Assembly: GCA_951406725.2 (NCBI GenBank)
Contig: OX597829.1
Span: 24,428,001-24,492,000 of the forward strand
Source of the DNA: Octopus vulgaris
Taxonomy: Eukaryota
Length of the DNA: 64,000 nt
Reading direction: 5' to 3'
The position numbers and the translations under genes are program-made. Every line of letters begins with the position of its first letter. Positions within the stretch are counted from its first letter, which is position 1. Positions 1 through 64,000 of the stretch are shown here, piece after piece. Under the pieces are notes generated by a model, which ran no database searches, was not told the DNA's origin, and saw only the letters and a list, made by a program, of their open reading frames with translations.

Positions 1-716
1 ACAAAACCGAACTGCATCTCATCTAAGCAAATTCTCTCCCTAATGAGATGGGTTATGACCCTCTCTGTGACCTTCATCACTTGATCCAACAGTTTAATTC
101 CCCTGTAGCTATTTCTATCTAGAGCATCACCCTTACCCTTGTAGCAGTTGACTATGGTGCTGCTATGCCAGTCATTGGGTATGACTCTATTATGAACTAC
201 CTGGTTTACAATGCGGGTGACTAGGCCATAGCCCACATAACCAGCTGTTTTAAGCATCTCAGCAGTGATTCCTGATGGGCCGGGGGCTTTACCTGGTTTC
301 ATACCCTTAATTGCCTTAACTACAAGGGAGCTGTCTATTCGGATAGCTGGTCCCTCTACTGGCTCAACATTTGGCAGCCTCTCCTCCTCCCATTCATTCT
401 CCACATTCAGCAGTCTTTCATAGTGGCTTTTCCAAGCCTCTTTCTTTTCACCAACATTAAAAGCAAGTGCCTCATCATCCATGCGGACACATTTCTCTCC
501 TGTAACATCACTATTTTCTCTCACACACAGTCTAGCAATCCGAAACACCTCAGCTCTTTGGTCCTCACGTCGCTGGACATTGGCAAACTTCTTTTCTGCT
601 ACATCTTTGGCTATGTATACCTGCCGCCCAGCCTCCTTTTTGGCTACTTGGTACAGTTCCCTGCTACCCCCATCCCTCCAGGCTTTCCAGGCCTGTTTCT
701 TTGCACTAATGGCTTT
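1..716 (-). mobile_element. RTE-clade LINE fragment (5'-truncated second copy, runs off the window start)
   Basis: Highly similar to 8431-9127. Ends at a (TA)n tract at about 717. Retains DEMQFGFV where the other copy is deleted. Confidence 0.9.
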
Positions 717-1494
717 ATATATATATATATATATATATATATGAGGACACCAAAATCTTTTGACCTCTATGGGTTTTAAACCAGCCTTGATTATATGCAA
801 TCAATTAGTGTAGTAATAATCATTATACAATGGAAAAGGGGAACTTTAGAGATAAGAATTTATAGAGCATCAAATTGTAAGATCAGTCTATGAAATTAGA
901 GAGAGAGACAACACAATTGATCCATGGTAGCCTTAGTCTAGATGAAATATAGATCAGCTGTATGTTTGGAAGAGGCACCACACTGAATCTTCCTGAGAAC
1001 TACGTTAAGGGTACACGTGTCTGTGGAGTGCTCAGCCACTTGCATGTTAATTTCATGAGCAAGCTGTTCCATTGTTCGTATCAGCTGGGACCCTTGTCGT
1101 CACAGCCGACGGAGTGCTCTTATAAGGAAAATTAGTGTAGACAAATGGCTTGGGAGGTTTGTACGAGTTGCCATTTTATGAGACCATCTGTTTTTTTATG
1201 GGATAGTTTTGGACAAATGACTTTGTAAATTGTACGGCAATTTGCATTTCTATAGAATTTGAAATTTCTTTTAGGAAATATATTTGTGTGCATAGTTGGA
1301 TAGGAGAGTGTGGTTAGTCAATATGTTGCTATCTGGAACTGTGAGGATGTCTGATCTGCCTGTGGTGGTTGTAAATGATGAATGCTTTTCAATTATAAAA
1401 GCCCATGTTTGTAGTGTGTGTGTGTGTGTGTGTGAATTTGTATTTCTGTACAATTTTATTGGAAAATATATTTATGAGTGGATGGGTGCATGTG

Positions 1495-1675
1495 TGTTCC
1501 CCAGGTGGATGGGATGCCAGTCCATCGCAGCATTACTCATTTTTGCCAGCTGAGTGGACTGGAGCAACTTGAAATGAAGTGTTTTGCTCAAGAACACGTG
1601 TCGCCCAGTCCAGGAATCGAAACCACAATCTTACGATCATGATGCAGACACCCTAACCACTAAGCTATGCGCCTC
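1495..1675 (-). mobile_element. tRNA-derived SINE (family with gtgttcttgagcaaaacacttcatttcac body)
   Basis: Minus-strand head GGCGCATAGCTTAGTGGTTAGG...GTTTCGATTCC (A/B boxes). Related copies at about 30148-30488, 36265-36460 and 62500-62610. Confidence 0.7.
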
Positions 1676-1942
1676 TACACTATATTTTTTAAACTTAAAT
1701 ATTATTAAGAATTGTATTTAAAAAATTATTAAAATATTTTGTTTATTATAGAAGTATAACCAATTTATTGCAGGTAAATTTTAACAATAAAATCTTATAT
1801 GGACCCTGGTTGAGAATCACTGGGCAAGGATTTTATGTAAATTTTTAATACATACACAAACAAATGCAGGTGTGGGCAGGTGTGTTATACACACACAAAT
1901 ATATATTCACACACACACACACACACATATATATATACATAC

Positions 1943-2585
1943 CAGTGGCGTGCGGTGACTTCCAGGGTTGGGCATGCAATGAATTTCTCATTATGATGTT
2001 GCATGCTTTGATTTTTACATGCATCTAATTGTAAGTCTATGCGAACATTTTTGAATATTTTAAGATCTATCAAAGATTTTATATGCCTTTGAGAACGCTT
2101 GTGCTTTAACATAGCCATATGTAAATTATTTAATTCATCATAGACTTGTGGGTATTATGCGGTCATCTCAAAGCATGACATGCCACTGAGAGAGAGAGAG
2201 GAAGGAGGGACAAACTAACAAAGAGACAGAGAGGGAGGTCAGCGGGTCTTCTCAAAGCATGACGAGCCACTAAGAGAGAGAGGAAGGGGGTAAAAATATT
2301 TCAAATGCCCTATCCTCTTAGCATATCTTTCAAACAAGTCACTAAGAGAGAGAGATAAAGGAAGGACAAACTGAGACAGAGAGGGAGTGTCTGTCATGCA
2401 GGTCTTCTCAAAGCATGACTTCTCAAAGCAAAAGTCACTGAGAGAGGAGAAGGGGAGACAAAATATTTCCAAAACAACTGGACGGATTTTTTTTGAAACA
2501 AAGTAACTATTTTATTTAATTTTCCGATGATATGGATAAAAAAATCACAAGGCATGCAACGCATACCTGAGAGTGCAAGCCCCTG
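1943..2585. mobile_element. hAT-like non-autonomous DNA transposon
   Basis: Imperfect termini CAGTGGCGTGC / GCAAGCCCCTG flanked by an 8-bp direct repeat ATACATAC (1935-1942 and 2586-2593). Internal GA-rich tandem units at about 2160-2470. Confidence 0.6.
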
Positions 2586-2896
2586 ATACATACACACACA
2601 CATATATACATACATAAATACATATATACATATTTGCATGCACACACAAACACACACAGCATACAATATTCCTTTCAACTTCCCATCATATTATCACAAG
2701 ACAATAATAGAAAATGTTTCTTTTAGTATTTTCCATTTCAAGAACAAAGAAGGTTACCTTGACACAATTCTAGCAGCAGCAGCAGCAGAAACAAAACCAC
2801 TAGAAACTACTTCTTACAGAAATGTCTTGTGGCACAATTTTATATACCAATGTGTGTGCACGTGTGTAATGTATGTGTATATATGTATGTATATAA

Positions 2897-2950
<54 letters not shown>

Positions 2951-3164
2951 AAATAAGAAAATGGAGAAATACATCCAAATCAAATATCAATTACCAGATA
3001 ATACCCAATCACATACTTTATTAAACCACTACATAAGAAACTTTAAGGTCAAATATAATAATATAGAACAAAACAGTGTACATAAAGGAGTAATATGATA
3101 CAATAAGTACAATCTGTATAAGAGAATATAAATATAAATAAATATAAATATAAATATAAACTAC

Positions 3165-3291
3165 ATCTTACAGCTGTTTCGGCCATGCAGATAAGTATGT
3201 CTCATTTTACTTATATTAGCCATATGTGGTAGGTCAATATGTAGTTATAAATGAGACATTTACAAAAATATTCTAAGGCCTCTTCGGAGAT
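3165..3291 (-). ncRNA. Degenerate type I hammerhead ribozyme motif (Penelope-type)
   Basis: Minus strand reads ATCT-CCGAAGA-GGCC-(about 92 nt)-GGCC-GAA-ACAGCTGT-A-AGAT. Stem I is ATCT/AGAT, stem III is palindromic, and core U4 is changed to C. Confidence 0.6.
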
Positions 3292-4631
3292 TATGAAATA
3301 CAAACCAAATTACCTATATACTCATATAAGTGTAGGTACATACCCATAATAAATCATATACATATACATATGAGTGCATATACTCATACTCCTATACATA
3401 TATATATACATAATAATATAAATAATATAAATCAATAAACATACATATGTTCCATATTCAATGTTACAGTTTTTCAACTTAATATTATGATATTACAATG
3501 TAGAAAACATACACATATTAATACCCAAATGCAGATATACAGAGTCAAGAGTACATTATATTAATTTATATTAATTTACAAAATGTCATTAATGTTAACA
3601 TCATTACTATTATCATTACCACTAATGCTACCAATATCATTATTCCTATTATTAATAACACTAATACTAGCAAAACAATATATAGATCACATTATTAGCA
3701 ATATAATAGTAAAACCAAGGACCACAATAGTACTACAGTACCATGCAAAGCATTAAATATCTGCATATACATACAAAATAAGAAAGAAAAGCATTCGGTT
3801 TACACGATATTAAGTTCCACAGGTGTATAGATGTACATATGAGTGCAAATTTATAATTTCAATTGTGACACAAATACAGTATTACGTTCAGAAATAGTTA
3901 CGAATCGAACGCTAAAATATGATTGGCTTGTACTTTTAAATTTAAATTACAATTGTCTTCTTTATGGTTGGTTTGTTAAGAAACATCCACACACACACAC
4001 TTGCAAACGTGCGCCCACACGCACATACACAGACAAATCACAACATAAGACATACCAGCCCACACACACATACACACACATGCTTACATACAAATCTACT
4101 CACATATATCCATAAAAATGCGTACATGCAAGCACACAGACATCTATACCTAGTCGAAGTACGTTATTATCATAAGATACATAATTAAAATAACACCGTA
4201 TATTTTGTAAACAAATTATCTTGCCACTGAAACTTCTATATCGTTACATTTCTACTGTGTTTCTATTCAAACTTTCACCAATAAACCAGCACAGGCATGG
4301 GAAAACTATACCAACATTTATACACACACATAATCTGCACATATCCATAAACATTTATACACTCGCATGCATTGTGTCTGCAAACATTCGCAAATACATA
4401 TATACATATTTAAATATGCATTTGCGTACTCATACGTATAAGAAAAACATATACATATATATCCACCCATGAATATACATATACATACAAAAACATACAT
4501 ACATATACATATACATATGAACACATTTCGACATATCCACATATATTTACTAAATTACAAAATATATGTCTGCCCATCAAAGGACGTATAAATACATACA
4601 CAATAAGTTAACAGAAATTACTATTAATTAA

Positions 4632-5707
4632 CCCTTTCGTTACTATATTTCTGACAAAAATACACTCCTTATGCGTTTCAATTAATTTCTAACAATCATA
4701 AATTTAGTCTGGTTTCATTAAACAACTATAACTTTTTTATTTATCAATATATTAATTTGATTTTTGGAAGATAATTTAATGAAATGTTCTCAACCAATTC
4801 TATACTATAATTTTTGTCACAAAGTGACTCTAATTGCAGGTAGATACAGGTAAATTCAACAAAATATAAAATTTTGTTCAAACATCGCTATAGAAAATGG
4901 GTTATTAGCTAATATTCAATTGGGTATACAACAAAATTTTACGATAGAATTTGTTATTCTGGGTAACTTTCTGATACCCATAATAATATTTATGGCAAAA
5001 TAGTCTTAATTTCATTTAAGGTTGTGGGAAACCACTAACTATCCTTTCTTTCGCTTTGTTTACATTTAGCGTAACGGTTCGTTTCCGCCATAATGATTTC
5101 AAATAGGCTCATTCAAAAAAGTAAAAAGAAATAGTCTAAGGCTTTACTCTCCTGGGAAAGTCTGTGGCTTGGTCTAGTTTCTTCAGAAAAATCATCGAAA
5201 GAAACAGTTTTTAAATTTTCACTCCATTCAGGTGCCAATTCATTTTCTTTATCGCTGTCGGAGCTCTCGGATTCACTGTTTTCACTTTCGGAAAATGAAA
5301 GATGAGATTCATTATCAAACACCACATGCTTTTTTTTATTTCAGTCATAGAGTTAGATTTATGAAGGTCTTCAGTAGAAAATCCTTTGAATTCTGACTCG
5401 CTGCTTGATATAATGAAATTCGTATCCATTTTTTGTCAGAATTACAAATTTTGAAAACACAATAGGAACAAATTTCGGAAAAAAATCTCCCAAAATTCAC
5501 GGAATTAAAATTACACTTCGATTGTTGTACAAAACTTTAGTTGAACTGTTTATGAAGTATAATACGTGTTTTCACGAATGTACTAAAGAGATTTGCTCTG
5601 ATATTCTCACTTAAATATGAATAGGTAAATACAGGCGGGTTTGGGCGGTTTGGTCACATTAACCAAAATTTTTTCGGGTGGCTTTGGGCGGTTTGGTAAC
5701 AAAAGGG
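4632..5707 (-). mobile_element. Internally deleted piggyBac transposon
   Basis: TTAA|CCCTTTCGTTAC...GTAACAAAAGGG|TTAA. Frameshifted acidic N-terminus followed by ALDYFFLLF/SLFEIIMAETNRYAK, typical of the start of the piggyBac transposase core. Confidence 0.85.
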
Positions 5708-6312
5708 TTAAGATATAAGTAAATTAATTATAAATTAAATTAATTATAAATTAATAAGTGCAAAACAAAAATAATAAATAAATACATAAATAAGAATGAA
5801 TAAATAAATAAGAATGAATAAATAAATAAATAAAAAAATATAAATAAAAATAAATAAATAGAAATATATATATATATATATGTATAGATAAATAGATAAA
5901 TAAAATAAAATACAAATTGAGATGAGTACAAAAATAAACTTAATATATAAGGCTGCCAAACAAATACATGCAAAAACTTATATGCTCATCCAAAATAAAC
6001 AACATATACTAGTTATAGACCCACATTTGTTACATATTGGTATAACAAAAACCCAAACCAGCACCCTAAGATATGATGCGCATATACACCCTACACCCGT
6101 GGAAAACTCCGTGAATATCAGAATATCATGTATATATCAAAATACATATATATTTCAGTATATTTTTCAAGCCGGGACAAAAACAATCAATATAGAACAT
6201 ATATATGGAGATACAAAATTATAAAGACCAATAGTACAATCCTATATAGAGGAATGTTAAAAGATTACTGGTAGAAAAAATAGGTGCTATTTAAATCTAG
6301 AGAAAGTATACG

Positions 6313-6620
6313 CTAATTTGTGAAGGCAAAAGAATTTCGCTCGTTAATGTTATTAACAATGGGTAGGCCAGCTTTGATGATGAAGAAAATTTCATTGATA
6401 CATAAAGAGCATTTTTTATTTCTACTATTGTATACAGGTGCAGAAGTTAGTATTTCCCAATCTAATTTAAAATCTATGTTCTTACTCTTGAGTTCCCAAA
6501 TATACGTACTTAACCCCGTAGAATTCATCCTATTTTTACTTTTAAAAGTATATCTATGATAGTTTAGCCGTTGTTTCATACTATCTTTAGTGCACCAATG
6601 TACACCCTACTGTTATATTG
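6313..6620 (-). mobile_element. Penelope-like element GIY-YIG endonuclease C-terminal remnant
   Basis: RVYIG (frameshift) then KQRLNYHRYTF...STGLSTYIWELK...WEILTSAPVYNSRNKKCSLCINE...NERN, a recognisable PLE GIY-YIG tail. Confidence 0.75.
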
Positions 6621-6802
6621 CTCAAGGTTGTAACCTATTGAACCCCATCCAACCCATGCTAACATGGAACATGGGTATTAAAATGATGATGATGACAACA
6701 AAATGAAGCACAGAAGAAGATGGAGAGAAACTAGAAACAAAAAGATTAAGAAATACTAAAAGGAGACGTAAATAAACTTTGTAATTTTTGGTAGTAATAT
6801 AT

Positions 6803-9800
6803 ATCATCATCATCGTTTAACGTCCGTTTTCCGCGCTAGCACGGGTTGGACGGTTCGACCAGGGTCTGGGAAGCCAGGGGCTGCACCAGGCTCCAGTCTG
6901 ATCTGGCAGTGTTTCTACATCTGGATGCCCTTCCTAACGCCAACCACTCCGCGAGTGTAGTGGGTGCTTTTTACGTGCCACCTGCACAGGTGCCAGGGGG
7001 GTCTGGCATCGGCCACGATCGGTTGGTGCTTTTAATGTGCCACTGGCACGGAAGCCAGCCAAGGCGGCGCTGGCATCGGCCACGTTCGGATGGTGCTTTT
7101 TATGTGCCACCGGCACAGAAGCAAGTCGAGGCGGCGCTGGCAACGGCCATGTTCGGATGGTGCTTTTTATGTGCCACCGGCACAGGTATCACAACTACTA
7201 TTTCTATTTATTTCGATGTTCATGTACTTGACTCAACAGGTCTCCTCAAGCACAGCGAGATGTTCTGGGATCCAAAGTACTTTGAATGAGCAGGGGCTAT
7301 GCGGAACTGGTGCAGGAAGCAGCCTGGGTTTTTGCAGTCACAGCATATCTCCAGAGATCTCGGTCCTTCACCATTGCCTCAGTGAGGCCCAACGCTCTGA
7401 GGTCATGCTTGACTACCTCATCCCATGTCTTCCTGGGTCTACCTCTCCCCCTGATTCCTTCAACTGTTTGGGAGCGGCACTTCTTCACACATCTCTTCTC
7501 ATCCATCCGCAGTACATGACCATACCATCGCTCTTACACACCACATCTCATGCTACTTATGTCTAGCATTTCTCTCAGGGTGCTTACACTCTGTCGTGCA
7601 TTCACACTGACATTACATATCCAGCGGATCATGCTAGCTTCATTTCTTTCAAGTATACACATGTCCTCTGCAGTCACGTCCCATGTTTCACTACCGTGAA
7701 GCATGGCAGTTTGCACACATGCATCATACAATCTACCTTTCACTCTGAGTTAGAGATCCTTTGTCGCCAGTAGTGGTAGGAGCTTTCTGAACTTTGCCCA
7801 GGCTATTCGTATTCTAGTGGTGACACTCTCTGAGCATCCACCTCCACTACTAACTTGGTCACCCAGGTAGCGGAAACTATCGACTACTTCTAGTTTCTCC
7901 CCCTGGAGTGTGATGGAATCTGTTTTCTGAGTATTTGTAGTGTCTATTGTCCCTGTGCATCTGCCGCACATGAAAGCTATCTTATCAGTTAATTTCCCTT
8001 TGATGTTGCTGCACCTCTTATGTGTCCATAGCTTACACTGGGTGCATCTTATGGAGTTTCTACCTACACCTTTCCTACAGATCGAGCAGGGCCACCTGCC
8101 TGATGGGGTGTGTGCTGAGTTCGCCTTTCTGCTTACTATAACTTTGGTCTTCGCTACATTTACTCTAAGGCCCTTTGATTCTAACCCTTGTCTCCACACC
8201 CGAAATTTCTTTTCTAGTTTCGGTAGTGATTCTGCTATGAGAGCCAGTTCATCAGCATAGAGGAGCTCCCAGGGGCAACCTGTTTTGAATTCCTCATTTA
8301 TTATTTGGAGGACTATGATGAATAAAAGGGGACTGAGGGCTGAGCCTTGGTGTACATCTACTTCTACCCGGAATTCTTCACTATATTTGTTGCCAATCCT
8401 AACCTTGCTGACAGCCTCTCTGTATAGGGCCTGCATCTCATCTAAGCAAATTCTCTCCCTAATGAGATGGGTTATGACCCTCTCTGTGATCTTCATTACC
8501 TGATCCAACAGTTTAATACCCCTGTAGTTATTTATATCTAGAGCATCACCCTTACCCTTGTAGCAGTTGACTATGGTGCTGCTACGCCAGTCATTGGGTA
8601 TGACTCCATTATGAACTACCTGGTTTACAATACGGGTGACTAGGCCATAGCCCACATAACCAATTGTTTTAAGCATCTCAGCAGTGATTCCTGATGGGCC
8701 GGGGGCTTTACCTGGTTTCATACCCTTAATTGCCTTAACTACAAGGGAGCTGTCTATTTGGATAGCTGGTCCCTCTACTGGGTCAACATTTGGCAGGCTC
8801 TCCTCCTCCCATTCATTCTCCACATTCAGCAGTCTTTCATAATGGCTTCTCCAAACATCTTTCTTTTCACCAACATTAAAAGCAAGTGCCCCATCATCCA
8901 TGCGGACACATTTCTCTCCTGTAACATCACTATTTTCTCTCACACACTGTCTAGCAATCCGAAATACCTCAGTTCTTTGGTCCTCACATCGCTGGACATT
9001 GGCAAACTTCTTCTTTTCTGCTATATCTTTGGCTATGTATACCTGCCGCCCGGCCTCCCTTTTGGCTATTTGGTACAGTTCCCTGCTACCCCCACCCTTC
9101 CAGGCCTGTTTGTTTGCACTAATGGCTTCGTCTACTGCACTATTCCACCACCACGTAACTCTAGGTCTGGAAGGGACTTTGCACCATCCACAGACTAGGT
9201 CTGTGGCACTCAGCAAGCTGTCCCGTAGGAATTTCCAGCTACCTTCTATGTCCGACGTCTGTAGCTCCTCCTCTCTCTCATCAAATTTCTTGATGAGGAT
9301 GTCCCTAAATCTCTGACCATGTGAAGGGTTCTTTAGCTTCCAAATCCTTCTTTTCTGGATTGGTCTGTTTCTTGGAGTCCTGGCCTCAAGCCTAAAGTCA
9401 CTAATGATTAGCCTATGCTGAGGGATACATTCTTCACCCGGGAGGATCTTTGTATTTAAGAGCAACCCTGCATCCCGCTGTCTGGTGAGGATGAAGTCTA
9501 TTTGGCTAGCGGAGTCTCCTGACTGATAAGTTATAAGGTGGCAGTCAGGCTTCCTGAAGTTAGTGTTGCAGATTAAAAGGTTACATGCATCACAGAATTC
9601 CAGTAGTCTAGTTCCCTCATCATTTCTGATGCCAATACCATGGCCATCGTGTACCCCAGTGAAGATACCCGATTCCCGCCCAACATGCCCATTAAAGTCT
9701 CCACCCACAAAGATGAGGTCCTTGCCACTAGTCTTTGAGGTAGCCTGTAGAAGGGTATCATAAAAGTGGTCCTTCTGATCATTTGGTAGCCCCGCATGTG

Positions 9801-11220
9801 GGGCATAGGTGGAGATAATCGTAGCTGTGCCACTCTGTAGGACTAACCTGAGCTTAAGCACTCTATCGCAAACCCTGACAACCTCTATGACCTTATCCAT
9901 CCATTTCTCCGCAAGGAGAATGCCTACACTCCCTACAACATCCATGTTACCTTGCCAGAAGACTTTATACCTATGTGCCTTGCCTGTGAGGACTCTAGCT
10001 GAAGCACTTCTTACCTCTTGTATGCAGCATACACCAACCCATCTTCTCTCAAGCATCTCTACAATCTCACTAGACCTACTTTTCAGTGTACCAACATTGA
10101 CAGTGCCAACTCTGAAAACTGGGAAGGAGACGTGGGGAGGAGGGGTGCAATTCAGCGCCTGAAAAGAAGAGGGTTGTTGTGGTGGTGATCGTTTTTTAGG
10201 CATTTTTCGACTGATCTCTCTTCTGACCTGACAACATTCAAGCATTTAAGCATGTGTTAGCAGCATTGTAAGCATAAGCATTAAGGTCATTGATGATGTA
10301 GATGTAAGCTCTGTGGTAGAAATACTGAAATTCTAGGTGTTAGTAGTATTCTAAGCAAGCATTATGGTCATTGAGCAATGTGGTTTAAGCAGTGTAGCAG
10401 AAACATGGATATTCTAGAGATGGGGTGGGGTGGGGGTTCCAGCAGGGAGAAGAGAGAGAGTGAGGGGAGGAAATGGGGAAGAGAGTGCAGGCAATATAGG
10501 GGAGCACCAGTGGCGAGGGGTGTTAGGAGAAACGATGACAGGTAGGGGTGGTGGCAGTTTCTAGACAAAATTAAACATAGGATATCACGAGAGAGGGAGG
10601 GACTGGAAGGAGGGGAAGATAAGCAGGGGTAATACATAGTGAAATAGCATATTGAGGAGGAGGGGTTCAAGGAGTAGACACACATAATGGTGGTGGGAGA
10701 AGGGATATCCGGTATAGATGGAGTAAATATATAGAGAGATATCTGGTATTGGTGGTTGGGGTGGGAAAGGGCGGTTGCACCGCGAATGGCGAAGTTTTGA
10801 TTCAGGAGAGAGCGGCAGATATATGGAAAGAGAAGAATTAGGCAAACGGGGTTTGACAACGTACAAATTATCGTAGAGAGCGAGCAAAGGACAAAGTAAT
10901 ATGGAGAAAGGAAGAAAGAAGGAAAGAAAGAAGAAATTATCAGCACATAGGGACGAATTATTACGAGATAGGACTGAAAATGAAAAGATTATATTTTGGG
11001 AGACAATATCAACAGCTTAGCTCACGAAAAGAAACAACAAGCAGATTAGTAAATAGATAATACATTTTTTAGTGTTAGTGGCGAATGTAGTACGAGTGGT
11101 CAAGAAGTGAAATGAGGAATTCTTAGCTTATCTAGCTTCGGACATCGCTGCTCGATGAATATGGAGCACATGGGGGTAGGATATCCAGGGGTAACGCAGT
11201 TACGATTGTTTCATGCAACT
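6803..11220 (-). mobile_element. Near-full-length, inactivated RTE-clade LINE (APE endonuclease, RT and PHD finger)
   Basis: ORF 10245-7750 carries VGTVNVGTL, CCIQEV, GDFNGHVG, SQIDFIL (APE) and KAPGPSG, YRGIKLL, HQGSALSP, LLYADE (RT). It continues by frameshift in 7743-7534 and 7506-7297 (RGRGRPRKTW). A 3' region with tandem repeats and a (GAT)n tail extends to about 6803. The 5' boundary is approximate. Confidence 0.88.
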
Positions 11221-11406
11221 CCATTTAATTGAACAATGCAATCATTACATTAATTTAAAATGTAGAGCAATCTTCAATTGCACAAAGACATAGAATTTAA
11301 TTAAATTAGAACAGATGGACACATTAGTATAATTATACCTAAAATCTCCAAGATGTTAAGGAGATAGACAAAGAACATGCTGTTCTTACTCCAGCACATA
11401 TATATA

Positions 11407-11437
<31 letters not shown>

Positions 11438-11481
11438 ATTACACAAACACACACACATGAATGTATGTAAAAAAAGCTTAC

Positions 11482-11607
11482 CTTGAAGAATGGACTATGC
11501 ATAAGATGTTTACCACTGCGTACTATAGGATCTTCATATTCATACTGCCGTTGTAAAGCTTCAGGTAACCCTTTTACAAGTGAAGCGAGAGCTGTTCCAC
11601 TGAGGGA
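11482..11607 (-). CDS. HERC2: HERC2 exon (last confident exon in window)
   Basis: tgtag|TCC...AAG|gtaagc. SLSGTALASLVKGLPEALQRQYEYEDPIVRSGKHLMHSPFFK. 126 nt, phase 0-0. The next expected exon was not found in 1-11481. Confidence 0.94.
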
Positions 11608-11724
11608 CTACAAGAGAATAAAAGAGAAACAATAAATAAGTTTTAATACCACACAGGAAATTGAGGAATGTGATTAAAGAAATTTGCAAGTCTACTCTCC
11701 CCCCAACTATATGATGGGGTTTAA

Positions 11725-12120
11725 CCCTTTAGCATTCAGATCAGTTTGTCAAATATAAAGCTTATTTATTCCTGATCTTTTGATTTAATCATGCATTATC
11801 TTGTTACTTTGAGATTTCAATTTTAGTAAGACATCGTAGGGTAGGTGTAAGAGACTGTATTTGACCAGTTTAAACATATGACAAATAGAATGTTTTGGCT
11901 GGAAGGCGGTGAGCTGGCAGAAGTGTTAGCACGCCGAGTGAAATGCTTAGCGGTATTTTGTCTGTTGTTACATTCTGAGTTCAAATTCCACCGAGGTCGA
12001 CTTTGCCTTTCATCCTTTTGGGGTCGATGTAATCAACTTAATCCCTTTGTCTGTCCTTGTGGGCAATAAAGAAATAAATAGAATGGTTTGGCTGGAATGG
12101 CTGGGTAAAATGCTAAAGGG
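11725..12120. mobile_element. piggyBac-type MITE (CCCTTTAGCATT TIR family) with a nested SINE
   Basis: TTAA|CCCTTTAGCATT...AATGCTAAAGGG|TTAA. A SINE at about 11905-12075 is flanked by the duplicated AAATAGAATG(T/G)TTTGGCTGGAA. Other copies at about 25085-25305, 29270-30870 and 39961-40180. Confidence 0.8.
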
Positions 12121-12296
12121 TTAATGATGGAATCTAGTAAAAGAATAATCATCTTCCATGTGCAGAATTGCAGTTTTAAGCTAACCATATGGTTTCAGAT
12201 TCAGTCTCACTATGTGGCACCTTGGACAAGTATTTTCTACTATAGTCTCAGGCCAACCAAAGCCTTGTGAGTGGATTTGACAGATGGAAACTGAGC

Positions 12297-12816
12297 TATG
12301 GTACGACCACACTTGGAATTCGCATCATCAGTTTGGAACCCCTATCTTGCACAGAACATTGACCTCCTGGAATCTGTCCAGAGACGTGCAACCAAACGCA
12401 TACCCTCCATCAGACACCTACCATATTCTGAGCGCCTTGTTTCCCTGGGCATGGATTCACTGAAGCTCCGGCGTTTGGCGACGGACTTGGTAAACACCCA
12501 CAAAGTTATCAACCACCTCACCAACAACAACACTGAACACCTTTTTGATCTCCATGTGTCTAACACACGTGGACATGCCTACAAAGTCAGAAAACAATAC
12601 AGCTCCCATGACTTTCGGAAACATTTTTTCACGCTCAGAGTTGCTGAAGCATGGAATAAACTGCCTGCGTCAGTTGTTGACTGCCATGACACTGCATCTT
12701 TTAAGGCCCTCATGCTTTCCGAAATCCGCCGAAACTTCACCTGATTATATATACACTTTAGATGAGTTGTAGTGCACCTGAGCACTGTACACAATTATTA
12801 TTATTATTATTATTAT
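12297..12816 (+). mobile_element. CR1/L2-clade LINE 3' fragment inserted in a SINE
   Basis: VRPHLEFASSVWNPY...LESVQRRATK...YSERL...LKLRRL...FFTLRVAEAWNKLP with an (ATT)n tail. It splits the SINE motif GGAAACTGA|AGAAGCCTGTCG. An older copy lies at about 56300-56660. Confidence 0.88.
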
Positions 12817-13500
12817 AGAAGCCTGTCGTCTTTGTGTAGGAATTACTGTTTCTTTGCTTTGATTTCATATAATATTTGTAAATGTCACAGTTATGTAAGA
12901 GCTGTCCTTTGCTTCCAGTCTTCTGTGAAACCATATCTGGTCATCAGAAAAAATTTCCTTAGTTAGAAGCAAGTGAAGGTCGGTCTCAACAATTTCTGTC
13001 TGACCCACACAATTATGGAAAAATGGATATTAAAACAACAAGGATATGACTGTTTGGTCATGTAAATGTGGTACAAATTAAGTAGAACAAGAAGTCTGTG
13101 AAACCAAGGACTAGAGAATTGAGAATTGTTATGTCAAAGACTCAATTGTAGAATGGTACTTGAAACAATGAAGGAGCCTCTATGTGGTCATACAGCTTTT
13201 CTAGAAATAACAGCTGAATCTTATACTCCAATTCTTAAAAACAGGAATGAAAAGACATTGGAGAATATAGTCACATATATATACAAAAATGACAGGTTGG
13301 ATAAGTTTGGAACACCTTTAATTACAGGGTTGCTTATTCAGAACAACACCTTCACTGATCCACAAGGTGTTAGTTCCAACCTTGTGGTGATACAAATACA
13401 ACAACAACTACAAAAAACCCTATTGGTTAAGCAATAGGGATACAACTATATTTGCATGCACGCACACACACACACACAAACATACACATAGAGTAATTAC

Positions 13501-13643
13501 CATTGTTGGGGTTCTAGAGGTTTCTTGATCAGGTGAATCAGTTGTAGGACTGGAAATTAGAGTGTTCACATTCAAATTAACCCCATAATTGACTGCCATG
13601 ATCTTTCGAAGCTTTTGCAGAGCCCACATTCTCTGCTGTGCAC
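13501..13643 (-). CDS. HERC2: HERC2 exon
   Basis: tccag|GT...ATG|gtaatt. AQQRMWALQKLRKIM matches recalled ASHRMWALQRLRKLL. 143 nt, phase 1-0. Confidence 0.92.
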
Positions 13644-14462
13644 CTGGAATTGTATTCAAAGGAGAAACAATAATTACAATGAAACAATATCACCCTTTAT
13701 TTTTATGAAGAACTCTAATTTTCAAAGTCAGCATAAAATGTGTATATGAAATATTGCCTCTATAAAGCAGAAATTTGAGTAGAAACTATTACACTAACCT
13801 TTCAATATTAATATTCTAAAGAAACACAGTTATGCTTTATTAATGTAGCCATTCAGTCTACTCCTAAAATGCTGAAGAATACATAAACCCAACACATCAT
13901 CTTAAACCATTGATTTCTGTAACAATTCTAGTTATTTTGAGGGAATGAGTGACAAGCCCAATGTTCACTGCCCTCTCTCTTTCTCCCAAACAAGAGAGGT
14001 ACCCTACTATTGTATTTTACTCCGCTCTCTCTCTTTCGGAGAGGCACTGAGCAGCTATACGCATACATACACACACGGCAGTAACTTTCACCTAACCGAA
14101 TTCAATCACAAAGCTCCGGTCGGCTCGGGGCTATAGTGGAAGACACCTACCCAAAGTGCCACGCAGTGGGACTGAACCCGAAACCATGTAGCTAGGAAGC
14201 AAGCTCCCTAACCACACAGCCATGCCCGTCATTGTATTATAACACTCATCAATATTATAGTGTGGTGTACAGTAACAAATTATACCACCCTGTGGTTCCA
14301 CATTATAGACAGGTGGACTGGACTGTTAATAGTTACATATCTTGGCCTTACATACAAATATGTCTGTGTACGAGGCCGAGATATGTAACTTTCAATAACC
14401 TAGTACACCTATTAGTAATAGAATATCGTATGTGTGTGCATACATGTATGTATGTGTGGTAC

Positions 14463-14497
<35 letters not shown>

Positions 14498-14577
14498 ATA
14501 AATATTAGGGAATAAATCCAAACTTACAGGGAAAAATCAGATTTAGGATTGAATCCAATTTATAGTAAAATATTATA

Positions 14578-14729
14578 TTATATAAATTAGAGACAAAACC
14601 ACTATTATGCAAATCAAACAAAGAAAGACTTAATCCAATACATATAATAATATAAATTAATTTATGTATTGGATTAAGTCTTTCTTTGTTTGATTTGCAT
14701 AATAGTGGTTTTGTCTCTAATTTATATAA
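14578..14729. repeat. Perfect inverted repeat (about 67-bp arms)
   Basis: TTATATAAATTAGAGACAAAACC...CCAATACATA (14578-14644) is the reverse complement of 14663-14729. Confidence 0.85.
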
Positions 14730-15174
14730 CATATATATATATACATACATACACGCACACAAATATGCATGACCATGTAATCAGTAATCCAGTAACCTTA
14801 TATAACACTAACTTTATAAGAATTATTGGAATTTCAAATATAATAAAACTGAACTGTTTTCCTAAACTACGTCAGGGTGAAAACTGTCAATAGTTTAAAA
14901 ATAGTTTAATGTCAATAGTTTAAAAAGTATATCAAGTAAGAAAATGCCATTGATTTAGGGCAATCAGTATTCTAACTAATTAGTAATTAGTTTATTTGCT
15001 TGTAACAATTTTTATATAAAACAACAACTTAGGATTTCTGATAAAAATAAATTTGTAAATATTCAAAATTTTTACTTAATATTTTATAAATGATAATATC
15101 TAAAGCTACTTATCTAATGACTGCAAATGAAGCTTTGTGGATTTCTTACTCTCATTCAAAGAATACACTTTATA

Positions 15175-15398
15175 TTGGGTTGTCTGGAAAGTTCGTGCCG
15201 ATTTTTAAAGGCAAGAAAAAGGTCAATAAATACTTGCCATTACATTTTTAATCAACCAAATATGAACCATTTGTTGCACAATGTGTCTCCATCTTTCCTT
15301 TAACTTGAAAATACCCTCTTCCCAGAATTGAGGTGCCTGGGACGGTAAGTCAAAAGGTAAGTTACTATAAATTGGCAAGAACTTTCCGGACAACCCGA
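15175..15398 (-). mobile_element. mariner-derived deletion element (MITE)
   Basis: TA|TTGGGTTGTCTGGAAAGTTC...GAACTTTCCGGACAACCCGA|TA. Internal minus-strand PQFWEEGIFKLKERWRHIV is the mariner transposase C-terminus. Confidence 0.8.
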
Positions 15399-15471
15399 TA
15401 AAAGAAAAAAGAATTTTTTTTTTTTTTCAGAATAACATTAGTTAAAGAGAAAGCTGAATGTCTGTACTAAC

Positions 15472-15762
15472 CTAAAGAGCTCAGTTGAGCACATGCTGCC
15501 AGAGCAGCAGCTAGTCTAGGTACAATGCTGCAGTCAGAACTAGCATCCAGTTCCAAATCAAGAAGACAAATAACCAAATCTATAGAAGGCCGGGAAAGAA
15601 CAGTTCTGTCAGTTAACATATCCATAGGTGCTGCAGTTGGCATGATTGGGTAAACAGTAAATCTCCAACCCCAACCGTTAACAGAACCATCACTAGTAAA
15701 CTTCCACCGTAGTTCGTCTCCAGGAATTCTCAGTTCTGTTGACCAATCAGACCATTCCCTGC
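15472..15762 (-). CDS. HERC2: HERC2 exon
   Basis: ttcag|GC...TTAG|gttagt. [41 protein letters not shown]...[16 protein letters not shown]. 291 nt, phase 1-1. Confidence 0.96.
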
Positions 15763-16406
15763 CTGAAATAAAAAAAACAAAAACAATAATGATGATTTCT
15801 TTTATAATAACAACAACAACAACAATAATTGTTTCGCATAAGCACAAAGGCCTGAAACTGTTTCTCATGGGCACAGTGCCTGAAATTGCTTTTTTCATAG
15901 GCACAAGGCCTGAAATTTTGGGGGTTGGAGTAGTCAGTTACATTGACTTTAGTACTTGACTGATTCTTTATCAGTTTTTCACGATTGCTAGAAGTAAGCT
16001 TTGGGGGAACTAAGACAGCAACTCAGTGAACCTCATTTACATTGCTAATGTGAAGGTGCATGACCTAGTGCTAAATTGTGGGTTCAATTCCCCAACTGGG
16101 TGGTGCATTGTGTTCTTGAGCAAAACATTTCTTTTCATGTTGCTCCAGAGAATGTTGGCCTGCTTGCCTAGCCAGTTGGGTAGCATCGTTTGAAGGCTAA
16201 ACAATGGAAAAAAGTGCATTGTGACCAGTGATGTGTAACAACATCAGATAGCCTGGTTGGACAGGTAGTGTGTGATCACGTGACATTGCTAATATGGTTT
16301 GGAAAGGTATGAATGACACATTTTTGAAAAAAAAAGTTTTATATTTCATCAGGTCCCTATAAAATTGGTCTTGTACATAGTGAAAAGAAATTTGTATATT
16401 TTATAC

Positions 16407-16514
16407 CTGATCGTACAGAAACAGTTCTTCCAGAACCATCCATAATGGTCAATGGATCATGTCGTCGTTCTGTTGAACACAAGCGGTCAAACTCAACTCG
16501 TAAACATTCAGCGC
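16407..16514 (-). CDS. HERC2: HERC2 exon
   Basis: tacag|GC...TCAG|gtataa. AECLRVEFDRLCSTERRHDPLTIMDGSGRTVSVRS. 108 nt, phase 1-1. Confidence 0.94.
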
Positions 16515-16939
16515 CTGTATTTTTGGTAATTTTAAAAAAATAAAAAAAAATAAAGCAAACAATTATTTCGAATTTTAAAACAATATTAAATATATTCAAA
16601 TGTTTTAAACAGACATAATTAACCCAGAAATATGATAATCTGAAGTATTTAATTGCTAATTTCAACACTTTACCAATTTATATTTAGTTTTTGTAATTAA
16701 CCATGGAAGTATACCTTTCACTTTAATTATTTAATCTGAGAAAAAGGAACAGCATCAGTTGACTTTAGTGGTCCTTCCAACCAGATATGACTAATGTTGT
16801 TGATCATAGTTAGGGGCTATTTATGTTTATAAAATCTTAAGTGTTCATAGGTGAACTATTTCTAGATTCTGATGAGAAATCTAAATTTTCAATGTAGGCT
16901 TGTCTGTGTAGATAAGAAAATACTGCAAGAGATTCTTAC

Positions 16940-17310
16940 TACTTCTGTGTCTCTGCTACATATGGAATGTATGTTCCCTGCCAGCCAGCCTGTGATACCA
17001 CTACATGCCTTGTACATCCATAGTTTACATTAGTACATTGTATGAAATTTCTTCCAATTCTTTTTCTACATATCATCAAAGCATTTTCCCTGACAGTAGC
17101 AGGGTCCTGTCCTACTTACTAAAATTTTAGTCTTTGTCTGGAATTTCTCCAAATCTACTATAGATTTGACCTTAAGAACTAAGTCATCAACATACAAGAG
17201 TTCCCATAACATTGAAATCGTTTTATTGCTTGGAACACTAAAATATTAATGAATGAAAAGAAGAGTAATCCTTGACGGATATCTGCCTGTATGCTAAACT
17301 CATTGCTGAT
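16940..17310 (-). mobile_element. Old degenerate RTE RT fragment
   Basis: Minus-strand remnants SNEFSIQADIRQG and WELLYVDDLVL resemble the RT at 8240-8390. Confidence 0.55.
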
Positions 17311-17906
17311 TGTATTTTTGTGCACGTGAGGGCCTCACAAGCTATTCATCTTTTCTTAGTTATCTTAATAACCATAAGATTATAGATTATTGCACCTTAT
17401 TTGAGGCCCTGTCCACGTGAATGGCTATTAGTTTTAGGGAGCTTATTTTTAGCTATATATCTCAGGAATGTGATACCAAAACTGAACTCTGGCTGATTTG
17501 AACATAAAACAGGTAGAATATTCTGGCCAGATATGGCCGATTTAAATGCTAAAGGGTTAATCATCTATCTGCTTGCTCCTGATGAGCAAGTTGCCTTCTT
17601 AGTTTTTATATCCTTAATTGTACTTGTGTAACAATACTGCATCAACTTAAATGGCTTGGTCCCTCAGTAGGACCTAGTTAAGGTGCACACTTCTCTTCCA
17701 TGGTACTATCTCAAGTAAAAGAAAAAAAAAAGATACTGGGTGATGTATATTGTGTATATAAAAGATTGATAGTTATGGTTGGAAAATATATGATTGTAGG
17801 TCTGCTGGGATCAGGGTTGACGTGGAGGTAAACAACAAGAGCAACAACAGTATTTCAGTTAATTAAGAACAAAAACAAAAGTATTTTGTTAATGAAAATC
17901 ACTGAC

Positions 17907-18060
17907 CAGGTATTTTCACATGGCCTGATAGTGATAGGTCATCTGAATAATGATGTGGACTCTCTTGTACAACAGGTTGTGGTAAAGTACGTCCAGATTC
18001 AGTATCAGCAGCCACATCTTCCAGTTCTGTGACACACAGTTCCAGCAACATCTCTGCAAC
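17907..18060 (-). CDS. HERC2: HERC2 exon
   Basis: tgcag|GTT...CCTG|gtcagt. VAEMLLELCVTELEDVAADTESGRTLPQPVVQES...VKIPG. 154 nt, phase 0-1. Confidence 0.94.
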
Positions 18061-18561
18061 CTGCACAATAGAAATAAATTTTTCACACACATAAACAAAA
18101 AAAGGAGAAAACTGAATTTAATCTATTTCCAAAGGAATCGTGAAATTTATAGCCACAGATTCTGAGAGCTTTTCCTAACTGAGGTGCTAAACAATGTACT
18201 GTAACTTAAGATATATTGACCAATTCAACAAAGTTACTCTGCATGAGGCAACAAACTATACACAATGGTTGTCTGTTAACAGTTATATGGACTGGGCTTC
18301 TAGTAGTTGGAATATTTCGGTCAAGAGCAAATCAGCAATAGTGTGAAAATATAAAATCTCTCTCTGTCACATACACAGACAGTTTTAGTGTACACTACAC
18401 TTACAAGATATACATAACACACTCATACAACAATATCACACACAAACAACAAAATACACATACACACACATGACAATAACATACATAATACAATACACAC
18501 ACATACAAAAATACTCACCAATTTTACCTTGAATTCAACAGACAAGAGCAAAAGAACTTAC

Positions 18562-18861
18562 CTGAGGATACGCCTTGTCAACGGCTTTTAAGATGCCAGC
18601 TAGTGTATCCTTCCCTTTCTCACCGGCTCGATTTGCAACAGCAAGTTTAAGAAGATCAACAAGAACTCTTGCATCGTCAGCAGTCAGTTTGCTGGTGAAC
18701 TCATCGAGGCCTTCGGGATAAGCTGGCTTTACGATTTCCAAAGTACTCGTTACTTGATCAGGTGAGGTAAATGTCTCAGCAATTATGCTAGTTGCAGGGG
18801 AAACTTTTGCAGCCAAACTGTGCATACTTGGAAAAGATGATATTTCTCCAGGACAAAATGT
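18562..18861 (-). CDS. HERC2: HERC2 exon
   Basis: tacag|ACA...CAG|gtaagt. SIIAETF...LDEFTSKLTADDARVLVDLLKLAVANRAG...AYPQ. 300 nt, phase 0-0. Confidence 0.92.
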
Positions 18862-19103
18862 CTGTAATAATAAGTTTAATAAGATGGATACATACATTAT
18901 ATATATATATGAATGCACCACCCACACACATATATATATGTATATGCATACACATTTATATATATGTATGTATACACATGCACATATATTAAAGACATTT
19001 AATTACAAAGTAGCAAAAAAATAAAAATATAGACCAGCATTCAATTCCTAAGTATCTATCCCAAGTTTCAATATTTGTACATATGTCTGAATACATGTGT
19101 GAG

Positions 19104-19138
<35 letters not shown>

Positions 19139-19996
19139 ATACACATAAATGTGTGTGTCTTAGTATGCATATAGGTACAGAATGAGTTTATAAAAAGGTT
19201 TAATTTACAATCATTATTCCTGGATTTCAGTCACAAACCACGAAGTCTTGGAAGAGTGTTTTTCTACCATGGCCTCAAGATGAACTTAAGTACTGAGAGT
19301 AGAATCTGAACAGATGGAAATTCTATAGAAGCTTGTTTATTGAATGGACTGTATATGCAATTCAAATATATATGGCCATCATGCTGGTTCTATCTTAGAA
19401 TTATCTAAGTTCAACTGTCTGGAATATTTAGTGGGTTCCATTCATTGAACACAGTCAAAGCCGAAGAGTGTGTGTGTGTATGTGTGTGCGAGCGTGTGCG
19501 TGCACAGGTATCATCACCATCATCTAATGTCAATCTCCTTAGCTGGCATGTTCTGGATGGTATGACAGGATTGAACAGTACAAGGACTGCACAATGCTCC
19601 AATGTTTGTTTTGGCATAGTCTCTATAGCTTCGTGCCATTCCTAACACCAAACATTTTACACTTTACTGAATACAGTGTGAATTTTTTTCATGGCAACAG
19701 TACTAGTGAAGATAGCCTTACAAATTATAAAAACTAAGAGCCTGATGTGGTTCCTCTAATTGAGAAGGAATAGAAGAGTGGGTGAGGATTTTAAATGGGT
19801 GATCAGGGAGGGTATATAAGAAGAAAGGATGGGGGAGTATGGCAGTGATCAGGAGAGACGGAAGGGATTAGTGATAGGGTTGTGTAAGGGGTGGGTGTAC
19901 CTAGGATCATCTAGTATTATAAGAAACAGCATCAGTTTATAAAAGTGGAAAAAAAACAAAGCAAACAAAAAACAAACAAACAAAAAAAAAACTTAC

Positions 19997-20216
19997 GTCT
20001 GAATGAGAGGAATCTACCATTGCTGTGGAATCTCGTTCAGATAATGCTGCCATTGTAGGAGTAGAGTGAACAGTTGGTGCCAGTTCTTCTGTAGTACCAA
20101 TTGATGCTAACATGACAGGTGAGGACTGGTGAAACTGAGCTGAACGTTGATTTTCCAGGCAACTGCTGGGATTCACGGCTTGAACTTCTTTCATTAATGA
20201 TCCAACTATTGCATCT
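19997..20216 (-). CDS. HERC2: HERC2 exon
   Basis: ttgtag|A...GAC|gtaagt. DAIVGSLMKE... matches recalled DAVVGALM. 220 nt, phase 2-0. Confidence 0.88.
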
Positions 20217-20290
20217 CTACAACAAGTATAACAACAACAGTAAATATCACCACCACCACCACCACCACCATTACCAGTATCACCACCACC

Positions 20291-20346
<56 letters not shown>

Positions 20347-21856
20347 TGATGATGGTTTCAAATTTTGGCACAAGGCCAACAGTTTCAAGAGAGGGGATGG
20401 GTTGATTACATTGACCCCCAGTGTTCAACTGGTACTTATCTCATTGACTCCGAAAGGATAAAAGACAAAAGTCAACTTCGGCAGAATTTGAACTCAGAAC
20501 ATAGTGACAGACAAATTATTGGTAAGCATTTCATCCAGCACGCTAACAATTCTGCCAGCTCGCCACCTTACTATTATTATTATTATTATTATTATTAATA
20601 ATAATAATAATAATAATAATCAGTGTGCTAATGGTTCGGCCTATTTGCCACCCTAATAATTATGATGATGATGAATATTATATTGTAATATATAAGTTAT
20701 TAAATCATCATCATCATCATTTAATGTCCATTCTCCATGCTGGCATGAGTTTGATGGTTTGATGGTAGCTTGGAGGTCTGCACCAGGCTTCATCGTCTGT
20801 TCTGGCAGAGTTTCTACAGCTGAATGCCCTTCCTAATGCCAACCACTTTACAGAGTGTTTTTATTTGTTCCTTCTCAAGCCATGCCTGGCTCATAAGAGC
20901 TGGTTTCCCGGTTTCCTTAGTGTATAGGTTCCCCACCTGGATGGGACGCTGGTCTGTCGCAGGTGAGCTGCAAGATGCAGGAGGAAAGAGTGAGAGAAAG
21001 TTGTGGCGAAAGAGTCAGCAGAAGTTCGCCATTACCTTCTGCCGGAGCTGCGTGGAGCTTAGGTGTTTCACTCATAAACACACACATCGCCCTGTCTGTG
21101 ATTCGAACCTGCGACCTCTCAACCGCAAGTCCACTGCTCTAACCACTAGGCCATGTGCCTCCACTACTTCACAGAGTGTACTGGGTGCGTTTTACATGGC
21201 ATTGGCACAGGTGTTTTATATGTGGCATTGGCATGGGTGCTTTTCATGTGGCACCAACACCAGCAGGGTCACCAAGTAATTTCCAAGGCAAAAAACACCA
21301 CCAGGATATCAATTCTGCTGTGGTGGACAGGTCTTCTTAGGTACAGCAAGGCACAAGATATCTTGAGCATAGCAAGCAAGAATAATAAAAGAAAGAAATA
21401 TTTATGAATAATCAGTGATTCTGAAATTGGAAACTCCTCATCGTCATCATCATTTAATGTCCATGTTCCATATTGGCACAGGTTGGATGGTTTGACAGAG
21501 ATGGGTCCAAGGACCACACTGTACCCCAATGTCTGCTGTGGCATTATTTCTAGAGCTGGCTGACCTTTCTAATGCTAACCACTTTACAGCATGGACTGGG
21601 TGCCTATTTTTTTTTATACCAGGACTAATAAGGTTGCAATGAGACAGTAACACACAAACATACACACAGGGTGAGAAGTAGTATGAAAGAAGGAAATGGG
21701 GGTGGGGCAAGTTTTTGTAAAGGAGATGCAAAGTTACTCACATTTAGAAGAGACAGAGAAAAATGATCACTAGGGGCTGTGAAGAAATAGATAGTAGAAA
21801 CATAAAAAAAATATATAAAGAAGTCATAATTTGGTGTGAACACTGAAGTCACTCAC

Positions 21857-22025
21857 CTGGCGTATTTGATCTGTAGAGCAGTGAGTATATGGTTCAAAGC
21901 TTGTTGTTTACTGGCATCAGATTCCAAAGAAAGAATGATCTTTGACAAAGATGGTCGTTTCGGTTTGGTAGTAGTTGCAGGAATAACTGAGGATGTTATC
22001 TCATCATTGACTCCTTCATTTAAAC
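21857..22025 (-). CDS. HERC2: HERC2 exon
   Basis: accag|GT...GCCAG|gtgagt. KRPSLSKIILSLESDASKQQALNHILTALQIKYAR. 169 nt, phase 1-2. Confidence 0.92.
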
Positions 22026-22634
22026 CTGGTATGAAATTAATTAAAGGGGGAAAAAAATATTAATTGATTTAAGTACAAAAACAAATGCTTTTGTTTTTAA
22101 GCAATAAAATGAAAATGGTTTCACTACTGTTCTTATGTCTTTTTTTAAATCAAGAACAGCAACAATGATGATGATGCCCAGCAGAACCTCTAAGACTGGT
22201 GGGAAGAGAGGATGAGAGAAACCACAATTCATGGCTTGTGGCAAAACTCCACTTCAGTCCTTGCAAATAACCCAGCTTTGAATCATCATACTCATTATTA
22301 TTATTAGTCTTAGTCAGGAAGTAAGAGTTGTGTTCATAATCCATTAAAAGGCCAGTAAAACTTGAGGGAGGAAGGGAGGAAAACATGCTTAAAACTAGAT
22401 GCCTTCACTGAGTGCTTTCCATAGAGTGGATTCAACTAAAAACATACAAGGTTCAGATGATGGTAAGCAATGGATTAAGTCTAATATCATCATTATCATC
22501 ATCATTTAACGTCTGCTTTCCATGCTGGTATGGACTGGACAGTTTGACTGAGGACTGGCAAGCTGGGAAGCTGAACCAGGCTCCAATCTGATCAATACCC
22601 CATATAAAATCTTTTATGATTTATCTTTTACTTG

Positions 22635-23368
22635 TTTACATGATTTATATTTGATGGATATTTGTCCTCACCTTGTTTGCTGTTAACAACAACATTTCAG
22701 CTGATATACTCTCCAGCCTTGGGGAAATTTCGAACCTGGGTTCTCATTCCTAAGGTATTTTTCAATGTTATTATTATTCAGGTCACTGCTTGGAATTGAA
22801 CTTGGAATCTTATGCCATATGCCTGTAGGCAATTATGGAGTGAATTTTAGGGCTTATAAATCTAATATGGAAAAATAGAGACCACCTCCCCTGTGAGATA
22901 AAGTTAAAATAATAGACAGAGAACACCACTGGAAAATACAAAAACTAAAAGAAGCAGCACATATGCTAGGACACAACCTCCTAAGCAGATGGAGTGCAGA
23001 TATGAATAGCATATGTGAACCGGTATTAAGGAAGGATAGGAGAATATTAGATTTATAAGCCCTAAAATTCACTCCATAATTGTCCACGGGTATATGACAT
23101 AGTGCTTAAGAGCATGCGCTACTAACCTCAAGATTCCGAGTTTGATTCCAGGCAGTGACCTGAATTAAGACAATAAGAATAATATTGAAAAATACTTTAG
23201 GAATGAGAACTCCGGTTTGAAATTTCCTCAAAACACCTGATGAAGGCTGGCAAATATATCAGCCGAAACATTGTGTTAACATGAAACAAGATGAGGACAA
23301 AAATCCATCAAATGTAAGTAATGTAAATGATGCACATAATTCCTCATCTCTTGAATATAGAACTGTAT
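22635..23368 (+). mobile_element. Fold-back Penelope-derived element (GIY-YIG tail between inverted tRNA-head/hammerhead repeats)
   Basis: Inverted arms at about 22635-22868 and 23044-23320. The spacer encodes a degenerate DHLP..DKVKIIDREHHWKI.KLKEAAHMLGHNLLSR. The right arm contains an A/B-box tRNA-like stretch and CTGATGA...GAAA at 23237-23268. Confidence 0.75.
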
Positions 23369-23815
23369 TATCTTTTATTTGTTTCAGTCATTAGACAGCA
23401 GCCATGCTGGGGCACCACTTTGAAAAACTTTTAATTGAATGAATCAACCTCAGTACTCACTTTTTTTAAAGCTTGGTATTTACTCTAGAAGTCTCCTCTT
23501 GCTGAACTGCTAAGTTATGGGGGCAAAAACAAACCAACACCAGTTGTCAAGCAGTGGTAGGGGACTAACACAGATACAAAGACACACACACACACACACA
23601 CATGATAGGCGTCTTTCAGTTTCATCAACCAAATCCATGCACAAGGCTTTGGTTGGCCCGAGGCTATTGCAGAAGACACTTGCCCAAGGTGCCACAGTGG
23701 GACTGAACGCGGGACCATGCGGTCGGGAAGCAAGCTTCTTACCACACAGCCATACCTGCGCCTATTTTTTACAAAACAAATCAAATCAAAATAAAATTAA
23801 ATTCAACAGTTTTAC

Positions 23816-24041
23816 CTAAGAGTGTAGAACCAAGAGGATCTCGGGAAGCAGAAAAAAGTACAGGTTCATGAGTTGTTGGTGCAGCAAGATCTGTGGTTGC
23901 CCATGCAATGCTATGAGAAGAACCACATGCAACTTTAGTTATTTTGAAACTTTCCAGTCCGTGAACGAGAGCTGGTTTTCTATTGACAGTGGTGGTTCCA
24001 TTTCCTTGCTGTCCATGGTCATTATCTCCCCATGCATAAAC
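23816..24041 (-). CDS. HERC2: HERC2 exon; last RLD2 repeat
   Basis: ttcag|GTT...TTAG|gtaaaa. [23 protein letters not shown]...[11 protein letters not shown]...[14 protein letters not shown]. 226 nt, phase 0-1. Confidence 0.95.
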
Positions 24042-25352
24042 CTGAAATATTATTTAAAGATTCTTTGTTATCATCTTCAATTATATTTCAAGACTTGAAT
24101 ACATTAAAATTCTATTATAAACAAATTAATAACTGGAAACTAAATAAGCAGAAACCTATTAATACATTTATGATAAAAACAAAAAATTTTTAGTCAAGAT
24201 TATTGATTGGTTAGTTATGATTATCATGGTACATATTCTAGAAAGAAGAAGGGTGAATTATAAGCATACATATCTATAGCTATGGCCAGACCTACATGTG
24301 ATTGTCATCCAGCAAGTAATTTGAACCTTTCCACCTTTGTGGTCAAGTAACTTGTCAGGGACACTTATGCCCTTAACAAAAGGTATCTGCTTAAACAATT
24401 TGTGTTCAAATTTGAGTGGATGAATTTTCTATATGAATAGTTGTGTTGTCAGCAATAGCAGAAATGCATTTCTAAATTATATCCTACCATCTTAAAAAAA
24501 CAATAAAAAACAGAACTGATACATTTGGTAACACAACTGTAGATATTAAAAATGTGGATGGCCACAGCTGGATCAAGACTGAGCTGGAACTGTGCTTGTA
24601 TCGCTAGCCACTACATATTCTTTATCTTCTCTCCTTGTTTCTTTCTGTGCTCCTTTCTGTGGAAGAGCGGAGGCTCGAAACATTAAAAACTTTTTCACTT
24701 CCTGAGCGTTATACTAATACATCTGTTTGTTGTCTACACCACCTGTCTTCATCTTTTGTTTTTTTTTGTGAGTTCTTCCCCTATATATATATAAATATAT
24801 TGCGGAATAGTACACTCTGTGGAGTAGTTGGTGCAAGGAGGCCATCCACCCATAGAAACTAAGCCAAAACAGACTGCTACACAAAGCGAAGAGGCAACTT
24901 CTAGGTGGTCAATCAATCTTATAGAAATAAATGTAAAATCTCACTTGAATTACATGCTTCCATCTTAAAATAGAAGTACACACTGGATTACATAATCTCG
25001 GATACACTATACCCACCAAATAAAGACAAGCTGATCACAAAAGCAATATCTTTGATCATGAGATATGCGTTTGTTGTTGTCTAGCTCTTTAGCATTTAGA
25101 TTATTCTGTCAAATGCAATGCTAATTTATTCACATTGTTTTGAATTAATCATGCATTATCTCATAGCTTCATGATTTCAAATGATGTCATTGTTTACTTT
25201 TAGAATGACATTGTAGGATAGGTGTGAGAGGTTTGATCTGGCTAGTTTGAACTTAAAACGGGTAGAATATTCTGGGTGGATATAGCTGGTTTAAATGCTA
25301 AAGGGTAAACTCAGGTTAGTCTGGATCAAATTAAAAGACCAAATTAACTCAC

Positions 25353-25497
25353 CTGTCCCGTATCGGTGACAGCTAAACAGTGTAAGGCCCCAACAGCAAC
25401 ATGTACAATTTTTTTCCCTTTCAGGCCTTCAACGCATTTAGGCTTTCTAATGTGAGTATCTGTTCCATGACCCAATCGGAAGTAGTCTCCCTTACCC
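25353..25497 (-). CDS. HERC2: HERC2 exon; RLD2 RCC1 repeat
   Basis: tacag|G...CAG|gtgagt. [48 protein letters not shown]. 145 nt, phase 2-0. Confidence 0.95.
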
Positions 25498-26621
25498 CTG
25501 TAAGAAAATACAATTATTACATTAACAAAACTTGTCATCTTGTTGACAAAATCTGTTTACAAAGCAAAAACATGCAACTTGATAAAGACTTATGTATTAG
25601 ATTATATCTGAAAATGATTAAGTTAAATTTACATATGTATTTCTGAGCAGAACGCTCTTTTTCGCAAACTGGTCTGATATTGGATGAGCTGGTGAAATGT
25701 GATCTTTGGATGTTGAGTCTCACAGAGGTGATGACAAGTGGTTGAGACCTTTGGCAAGCCAAGTGATATCATAGTTGTGGTCAGTGCTGGTAATATATAA
25801 AAGGCATCCACTACACTCTTGGAATGGTTGGTATTAGGAAGGGCATCAAGCCATGGAAACCAAGCCAAATCAGACTATCCAACTTACCAAACCTAGTCCA
25901 ACCATCTAACCCATGCCAGCATGGAAAAGGGACACTAGCACCATTCGAATGTGGTCAATGCCAGGGCTGCCTGACTGGCTCCCATGCTGGTGGCACGTAA
26001 AAAGCACCATTCGAGCATGGTCATTGCCAGTACCGCCTCTGATGGCCTCCATATCGGTGGCATGTAAAAAGCACCCATTACACTCTCAGAGTGATTGGCA
26101 TTAGGAAGGACATTCAGCTGTAGAAACCTTGCCCAAACAGACTGGAGTCCGGCACAGCCTCCATACTTAACAGTCCTCAGTCAAACTGTCCAACCCATGC
26201 CAGCATGGAAAACAGATGTTAATCAAAGATGATGATGATGATATATATATATATATGTATATACATATATTTTTAAAACATCATCATCATCATCATCGTT
26301 TAACGTCCGCTTTTCATGCTAGCATGGGTTGGACGGTTCAACTGGGGTCTGGCAAGCCCGAAGGCTGCACCAGGCCAGTCAGATCTGGCAGTGTTTCTAC
26401 AGCTGGATGCCCTTCCTAACACCAACCACTCCGAGAGTGTAGTGGGTGATTTTATGTGCCACCGACACAGGTGCCAGACGAGGCTGGCAGACGGCATATA
26501 TATATATATAAAGTATATTTTGATAAAAGAGTATATCTAAATTTGAATGGGTAAGTTTAGTCAACATGTCAATATACTATCAATATGGTATACACAGATA
26601 AAATGAAACAAATATACTTAC

Positions 26622-26875
26622 CATGTCCAAACTCCACCAGATTTTGTGAGAGCCAGAGAAAATTGAGCTCCACATTCAATTTGACAGACATTGAGATTTG
26701 TTAGGCGATCAATGACATGTGGAACACTGCAGCCTTCACTCCCTCCACGACCTAATTTACCGAAATCTCCATCACCCCAAGAATAAACAAGCCCTTCGTC
26801 AGTCAAGGCAAGTGTCTGGGCATCACGACTTCCACAGGCAACTTGCTTAACCCTTTGGCCTACAAGAGCCATAAC
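26622..26875 (-). CDS. HERC2: HERC2 exon; RLD2 RCC1 repeats
   Basis: tacag|GTT...ACATG|gtaagt. [39 protein letters not shown]...[13 protein letters not shown]. 254 nt, phase 0-2. Confidence 0.96.
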
Positions 26876-28120
26876 CTGTAAACAGAAAGACTATATGAGG
26901 ACATACTCAGAGATTATATTTCAGGAAATAAACAAATATTGGATTCAAGTTTTAGAGCCAGTAATTTCGGGGGAGGAGTAAGTCGATCACATCAACCCCA
27001 GTACTCAACTGGTACTTATTTTATCAATCTTGAAAGGATGAAAGGCAAAGTCAACCTCAGAGACATTTCATCTCAGAGCAGATGAAATGCTGCTGAGTAT
27101 TTTGCCTGTTGTACTAACGATTCTGCTGGCTCACCAACTTAGAAAATAAATAAATATTAGCTATTTAAAAGGTGGGGGAACGAAAAGAAAATGATAAATA
27201 TTTGATAGTTCTGATATTTTAGTTCTGAATTATTAGCAGATATGAGAGATAAAACTAATCATGAAAATCTTGTACTCCTACCATAAATAATTATATCAGC
27301 AATGCTATTTATGCTTTTTTTTTGGTGATGGTGGTGGTGGTGGGGTTCTAATTTTCCTATTATGGTTTGCTGAAAGGAAAGAAAGGTCCCAGCAGTGATC
27401 CTGAAAGGAAGAAAGGCAAAGTCAATCTAAGCAGCATTTGAACTCAGAACATAGACTGCCGGAAGAAATGCTGTTAAGCTATTTGTCTGATGAGTTAATG
27501 ATTCTGACAGCTTACCACATTATTATTCTGACAGCTTACCACATTATTGAGCTGGCAGAACCATTAGCATGATAGGTGAAATGCTTAGTGGTATTTCATC
27601 TGCTGCTATGTTCTGAGTTCAAATTTTGCCAAGGTCGACTTTGCCTTTCATCCTTTCGGGGTTGATAAATTAAATACCAGTGAAACACTGGGATCAATGT
27701 AATTGACTAGTCCCCTCTCACCAAATTTCAGGCCTTGTGCCTATAATAGAAAGGATTATTATCGTCTTTATTATTATTAATGATGATAATAATTATAATA
27801 ATTTCTTTTACAGAGAAAAAGGCTGAAAATTTAGGAGTGATATTGGTCAGCTGTGTCTACATTGGTATTTGATTTGTATGGATTTATTTTATCAACTCTT
27901 GTTTTAATCTTTTAATCTTCACAGGATTGAGCACAAAACATAAAGAGCTGGACCGAATGACACAAAGCATTTAATCCAGTACTCTAACAATTCAATACCA
28001 TAAAAACTTCATTATCACTATTTTGTTCTTACCACCACCAACAACAACAATGATAATACCATTGGCAAAATAGGACTCTTCTAAATATCACAATAATATT
28101 GAATATAAGGAATAATTAAC

Positions 28121-28298
28121 CTGCTTTGGTTTGAGTTGAGTGGTTGTATCTCCATGTCCCAGTCTACCATATTCTCCAAGACCCCAGGTGTAAAGATCTC
28201 CATTGGAAATAATTGCGGCACTGTGGGAACTGCCGCAAGCAATATCTCGTACACGTTTGGACTTCAAAGCCAGCACAAGTCGAAGTCTATTACAGCGG
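28121..28298 (-). CDS. HERC2: HERC2 exon; RLD2 RCC1 repeat
   Basis: ttcag|C...CAG|gttaat. [50 protein letters not shown]. 178 nt, phase 2-0. Confidence 0.93.
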
Positions 28299-30954
28299 CT
28301 GAAAAATATTTAAAAAAAAAAAAAAAAAAAAAAATTTAAAGATGAATTGCTTTTTATTTATTTGAATTCTTTTTTATTAAAAAAACAAAACAAAAACTCT
28401 AAAAACTTAAATGTTATAATTAAAGTTACATTTTCCCCCCAGTTGGAAAAATTGTAGATGTGCCAGTGCTGTGTAGAAAGCACCCAACACACACTGGATA
28501 GTGACTGGTGTTAGGAAAGGCGGCATCCAGCCATAGAAACAAAGTCAAGCTGAAGCCTGATGCAGCTCTTCTGTCTGCCAACTCTGCTCCAACCATCCGT
28601 CTCATGCCAGCATGGAAAATGAACATTAAAGGATTATGATGATGATGATGATGATGTGTGTATGCGTGTGTGTTTGTGTGTACATGCATGTGCATTCTTG
28701 TCAAAATAAGCTAGCAATGCTTTTTTTGTGGAATCACAATAATTCACAGTGGCTGTGGATATAATGAAACAATATAATTTAATATACTAATAATTTATAT
28801 GCTAATATATTCTTCATCATCATCATCACTATCAATTTAACATCTAATGTCCATGCTGGCATGGGTTGGACAGTTTAACCAGGGCTGGTAAGCTGAGGGA
28901 GCTGCACCAGACTCCACTCTAATTTGGTATGGTTTCTTTGACTGGATGCCCTTCCTACAGCCAACCCTTCCAAGAGTGTCATGGGTGCTTTTACATGCCA
29001 CTGGCACAGGTGTTGGTTGCATGACACCAGAATGTAATAATATATAATAATATTATGTACTAATATAATATTATACATTATTTAAACACTGATATAATAT
29101 AATATACTAACACAAACTAATATAATATTATATACTATCGCATATTAAAATGATATAACATGCTATAATAATTAATAATGAAACAGTAATGAAATATATA
29201 ATGTAATGCATAAACCGAATTGTCAAACTAGCTAACATATCATTGTTTTATTTCCACTGATGGACTTAGCCCTTTAGCATTTACATTAGCCATAAATAGC
29301 TCAAATATTCTAGCTGTTTTGTGTTCAAGACCAGCCAGATCTGGCCTCTCACACCTACCCTACAGTGTCATTGTAAAAAATTACAATCATATGATTCAAT
29401 ATCTCAAAGCTATGAGATAATGCGTGATTAATTCAAAACAATGTGAATAAATAAGAATTACATTTGACAGAGGAATCTGAATGCTAATGAGTTAAAACCA
29501 GCATAAATCCAGCTCAAATATCCAACTGTTTTTTTTTTGTTCAAATTAGCCAGATCAAATCTCTCACATCAAACCCTATAATGTCATTCTAAAACTAAAC
29601 AATCATATCATTGAAATCTCAAAGCTACAAGATAAAACAGGATTACTTGAAAACAATGTGAATAAATAAGCATTACATTTGACTAAGTAATCTGACTTGC
29701 TAAAGGGTTGATCCTACTGTAAGGTACCTTGAGCAAATGTCTCTACTATAATCTCAGATTAGCCAATCCCTTGTAAGTGTCATTTGCAGACAGAAACTGT
29801 GAGAATCTGTCAGAATGGCCATTCATATTTTGGGGGTGAAAGCCTTGATGTGTTGCTCAGCTTAGTGCCACCTCATCGCCTTTCATTGATTTTAACCCTT
29901 TAGCATTCAAACCAGTCACATCCAGCCCAAATATTCTACATGCTTCATGTTCAAACTGGCCAGATCCAGCCTCACACACCTACTCTACAATGGCATTCTA
30001 GAAATATACAATCACTTCATCAAAATCTTAAAGCTATAAGATAATGCATGATTAATGCAAAACAATGTGGATAAATAAGCGTCAAATTTGACACAGTAAC
30101 CTGAATGCTAAAGGGTTGATCCTACTGTGTGGCACACTAGGCAAGTAAAAGGGTAAAGGCCCCCTTCGGTCATGAATGACCATGGGATTGCACCTAGAAA
30201 GTTACCCTCCTAGACACAAGTCCGGGCAAGGTTGTTTATGGAAGACCAGCAGTCGCCCATGCATACCAGCCTCCCCTCTCCATGCCACCAGTGTTATCCA
30301 AGGGAAAGGCAAAGGCCAATACAGCTTGGCACCAGTGACGTCGCAACTCATTTCTACAGCTGAGTGAACTGGAGCAATGTGAGATAAAGTGCTTTGCTCA
30401 AGAACACAACACGCAGCCCGGTCCGGGATTCGAGCTCACAACCTCACGATCGTAAGCTCGACGCTCTAACCACTGAGCCATGCGCCTTCACTAGGCAAGT
30501 ATCTTTACTATAACTTCAGGTTAGCAAATCCCTTGTAAGTGGCATTCGTAGACAGAAATTGCGAGAGCCTGTCAGAATAGCCATTCATTTTTTTGGGTGG
30601 CAATCCTTGACTTGTTACTCAGTTCAATGCAACCACAGGCTTTTTTTTTTTTATTTTAACCCTTTAGTATTTAAACCATTCCTGGCTCAAATATTCTATT
30701 TGTTTTAGGTTCAAACTGACCAGATCCTGCCTCTCACACCTCTGAAATGTCATTCTAAAAATAATCACATCATCAAAATCTCAAGGCTATGAGATAATTT
30801 ATGATTAATTCAAAACAGTGTGAATAAATAAGCATACCATTTGACAGAGTAATCAGAATGCTAAAGGGTTAAACTATAATTACAGAACAAAATGTAAAGT
30901 ACCAACATAAAGTACAAAGAATTGTCAAATTCATTAATATACTTAAAAACTTAC

Positions 30955-31045
30955 GATCTATTTCCATGTCCAAGTTTTCCATCATCTCCTTCACCCCAAG
31001 AAAATACTTTACCATCAACAGTTAGAGCTAATGCATGTCGCCCAC
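30955..31045 (-). CDS. HERC2: HERC2 exon; RLD2 RCC1 repeat
   Basis: tcaaag|GT...AGATC|gtaagt. [30 protein letters not shown]. 91 nt, phase 1-2. Confidence 0.94.
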
Positions 31046-31297
31046 CTTTGACAAGAGAAAACAAGAAGAAAATATGATAAAATATTATAAAAATAAAATA
31101 GATAATAAAACGAAAACTAAATGGTGACAAATATAACTGATAAAGAGGAAATGTAAATGCAGTTCGTAATTAAATAATTATTCAAAAAATTACAATTTTT
31201 ATTATCAGTTCTAGGAAAAAACCCCAATATTTCTTTCACATTAAACATAAAATGTATTTTAGAGAGAGAGAGAGAGAGAGTGTGTGTGTATGTGTGT

Positions 31298-31330
<33 letters not shown>

Positions 31331-31510
31331 CAAGAGAGTGCATGTGTGTGCCCATGTATAAATGCTGTGTAAAAGTGTATGTGTTGTTCATATGTCATTG
31401 ATGCTTTCAGTGTAAAAAGAAAGAGACAAAGAAAGAGAAAAGAGAGAAAAAGAAATGTGAAAGAGAGAGAGAGAAATAAAACGTTATAAAAGCTGCAAGC
31501 ATAATAGTAC

Positions 31511-31654
31511 CTGAATGAACAGCAACCTTTTTTATGACATATTGGCTGAGTGCCCCTACAAGAGTTGGGGTAGGAACACTGCCACATGTGACTCCTAATC
31601 CAAGCCGCCCATTGGTAGCTTCACCACACACATAGACCTTTCCTTCTTGGGTAA
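31511..31654 (-). CDS. HERC2: HERC2 exon; RLD2 RCC1 repeat
   Basis: ttcag|TT...TCAG|gtacta. [21 protein letters not shown]...KKVAVHS. 144 nt, phase 1-1. Confidence 0.94.
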
Positions 31655-33118
31655 CTGAAATTGGATTGTAAGAAAATATTTGAAGCAAAAAAAAAAAAGA
31701 AAGAAAAACAAAGATAATAGAAAATTTATTTTAAATCTATAGACTGTTCTCAACCTGCAGCCTCTTTTAATACAGCTGTGAGCAGAATATCGCAAAAATA
31801 TTGAAGTCGAAATCAAATTCGATGATGGCATCTGTGCTAGTGGAGTGCTAAGAGTACCATCTGATCGTGATTGTTGCCAGAGCAGCTAACTGGCTTCCGT
31901 GCCGGTGGCACGTAAAAAGCATCATTCAAGCGTGATCGTTACCTGCGTTGCCTTGCTGGCACCTGTGCTGGTGATACATGAAAAGACATTTGAGCGAAGT
32001 CATTGCCAGTGCCACTGGACTGGCTCATGTGCAGGTGGCACATAAACAGCACCATTTCAGCATGGCCGTTGCCAGTACCACCTGACTGGCCCTCATGTTG
32101 GTGGCACGCAAAAGCACCCACTACACTCTCGGAGTGGTTAGCATTAGGAAGGGCCTCCAGCTGTAGAAACTCTGCCAGATCAGATTGGAGCCTGATGCAG
32201 CCATCTGGTTTGCCAGACCTCAGTCAAATCATCCAACCCATGCTAGCATGGAAAGTGGACATTAAATGATGATGATGATGATACAGTTATACAGTTTCTA
32301 CAAGATAGAAGATGCTGTTGTTGTTGACCAATCAAACAAGCATGAAGATAAACTTTCTGTACAGATGAAATCACTGATAAATTATCCAGCTTGCTAAATT
32401 ATTTTCAACTGAAGGCCTTCATTGATGTTATTATAGTTCTTACAAAAATTGATTTAACTCTGATTCCAGTAGGTCAATGATCAGAGACATTCTTCTCATG
32501 GTCATCTAGTCTGCTTTTCAAACATAGTGTATCTTGGACTACATTATAGGTATCCCTTTCTTATAAGACTGAGGTGGAGAATTGAAGATTTGTCTGCTAT
32601 TTCTAGCATATTCAGTGACCATGTACAAGATCCTTAGTCATAAGAAAAATGCATAATAACTTCTTCAAAATGAAATTGTAGACCAATAATGTACATTATC
32701 ATCATCATCATCATCACCATGATCATTTAATAAGTTGTGTTCTATGATTGTCTAGGTTGGATAATCTGACAGAATCAAACAGGTCCAAAGACTGCAGTGA
32801 TCTCAAATGTTTGCTTTGGCATGGTTTCCATGTCTGAATATCCTTCCTAACAGCAACCACTTTACAGGCTGTACTGGATACTTTCTTCATGACACTGGCA
32901 ATAGTGTGGTCACCATTTAGCTTGCAAAACCAAAACCCCGTCCTGACTGAATGGAGAGGAAAGCAGCATAGTATTTGGTAATGAGGGGGTCAAATTATGG
33001 AAGTAGGAGCCAAAGTAGAACAGATTTCTTGCTGTAGAGGTACTACATAGACTGATTAAGTAGATTAGTAATGGAGACCAGTTGTGTTTAATATTAAGGG
33101 AAAAATCAGACAACTCAC

Positions 33119-33200
33119 CACAAAATAAACTTTTTGATCCACCAGCAATCTGGACACATTTTAAAGCTGACAAAGTTTCATTCAAATACGGCAATTTGAT
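33119..33200 (-). CDS. HERC2: HERC2 exon; RLD2 RCC1 repeat
   Basis: tacag|ATC...TGTG|gtgagt. IKLPYLNETLSALKCVQIAGGSKSLFC. 82 nt, phase 0-1. Confidence 0.93.
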
Positions 33201-33465
33201 CTGTAAAAATAAAAATAAAAACAATTGCGATAACAACCACAGCATATATCACAATAGCATACCGTATCCTACAACCACACCTTATACTATAGTGGACACA
33301 TCATATATTACAAGGTTATGAAAAAAGTAATAATTCTTTTCTTAACGATAACATCATCATCATCCAACCCATGGCATGGGTTGGATGATTTAATTGAAAA
33401 TTGGTAAGTTGGGGAGCTGCATCAGGTTCCAATCTGATTTGGCATGATTTCTTAAGCTGGATACC

Positions 33466-33692
33466 TATTTCTTTACTACCCACAAGGGGCTAAACACAGA
33501 GAGGAGAAACAAGGACAGACAAACGGATTAAGTCGATTACATCGACCCCAGTGCGTAACTGGTACTTAATTTATCGACCCCGAAAGAATGAAAGGCAAAG
33601 TCGACCTCGGCGGAATTTGAACTCAGACGTAGCGGCAGACGAAATACAGTTATGCATTTCGCCCGGCGTGCTAACGTTTCTGCCAGCTCGCC
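33466..33692 (-). mobile_element. Young tRNA-derived SINE with Meta-like central domain
   Basis: GGCGAGCTGGCAGAA...GAGTTCAAATTCC...GCCTTTCATTCTTTCGGGGTCGATAAATTAAGTACCAG, CpG-rich, TSD GCTGGATACC (33456-33465 and 33693-33702). Older copies at about 20350-20570, 27550-27755, 37260-37460, 46760-47175 and 61850-62030. Confidence 0.75.
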
Positions 33693-35248
33693 GCTGGATA
33701 CCATTCCTAACACCAACTACTCCAAGAGTGTAGTGGGTGCTTTTTACATACTACCAGCACAGGTACCAGTTATGTAACACTGGCATCGGCTACGACTACA
33801 ATCTCACTTGGATTGACAGGTCTTCTCAAACATAGTATATTGCCAAAAGTCTCAGTCACTACCTCAGTGAGGCCCAATGTTTGAAGGGTACTTTTTACAT
33901 GCCACTGGCATGGATGCCAGTCACATGACACTGGCATTGGCCATGACTACAAGTTTGCTTGGCTTGTTGGGTCTTCTCAAGCACAGCATACAACTCAAAG
34001 TTTGAAGGGCGCTTTTTACATGTTACTGACATGGGAATAATTTATTCTTTGCAAAGCAAATATAACTGTGTTGTGTTTTCTTTGCATTATTGGTTTTGTG
34101 AAGAAGTCTCTCAGTGTAGAGAGGTAGGGCTCAACCCTGCGAGACTCCCTGATCACTGAACTATTCACCCTGTCGAGTAATGTTACTCCAGAGACTTACA
34201 GAAGGAACCCCTTTTTTGGCAGCTTGTATTTGCGATTGTACCCTTTTGATCACTATCTACTACTCCTCTGCATTGGGAGATCACAGTTTTAGTACTGTGT
34301 ATATGTAACTGTAATGTCACAGGAGAGAATTGTAAGATGGATTTATCAAGCTGAGCCAACTGGTGGGAGTCAAGGCAGTCAACAAAGAATGAGGTGGCTG
34401 AATAATACCAATAGTTTCAGTTGGGAATCTAACCAGAAAGTGTAACGATAGTTACTTCTGATAGGACCCTATGGAGATGGTACTTGTGAAGGAGGTACCT
34501 GAGGACTCTACTCCAACAATTCTTTCAGGAATGGTGGATGGGGAAAATGGATGGATGAAGTCTAATTGTTGAACTGTTAAAGCATTATTTGTGCAAAGTA
34601 CCCAGCTCAGTGCTTTATACTAACACCACCACTCATTTCTGACACGTGTAGAAGGCCACAAACTAGGAATAAGGGTTTAGGCAATTAAATTGACCTAGTA
34701 CTTAAAAGATAATTTGTTTTATTGATCCCACCTACAGAATATAAACAGTCATTACAACATACGGCAAATCGTTTCATCTAATGCTCTGATGAGTGTGTGT
34801 ATATGCATGTATTTGTGTGTAAGCACATATTTGCGTGTATGTGCATGCATGCCCCTGTGTTTGCATGAATGTGCATGAGTATATATTTGTGTGTGGATAT
34901 GTGTTTATTCGTGTGTGTGTGTGTGTGTGTATGAAAGTGTTCAAGTGTACATGTGCATATAAGTGTATGTGTGCACATATTTATGTGTGTGCATGTGCAG
35001 TTATGTGTCCCTGTGAGTGTTTCTGTCTTTACATGAAATCATTGGAGTACTAGTGATAGCAGCAGTAGCAATAACAGTATCAGCAACAACACCTACATGT
35101 GTGAAAGCAAATGCTTCAGAATAAATTTCACAACACACCTGTAAACAAGTGTAAACTCCTGTAAGATGTAACAGACTTCAATAATTCAAACATGAAACTT
35201 TCAATAAGATGTTTTATTTCTTTAAAAAAAAAAAAAATCATCTCTTAC

Positions 35249-35527
35249 CTTTGACCCTTTCGGGCCTCCTAGCTGGTCTTTGTCATTCAAACCCCAAACA
35301 CATACATGTGTTTGAATCTCACTGAAACTTGATGACCTTGCCTTTTTCCGACATCCTTGCAGAGAGCTACTTTGTTCGTCTTCATCATCCGACGCTAAGA
35401 AAGCAAAGTTAGCAGCACTGTCATCCTCATCAACTTTCCTTCGTCCCACAATCGTTAGGCCATGAACTTTGCAATCAATTCCACTACTTCGGCACTGCTT
35501 GATAGCAATTTCTATGAATCTATAATA
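35249..35527 (-). CDS. HERC2: HERC2 exon; DOC end and RLD2 start
   Basis: ttcag|TAT...AAG|gtaaga. YYRFIEIAIKQCRSSGIDCKVHGL...VWGLNDKDQLGGPKGSK. 279 nt, phase 0-0. Confidence 0.95.
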
Positions 35528-37807
35528 CTGAAAATATGAAGTGAGGTGAAAAGAAAAAGTCAATGAGTAGTTTATCCTCCTCAATAACAACAACAGCGAC
35601 AACATTATTGTAAAGTCTACTTTTCCATGCTTGCATGTGTCAGATGGACTTTGCTGTGGCAGATTATCTATGGCTAGATGTCCTTATTGTCACCAACCTT
35701 TGCCTATTTCCAAATCAGATAATATTTCACCATGGTTGAGTATGTTTTTAAGGAAGATTGGAAATTTTATAGGGTTATATGAAAGATTGGAAGATCAGAA
35801 AGACATTGCTTGTCTAACAGTTGTCTACAACTAACATGAGATATCAAGACAAGGAAACACACTCATGTATGTATGCATACACACACGTACACATAGACAC
35901 ATATTTGATGGCCTTGTTTCATTTGTTCCCATCAACCAAATCCATTCACAAGGCTTTAGTTGTTTCAGGAATATAGTTGAAGACACTTGGTACCATGCAG
36001 AGGGAATGAACATGAAACCCTGTTGTTGGGAAGCAAAGTTCTTAACCACACAGCTGTGCCTGGCTGTAAAAATTGAAGTTGTTTCAATCCAGATTTCAAT
36101 TCTCTGAACAAGAACAGTTATCTCTAAGACAACAATGTTTTATCTTTGGAGAAGATTGTTCTTTGTTTTATCTGATCTACTGAAAAACTCCAGAAATCAA
36201 AGACAGGCTCTGTGGAACATTGAGATCCAGCAAACAATGGAACCTGTTACCACTAACTGTAATGTGGAGGTGCACGGCTTAGTGCTTTGGGTGTTGCAAT
36301 CATGATTATAAGATTGTGGTTTCGGTTCTTGGACTGGGTGATGTGTTGTATTCTTTAGCAAAACACTTCATTTCACGTTACTCCAGTCCACTCAACTGGC
36401 AAAAGTGAGTAATCCTGTGATGGACTGGTGCTCCAGCCAGTGGGGAATATATATGCAGCACAGAAACTCTGAAGTTGGTCTTTTGAACTTATGACTCAGG
36501 AAAGATTTTGATGCTTTTTTTTTTTTCAACTAACTGAAATAGATACATTAATGACTTAAAATTTCACTGCTTTTAAATTTTAACTAATTGGAAGAAGTTA
36601 GAGCAAATAAATTTTTTTTTAAACTATTGATTTTTGAAATCAGCTGAACGTGGCTGATGCCAGCACCACCTGACTGGTGTCCATGTCAGTGACACATAAA
36701 AAGCACCAACTGATCATGGCTGTTTGCCAGTCTCCTCAGGCCCCTGTGCCAGAGGCACATAAAAAACACTCACTACACTCATGGAGTGGTTGGCGTTAGG
36801 AAGGGCATCCAGCTGCAGAAACATTGCCAAATCAGACTGGAGCCTGGCACGGCCTCCTGGCTTCCCAGAGACCGGTTGAACCGTCCAACCCATGCCCAGC
36901 ATGGAAAAACGGACGTTAAACGATGATGATGATGATTTTGTTTGTTTCCAGAAAATGCACACGCATACAAACACCTATCGACACACACACATTTGTATAC
37001 ATGCATGAATACACACATGTAGTTTATATGATGCAGTTGCGCAGTTTTTTGTCTCTTACAGGGTTATGGATATCTCCTGACTAAAGCACAAAACATTTGC
37101 CAAAGATGTTGTGCAACACAGTCAGAAGAGAGGCAACACGGTTGGGAAATGAACTTATATTAACTATACAGACAAGCTTGCACCCATGTACATATATATG
37201 TGTGGATATATTCACAGACAAATATTTATAATATATACATACATAAAGATAAATCCTATAGGCACAAGGCCTGAAATTTCGAGGCAGGGCGTTAGTTGAT
37301 TACATCGACCCTAGTGCTCAACTGATATTTATTTTCTCAATTGCAAAAGGATGAAAGGCAAAATTGACCTCAGCAGAATTATAACTCAGAATATGAAGTG
37401 AGAAGAAATACTGCAAAGCATTTGTCTGGCACACTAACAATTCTACCAGGGCATTGCCTTACTGTATATAACTCTTCATCATCATCATCATCATCATTTA
37501 ATGTCTGCCTTCCATGCTGGCATGGGTTGGACAGTTTGATAAGAGCCAACCAGATAGAGGACAGCACCAAACTTCTGTGTCTGTTTTGGCTTGGTTTTTA
37601 TGGCTGAATGTCCTTCCTAACACCAATCACTCCATAGATTGGACTGAGTGCTTTTTATGAGGCATGAGCACAAGTGAGGTCAGTTTTGGCATGGTTCTTA
37701 AATACGAATTAGTTGCAGAGTAGCAACAAAAATATATTTGAAAGAGAGAGAGGGAGAGAGAGAAATGGTAGCATTTTTGTGTGTTTGCTTGTATCATAGA
37801 AAATTAA

Positions 37808-38028
37808 CCCTTTCGTTACTGTATTTATTTTGAGATGCTCTGTGTTTCTTTCAATTAATTTTGAATGTAACAAAGAATTTAGTAAAATGACTTGGTTATC
37901 ATTAAGCTAGTGTTAGGAACATAAATTGTGACTAAGGTTTGGTGGAAGATTTCAATTCAAAACTTATGAAATCAAGACATTTGTACTCAGAGCCAGAGCC
38001 GCTTTCAGCCGGGTTGGTAACGAAAGGG
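37808..38028. mobile_element. piggyBac MITE sharing TIRs with the 4632-5707 element
   Basis: TTAA|CCCTTTCGTTAC...GTAACGAAAGGG|TTAA, 221 bp. Confidence 0.82.
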
Positions 38029-38097
38029 TTAAAGCTATTGAACTGGGTTCAATAAAGGGTTAAAGCAATTATTAAGTGTGTATGAAAAACCACATAC

Positions 38098-38295
38098 CAC
38101 CGTCATATCTTCAAGCAGTGTAACCCAAGTGAAAGACACACTGATATTAATGGTTCTAAGTTCTTTCAAGGTGTGTACGGAATCACCGCCACTGACAACC
38201 ACAAGTGATGGCATATAACTGGAATCTGTTGGTTCAACCTTCATCTGTAGACGACTTACAAGGATATCTTGATACATTTCCAGGCAAATCCAGTG
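38098..38295 (-). CDS. HERC2: HERC2 exon; DOC domain
   Basis: tcaaag|CAC...GTG|gtatgt (AAG acceptor). HWICLEMYQDILVSRLQMKVEPTDSSYMPSLVVVSGG. 198 nt, phase 0-0. Confidence 0.9.
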
Positions 38296-38706
38296 CTTTG
38301 AAATGGAAAAATAAAGAAGAAAAATATATAAAGTTGTGAGTTTGATTTGTGACAAGAGGATGAGTGGCTATATGTAGTGTAAACTCTATGCATACATGCA
38401 TTCGAATGTAACAGGGACCAATTGGCCTTTGGCCACTGTTTGTATCCTGTTGTGTCCACTACTCTGATTGATTGGTATTGGCACAATGTCTCCTACTCTG
38501 TTGTGGATAACCAGTCAGAGACTTTAAATAGCATCACTCTCATACCCTAATGACCTTATCCACCCATCCTTCCCGATTCTTTGTTCAAATTTGGAACAAC
38601 TGCCAATGTTTATGGAATAATTTCCTCTAATGATGACATAAGTCAAACAAACAAAAGAAAAAACTAAATTCAAATATACAAAAAGAAAAATTAAATTGAA
38701 ATGTAC

Positions 38707-38894
38707 TTTTCCTTGTGATCCAGCACTTTGCCAATAACCATTTCCTTCATCAATCAATCGTGATGCCTGGTTTTCTCTTGAAGAAACAGTCAGGTTTTTC
38801 ACACACATGTGCCAGTTGTCAATAAGTGAACCATTCCCAACAGAATTCACTTGTTTCTGCTTTCCAGGTTTTCCAACATCAATTGGTTCACAAC
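38707..38894 (-). CDS. HERC2: HERC2 exon; DOC/APC10 domain start
   Basis: ttcag|GT...GGAAAA|gtacat. VKNLTVSSRENQASRLIDEGNGYWQSAGSQGK. 188 nt, phase 1-0. Confidence 0.93.
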
Positions 38895-39019
38895 CTGAAA
38901 CGTACAAAAAATAATAGCAAATATGACAGTTTTATATTTTCATAAACAAGCATAAGATGGTAAGTATGTGTGAGTTTGGTGTGAGTATATGTATCTACAC
39001 ACACTCACACTAGAAAGAG

Positions 39020-39310
39020 ATGAAGCTTACACACTGATGGATGTGCAACGTTGGTGTGCATATGCAACAGAGTGCAAGTATGTTGAAAGATGAGTTGAGA
39101 ATAAGAAGAATCAGATGCAATTTGCAAGAGAAGAGACTGCACTGGTTTGGTCATGTGATGCATATGGATGAGGATAGCTGTATACAAAAATTCCAATTGC
39201 TTAAAGTGAATGCAACTTGTAGAAGGGGGAAGACATGAGATGCAGTGGGGAAGACTGACTTCAAGATGTTGAAGGACCAAGATGACTGCAATTCAACAAG
39301 ACCCGTCTGT
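39020..39310 (+). mobile_element. Old RTE LINE 3' ORF fragment
   Basis: MCNVGVH...LQEKRLHWFGHVMHMDEDSCIQK...RRGKT is homologous to 7300-7620. Confidence 0.7.
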
Positions 39311-40260
39311 CATAGAGAAAGTGAAGCCCTAAAAGCATTATGTTTATCTCTAGGTACTCACTGGTCCTGCCTCTGAACATAATCTGGCCTGGCAAACCTT
39401 CCCCACTCTCATCTTCCAAACTTCATTCCTCCCTTGGCACTATTCATCTGTTATAATCATATGACAGCAGAATCTGCACAGATTTCTTTCCCATTGTGCT
39501 ACTAGTTTCCTCCCCATCTTCCTGAAATCATATCCTCAAACTCATTCTCATAGCTGCTGTTGATTATGTGTGTGTGTGTGTGCATGAGTCAGTCATTATT
39601 CAGTTTTGTTTCAAGATTACTTGGCAATAGAGAAAGAACTGGTTTCTAACTTAGAGCAAAGCCTCCAACAATAGCAGGGTATTTTTGCATGTGTGTATGT
39701 ATATGTGCAGGTATTTGGAGTGACTGCATATGCAGATTTGTATGTTTTGTTTTTATGTATGTACGTATGTAATAAATACGTATGGATGGATGGATTAATA
39801 TATAAAATGTGTATGTGTATATGTGTCTTTGTCTTTGTATTTCAGTATTTGAAAATCAATGAAAATATATGCCCCCATAACTTACCTGTTCAGCAAAAAG
39901 CAACTGATAGAATATGCATCAGATTTATAAAATACATAATGTTGTTGATTGTTAATTTAACCCTTTAGCATTTAAACCAACCACATCCAGCCAAAATATT
40001 CTACCTGTTTTATGTTCAAACCGACCAGATCCAGCCTCTTACACCTACCCTAGAATGTCATTCTAAAAACAAACAAGCACATCATTGAAATCTCAAAGCT
40101 ACAATATAATATGTAATTAATTGAAAACTATGTGAATAAATAAGCGTTATATTTGACAGAATAATCTGAATACTAAAAGGTTTTAATCACAAGGGTACCC
40201 CAGCATGGTACCACCAAATGAATCAAAACAGACAAAAAAATAAACAAATAATAATAATAC

Positions 40261-40397
40261 CTGGTTCTGGGATTCCGTTGAATGGATGCTTATGGTTTCG
40301 TTTTGTCTTGAAGCAGTTTTCACAAAAATCAAACTTTTTACAAACTCTGCATTCAAATCGTGATCCAGTGATAGGGTTCATCTGACAACCATTACAC
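40261..40397 (-). CDS. HERC2: HERC2 exon; ZZ zinc finger
   Basis: ttcag|G...CCAG|gtatta. CNGCQMNPITGSRFECRVCKKFDFCENCFKTKRNHKHPF. 137 nt, phase 2-1. Confidence 0.94.
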
Positions 40398-41844
40398 CTG
40401 AAGAACAACGAAAGGTATAACATTTTAACTTGGCATTTAAATTAAAACTAAAGTAATGTTTACAGTTCATTGATTATTACCATCCAAGGAAAAGATAATT
40501 CCACTGTTTGGAGAAAAACACAAAAATCCTTAGTTCATAGACATGCTGCTTCTCTCAAGCAGCTAATTCTAGTAAGAACTACCCAATCTACTCAAGCAGC
40601 TAGAAATAGCAGTCATGTTTCCTTCAGACTACATCTTTTATCTATTTTAAAATAAAGACTTATTGGATAGCATAGTCATGATCATCATCATCATCATCAG
40701 TTAACGTCTATTTTCCATGCTGGCATGTATTGGACAGTTTGGCAGGAACTGGAAGTTAGAGGGCTGCACCAAGCTCCAGTCTGTTTTGGTATGGTTTCTA
40801 TCGCTGGATGCTCTTCCTAACACCAACTACTTTATAGAGTGTCCTGGATGCTTTTGTACATGGCGCCAACATCGGTACTTTTTACATGGTGTCAACACAG
40901 GTGCATTTTATGTGGCACCAGCATGGGTGCTTTCTATGTGATGTTGGCACATAGTTCTAAGTAAAAAATATCTGGGGAAAAAGATAGGATGATCATGGCT
41001 GGAGTACCTTTAACACTGAGTCTGTTCAAGGAAAGCAGAGTTGGGATTAAACTATAATATAAATTCTAGTAACTTTAATCTATTAAAAGTATTATTACGA
41101 ACTGACAAAAATTATCAGGTTTTATTTATTTATTTGATTTGGTTGTGTTGTTAAAAATTTGCTTCACAACTCTGTGGTTTCAGGTTCAATACCAGTGCGT
41201 GACACATTGATCAAGTGTCTTCCAACATGTAGCCTTAGATTGACCCAAACTTTACCAGTGAAATTCAGTAGATGAAAACTGTGTGGAAGCCTGTCAATGG
41301 ACTGGCCCCATTCTTTTATGGTTGACTTAATCCATCACCTGAATCAGTAGCACCCCCCATCTCCAGTTCCATTTTTTATAGATGTCTAATTGACAGAATC
41401 ATTGAAACATAAAACAAATACCTTGTAATATTTGTTCTCACACTGCATTCCTAGTTCAAATCCCTCTGAAGTTACCATTGCTTTGCATCATTCAACGGTT
41501 GATAAAATTGTGTTGCACAGTGAGACGGATGTGGTGGGAGACCCACAGAATCCCTTGCCTACAAGATAATCACTTCCACTTTTGCACAGTAGGGGGTGGA
41601 TGATGAAGCTCTGGTAGATAACGCCAGCAGTTGTGGAGATCCTTGTAGCCTTTAACAGAATTCACTTTGTTACAAATAGTCTGCCCACCAGTTTTGGGTG
41701 TTCCAAGAAAGGATCCCAAGCACTGCCCTTCTTCCACCCGACTTTGTAATGAATTTTAAAAATTAAACTTCCACCCTACTTTGTAATGAACTTTTAAAAT
41801 TAAAATTACTAAAAAAAGAATCTTTTATAAAATTTAAGACTTAC

Positions 41845-41953
41845 AAAATACCAGGATGTGTACTAGGTACCAATTCCATTTCCTCAATAACGCCAGTCCA
41901 ATGAGCCTGCTGAGGATAGTCAATGCTAATATCACGACCATTTGCATGAATAG
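41845..41953 (-). CDS. HERC2: HERC2 exon
   Basis: tacag|CT...ATTTT|gtaag. AIHANGRDISIDYPQQAHWTGVIEEMELVPSTHPG. 109 nt, phase 1-2. Confidence 0.93.
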
Positions 41954-42414
41954 CTGTAGAGAAAGATAATAAATTGATATATAAAAAAAAATTCTAATTA
42001 AGGTTAATTTTTTTTTTTTTTTTTTGCAATGGGTTTAACAGTCTAGTCAATCTTTTGAAGAGTTGTATTTATTAAATAGGACAGCATTTACATGAATTTC
42101 TGATATTCTAGGTGGATGGTAAATAATCTTTAAATCCAGCAAAATAAGGAAAACTAGACATCAATTCATTGTTCAAGAAATAAATGAAATGTAATTACTT
42201 TTGCTGGAACCTGAATCAACAATTTAAACATTTCCAAAATCAAATTCATTTGTATACTGCAGAAAACTTTTAAAGAGAATGAGGGTCCAGACCCAATGAT
42301 ACAATAGAAGTACAAACTACATACATATGTGTTTGTATGTTTTTACATCATAAGAATTTAAAAACTAGGAACACTACAGTCAAAAATGGATGCATATATA
42401 TATATATATATATA

Positions 42415-43434
42415 TTGGGTCATCCCATAAATAATGTAGTTTTTTTTCAATTGCATAAAAAGTTGGAGAGGGATGAAATAAACTAGCTGCATCAACTTGT
42501 TATAAAAGCAGGTAGAAATTTTACCTTGTACTTAGTCTTAGTGTAAGTATTGAAGAATGCAGTTCAATTTTAACAGTTATTTTTTCAAAGATATAATGGA
42601 AGTGATAAAGGAGCATATTTTGTTTTATGAGTTCAATAAAGGCAACAACGCAACAGAAAGTGTGAGAAATATTAATGCAGTATAAGGGGATCGGACATTA
42701 AAAGTAAAACAGTGTCAACAGTGATTCCAGAAATTCCAAGCTGGAAACTACAGCCTAGAAAACAAGCCTTATCCTGGAAGATCTGTAGAGCTTGATAAGG
42801 ACATCCTGCAAACCCTGGTGGAACAAAATCCCATAGTAACTGTTGAGGAACTGGAAGAGAAGCTTGGATTTGGTCATTCAACCATTCATTGACATTTGTG
42901 TGCCATCAGAAAAGTCAGCAAATTAGATCAATGGGTTCCTCACAAACCTTCCAAGTCTAATTGTGTGCAGCGAGTGAATGTGTGCTCTTCTTTGTAGCCA
43001 CATCTCATGATTGAGCCTTTTTTGGACTGAATAGTGACTGGTGATGAGAAATGGGTTCTCTTTAAAAATGTCAAGTGATAGTGTGTAGGGAAAAGAGAAA
43101 CACCAGCACCCCAAGCTAAAAAGGCCTCCACCCATGAATGATGTTGTTATCTGTTTGGTGGGATATGAAAGGTTTAGTCCCCTTTGAACCAGCTGATTAT
43201 CACTTATTCCGCAGTGTTCAAAATCATTTGGACAGAAAAAATATGAATTCTATAGACAAGTTCAGAACAGTACTGGAGTAGTATTTTTAATCATGGACAA
43301 GTGAATTTTGGAAGAGGGGCCTTGCAAGTCTACCAGATAGATGGAAGAGTATTGTAGAAAATGGAGAGCATATTTTAGATTAAAAAAAGAACTAAATAAA
43401 TAGTATTAAAAAAAAAATTTATGGGATGACCTAA
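42415..43434 (+). mobile_element. Decayed mariner transposon
   Basis: TA|TTGGGTCATCCCATAAAT...ATTTATGGGATGACCTAA|TA. Broken transposase with WVPH, IVTGDEKWV, VWWDMKG and DYHLFRS motifs, multiple stops and an internal deletion. Confidence 0.88.
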
Positions 43435-43617
43435 TATATACACACATACAAAAATATATATATACATACAGATACAGACACACACATATATACACACACA
43501 TAGATATACACATACATGCACACACACCCACACATAGAGCTAGATGTTTTTCTGTCTAAAATAATGCCTATTAAACACATTTGTTTGTTGTTCAATAAAG
43601 AAAAAGTAGTCAATTAC

Positions 43618-43725
43618 CTGTGACAACACCCACACTTCTGTGGGTCACAGAACCCCATTTGTACATGGGTAAGGAAACAGAAGGCTTTACACGAACTCTG
43701 TCACCAACCTTTATTGTTTGACAAG
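43618..43725 (-). CDS. HERC2: HERC2 exon
   Basis: tacag|CT...ACAG|gtaatt. [32 protein letters not shown]. 108 nt, phase 1-1. Confidence 0.93.
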
Positions 43726-44366
43726 CTGTAATATAAATATATACAATTTAATGATGGTTTTCATAAGCAATTTGGCCTTAGTTAAGAATGCAAAAAAAAA
43801 AAAAATGCACAAACAGTTAGTCTTTAAACCAATCTACATGATTATTCAGACTGATTAACATGTAACGATCTTTCTACCAATCAGGATGATTGTTTGTGCC
43901 AGGTTTAGGGGAAGAACGAAAGTATGTACATGCGTAAAATAGTTTATGTTACAGTTATGAAGCTAAAGTGATTCTGTTCATATTGAGTCAAAACTAAGAA
44001 TACCAATATGAAAATGATTTTAAACCCATTATTAATCAGTATCTACTAAGAACTAATTCCTACAAATGTATTTGTGTGTGTGTGTGTGTTTGTGTTTTGT
44101 AGAATAATGTTTGTTAATTCTAAAAGAAAATACAATAAAAAAGAAAACCAAAAATAGTTGTAGAAGGAAGTTAAAGATGACAAAAATGGAGAATATTGAC
44201 AACGACAATGATGATGACAAAGATGGTGATGGAAACAATGATGATGTGGTGGTGATGGTGATGATGGTAATAATAACAGTAATGATGATGAAGATGATGA
44301 TGATGATGGTGGTGGTGGTGGTGGTTTAGAATATATATTATATGTAAACTGAAAAATTGTACTCAC

Positions 44367-44484
44367 AAGAAGGAACATCAGTAAAGCCTAATAATTCAAT
44401 ATGTATGTATCGCATCCAGTAAGTACCTCCTTTTCTCTGCCAGTATGCTTGGACATTCAGGTGGTGAAGTCCATCATGGTCAAG
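44367..44484 (-). CDS. HERC2: HERC2 exon; CPH domain C-part
   Basis: catag|CTT...TCTT|gtgagt. LDHDGLHHLNVQAYWQRKGGTYWMRYIHIELLG. 118 nt, phase 0-1. Confidence 0.93.
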
Positions 44485-45299
44485 CTATGAAACCAAATAT
44501 ATATAATAGTTTTATTAAAAAAAAAACATGCGCACACATACACGGAGTTATTATTTAAACTTATACTATGATTTATTTATGTGTTATATTCACTCAAACA
44601 GCATCTGGTAATGAAAATTTTCCAAGTGATATTGTCCTGAGCTGAAGTGCACCCTTCTTTCCAGGTGACACTCCCATCTTGATGAAGTCTTCCCATGCAG
44701 TTTTTTGTCACATCTTCATTGGCCTACCTTTCTTTTTCCTTCTTCAACTGTCCACTCAACAGCTGTCCTTGCTGGTCTCTCAAACACTAAGCGCAATACA
44801 TGGCCAAGCAGCTTTGTATTTAAACCCCTAAAATATCAGTTTCACCAAGAGGGGGATGTGTATTTCAAGAGAGAAAATAAAAATATGCAAATATAAGTTG
44901 CTTTTTTTTTTTACAATGGTTGTTTGTTTGTTCCTTCTCGAGCCATCCCTGGCTCATAAGGGCCGGTTTCCCAGTTTCCTTGGTGTATAGGTTCCCCTCC
45001 TGGACTGGACGCTGGTCCATCACAGGTGAGCTGCAAGATGCAGGAGGAAAGAGAAAGTTGTGGCGAAAGAGTCAGCAGAAGTTCGCCATTACCTTTTGCT
45101 GGTATAAGCTGCCTTGGTTATCAATCTATATATATACATATGTCCACCCATATACCTGCACAATTATACATCATATATCTTAATTTTTACAATACTCTAT
45201 CAACTATTCTACCTTGTTTTTCCTCCCGAGCTTCGAATAATAATAGCATTCCTTGCTAGGGTCTGATGTCAAAACAAACAGAACTGAAAGAATATGTAC

Positions 45300-45458
45300 C
45301 TTAATAACTTTGCCAATATCTCCTTCCATCACTTCTTCATATGTACAACAACATCGCACTGTCATTCCAGGAACAATATTTATTTGAACGTACATGGCAT
45401 ATTCATCAATGTTGGCAAAATCTGAGGGTTTTTTGTAAGTTGTTGTTGTTATTTCTTG
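45300..45458 (-). CDS. HERC2: HERC2 exon; CPH domain N-part
   Basis: tacag|CAA...AAG|gtacat. [47 protein letters not shown]. 159 nt, phase 0-0. Confidence 0.93.
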
Positions 45459-46478
45459 CTGTAGAGGTACAAAAAATAAAAGAAAGAAAAGTCAGAAGGT
45501 AATTAATTATCTTTACAACCCAGTCTTTTCACACTAACTAAACACATTAGTTACATGTATGACAATTATAATAATCTATAGAAAAAAAAAAATTTGGGGG
45601 TCGATAAATAAAGTACCAGTTTCGCACTGGGGTCGATGTAATCAACTTAATTCCTTTGTCTGTTCTTGTTTGTCCCCTCTATGTTTCGCCCCTTGTGGGT
45701 AGTAAAGAAATATATAGAAAAAAAAAATTAAGAAGAAATAACATTTCCTCAACTAAATATTTTGTAAAACTAATTTCTTATCGAGATAGTCTGTAACAGA
45801 AATATTCTGCAGTCATCCAATGTTGTGATTTGCTAGAATATTGATCAACAAAATCTGATCAATCATGACCTTGCATGAAATAAGCTCCAGCAATGATTTC
45901 AAATTTTGACACACTTCTTTCTGAGCCTAACCATCAGTATAAATTCAGCACATCTTGACTACTTGACAGAGAGCACTGACGAAGGTGTATAACTGGTATT
46001 TATTTTCTCAACCTTAGTACAATGAGAAGTTAATGTCAATTGCAAGAAGAACCAAAGACAATACCATTTTAATCCCTTTAGTTACTATTTTGCATAATTA
46101 TTTTATAATATTAAAAGTATTTTGCCAAAGTTAGTGAACTGACAGGAAAAGAGAAAAGAAAAAAGAAAACCAAGTGTATTAGATTCAGATGCCTTGCAGT
46201 TTGATCTGTCTTTTGTCTCTTTGAAATTATTTCTGTATTTGAGAAATCCTTACTAATTTCAAATCATGTGAAATTTTTGTAAGAAATTTTGATGTTTCTC
46301 ATGATTTTTTTTAATTAGTAAAATAATAAAATTTTAAAAAATTTGATCTATAATCTCTTCAATAAGAATCTCCTGATGTGTATAGACATGAATGTTGGTG
46401 TCTTGAGTTTTTCTCATTCGGCCAATCCTATGATTCAATGCGTAAGAAAAATGGTGGTGTAGAAAGAATGTAGCTTAC

Positions 46479-46678
46479 CTCTTCTAATTCTATGTCATCA
46501 TCATCTAAATCATCAAAAATGTCAGACATAGATCCAGTCTCATCAGAATCTATATCTATAGAACAAACTGACATGTCAGAATCAGAATCGCTTTGTATTT
46601 TAAGGTCTTTGTGCTCCAGCAACCATCCAACCAATGACTCTGCACTTGGGGTGTCACACCCAGCAAGTAAGGAACCAC
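46479..46678 (-). CDS. HERC2: HERC2 exon; UBA helix 3 and acidic linker
   Basis: cctag|GT...GAAGAG|gtaag. GGSLLAGCDTPSAESLVGWLLEH... matches recalled VEALVGWLLDH. 200 nt, phase 1-0. Confidence 0.9.
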
Positions 46679-47174
46679 CTAGGGATAAGAGAATGAAAGA
46701 ATACAGAAAGTAATAAAAAAAACAGTAAAATAGCAATAGCAGCAATGACAAGGGTTTCTGATTTAGGCAGAGAGCAAGCAATTTTGAGGGGAGGGGGAGT
46801 ATTCAATACTATTGACCCAGTACTTGACAGACAATTTATTTTACTGAGCCCCAGAGGATAAAAGGCAAAGCTGACCACAGAAAGACTTGAACTCTGAGTA
46901 CAAAAGGCCAGAAGAAATGCTGCAAAGTACTTTTTCTGATGCAATAATAATAATAATAATAATCCTTTCTACTGGAAGCACATGCCTCAAATTTGGGGGA
47001 AGGGATTAAGTTGATTACATCGACGCCAGTGCATAACTGGTACTTATTTAATTGACCCTGAAAGGATGAAAGGCAATGTTGACCCCAGCGGAATTTGAAC
47101 TCAGAAAATAAAGATAGATGAAATGCTGCTCAGCATTCTGCCCAGTATGCTAACAATTCTACCAGCTTGCTGCC

Positions 47175-47221
<47 letters not shown>

Positions 47222-47225
47222 TAAT

Positions 47226-47265
<40 letters not shown>

Positions 47266-47279
47266 TTAGTTAAGGCATA

Positions 47280-48700
47280 CTAAAAGTTGTTTATAAATTT
47301 AGCCAAGACATAAAAAAAATACAGTTAAAATATGGTAGAATACAGTTAATATGCTGTAACATATGGTATAAAAAACAGAATACAGTTAAAATATGGTATA
47401 AAATCTTCTGTAAGGGATTTTAACTAAAGCTATGAAGATTTAATTAGATAAAGAAACTGAAATCAGAATTTTTAAACCAGAACTATCCATAAAAATACTT
47501 AGGAGTAAATGAAATTGATAAAATACAACTCATAGAAATAATAATAAGTATAAATACACTAGCTGCCTCAGTTACTAAGTACAATTCTAACATAATAAAT
47601 TGGAAGTTAAGTAAAAGGAAGAGCTTAACCAGAAAAACTAAGGAACCACTAAGAGTATTTGAATGCTACTACATCACATCTGATATCAAAAGAATTTACC
47701 AATCCAACAAACAAAATTGACAGGAGTCTGATACAGATAGAAAACTATTACAAAATACCAGAAGGACTGAAAAAGTACTTAGAAAAAAGCAAAGAGAAAA
47801 TGGTAAGTATAATAATGAAATGAACTAGCAACACTAAAATTCAAGATTTAGATTAGGACAAAAGAACTGAAATGGTTGAAAAACAAAAGACAAAAAAGTC
47901 AAAACAGAATTCCAAAATAAATAATAAAAAAAAAGAAAAGAATTTGGAGAGAAAAACCACTCCATGTCAATATCCTTCAAAAGTTGACAGAAGGGAAACA
48001 AAAACTAAAATATGACCCAACAATTGTTCAAGAGAACCAGACTAAAAGCAGAAGCAGAATGCTTGACACTAGATTAACATCCAGCTACAAACAGCTACAG
48101 ATATAAAACAGTAAAAGAAGATACTCACACCAAATAGAAAACATGTTACCGACTCAGGGAGGCAATCAACCATATCGTCTCCAGCTGCCCAGTCTCTGCC
48201 TAATTAAAGTATATTCACATTCACAACTGAACCAACAGCTGTGTCTATTGGGCAAAGTGTCAACCCTTAGATGTGAAAATGGGCAAGAAGTGGTAAAAAC
48301 AAGAGCTAGAAAAACAATGTAAGACAACTTCCTGGCCATAACAACATGGTACTTTCTGATCAAAAATTGCTTAATAGGAGATGGAGAAACCATATTGAAA
48401 TTAAGATAAACAAAATGTTGAGGCATGTAAATAAAATAATACTGAAAATAACTGGAACTCTAGATATACAAAAATGAAGAAAAAACAAGAGTCACACCAA
48501 ACCTTACTGTTATATAATGTTCCCAAAATAACTCTCCAAGACACATCTTATGCACACCAAATGCCTGAACATTACATCTAGTCTACAAGACAGCCCTATA
48601 AGACATAGGTCACATTCTATACAAGACAGTCCTGCTGGGAAAGAATAACACATTCTACTCAGGATATTTTAAATTTGATAACATTACTTAAAACAGCAAA
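47280..48700 (+). mobile_element. Highly decayed R4/Dong-like non-LTR retrotransposon remnant
   Basis: Fragments resembling GLIQIENYYK, WREKPLH, LKAEAE and KTVLLG...HIL. It lies directly after a long (AAT)n tract at about 47175-47265. Confidence 0.45.
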
Positions 48701-51700
48701 CTCTCAGTAAGAAACATATTCTATGCAATAACAATAAAATAACACAACATATACTTTACACAAGCACCACTCAATAACATATACTTCACATAATCACCAA
48801 TGAAATATTATAACACAATATACTATCCATAATCACCAACCTATATATAAAACACAAATAGCAACCTAACCTCCCTTTATTGTTGTTTTAAAAATTGTTT
48901 TTTAAATAGGATGGTCATGACTGGAATGTCTCTAATTTTAGGCCTGCACAATTAGTGCTGGCCTGGGACTAAACAACACTAAAAAAAACATTTATAAAAA
49001 ATAGCTAAATTTTTAAAACCAGAAAGCTAATTCTGTTTTTGCATTGAACTCCTCCTTGAAACCAGAGTCTGTTCTACTCTGAAGATAAATTCATAATTTG
49101 GAGAAAGAAATACAATCTCTGATAAAAGCAAATTAAATATTTGTTGATGCTGTATAGCACTGTTAGGACATAAAATGGTTCAAAGGTAGGTGGGAGGCGG
49201 AGGAGGGGAAGAATGATAAGGTCTCCATGAAGCTTTCACTAATCAAGCAAACACAAAGCAACAAATACACCATAAAAATATAATTTCTTTTGAGTAATAA
49301 GAAAACAAAAACAAATTCTTGGAGAAATAAAGCAACACACCAAATAGCAAAAATTAAAAAAATAAAAAAATGAATGACTTGTACTTCAACCAAAACATAA
49401 AAAGGAACAAAGGAAGGAGTTTCAAAGCCAAGCCACATCACTGAAGCAATTAGAGTCACTGGAAACGAATAAAATATTCATTCAAGCAAATTTACTATTC
49501 AAGCATTACAGTTGAAATAAAATTAAGAAAAGTTATGATGATGAGAAGGATATTTCTTATAACGACAAAATATTCAGCTTAATTAAATCTATTTATTTAC
49601 TTATTGTAAAGGAACAGAAATGGATGTTGCAACATTCATGCTGTTCCCACAAGCAATGGTGGCAGAAGTGAAACAAAAGACTAAACTGTTCAAGGGAGAT
49701 TATCTTTTCTTCAACAGCAGCAACAACAACAACATTTTCTTAAATAGTTGTAATATAGAAGAAATAATGTCATTTTCGCAAAGAATGACACAATGCCAGA
49801 AGCAATAGAACAACTAAAACGGGCACCTGTTTATCTCATCCAATCAATAAGTAGAGGTCCACATAAAAATTGCAAAAATAAGACAATAGCAAATAAAAAA
49901 TAATGCCAAGGGCGTTTGTCACTGAGGAGACCAAATGAGGTTGAAACAATGACGTCTGATAATTTGCTGATGATGTCCTGAGTGAGTACTATGTACTTTT
50001 AATACATGAGTCTCTTTGAAAAATTTCCCTATTACATCTAGTGCTTTCTTACATTTGTAGAATGTTATGTCCAATATAATTTCAATTATATAATAATTTC
50101 AATATAAATTATAATGAACACTTAAATAGCACATGCACACAAACCTTACAAACATACACTGTCCTCAGTGACACACATACATACTCTCATGTCATCCACA
50201 TATACACACTTACCATTCTCACAAACCTCCTCATAGACATATTATACATCTGTACACACCAATACTTACATATTCAGTCTTTGACTCTCACACATGTATT
50301 ATGCATGCATGTATACATATATACACACATAATACATACATACATCTGACTCTCATACATACATTCATGCTTGTAGATATTCAGTTTGACTAAGATATGT
50401 ATTACACACACACACACACGTAGATATTTGGTCTTCGATTCCTATAAATACGTTTGGTAAATAACACAAATACATAAATATTCAGTCTTCAACTCTTACA
50501 TATATGTATTACACATACACAACAATACATGCGTGCATGCATATATACATACACACATAACAATACATGCATGCATGCATATACACACATACGCACACAC
50601 AGATATTCAGTCTTTGACTCCTGTAATATGTATTATACTTACATACCAATACACAATTAAGTTTTTAAGACACTGCACAGTGAGTTTAGATTTAAAAAAA
50701 AAACATGACTTTTTCATGGCCGTTGCCAGTACCACCTGACTGGCCCTCTTGCTGGTGGCACATAAAAGCACCCACTACACTCTCGCAGTGGTTGGCATTA
50801 GGAAGGGCATCCAGCTGTAGAAACTCTGCTGGATTGAGATTGGAGCCTGGTGCAGCCATCTGGTTCGCCAGTCCTCAGTCCAATCGTCCAACCCATGCTA
50901 GCATGGAAAGCGGACGTTAAACGATGATGATGATGATGTTGATATTTAGCTGTGTTTCTTCTCAAACAGTTTATTTAATCTGGCTCTTATGTATCAGACC
51001 CCGCCCAGTCTGCGTTGTCAGTCTTTTATTCATTGAATACAGACTGGTTGTTTTAATAATTATTGGTGTATATATACACAACACACAAAACCACAACAGT
51101 CGACAACAAAGAAAAGTAAAGAAGCATCCACCATCATGCTTAAAGAGGGTTGTTTCAGGTTCATTCTCACTGCGAGGCACCATCTAGGGTAGGTGCCTGC
51201 TATTGCAGTCCCAATGCCTTATGGGAAAATTTTAAATTGATGAAGCTGTGTAGAAGTCTTTTGTGTGTTTGTGTGTATGTGTGCGTGTGAGCTCACATGT
51301 CCACACATATCTTCATGTTTGCTCTCACCACTGCTTTACAAATTGTATTAGTCAGTGAACTTTTTAAATCAATTACTCCAAAATATATTTATTTAAGCTG
51401 ACGTTACCCCCTTGATTTAAAAGGAAGAAAATTATTGATTCTTTGACTGCAAAAGGTTTATTGAAATCTATATGAATCTATTTACACATCCATTACAATG
51501 ATCAAATGCAGTAACAAGGAACATCTTTTTAATTTAATTTTACTTATGTCTAATTACCCCCAAGAATTTCATTTTTATCTCACTTGGGGTAATTTATCCC
51601 TGGTTTACATCCTTATAATTTAGTGATTTGAGAAAAAAGTCCAACCTAACTCAAATATTTGGGGTGATGTGATAGACTAACCCTTTACCCTATCAAGCCA

Positions 51701-52326
51701 GTGTCCCAGCAAAGTCACAGTTCACTGACTGATACAAGTAAAATAATGAATTGAAGAATTGTTTGAAATCTGTGTGTCTAAGTGTGTGCATGTGTGTGTG
51801 TGTATAAGTTAGAATCTTAACAGAGAATTCAAGGAAAGATAACCCAAAATTTAACCTTACTAATTTAAGAAATAGGTTAGCGTGAACTATTTCTTCATTA
51901 AGATTTTGAAATTAAGTCAGTAAACAAATTGTACCCATTCTCTCCCCCACTTTTCTCTCTTTCTCTCATAAGAATATTTATATATGTGTGTGTGTTTCAG
52001 CCCAAAGGCTATGGCTATGCTGGGCCACAGCCTTGGGATTTGTCTATATTACCTTGGTGTCCTTATTATTAGAATTCTTTGATTCTATTGAATCCTGAAA
52101 ATAATCATATATGATGAAATCTCCCGTCAGAGATGATGAATCAATGTTCAGTTTTTGCTGAACAATAAGTGACTTACTTACAGTAATCAAATTTAGGTGC
52201 TCACTCTTCCATCAAAATTGATGTTCCCCAAACAAGCAATTATGGAGCAATTAAGACAAAGTGTTTTGCTCAAGAACACAACACACCACCAGTCCACAAA
52301 TTGAAACCACAATCTCAGGTGCATAC

Positions 52327-52373
<47 letters not shown>

Positions 52374-52967
52374 TTATATCTATATACCCATACATACACT
52401 CATGTATTTTTTATCTTTTATGTGCTTCAGTCATTGGATAGGAGCCATGCTGGAGCACTGTCCAGAAGGGTTTCAGTCGACTGAATCAAACCCAGTGCTT
52501 TTTTTTTTGTTTGTTTTTAAAGCTTGATACTTATTCTATTAGACTTCAGTCTCTTACTGGTGAACTGCTAAGTTACAGGGATATAATATACCAACACTGG
52601 TTGTCAATCAGTGTTGGATGACATAAAGCCTCTTATATAGATATTTAATGCTTTACAAGCTCAGCAACATAAGTGGCAGACAAGAATTGTCTAGCACTGG
52701 TGGTAGAATTGTGAAATTACATGATTTCAGCATGTTTGTGCTTCATCAGCAGCAGGTATCCACTTAACTGTGCATGCTAGCCAAATCTTGCTTCAATTGA
52801 TAAGTAGATAAACTGCCTATTCCAGTCACTGGTGCCATAAGTAGCTGGCAGGTTGAGTAAAAAATTAAATATTAGCAACAGAAGCAGTATTAAAGCCATA
52901 TAGCCACCTTTAAGATTCTACTTAATGCGAATGTATTGTAAGAACATTAGAATACTGCAGTATTTAC

Positions 52968-53143
52968 ACTTCTATATTTAAGAGAAGGGGAATTATGCCC
53001 ATTATTTACATTTGACGGATATTTGTCCTCATCTTGTTTGTTGCTAACACAACGTTTTGACTGATATACCCTCCAGCCTTCATCAGGTGTCCTGGGGAAA
53101 TTTCGAACCAGGGTTCTCATTCCTAAGGTATTTTTCAATGTTG

Positions 53144-53182
<39 letters not shown>

Positions 53183-53485
53183 TCAGTGTCTGGAATCGAA
53201 CTCGGAATCTTCGGGTTAGTAACCTGCACTCTTAACCACTATGCAATATGCTCACGGGCATATGGCGTAGTGGTTAAGAGCACGGGTTACTAACCCCAAG
53301 ATTCCGAGTTTGATTCCCAAGCAGTGACCTGAATAATAATAACATCGAAAAATACCTTAGAAATGAGAACCCAGGTTCAAAATTTTCCTAAGACACCTGA
53401 TGAAGGCTGGAGGGTATATCAGCCGAAATGTTATGTTAGCAACAAACAAGATGAGGACAAATATCTGTCAAATGTAAATAATGTA
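52968..53485. mobile_element. Palindromic head-to-head element of the same tRNA-head/hammerhead Penelope repeat family
   Basis: Arms at about 53001-53252 and 53255-53482 are reverse complements around ATATGCTC-AC-GGGCATAT. Hammerhead motifs at 53046-53091 (-) and 53392-53437 (+). Confidence 0.8.
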
Positions 53486-55940
53486 CAGCAGCTTTTGTCC
53501 TGAGAAAACTTCTTGTATAGACTTTCAGTGCTAACACTGTATTATATATCATATTACATATGATATAACATAATGTAAGTACTAACAAGTTGCCTGTAAT
53601 GACAACAGATATAGACCTCAATATCAATGCGAATAGAGGACAATATTCATTGGATGATACGATCATGGAGACTCATATACAGGGCTTCAAATTTCTGTGT
53701 CAACGATATGATGATCACTGCACTTCTTCAGCTGTCACAGGCCATTTTATATATTATCATCATCATCATCGTCATTATCATCATGTCATTTAACTTCCGT
53801 TTTCCATGTTGGCATGGGTTAACAGCTTGATAGGAGCTGACAAACCAGAGAACAACACCAAGCTCCACTGTCTGCTTTTGACGGGTTTTTTTTACAGCTG
53901 GATGCCCTTACTAACACCAACCACTTTGACTGACATAAAGCTATGTAGTCTACAATATGGATGATCTTGGATTATTAATATTATGACCTTAATCTACATT
54001 ATAAATATCTTAGCATATCCATGAGAAAAATAAATATTCTAAGCATACTAGTGTAAAATATCCTATTCCATCAATGTGAAGAATGTAAATGAAATTAGGT
54101 CATCAGAAACTATTTACAATATATTTTGTAATTGTATTTTCTGCAGCGAGGAGAACTATCAGCTGAAATACCTGGGTACTTGCTTAAGAACTTGAATTTT
54201 ATTTTATTTCAGTTACAAAAGTCCCAAAACTGAAATAGATATTGCAAGGCACCACCTTTGACAGCCCAACATTCTAATACACCCTTGAGGTGGAAGAGTA
54301 CTTTACTCATTGACCCTTGAAAGAGAGAATAACTTATCTGTGCATACGCACACGCATGTGCACACACACACACACATGTGCACGTACACACCGCATCTAT
54401 AATCATATTGAAACAATTATTATCTGCATATCCTTTTCTTCTAGTAGACTTCTGATAGCAAAGGAAGAATCCATGATTAAACTATTTGAAAACTGTTGAT
54501 CTTCACTTTTTCACAACACTTCCTGTTGATGGACTTGTCTTACATTTAGAAGAGGAGCAGGACTTTCCCAATAATCACTTTCAAAAAGTCTTTTCAAATT
54601 TTAATGACTGAAATAATTTCATAAGTCAAATGATAAACAAGAGCTATGATTTGCGTCCAACAACAAACTAAAGAATAAGAATAATAAAATAAATTGTTTA
54701 TGGGATATAGACAGACATATCAGATCCAACACTGTTTTAAAGGCACTCAAATGGCAGTGTGGTAAGAAGTTTGCTTTCTAATCAAATGGTTTAGGTTCAG
54801 TCACTCTGTGTGGCACCTTGGGCAAGTGTTTTCTACTATACTGCCAGGCTGATCAAAGGATTGTGGGTGGATTCAATAGGCAGAAACTGAATGAAACCAG
54901 TTGTGTATGTGTGTGTGTGTGTGTGAGATAGAGAGAAAGAGAGTGTGAGTGTATCTTTGTATTTGTGTCTTCTTAACCTACCACTTAATAACCAGTGTTG
55001 GTTTGTATATGTTCCTGTAAATGAGCAGATCAGGGAAAAGAAACTGACAGACCGGGAAAAACAAACTGACAGATTGGGAAAAAGAAACAGACTTTAAAAG
55101 TAAAAGATACTGGCTTTGATTTGTTTGTTTAAAACCCTTCAAGATGGTCCCCCATTATGGCTGCAGTCCAATGACTGAAACAAGTAAAAGATAATGGATA
55201 AAATATAGATCAACAAGTTTGTCCTTTATACCTTCTGCACTTACATAATTGCATTGATGAAGAGTATTTCTATCCAAAATATGAAGGTGACAAAAAATTT
55301 TTTTTTTTTTTTAAAACAGCCATAAAGAAAGTTCTAGTGGAGAAATGTCAGGTTGTTCATGCTGATGATATGAAAGGGATATATTGTTATTTACATTAGT
55401 GGCAATAGATTAATAATAAAAATAATAAAAAAAACATTAATGAATTATAAAATGAGGCATTATCTTACCTCCATCATTGTCATATTTAGAACCCACTTCC
55501 TCTGGAACATGAAACGATTGTCAGACTTATCTTGGAAACTTTTGGAACAAAAGCTTCAAAAATTTATTCCCCCCACATAAGTACACAAATTACAGAATAA
55601 TTCACAATTTGAGACTGAATATTATTATTTTACCATTGTAGATTATTCTCTTTTTCCCTGCACTTTACTAAATATCTCTTAAACCTGGCTATATTTTTAA
55701 AATTAAGATTCTATAATCAAATGTCATATGTTTTGAAACAATATGTTTTGAAACAATTTAAATCTGTACAAGCTATATTCTTTTTAAACAATACAATTAA
55801 TTCTAAAATTAGATATTATTATGTAATAACTGTAAATTACCACATTGAGATATTCTTTAGTCAAACACATAAACCACAACAATTAAGATTTATATATCAC
55901 ACTAGTTGTTATACAATAACACTTACTTCAGTAGTGTGTG

Positions 55941-55977
<37 letters not shown>

Positions 55978-57927
55978 TAACTATATTAAAATAAAATTAT
56001 ATTTCATTTTGTGATTTGTTGGTCTCATATCAAATCGTTTTGTTCTTTTCATTCTTCACACTGTGAAGTATATTTGCCAATTAAATGTGGCTAACCACTA
56101 AGGGTGGATGCTGCCACATTTAAGTGACAAATATACTTCACATTGTCATGCAGCTACTGTTTATACCTCGTTTAGAGATTTATGATTGATTCTTCACACT
56201 ACCATTGATAAATTGAGTCCCAGAATCAGACTATAGGATGTGCCAATCAAATACATTTGTCTTACAGAAAGAATTCTCTCACTTCTAATTAAAAGCAATC
56301 GCAGCACACATGACTTTCAGAAACACTTCCCCTCATGCTCAGAATTATTGAAGAATGGCATAAACTATCTGCATTAGTTTTAGCCATCAGGACACTGTAT
56401 CCTTCAAAAATTTTATGCTTCCTGAAACTCACCAACACTACTCCTGACCTATCTATGTACCCTTTCCTCTTTATGACATTTTATTATTCAGTTTTTTATC
56501 TTCTTAGTGTTTTATTTTGTGTACTGTGTATGTACTTCTAACCTCCATTTCTAACTTTCTGTACTTGGTTTAAGTGTCTGCTTTCTGTCCTTTCTTTTAT
56601 CCTTTTCTGATGAGTTGTAGTGCACGTCAGCACTGTATACAATAAACTTATTGTCATTATAGTGTCAGTTCTAATACCACTCAACTTTATAATCTTCGCC
56701 TCCCTTACTTACATAATATAGATTGGTTCTCTCTGTGATCTTTCTTCAGCTGTTCTCATCTTCACTATCTCCTATTTTAAGGAGTCTTACTTAAGTATTT
56801 CCCTACTTCTTTTTATGGTTTAGTCCTTTTGTGTTCTTCTCTCCAACCATTCTTCATTTTCTAACACAACCAACATTTCCAACAAAAAGAGTCTGTTTGC
56901 TACCAGATAATCATCTGTAGACATAACATTTCAAGAAATCAGGTTCCATTACAGATCTACATTTGTTGTAAGGATTCCAAGGAAATGAAGAGAAAAATTC
57001 CAGAATATATTTTTGATAGTCAAAACTTACAGCTTTAAAAAATCCTTTCTGAATGACTTGCTGATTCCAATTCAGTTATGATATCTTTTCTAAACTACAG
57101 AACAACTGGTGCACCTTTCTCTCCCTCTCTCTCACTCACACACGCACATACACACACTAATATACTGTCCTAATAAAAATGCTCATAGCCGTTTCATTAG
57201 AACACACAGAACTTTATGATTACCTTTGCTACAAACTATAAAACCTCTGGTAGATTCAAATCTTAATATGCTAATCACTGTTCTAATGAACACAACAGTG
57301 ATTAGTATATTTGTACTTGAATCTACCAAAACATATTAAGAATAAATGTCCAAGTCATTGTTTTGAATCTCACTATTCACCAGGAACATGATGACTTATT
57401 ATAAAACCGTGTGATATCTTACAATATTACTTGAACTGATAAAAGTAACAGCCAGTGTAACCCTAACTGTCTTAAAAAGGGAAGAACACCTCTGATAATG
57501 TAGTCCTAGATTCATCATACCTGAATATAAGATGGGTGATAAATGCTGGATTGCCTTTATTTGTGGATCCACTCGTTTAAGGCTAACTTGGGGCTAAACG
57601 ACAACAAGAACTCACACACGTTATATTGTGTATTTGAATGTAAATACACAATAAAAATGTACACATGCACATGCATGCATAACTGCTATCTAAAATATGT
57701 CACAGTCTACCCTGGATTGTATAGATAAATTTGTTTATAATGTTAGAGATTAAGCAGAATAGAGTAACATCTACTAACTTATTGATACAACAACAATTAC
57801 TGACAGTTAATAAACACGTAACAGAAAAACAGAACAGGAAGCATGGAACATGAATACCTGTTCGTATACACACACATGCAAACATATGCATATAAACAAA
57901 CATTTTACACACATACAAATATATTTA

Positions 57928-57962
<35 letters not shown>

Positions 57963-57968
<6 letters not shown>

Positions 57969-58841
57969 AGGTGGGGGGAAAGAGGGGGAAAAAATGGAAA
58001 AAATAATGGATGTGTGAATAATTTATTTGTATGTTATAAAATGATGAAAATTCCTTTTAAAACACAGTACAAATAAACTGATTACAAGTTGTAAAGCTCA
58101 AAAAATAAAATAAAGGAACCCACATATATGTTTCAGTCCTATCATCTAGTTGATCAGAAATTCCAAGTATTGCGTTAAATGCTAAGGAAGGTATCATATT
58201 CTAACTATATGGTGGTAGGATTTATTCAGGGTTAATTCTGAGCTCATGGAACTTAGGTAATCGTTTTTCTTTTGAAGGATGCATACAGAATATTAGTGGG
58301 TTAAAGAAGTTAAAAGCTATATATAGTAAGTGTATCTAATTGATGGGTTCATGTATATATTCATGAATATACCATATACTATAAATTAGAAAATAAATAA
58401 ATAAATAAAATATGCATAAAAAAATTTAAATAAAATCAAGCTAAAAAGCTAAAATAAACAACATTAAAAACATAGATTTTTCTTATTGGTTTAGTAATAG
58501 ATACAGTTGTGGAAAGATAGAGAGGAATAGCAATGTATGACATTATCAGAATAGAGGACAGATGAAAGTTTGAAAAATAACTGTTATAATACGTATCTAT
58601 TCAAACTTATAAACCGTTTATAAATTTTACTAGATATGCATTATAACAGTTTTAACCCAATGCTTGGAATTTCTGATTAACTAGGTGATAGGACTGAAAC
58701 ACATATTTATTTTTTGAGTTTTACAACTTGTAATCAATTTATTTGTACTGTGTTTTAAAAAGAAATTTTCATCACTTTATAACATACAAATAAATTATTC
58801 ATACATTCGTCGTTTCTCCATTTTCTTTTTTCCCCTTAATA
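57963..58841. repeat. Inverted repeat of about 190-215-bp arms around an AT-rich spacer
   Basis: 57963-58179 is the diverged reverse complement of 58651-58841. It starts at the end of a (TA)n tract. Confidence 0.75.
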
Positions 58842-58965
58842 TTGATAATGTATGCCTTCAATAATCCCTAACATATACCAATGTCTTTCGCATTATATGA
58901 TAGGGATTAGCCAGTGGAATACCTTGGACTATATAATCCCTAATGAGGACATAACTTCCTTGAAT

Positions 58966-59019
<54 letters not shown>

Positions 59020-59951
59020 CATACATACATACATACATACATAAAGAGAGTGAGATAGACAGAAGGGTAATTAAATCATTATTTTGTCTTTACGGCCATG
59101 CTGGTGTGTGTGTGTGTTTGTGGTTGCATAAGGCATACATGCAGAGGTATGCTTGCGTGATTAAGATGTTGCATGGCACTTTGAGTATTTTCTACTCTAT
59201 CTTCAGGTGAAGCAAAGCTTTGTGAGAGGGTCTGGCACACAGAAACTGAAAGAAGCCCATTACATACACACACACACACACACACATTATTAACGTTTGT
59301 TTTCCTATTAAGTTATATATAAAAACAACTTAACATTAAACTGTATAATTAGTCTTTTTTTTTTTTTTTTTTTTTGTAGAATACATGTTTAGTAAATTTT
59401 TACAAGAAAAAGAATGACACTGACTGCAAAGTTTTGAACTGCTCGACTTCACTGCACTGTCAGGCTGAAACTTCGAAGTTACTGTCATCTCTTTTCTTGT
59501 AAAAGTTTGATATGCATGTATGATGTGTATGTGTGTAATTATTTCTCTTTCTCTTGAGGTTGTGTTCTGGTGGTAAACAAATGGCACTGTCATTTAGCAA
59601 GTGTCACATGTTTGTAATCTTCCATGAAAAACATGTCCAATATTCGGCTGTTCATGTATGGAAGGACTAAAGAAAATATTACTTTGCTTGGAATCAGGGG
59701 AGGGTTGGCAATCAGAAGGGAATCCAGCTGTAGAAAAATCTGTCTCGGTGAAGTCCATCTGAGTCATGGAAGCATAGAATAGTTGGTGCTAAACAATGAT
59801 GAGGAATTCATATTTCACCCTTTTGATAGTGTCATGTATTGAACTCCTTATGAATATATAACAAATGCTAAACATTTGTTTAAATAAGTAAAAGCTGCCA
59901 ATCACATGGTATGCACAAGTTTTATGTGAATGTTTTTATTTTATATATATA

Positions 59952-60410
59952 TCATCATCATCATCATCATCATCATTTAACGTCCGCTTTCCATGCTAGC
60001 ATGGGTTGGACGGTTCAACTGGGGTCTGGGGAGCCCGAAGGCTGCACCAGGCCAGTCAGATCTGGCAGTGTTTCTACAGCTGGATGCCCTTCCTAACGCC
60101 AACCACTCCGAGAGTGTAGTGGGTGATTTTATGTGCCACCGACACAGGTGCCAGACGAGGCTGGCGAACGGCCACGCTCGGATGGTGTTTTTTTTTTATG
60201 TGCCACCGACACAGGTGCCAGACGAGGCTGGCAGACGGCCACGCTTGGATGGTGTTTTTATGTGCCACCGACACAGGTGCCAGATGAGGCTGGCAAACGG
60301 CCACGATCAGATGGTGTTTGTTACGTGCCCACAGCACGGAGGCCAGTCGATGCGGTAGTGGCTACGGCCACGTTCGGATGGTTTTCTTGTGTGCCACCGG
60401 CACTGGTACC
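59952..60410 (-). mobile_element. (GAT)n-tailed RTE 3'-end repeat (truncated LINE or RTE-mobilised SINE)
   Basis: (CAT)n-TTAACGTCCGCTTTCCATGCTAGCATGGGTTGGACGG... with tandem GTGCCACCGACACAGG units. Nearly identical to 26280-26495. More copies at about 31830-32280, 36640-36935 and 50715-50938. Confidence 0.75.
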
Positions 60411-61462
60411 ACAATATATATATATATATTGCTATTAAAATAAACGGGGACACAACTGATTCCATTGCTACATGATTACAGCTGATGTTACTCCTTCTCA
60501 TACATTCTGCTGTTGGTTATTGTTCTGCTATGAGATATAAATTCGCAGTTTACAACTGTTCCTATACCTGTGCTTATGAAATAAACAAATTACAAAACTT
60601 GACAAATAGTAATCCACTAGAGACAACCATCTCTGATTCTATAATAGCAACCTATCAGAGAACAACACTCAACTGTTTTCAAGCAAAGTAATACGACCCC
60701 AATCTAAAGATCAACACCCAGCTTGGACATGCTTTCAGAGAGAACTACAAGCAAATAATAACACTGTTTGAATGAAAAATTATGCTTTTGTTTACAATCA
60801 GTGTGCACATGTTAAGACAAGAGGAATTCACACTCAATCACATATACCCATTCAAGCTTTTTCCAACCTGCATCACCAGTAGAATTCTGTAGCTAACAGT
60901 GTCCATGCAGTGGGACCTAACCCCTTAATCATGAGGTGATTCCAGATCAAACTTCTGAACCCACACAGTCATACCTGTATCTATGAACTGATCTCCAGAA
61001 ATAATCACCAGGTTTAATGTACATCAACATTATCATTTAAAGTCAATTTTCCATACTGGCATGGGCTGTACAGGTCAACAGGAGCTGGTGAGCTAAAGGA
61101 CTGTACCAAACTTCATCTGCTTTGGTAAGGTCAATATGACTCGATGCTCTTCCTAACACTGAACATTTTACAGAATCTACTGACTTTTTTTATGTGGAAC
61201 TAGCACCAGTGAGGTCAGCAGGTAACTCACTGGTGGCATTGCCATGCAAAAGTACTCAGTACACACTGTAAAGCAGATGGCATTAGTAAGCGCATCCTGC
61301 CCACAGAAACCATACCAAAGCCGACATTGGAATTTGAACAAATTACATATGTGATCCAGTAAAGAAACAGTATAGAAATATAAAATTAGTTGTGGAGTTA
61401 ATTAACAATTAAACCCATTAAATTTTAATGTGAATTGTCATCAATGTATATTTTTGACTTAC

Positions 61463-61724
61463 CAAGAGCTTTAATGGCATGTTCTACATTCTTTCGGGGG
61501 AAACCCATTTCTTGCAACTGGAACACCACAGGAGGCAAAGGCTGCTGCAGTGAACTTTGTCGTACTCTTTTGGACTTAGGGGTACGGTTTGGAGATACCT
61601 GAGACACTGATGCAGAATTGACTAGGTAAGGCACAATATCTTCGCTGTCAGAACTGGAGTCAAAGACATCTTGTGGCTGTCCGGATACAGCTGTTAAGTA
61701 CTGACAAACAGCCATTGCTGCAGC
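61463..61724 (-). CDS. HERC2: HERC2 exon (first in window); start of UBA-like domain
   Basis: ttgcag|GCT...CTTG|gtaag. Encodes AAAMAVCQYL...QLQEMGFPRKNVEHAIKALG, matching recalled HERC2 AAALAVCQCL...QLMEMGFSRRNIEFALKSL. 262 nt, phase 0-1. Confidence 0.92.
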
Positions 61725-61735
61725 CTGCAACAGAA

Positions 61736-61776
<41 letters not shown>

Positions 61777-62042
61777 CAGCAACAACAACAGCAACAACAA
61801 CAGCAACAACAACAGCAACAACAACAACAATGATGATGATGACGATTTCAAATTTTGGTACAAGTCCTGCATGTTCGGGGGTGGGGCTAAGTCAATTACA
61901 TTGACCCCAGTGCTCAACTGGTGCTTGTTTGGTTGACCCCGAAAGAATGAAAGGCAAAGCCAACGTCAGCAAGCAGAATTTGAACTCAGAACAAAGACAG
62001 ATGAAATGCTACTAAGCATTTTCTCCTGACAAATAATAATTG

Positions 62043-62080
<38 letters not shown>

Positions 62081-62888
62081 GATGATGATTTCTTTATTAA
62101 CCACAAAGAGTTTACATTATGAAAAACATTTTGGGCAGTAGAGGACAAAACAAAGAATGTGTGCGAGTGTGTTGTTGTTGTTGCATGTAAACTGGTTTAA
62201 CATAATGAGGGGAGGGATGATAGGCAAACTATCAAAGCAAGGTCAGTACTCAACTGATACTTATTTTATTAACCTTGAAAGGACGAAAGGCAAAGTGGTG
62301 GTGGTGATAATAGTAGTAGTAATAGTGGACTCTCCCGTTGAAAATGACATTATGAGTGGTCAGCTTTTGTCGAATGACCTGCACAAATGAGTTGTTTATG
62401 GTGATCAAATGTATGTGCTGTACATTAGCTCACCTCACTCCATCAAATCAACATTACCTGAACAAATGCACAATGTACCATGAGTTAGGTGTTGCAGTAA
62501 TTGCAGAGAAACATAAAATAAAGTGCTTTGCTCAAGAATAGAATCCACTGCCCGGTCTAGGAATTGAAACCACAATCTTGTGATCATGAGTGCAACACCA
62601 TAACTACTAAAGTAGTAGCAGTAGTAGTTTCAAATTTTGACATAAGGCTAGCAGTTTTTGAAGGGAGAGAGAGGTCAAATACATCAACCCTAGAAGTTGA
62701 CTGGTAGTTCTTTTATTGACCATGAAAGGATGAAAGTCAACCTTAGTGGAATTTGGACTCAGAACATAAAGAACATAAATGCTGATAAGCATTTTGTCTG
62801 GCTTACTAATAGTTCTGCCAGCTTACCACCCTTTTTTTTTATCATTATTAGATTTTAAAGGATTGACATAGCTCTTCACAAAAGTATA

Positions 62889-63114
62889 TAGACAATACAA
62901 AGAGCACGATGCAATTGCAATAGATATTTTAGTGGTTGAGCGATATTTCAACAGCTTGCTTGTCTTTGTTGGTTCAAAATGAAAAGTGCTACATCGAAAT
63001 TCAAAATTATAGAAATTCAACATTTTGAACTCGACAAAGATAGGCAAACTATCAAAATATCATTCAGCCAATAAAATATCTATTGCAATCACATTATGCT
63101 CTTCGTATTGTCTA
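62889..63114. repeat. Fold-back/MITE-like inverted repeat (about 93-bp arms)
   Basis: TAGACAATACAAAGAGCA...GGTTCAAAATG pairs with CATTTTGAAC...TGCTCTTCGTATTGTCTA. Most mismatches are transitions. Confidence 0.7.
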
Positions 63115-63182
63115 TTATTATTATTATACTAAGGCTGGCAGAACCATTAGCACACTGGGCAAAAACTACAGAAATACATATA

Positions 63183-63552
63183 CTCTTTTATTCCTAGTTT
63201 CAGTCATTTGACTGAGGCCATGCTGGAGCACTGTCTTTAGTCGAGCAAATTGATCCCAGGACTTATTCTTTGTAAGCCTAGTACTTATTCTAGCAGTCTC
63301 TTTTGCCGAACTGCTAAGTTACAGGGACGAAAACATACCAGCATCAGTTGTCAAGTGATGTTGGGGGGACAAACACACACACACACACACGACGGGCTTC
63401 TTTCAGTTTCTGTCTACCAAATCCACTCACAAAGGTTTGGTTGGCCCGAGGCTATAGTAGAAGACACTTGCCCAAGGTGCCATGTAGTGGCACTGAACCC
63501 GGAACCATGTGGTTCATAAGCAAGCTACTTACCACACAGCCACTCCTACGCT
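63183..63552 (-). mobile_element. tRNA-derived CORE-like SINE
   Basis: Minus-strand head GTGGCTGTGTGGTAAG...GGTTCAGTGCC, then ACCTTGGGCAAGTGTCTT and a 3' part ending ...TGACTGAAAC. Copies at about 14050-14230, 23370-23763, 35870-36065 and 54755-55190. Confidence 0.7.
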
Positions 63553-64000
63553 TATACCTATTGTCATCATTATGATAATCATCCTCTAATGTCCATTTTT
63601 GATGTTGACATGAGTTGAATGGCTTAACAGGAACTGGCCAGCTGGAGAGCTGCACCAGGCTCCAGTAAATATGTAAACAGTTGTTAAGTATACAATAAAA
63701 TCACACATATGAGAAAGAAAGAGAGCAAGAAGGAGGGAAGGAGAGAGAGGTGAGAGAAAGAGAAGTGTGAACAGTTGAGGCGTGCGGCACACTGATGAGA
63801 ACAGATACAGAAGACTACATTCTGAAAATGTTGAGAAAGCTACTCTCTGAAATGCCAAATCATCATTATCATCATCATCGTTTAACGTCCGCTTTCCATG
63901 CTGGTATGGGTCGGACGAATCCTGAGTAACTTCTTTATTATTTTAACTTTTTATTATTTCAATGCTTAAACATTCAGATTACTCTGTCAAATGTAAAGCT

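What the first reader, a model, noticed from the sequence alone, without database searches (positions are those of the whole stretch)
22635..23368. Second copy links the tRNA/hammerhead repeat directly to a Penelope GIY-YIG C-terminus
Seen: the same inverted arms, here about 45 bp longer on the inner side (…GCAATTATGGAGTGAATTTTAGGGCTTATAAATCTAATAT), flank a spacer of about 175 nt. The spacer translates on + as degenerate WKNRDHLP..DKVKIIDREHHWKI.KLKEAAHMLGHNLLSR..DMNSI.EPVLRKDR. Established: this pattern resembles the end of a PLE GIY-YIG endonuclease, and PLE copies often carry an inverted partial pLTR at the 5' truncation. Inference: the tRNA-like head sits inside the parent element's 3' pLTR, and the 53-kb palindrome is a more strongly truncated product of the same insertion mechanism.
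Basis: partly seen in the sequence, partly recalled or inferred. Interest (0 to 1): 0.7.

Follow-up and report, generated by a model that had tools for sequence, protein, structure and literature searches.

The report
Penelope element carrying tRNA-derived promoter
This is a decayed, folded-back stub of an abundant Penelope-like jumping gene, likely from an octopus, whose family carries a tRNA-derived piece between its protein gene and a predicted self-cutting RNA motif; the stub is ordinary, but that piece may give the family a SINE-style promoter.

Summary
Observation confirmed. 22638-23367 is one insertion flanked by a 17-bp target-site duplication (16/17; 0 of 300 random controls). It has head-to-head inverted arms, a ~40-nt tail on one side and a 175-nt spacer. 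The spacer encodes the C-terminus of a Penelope-like RT-endonuclease protein (81-87% identity to two short proteins, one from Octopus vulgaris; 61% to an RT-bearing relative). Thirty nt after the stop codon lies a 73-nt tRNA-derived head (0 of 1000 shuffles), then a minimal dimer-type hammerhead motif. Other copies show the same ORF-to-head junction (12 of 32 listed contig pieces, four organisms), so the head is family-inherited, not a SINE dropped here. Three of 32 pieces leave before the head. The 53-kb palindrome is centred on a natural 12-nt palindrome at the head's first base, fitting snap-back priming. Inverted stubs, tails and minimal hammerheads are known Penelope features. A tRNA head with intact A/B boxes in a coding Penelope family was not found in eight literature searches; it mirrors schistosome Sm-alpha. 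Pol III use is untested, and RNA reads show no step at the head start. New variant; interest 0.4.

The parts
22621..22637 (+). Left copy of the 17-bp target-site duplication, part of the AT-rich end of another abundant SINE-like repeat
   Evidence: 16/17 match to 23368-23384; 0 of 300 random site pairs reach the score; the joined flanks align with two other window copies of that repeat
22638..22868 (-). Inverted copy of the element's 3' end (last 15 nt of ORF, head remnant, hammerhead remnant), without tail; 29-nt deletion in the head, 13-nt deletion removing the CUGAUGA box
22869..23058 (+). 5'-truncated, broken C-terminal end of a Penelope-like GIY-YIG-type endonuclease ORF, stop TAA 23056-23058; the unpaired spacer is 22869-23043
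   Evidence: GIY-YIG label for the closest relative P0001 and for P0009
23044..23327 (+). Sense arm, paired with the left arm; innermost 39 nt identical between arms
23081..23092 (+). Natural 12-nt palindrome (5-nt arms, 2-nt centre) in the family, overlapping the first five bases of the head; decayed in this copy; equals the centre of the 53-kb palindrome
   Evidence: majority letters at 23083 (606 of 638 reads) and 23091 (550 of 701), run X23; best centre 53254.5
23088..23160 (+). 73-nt tRNA-derived head with Pol III A box and B box at tRNA spacing; cloverleaf stems partly broken; donor tRNA not resolved
   Evidence: 5' 42 nt scores above 1000 of 1000 shuffles against 16 real tRNAs for all three heads; family-majority letters restore both boxes; A/B scan
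23232..23277 (+). Minimal type I hammerhead motif: helix I 5 bp, CUGAUGA, bulged A, helix II 6 bp, GAAA, palindromic helix III without loop; predicted cut after 23272; helix III position 23270 is mutated in this copy
   Evidence: G at 23270 in 1919 of 2682 reads (X23); descriptor from PMC4209133
23328..23367 (+). ~40-nt 'tail' present on one arm only
   Evidence: family ends pile at 23324-25 and 23365 among loose ends
23368..23384 (+). Right copy of the target-site duplication
52965..53486 (.). Sister copy: near-perfect palindrome of head + hammerhead, centre 53254-53255, heads at 53181-53253 (-) and 53256-53329 (+), tail on the left arm only, no ORF sequence, no significant TSD
   Evidence: arms differ at 27 of 232 columns; best TSD reached by 42 of 300 controls

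Best explanation
This is a dead, 5'-truncated insertion of an abundant Penelope-like retrotransposon family, likely octopus, whose 3' end carries in order the endonuclease stop codon, a tRNA-derived head, a predicted minimal hammerhead and a ~40-nt tail; it was likely laid down when the unfinished cDNA folded back and primed a second, inverted copy of that end. Shown: the anatomy, the protein homology, the 17-bp duplication, and the same ORF-to-head junction in other copies. Inferred: the element's endonuclease cut the AT-rich end of an older SINE. Reverse transcription then stopped inside the endonuclease gene at 22869. The cDNA end annealed ~175 nt back through a few bases of microhomology and copied the 3' end again, giving head-to-head arms with the tail on one side. 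In the 53-kb copy the same snap-back likely happened at the family's own 12-nt palindrome at the head's first base, leaving no spacer. The head was likely captured once by an ancestor of the family, from a tRNA gene or an older tRNA-SINE, and was then copied with it. Its boxes are intact in the family majority while its stems are not, so it may have served as a Pol III promoter for short head-hammerhead-tail RNAs. I put that last step at about 0.4.
For: Spacer peptide: 81% and 87% identity, E 1e-16 or better. Its best match P0001 is 71-74% identical to proteins bearing PF00078, whose clusters hold ~770-806-aa members, and scores 0.96 for a cluster in which 17% of members carry PF01541 GIY-YIG. 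ORF-to-head junction in other copies: 12 of 32 listed pieces over four runs of organisms A-D, 4 of 16. RNA depth just before versus just inside the head: 819 vs 791 (X23) and 489 vs 469 (X24). The head is tRNA-like outside the motif used to fetch the tRNAs, 0 of 1000 shuffles, and is not a close copy of the window's other tRNA-SINE heads (best E 0.13). Another inverted copy with a different breakpoint is visible in O. vulgaris protein P0002, whose N-terminus is the antisense translation of the arm's outer end, 11 of 12 residues. Eight opposite-strand joints at varied places among the 15 joints listed. The 53-kb centre falls on the family palindrome. Inverted 5'-truncated copies, 30-40-bp one-sided tails and palindromes at inverted junctions read as self-priming are described for Penelope-like elements (PMC8557442 passages; PMC3846280 passages).
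Against: No full-length or tandem octopus copy could be read (no genome; none in the collections). Three of 32 listed pieces leave the sequence at 23056-23069 and run on for 69-194 unlike letters (records 18, 27, 28; two may be one locus), and one of 16 leaves at 23096, so some copies or a subfamily may lack the head. Depth rises 1.7-2.1-fold from the head's 5' part to the B box. This copy's head is diverged, which could hide a step. Pfam does not call GIY-YIG above its cut-off in any of the 19 protein scans (best E 0.017). The 17-bp TSD is longer than the 8-10 bp reported in A. vaga. Within-copy arm pairs are not clearly closer than between-copy pairs (11.6-13.8% vs 11.1-18.7%; 4 of 7 informative sites). 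The junction microhomology could not be read from a parent sequence.
Confidence: 0.82

Rival explanations
1. The head-hammerhead-tail unit is also a Pol III-transcribed, non-coding element of its own, a SINE-like parasite mobilised by the Penelope enzyme. The 53-kb palindrome is then a full-length cDNA of such an RNA that snapped back at its 5' end, not a random truncation of the coding element.
For: The 53-kb copy starts at the head and holds no ORF. The A and B boxes are intact in the family majority. The sense arm has no run of four T from 23088 to 23367 (read), so Pol III would not be stopped. Depth rises across the head. Sm-alpha has the same promoter-then-hammerhead order (PMC6765202 passages).
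Against: No depth step and no listed pile of starts or loose ends at 23088 in the raw reads (tables cut, 1097 loose-end rows not shown). The natural palindrome alone explains the 53-kb centre. Only one such copy was seen.
Confidence: 0.25
2. The head is an independent tRNA-SINE that inserted into this copy, or into a few copies, after the Penelope element had spread.
For: It has SINE-like boxes and is followed by an (AAT)n-type stretch. Three of 32 listed pieces leave before the head. The genome is rich in tRNA-SINEs.
Against: The head is in all four arms of two loci and at the same place in contigs of four organisms. No solo copy in the 64-kb window. A single ancient insertion into the family's founder is part of the best explanation, not of this rival.
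Confidence: 0.05
3. The inverted arms arose from two separate events (a second copy inserting head-to-head, or later recombination), not from one fold-back synthesis.
For: Arm divergence within a copy is about that between copies.
Against: One TSD encloses both arms, the tail is on one arm only, the innermost 39 nt are identical, and the same layout recurs.
Confidence: 0.07

Closest known systems
Endonuclease-bearing Penelope-like elements with C-terminal GIY-YIG and their inverted 5'-truncated insertion units (PMC3846280, PMC8557442; passages read)
   Same: RT plus C-terminal endonuclease in relatives, head-to-head inverted 3' ends, one-sided 30-40-nt tail, TSD, palindrome at an inverted junction
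   Different: A tRNA-derived head with A/B boxes sits between stop codon and hammerhead. The promoters described in the passages read are Pol II-type (TATA/Inr in A. vaga; Inr/DPE-like in Drosophila Penelope, with no mention of tRNA or Pol III in PMC2377424). The TSD is 17 bp rather than 8-10.
Minimal type I hammerheads of metazoan Penelope-like elements (PMC4209133; first quarter and passages read)
   Same: Short helix I, long helix II with 5' bulge, G10.1-C11.1, palindromic helix III needing a dimer; pairs on opposite strands 100-700 bp apart are described there
   Different: Nothing in the ribozyme itself. All four window arms are mutated in or next to the core. That paper has no occurrence of 'tRNA' or 'octopus'.
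Schistosome Sm-alpha / Sj-alpha SINE-like retroposons (as summarised in PMC6765202 and PMC2770079; passages read, primary papers not seen)
   Same: tRNA-related Pol III-type promoter followed by a hammerhead
   Different: Those are non-coding, often tandem, with canonical hammerheads. Here the unit is the 3' end of a coding Penelope-like family with a minimal hammerhead; no tandem array was seen and Pol III use is untested.
Octopus tRNA-derived SINEs (Ohshima and Okada 1994, seen only as a reference in PMC4758252)
   Same: 73-nt tRNA-derived head with A and B boxes
   Different: The head is internal, not 5'-terminal, in the copies seen. It matches the window's other SINE heads only weakly (E 0.13 or worse). 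The named families could not be compared.

Membership tests
EN+ Penelope-like element | Single ORF with RT followed by a C-terminal endonuclease | tested here: met
   Met in relatives, since this copy is truncated: the spacer aligns to residues 530-578 of P0005 and 753-803 of P0193, both with PF00078
EN+ Penelope-like element | Endonuclease of GIY-YIG type | tested here: inconclusive
   For: language-model match 0.96 with 221 of 256 features to a cluster 17% PF01541; source label on P0009; IY..YxG, CxC, H, H pattern in the alignment (motif meaning recalled). Against: Pfam best E 0.017, below cut-off; low-confidence model without PDB match
EN+ Penelope-like element | Minimal hammerhead near the 3' end | tested here: met
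   Motif and helices fit the published description; Rfam gives no hit; cleavage not tested
EN+ Penelope-like element | Inverted 5'-truncated copy and 30-40-nt tail at one end | tested here: met
   also P0002
EN+ Penelope-like element | Target-site duplication | tested here: met
   17 bp for the 22-kb copy, 0 of 300 controls; not significant for the 53-kb copy, 42 of 300
EN+ Penelope-like element | Pseudo-LTR formed by a partial tandem upstream of a full ORF | not testable with these tools
   No genome held; no listed contig spans a whole element
EN+ Penelope-like element | Clade (Penelope/Poseidon, Neptune, Nematis) by RT phylogeny with named references | not tested
   No named reference proteins were on hand; the C-terminal endonuclease excludes Naiad/Chlamys as defined in PMC8557442
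tRNA-derived SINE | tRNA-derived head with A and B boxes | tested here: met
   ARAGORN calls the three-copy majority a tRNA at 80% of its threshold but not at 90%
tRNA-derived SINE | Head forms the 5' end of the element in most copies | tested here: not met
   Head preceded by ORF sequence in 12 of 32 and 4 of 16 listed pieces; no depth step at 23088. A minority of head-started copies is not excluded
tRNA-derived SINE | Transcription by RNA polymerase III | not testable with these tools
   RNA-seq reads lie about equally on both strands with no listed start or end sites
Sm-alpha-type / non-LTR retrozyme | Promoter followed by hammerhead | tested here: met
   Head 23088-23160, hammerhead 23232-23277; promoter activity itself untested
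Sm-alpha-type / non-LTR retrozyme | Non-coding short units in head-to-tail tandem with canonical hammerhead | tested here: not met
   Both window copies are head-to-head, one joined to an ORF; hammerhead is the minimal type; genome-wide arrays not testable

The most novel reading that the evidence does not exclude
An octopus Penelope-like family captured a tRNA-derived Pol III promoter just upstream of its hammerhead, and this promoter makes short head-ribozyme-tail RNAs that the element's own enzyme retrotransposes. That would be a Penelope-dependent SINE caught at birth, still attached to its coding parent, and a concrete route for the origin of Sm-alpha-type tRNA-plus-hammerhead elements. 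The 53-kb palindrome would be its direct product.
Probability: 0.25. Interest if true: 0.7.

Novelty: new variant of a known kind. Interest (0 to 1): 0.4.

Why it matters
The insertion is an ordinary dead stub. The family matters modestly. Which autonomous element mobilises tRNA-plus-hammerhead repeats is open (PMC7229834 names Penelope-like elements only as strong candidates). Here a tRNA-derived head and a hammerhead are joined to a Penelope-like endonuclease gene in many copies, so the link can be tested by a census of copy ends in public Octopus assemblies. The 53-kb copy, centred on the family's own palindrome, is also a clean case for the self-priming model of Penelope inverted repeats.

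Tried and rejected
Own genome: not held. Parent DNA: protein-profile scans of viral, metagenome and prokaryote contigs confirmed 0 of 32, 0 of 285 and 0 of 72 candidate stretches. DNA patterns in viral contigs gave 0. A hammerhead pattern in metagenomes gave 10 loci, none with a tblastn match to the ORF at E 0.01 or a blastn match to the head. One, L007, has a weak endonuclease end (iE 0.0035) about 45 nt before its hammerhead, too close for a 73-nt head. Rfam: 0 at gathering score over the window; 4 and 5 unrelated weak hits at E up to 10 on the two arms. Pfam on the 51-aa spacer: 0 families. AlphaFold model of P0001: mean pLDDT 58, no PDB match at E 0.001, uninformative. The PDB sequence search found only RT matches. 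A protein search with the antisense reading of the 53-kb palindrome: 0 of 3 candidates. Donor tRNA not resolved: best scores were Arg-TCT and Met among 16 viral tRNAs, and the best single match was reached by 11-64 of 1000 shuffles. No RNA holder was listed by the run search. RNA strand and ends: libraries of unknown strandedness, both strands about equal, no start or end piles; no evidence on promoter or cleavage. Summed contig depth is not used as a copy number. Several opposite-strand joints end at 23284 or 23320, where this copy has mismatches or a 9-nt duplication, so they are not exact breakpoints. Reading the tail as the ORF start is not supported by the N-termini of 15 long relatives, judged by eye. 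Earlier findings by place and sequence: nothing. PMC5785218 is not held. PMC8782182 passages had nothing relevant.

Full report
Setting. The window is AT-rich animal DNA full of microsatellites and SINE-like repeats. The named best matches of the spacer peptide and of its closest relative are Octopus vulgaris and O. sinensis proteins, so the host is likely an octopus. No whole genome is held.

Anatomy. 22635-22868 is the reverse complement of 23044-23327, with 32 substitutions in 232 columns. Between the arms lie 175 nt. The right arm runs on for about 40 nt more, to 23367. A 17-bp direct repeat (16/17) encloses everything (22621-22637 and 23368-23384); 0 of 300 random site pairs score as well. 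Joined, the flanks restore the AT-rich end of another repeat seen twice more in the window, so this is one insertion into an older SINE-like element. The left arm has lost 29 nt of the head and 13 nt including the hammerhead's CUGAUGA.

The spacer. The peptide lies in two frames. It matches 2 of 10 candidates in the large protein set, P0001 at 81% and O. vulgaris P0002 at 87%. P0001 matches 27 of 53 candidates, the best at 71-74% and carrying PF00078. The spacer itself is 61% identical to the last residues of RT-bearing P0005 and P0193, and relatives of about 800 aa are abundant. A profile of 172 such domains gives the spacer iE 3e-9; the next window hit is iE 0.06. The GIY-YIG label rests on a language-model match (0.96; 17% of that cluster carry PF01541), a source's own name for P0009 and the motif pattern (meaning recalled). 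Pfam stays below cut-off and the folded model was too poor to use. Family reads restore the frame and the Trp codon (71 of 103 and 547 of 562 reads, X23), so this copy is dead.

The head. 23088-23160 is 73 nt. Rfam and default ARAGORN do not call it. A motif from its 3' part fell in an ARAGORN tRNA in 16 of 29 viral loci. The 5' 42 nt, not used in that search, scored above all 1000 shuffles against those 16 tRNAs for each of the three heads. Family-majority letters restore the A box (706 of 716, 557 of 710, 821 of 844 reads at three sites) and the B box (1114 of 1359) (X23), while the acceptor and T stems do not pair (read). It is not a close copy of the window's other tRNA-SINE heads (best E 0.13). 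The donor tRNA is unresolved.

The hammerhead. At 23232-23277 the four-arm majority forms helix I of 5 bp, a bulged A, helix II of 6 bp and a loop-less palindromic helix III. This is the minimal dimer type of PMC4209133 (first quarter and passages read). Each of the four arms has a change or deletion in or next to the core.

Is the head part of the parent? Contigs of four runs from four coded organisms were laid on the locus. Of 32 pieces listed (the longest of about 399,000), 12 run from at least 31 nt of ORF through most of the head, with 18-37 differences from this copy; some are the same locus in different runs. Three leave at 23056-23069 and run on with unlike sequence. In one search, 4 of 16 listed pieces bridge and one leaves at 23096. 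Raw RNA reads (8728 and 6686 laid) show the same depth just before and just inside the head (819 vs 791; 489 vs 469), rising to 1381 and 1030 at the B box and 3275 and 2450 near the end. That is the gradient expected from 5' truncation plus inverted arms. This copy's head is diverged, which lowers mapping there, so a minority of head-started copies is not excluded. Two sister-family proteins read through an antisense hammerhead, but the next 26-30 residues do not resemble the antisense head, a weak hint that the head is lineage-specific.

Mechanism of the inversion. Family ends pile at 23324-25 and 23365, defining the tail. Eight of 15 listed joints are opposite-strand, at varied places. P0002 begins with the antisense translation of the arm's outer end fused to the endonuclease (11 of 12 residues), an independent copy with another breakpoint. 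The 53-kb palindrome has its best centre at 53254.5. That is the 2-nt centre of a 12-nt palindrome that the family majority has at 23081-23092, overlapping the head's first five bases (606 of 638 and 550 of 701 reads). Inverted 5'-truncated copies and 30-40-bp tails are described in PMC8557442 (passages). Palindromes at inverted junctions are read as self-priming in PMC3846280 (passages), whose authors favour an antisense RNA template; snap-back of the cDNA end is my inference and gives the same head-to-head layout. Against a clean single-template story, arm pairs within a copy (11.6%, 13.8%) are not clearly closer than pairs between copies (11.1-18.7%), as expected if both copies came from near-identical masters and then decayed. 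About 6-7% per arm would be roughly 15-20 million years on the calibration in PMC13282606 (first third read); this is an inference.

What is known. The stub, tail, TSD and minimal hammerhead are standard for endonuclease-bearing Penelope-like elements. A tRNA-related Pol III promoter followed by a hammerhead is known in schistosome Sm-alpha and Sj-alpha (passages of PMC6765202 and PMC2770079; primary papers not seen). I found no report of a tRNA head inside a coding Penelope-like family in eight searches. Most hits were seen as listings only, and ten papers were read in passages or parts. Repbase, Dfam, subscription papers (including Ohshima and Okada 1994 and Lunse et al.) and the O. vulgaris repeat library (not in the 5,371-character supplement searched) were not seen, and the family may be deposited there. 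An earlier AI note on another genome (e1-7881736) describes tandem tRNA-like units with Penelope-type ends; it is a lead, not support.

Verdict. Observation confirmed, interpretation supported. The locus is an ordinary dead Penelope-like stub (0.82). The family-level tRNA head upstream of the hammerhead is a new variant as far as these searches reach. That it worked as a Pol III promoter is inferred (about 0.4), and that it founded a Penelope-dependent SINE is possible (0.25). Interest 0.4.

Noticed in passing
window 15467-15937, 18535-19002, 35222-35683, 38524-38931, 46428-46802, 61425-61847 (all - strand): Exon-like frames of a large host gene on the - strand; the peptides look like HERC2 (recalled, not confirmed: Pfam gave only a weak UBA-like hit). 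Both Penelope copies would then be intronic.
   Followed up: partly
window 7750-10245 (-) and 3-800 (-): LINE ORF of 831 aa with endonuclease, RT and PHD-like finger and a second copy 96% identical over 300 nt; looks like a young RTE-type element (clade recalled).
   Followed up: partly
window 22830-22868 and 23044-23082: The innermost 39 nt of the two arms are identical though the arms differ at 13.8% overall; possibly chance in CpG-free sequence or conversion near the loop.
   Followed up: no
window 22820-22831 (-): In the left arm the 12-nt family palindrome has two changes that keep it palindromic.
   Followed up: no
window 23273-23284: RNA reads (5 in X23, 17 in X24) show an opposite-strand joint at 23273/23284, beside the predicted hammerhead cut and around an 8-nt palindrome; may be one locus or an alignment-end effect.
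   Followed up: no
window 23324: 681 and 334 RNA reads go on after 23324 with one fairly uniform sequence unlike the tail (agreement about 0.7): another subfamily end or one highly expressed locus.
   Followed up: no
window 22972: About half of the reads (399 of 807 in X23) carry an extra codon here, as P0001 does and P0002 does not: two subfamilies.
   Followed up: no
proteins P0007, P0010, P0200: Predicted proteins whose N-termini appear to be read through an antisense hammerhead arm (P0007, P0010; P0200 by eye): gene callers turn Penelope inversions into chimeric proteins, which record breakpoints.
   Followed up: partly
protein cluster of P0025: The closest named non-octopus relatives seen are from the barnacle Amphibalanus amphitrite (59% over the endonuclease); unnamed relatives reach 74%. 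Host range and possible transfer were not examined.
   Followed up: no
L001-L007, L009, L010: Metagenome contigs with hammerhead-like motifs sharing the same helix II stem in animal-like AT-rich DNA, without a tRNA head match.
   Followed up: partly
window 1667, 14222, 21153, 23752, 27565, 30480, 47152: Heads of several other tRNA-SINE-like families with A/B boxes.
   Followed up: no

Follow-up and report, generated by a model that had tools for sequence, protein, structure and literature searches.

A probably tRNA-derived head in the terminal repeat of a coding Penelope-like element of Octopus vulgaris, and its possible use of RNA polymerase III

The palindrome at positions 52968-53486 of the 64,000-nucleotide stretch of Octopus vulgaris DNA analysed here (the window) is almost certainly a head-to-head pair of truncated pLTRs from a Penelope-like element. 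Taken alone, it is probably a dead insertion with nothing unusual for its known class, an old copy that lies 5-7% from the family majority and is inert. Both arms correspond to the pLTR of a high-copy autonomous element of the Penelope/Poseidon type, about 2.65 kb long, with a single frame that combines a reverse transcriptase (RT) and a GIY-YIG nuclease; the clade name is drawn from motifs and from a midpoint-rooted tree without Neptune or Nematis rows. The Penelope membership, the ribozyme and the palindrome of this family are of known kinds, and the new part is the head with A and B boxes, very probably derived from a tRNA to judge by its sequence, that lies inside the pLTR of a coding element. 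Our literature search, with Dfam, Repbase and most subscription journals outside its reach, found no description of a coding Penelope element with a promoter derived from a tRNA. The family is a Penelope variant with a surprising possibility, that of transcription by polymerase III.

The preliminary description had read the locus as a head-to-head inverted repeat, and this reading holds: the arm segments are 88-91% complementary and the two arms agree at 205 of 226 aligned bases, with the same order in each, from the tRNA-like head through (AAT)n and a hammerhead motif to an A-rich end (Table 1). The fold predicted for the 519-base hairpin has an energy of -338 kcal/mol. The locus looks dead because a new TTTT stands before the ribozyme in the right arm and the A box of the left arm is mutated. 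Non-CpG divergence is similar in the head (0.059), the ribozyme (0.044) and the flanking parts (0.043), which gives no sign of selection after insertion. The arms had also been taken for two divergent promoters set back to back, but this layout is the usual product of Penelope insertion as presented in PMC3846280 and PMC8557442, and since arm lengths differ from copy to copy the palindrome did not spread as a unit. As for the proposed location in HERC2 pre-mRNA, there is a HERC2-like exon (DOC domain) on the minus strand at 38.5-38.9 kb of the window (E=1.3e-11 to PDB 7rgw), and we infer that the palindrome is probably intronic in this HERC2-like gene; none of the frames of at least 55 aa at 48-58 kb of the window could be recognised as an exon.

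Table 1. Coordinates of the palindrome and of the second insertion of the same family in the window
Position	Strand	Feature	Basis or remark
52968..53253	-	Left arm: pLTR of a Penelope-like element, truncated at its 5' end; spans tRNA-like position 1 through the whole of the optional tail	251/271 aligned bases equal the family majority
52968..52996	-	Tail of about 30 bases, the start of the downstream coding region; left arm only	One-sided tails are known from PMC8557442 and PMC11167929
53046..53091	-	Damaged minimal hammerhead of type I that has lost core G12	Pattern match and comparison with the majority
53140..53178	-	Microsatellite of the pLTR, an expanded (AAT)n/(AAC)n run with approximate bounds	
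53179..53253	-	Left head, probably tRNA-derived; A box 53236-53246 (1 change), B box 53192-53202	
53254..53255	.	Two-base centre of the head-to-head junction	Same junction at about 470 loci
53256..53331	+	Right head, probably tRNA-derived; A box 53263-53273, B box 53307-53317 (1 CpG-type change)	
53256..53486	+	Right arm: 5'-truncated pLTR without tail	218/230 aligned bases equal the family majority
53363; 53383	+	Right arm: likely start codon of the element's frame (53363); new TTTT (53383)	
53392..53437	+	Minimal type I hammerhead of the right arm, damaged; predicted cut 53432/53433	
22637..22868	-	Second insertion of the family: inverted pLTR with internal deletion	
22867..23367	+	Second insertion: GIY-YIG coding end, then head (23088), hammerhead (23232-23277) and tail	

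The parent element was recovered from the genome itself. A search with one arm gave 4,931 first-look candidates, which are not copy numbers, and queries placed progressively further upstream gave 2,158, 456 and 234, the gradient of a retroelement that is truncated at its 5' end. Walking upstream from the arm leads into a GIY-YIG-type nuclease and then a Penelope-type RT, which bears out the Penelope origin that had been proposed. The copy at 23088 in the window, like many others, extends upstream in the same way into nuclease and RT coding sequence, so the repeat does not begin at the head as was first thought. At 6 of the 25 loci that contain the 5' end of the frame (L113, L116, L120, L123, L126 and L132), a head or ribozyme segment stands in tandem directly before the frame, which identifies the arm as the pLTR. 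The family majority, to which 83 alignments of more than 400 bases have a mean identity of 92%, is 2,685 bases long and carries a stop-free frame of 792 residues that ends about 35 bases upstream of the head; an ATG at head position 119 adds 43 codons through the ribozyme, for a total of 835 residues. The anatomy of the element is frame stop, a gap of some 35 bases, the head, (AAT)n, the likely start codon, the hammerhead, the tail and the frame. A natural copy (L061) matches RVT_1 with E=1.2e-9, the nuclease is C-terminal with a CCHH motif and a linker without an extra zinc finger according to a motif reading of the translations, and PF01541 is found in several of the homologues, of which there are 346 at E<=1e-20. 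Partial-tandem pLTRs, inverted truncated copies and the one-sided tail are all present in the family. A search of viral contigs gave no relative of the element. As a control we also looked in the genome for another Penelope family, but 30 of 30 loci matched the family of the window, and the top places of another search were largely the same. A short intron after the hammerhead, with an alternative start, was considered and dropped, since the relatives P0007, P0009 and L177 are also in frame through the ribozyme and the PAc frame is described as beginning in the ribozyme (PMC11167929). Between the ribozyme and the tail of the element there is a 9-base unit whose copy number varies while the frame is kept, and near one element copy (L011, 1-780, plus strand) lies the frame of a C2H2 zinc-finger array.

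The repeat had been proposed to be a separate non-autonomous element. This view has to be given up, since the autonomous element has this very sequence as its pLTR, and 52 copies that start at the head and 57 that reach the coding frame are identical at every majority base, so that no separate non-autonomous lineage can be distinguished.

The hammerhead pattern has three matches in the window (23237, 53055 and 53397) and the A-box to B-box pattern has two, against none of either in 100 shuffles; as both patterns were derived from the locus, these matches show that the copies are related and not that they function. The three hammerheads had been called well preserved with an intact consensus. 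The family majority is indeed an intact minimal hammerhead of type I, in which stem I has 5 bp, stem II has 6 bp and stem III is palindromic, but all three copies of the window are damaged: besides the left arm, the right arm has lost one stem III base and one stem I pair, and the copy at 23232-23277 one stem III base (positions follow the standard hammerhead numbering). The cut predicted earlier for the right arm agrees with ours. In loci that were not fetched with the query made of the ribozyme alone, all 15 core bases are intact in 21 of the 118 copies that cover the motif, and the only frequent non-CpG substitution in the core falls on the free seventh position (18 of 126). The same hammerhead layout with different but paired stems was found in 7 of the 8 related families shown. 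Rfam models matched no hammerhead in the element or in L177. Minimal hammerheads of Penelope-like elements (PLEs) are reported to cleave weakly and as dimers (PMC4209133). In the features given there for those of metazoans, namely type I, the CUGAnGA core, the extra base before stem II, stems of 5-6 bp, the palindromic stem III and the predicted dimer, the octopus motif is alike and we saw no difference.

The sequence part of the tRNA-like description of the head stood up, while the cloverleaf did not. Compared with tRNA-Arg genes of the host, the head has 49 of 73 and 51 of 73 identical bases (z about 7), although the parent tRNA is uncertain (Arg is the best) given that 30 tRNA loci of few isotypes were sampled. 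Polymerase III promoters of this kind have an A-box/B-box consensus, and a run of four T (T4) is the polymerase III terminator. The head scores 25.8 for its A and B boxes, within the 25-32 of true tRNAs and reached by none of 100 shuffles; both boxes are near consensus and the acceptor and T stems are broken. ARAGORN called no tRNA in the head, even at 80% of its threshold or above, Rfam gave no RF00005 match there, and neither tool calls a tRNA in L177, so that the suggested scoring of the repeat with hammerhead and tRNA models finds neither.

Several observations bear on whether this head was used by polymerase III, which we judge fairly likely on the sequence evidence. In the sense strand of the family majority there is no T4 run in 2,685 bases, where base shuffling gives a mean of 4.9 (P=0.006) and permutation of synonymous codons of the frame a mean of 2.7 (P=0.033, 5,000 permutations in each case); these statistics are modest. 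Runs of A, C and G are as expected, and the majority of an RTE-like LINE of this genome, equal in T fraction, contains 6 T4 in 3,120 bases. The window holds a young RTE-like LINE at 7753-10245 (minus strand) with an 831-residue frame (endonuclease and RT), whose copies are 96-98% identical, and a second piece of it at 12-715. For loci that were not selected on the head, with ends at -300..+200 and microsatellite ends excluded, 11 of 89 copy 5' ends fall at -3..+6 of tRNA position 1, where 1.9 are expected under a uniform null; this null is a crude one, given that truncations concentrate towards the 3' end. The exact head-to-head junction gave 638 strand matches, of which the first 100 represent 74 distinct places, or about 470 loci in all, close in number to the read-through junction (443). 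Four loci (L063, L083, L085 and L101), from sets assembled without selection for the head, join position 1 to a partner that is not palindromic. An imperfect palindrome of 12 bases surrounds position 1 in the native sequence, and most head-to-head junctions retain its two middle bases, so that much of the hot spot of 5' ends is explained by snap-back, as discussed in PMC3846280, without a start site.

A look for RNA-seq starts at the head had been suggested as a check. In another organism with the family (three runs of one study, about 6% of each, and one contig set) no pile of starts was seen at the head in a type of library poorly suited to polymerase III starts; many reads cross head-to-head junctions, and the two strands are equal with a depth that follows copy number, which points to passive transcription. 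The A>G and T>C differences in these reads were rejected as editing, being the decay of the reference copy itself. At L259, 1611-1657, all three RNA runs (18-19 reads each) have a 45-base skip with GT..AG ends antisense to the element, either a deletion allele or an antisense splice. Three other palindromes of the window were noted: one of 169 bases at 14570-14738, 94% self-complementary and below threshold with microRNA models, and two imperfect ones (76-77%) at 26054-26465 and 62888-63115 that are probably pairs of inverted repeats.

In order to place the head among relatives, we drew on 88 loci from other collections, with 80 of 297 metagenome relatives kept. Among these loci L177 is intact, a tandem element 2,791 bases long with 38% protein identity to the family of the window and the same order of A box, B box, AAT repeat and hammerhead; its head is colinear with ours in alignment, and it has two TTTT, which lie near the 5' end, and no T5 per unit. 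At L177 2817-3036, the anticodon arm of the head is longer by about 14 bases, at the site of tRNA introns, and the tandem units are 100% identical, which may be an assembly collapse. Among 15 families with a complete stop-to-hammerhead interval (that of the window and 14 others, one of them too short to score), A and B boxes were found only in the window's family (25.8) and in L177 (19.2), the other scored families reaching at most 11.6. T4 density is also lowest in these two, at 0 and 0.72 per kb against 1.27-8.88, but they are kin and not independent cases. T4-free frames of 1.1-1.4 kb occur in 3 of 24 relative clusters, and the boxless L201, with six T4 in its untranslated end, has none in 1,980 coding bases. 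In a quick tree of 78 RT cores, L177 comes out next to the clade formed by the window's family and P0001-P0009 (SH-aLRT 87), a group with one cluster (XP_043205075.1) named from a barnacle, Amphibalanus, and among the 88 loci L177 alone matched this group clearly best. At L013 (1491-2447) there are four tandem units of head and ribozyme, about 240 bases each, in the manner of SM-alpha; upstream of this array stands a variant hammerhead, altered by a paired change in its stem II, which was rejected as a family, with 7 weak hits, and is a single case. L275-L284 are animal-type Penelope elements in records of bacterial genome bins, most likely host DNA.

The explanation that we prefer overall, and hold to be reasonably probable, combines the truncated pLTR pair with a polymerase III start at the upstream head. 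In the partial tandem, the upstream head would drive transcription from about position 1 and, with no T run as a stop, polymerase III would read through the ribozyme, the tail and the 835-codon frame. Such long transcripts would supply the protein and a template, and solo repeats would give short RNAs, ending in flanking T runs, that could only be templates. The element protein would then initiate reverse transcription close to the tail, either on both strands of the target or by snap-back. A palindrome would be left where two copies reaching the RNA 5' end were joined head to head, or where one copy snapped back. In vitro, the PAc protein of the anole is described as cutting and extending both target strands, with reverse transcription starting at tail ends (PMC11167929). 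What may survive of the SINE idea is that short transcripts started at the head could be copied in trans, which is possible since the head-to-head junction is as common as read-through. That full-length coding RNA was made by polymerase III is a more tentative suggestion: such an RNA is uncapped and would need translation without a cap.

On a competing account, the head is a captured head of a tRNA-derived SINE, or a tRNA pseudogene, riding in the 3' region of a Penelope transcribed by polymerase II, with snap-back behind the 5'-end cluster and with chance or A-rich codon bias behind the lack of T runs. The palindrome at the junction and its retained centre would agree with this, self-priming at such palindromes having been proposed for Penelope (PMC3846280), as would the T4-free frame of L201 despite its missing boxes, the broken acceptor and T stems, and the other tRNA-derived SINE heads of the genome, which align to the head about as well as tRNAs do. 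We nevertheless consider it rather unlikely, given the non-palindromic joins exactly at position 1, boxes that stay near consensus while the stems have decayed, a similar head at the same place in L177 at so low a protein identity, and the coincidence of the lowest whole-unit T4 density with the two box-bearing families. About as doubtful is the possibility that polymerase III makes only short RNAs of head, ribozyme and tail, as SINE-like templates or trans ribozyme partners, and that the coding RNA comes from a polymerase II promoter elsewhere or from read-through. It shares the promoter step with the explanation that we prefer, it would suit the equal frequency of head-start and read-through copies as well as the L013 array, and it respects the usual view of cap need and polymerase III length limits (as given in PMC10886601), but it leaves unaccounted for both the absence of T4 across a 2.4-kb coding frame and an element without a terminator after its tail.

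The clustering of ends at the position of a mature tRNA 5' end could also reflect processing, if an RNase P cut at position 1, or a stall of the reverse transcriptase at the tRNA-like segment, set the 5' ends of copies without any promoter. An unpaired acceptor stem with no cloverleaf called, the T-run depletion, which would go unexplained, and a stall that is expected on the 3' side of the structure make this very unlikely. More improbable still is a distinct non-autonomous SINE or retrozyme family with two divergent promoters, mobilised by Penelope: many copies do consist of head and ribozyme only, but the identical sequence is the pLTR of a coding element, there are no bases diagnostic of short versus long copies, and a palindrome with arms of variable length has not spread as a unit.

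Among known systems, the closest are the Penelope/Poseidon elements, as described for PAc of Anolis (PMC11167929), for Pen of Adineta (PMC3846280) and in PMC8557442, with which the family shares the single frame of RT followed by GIY-YIG, partial tandems, the 5'-truncated inverted copy placed head to head, the junction palindrome, a one-sided tail of 30-40 bases and a hammerhead overlapping the start of the frame; to these it adds the A/B-box head in the pLTR and a unit without T4. The promoters reported for Penelope are TATA-less, LINE-like and internal (PMC2377424) or TATA/Inr-like (PMC3846280). The SM-alpha and Sj-alpha repeats of Schistosoma, as reviewed in PMC6765202, share a polymerase III-type promoter followed by a hammerhead for which tandem units are needed, L013 being similar, but they are non-coding repeats, whereas the module here is itself a coding element's terminal repeat, with a minimal hammerhead. 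TRIMp3 elements (Cassandra, Helenus and Ajax) likewise have a polymerase III promoter derived from a small RNA inside a terminal repeat; they are non-coding, non-autonomous LTR elements of 0.3-1.3 kb whose autonomous partners, on the argument of PMC10886601, depend on polymerase II. Animal non-LTR retrozymes (PMC7229834; bioRxiv 10.64898/2026.07.22.740005) are short hammerhead repeats related to PLE pLTRs, described as tandem and circular, while the palindrome locus is inverted. The terms tRNA, Pol III and promoter are absent from the text of the retrozyme preprint (bioRxiv 10.64898/2026.07.22.740005). The full-unit tandem with one hammerhead per unit, a trait of retrozymes and SM-alpha, is absent at the palindrome and was found at 1 of 30 loci (L013), and the head is internal to a coding element, where a tRNA-derived SINE has its own non-coding lineage with a fixed 5' end. 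A study of octopus repeats counts Penelope families, and the word hammerhead is absent from its text (PMC13282606).

For annotation, many of the SINE-like short copies in this genome are truncated Penelope ends. At a broader scale, we put forward, as a tentative idea only, that one branch (the window's family, L177 and probably P0001-P0009 including the barnacle element) exchanged its polymerase II promoter for a polymerase III promoter derived from a tRNA, cleared T-run terminators out of a 2.7-kb coding unit, is translated without a cap and is a source of SM-alpha-like repeats. The polymerase III model predicts that boxes and T-run depletion co-occur across the clade. In the literature covered here, the polymerase III promoters of mobile elements belong only to short parasites without coding capacity, with autonomous partners assumed to need polymerase II (PMC10886601), and a coding element built for polymerase III would, if true, break this polymerase II rule for autonomous elements. 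It would also provide an example from nature of a 2.7-kb RNA translated independently of a cap, hint at the reason why Penelope elements tolerate a ribozyme where their frame begins, and supply a source for repeats of the SM-alpha type that join a promoter to a ribozyme.
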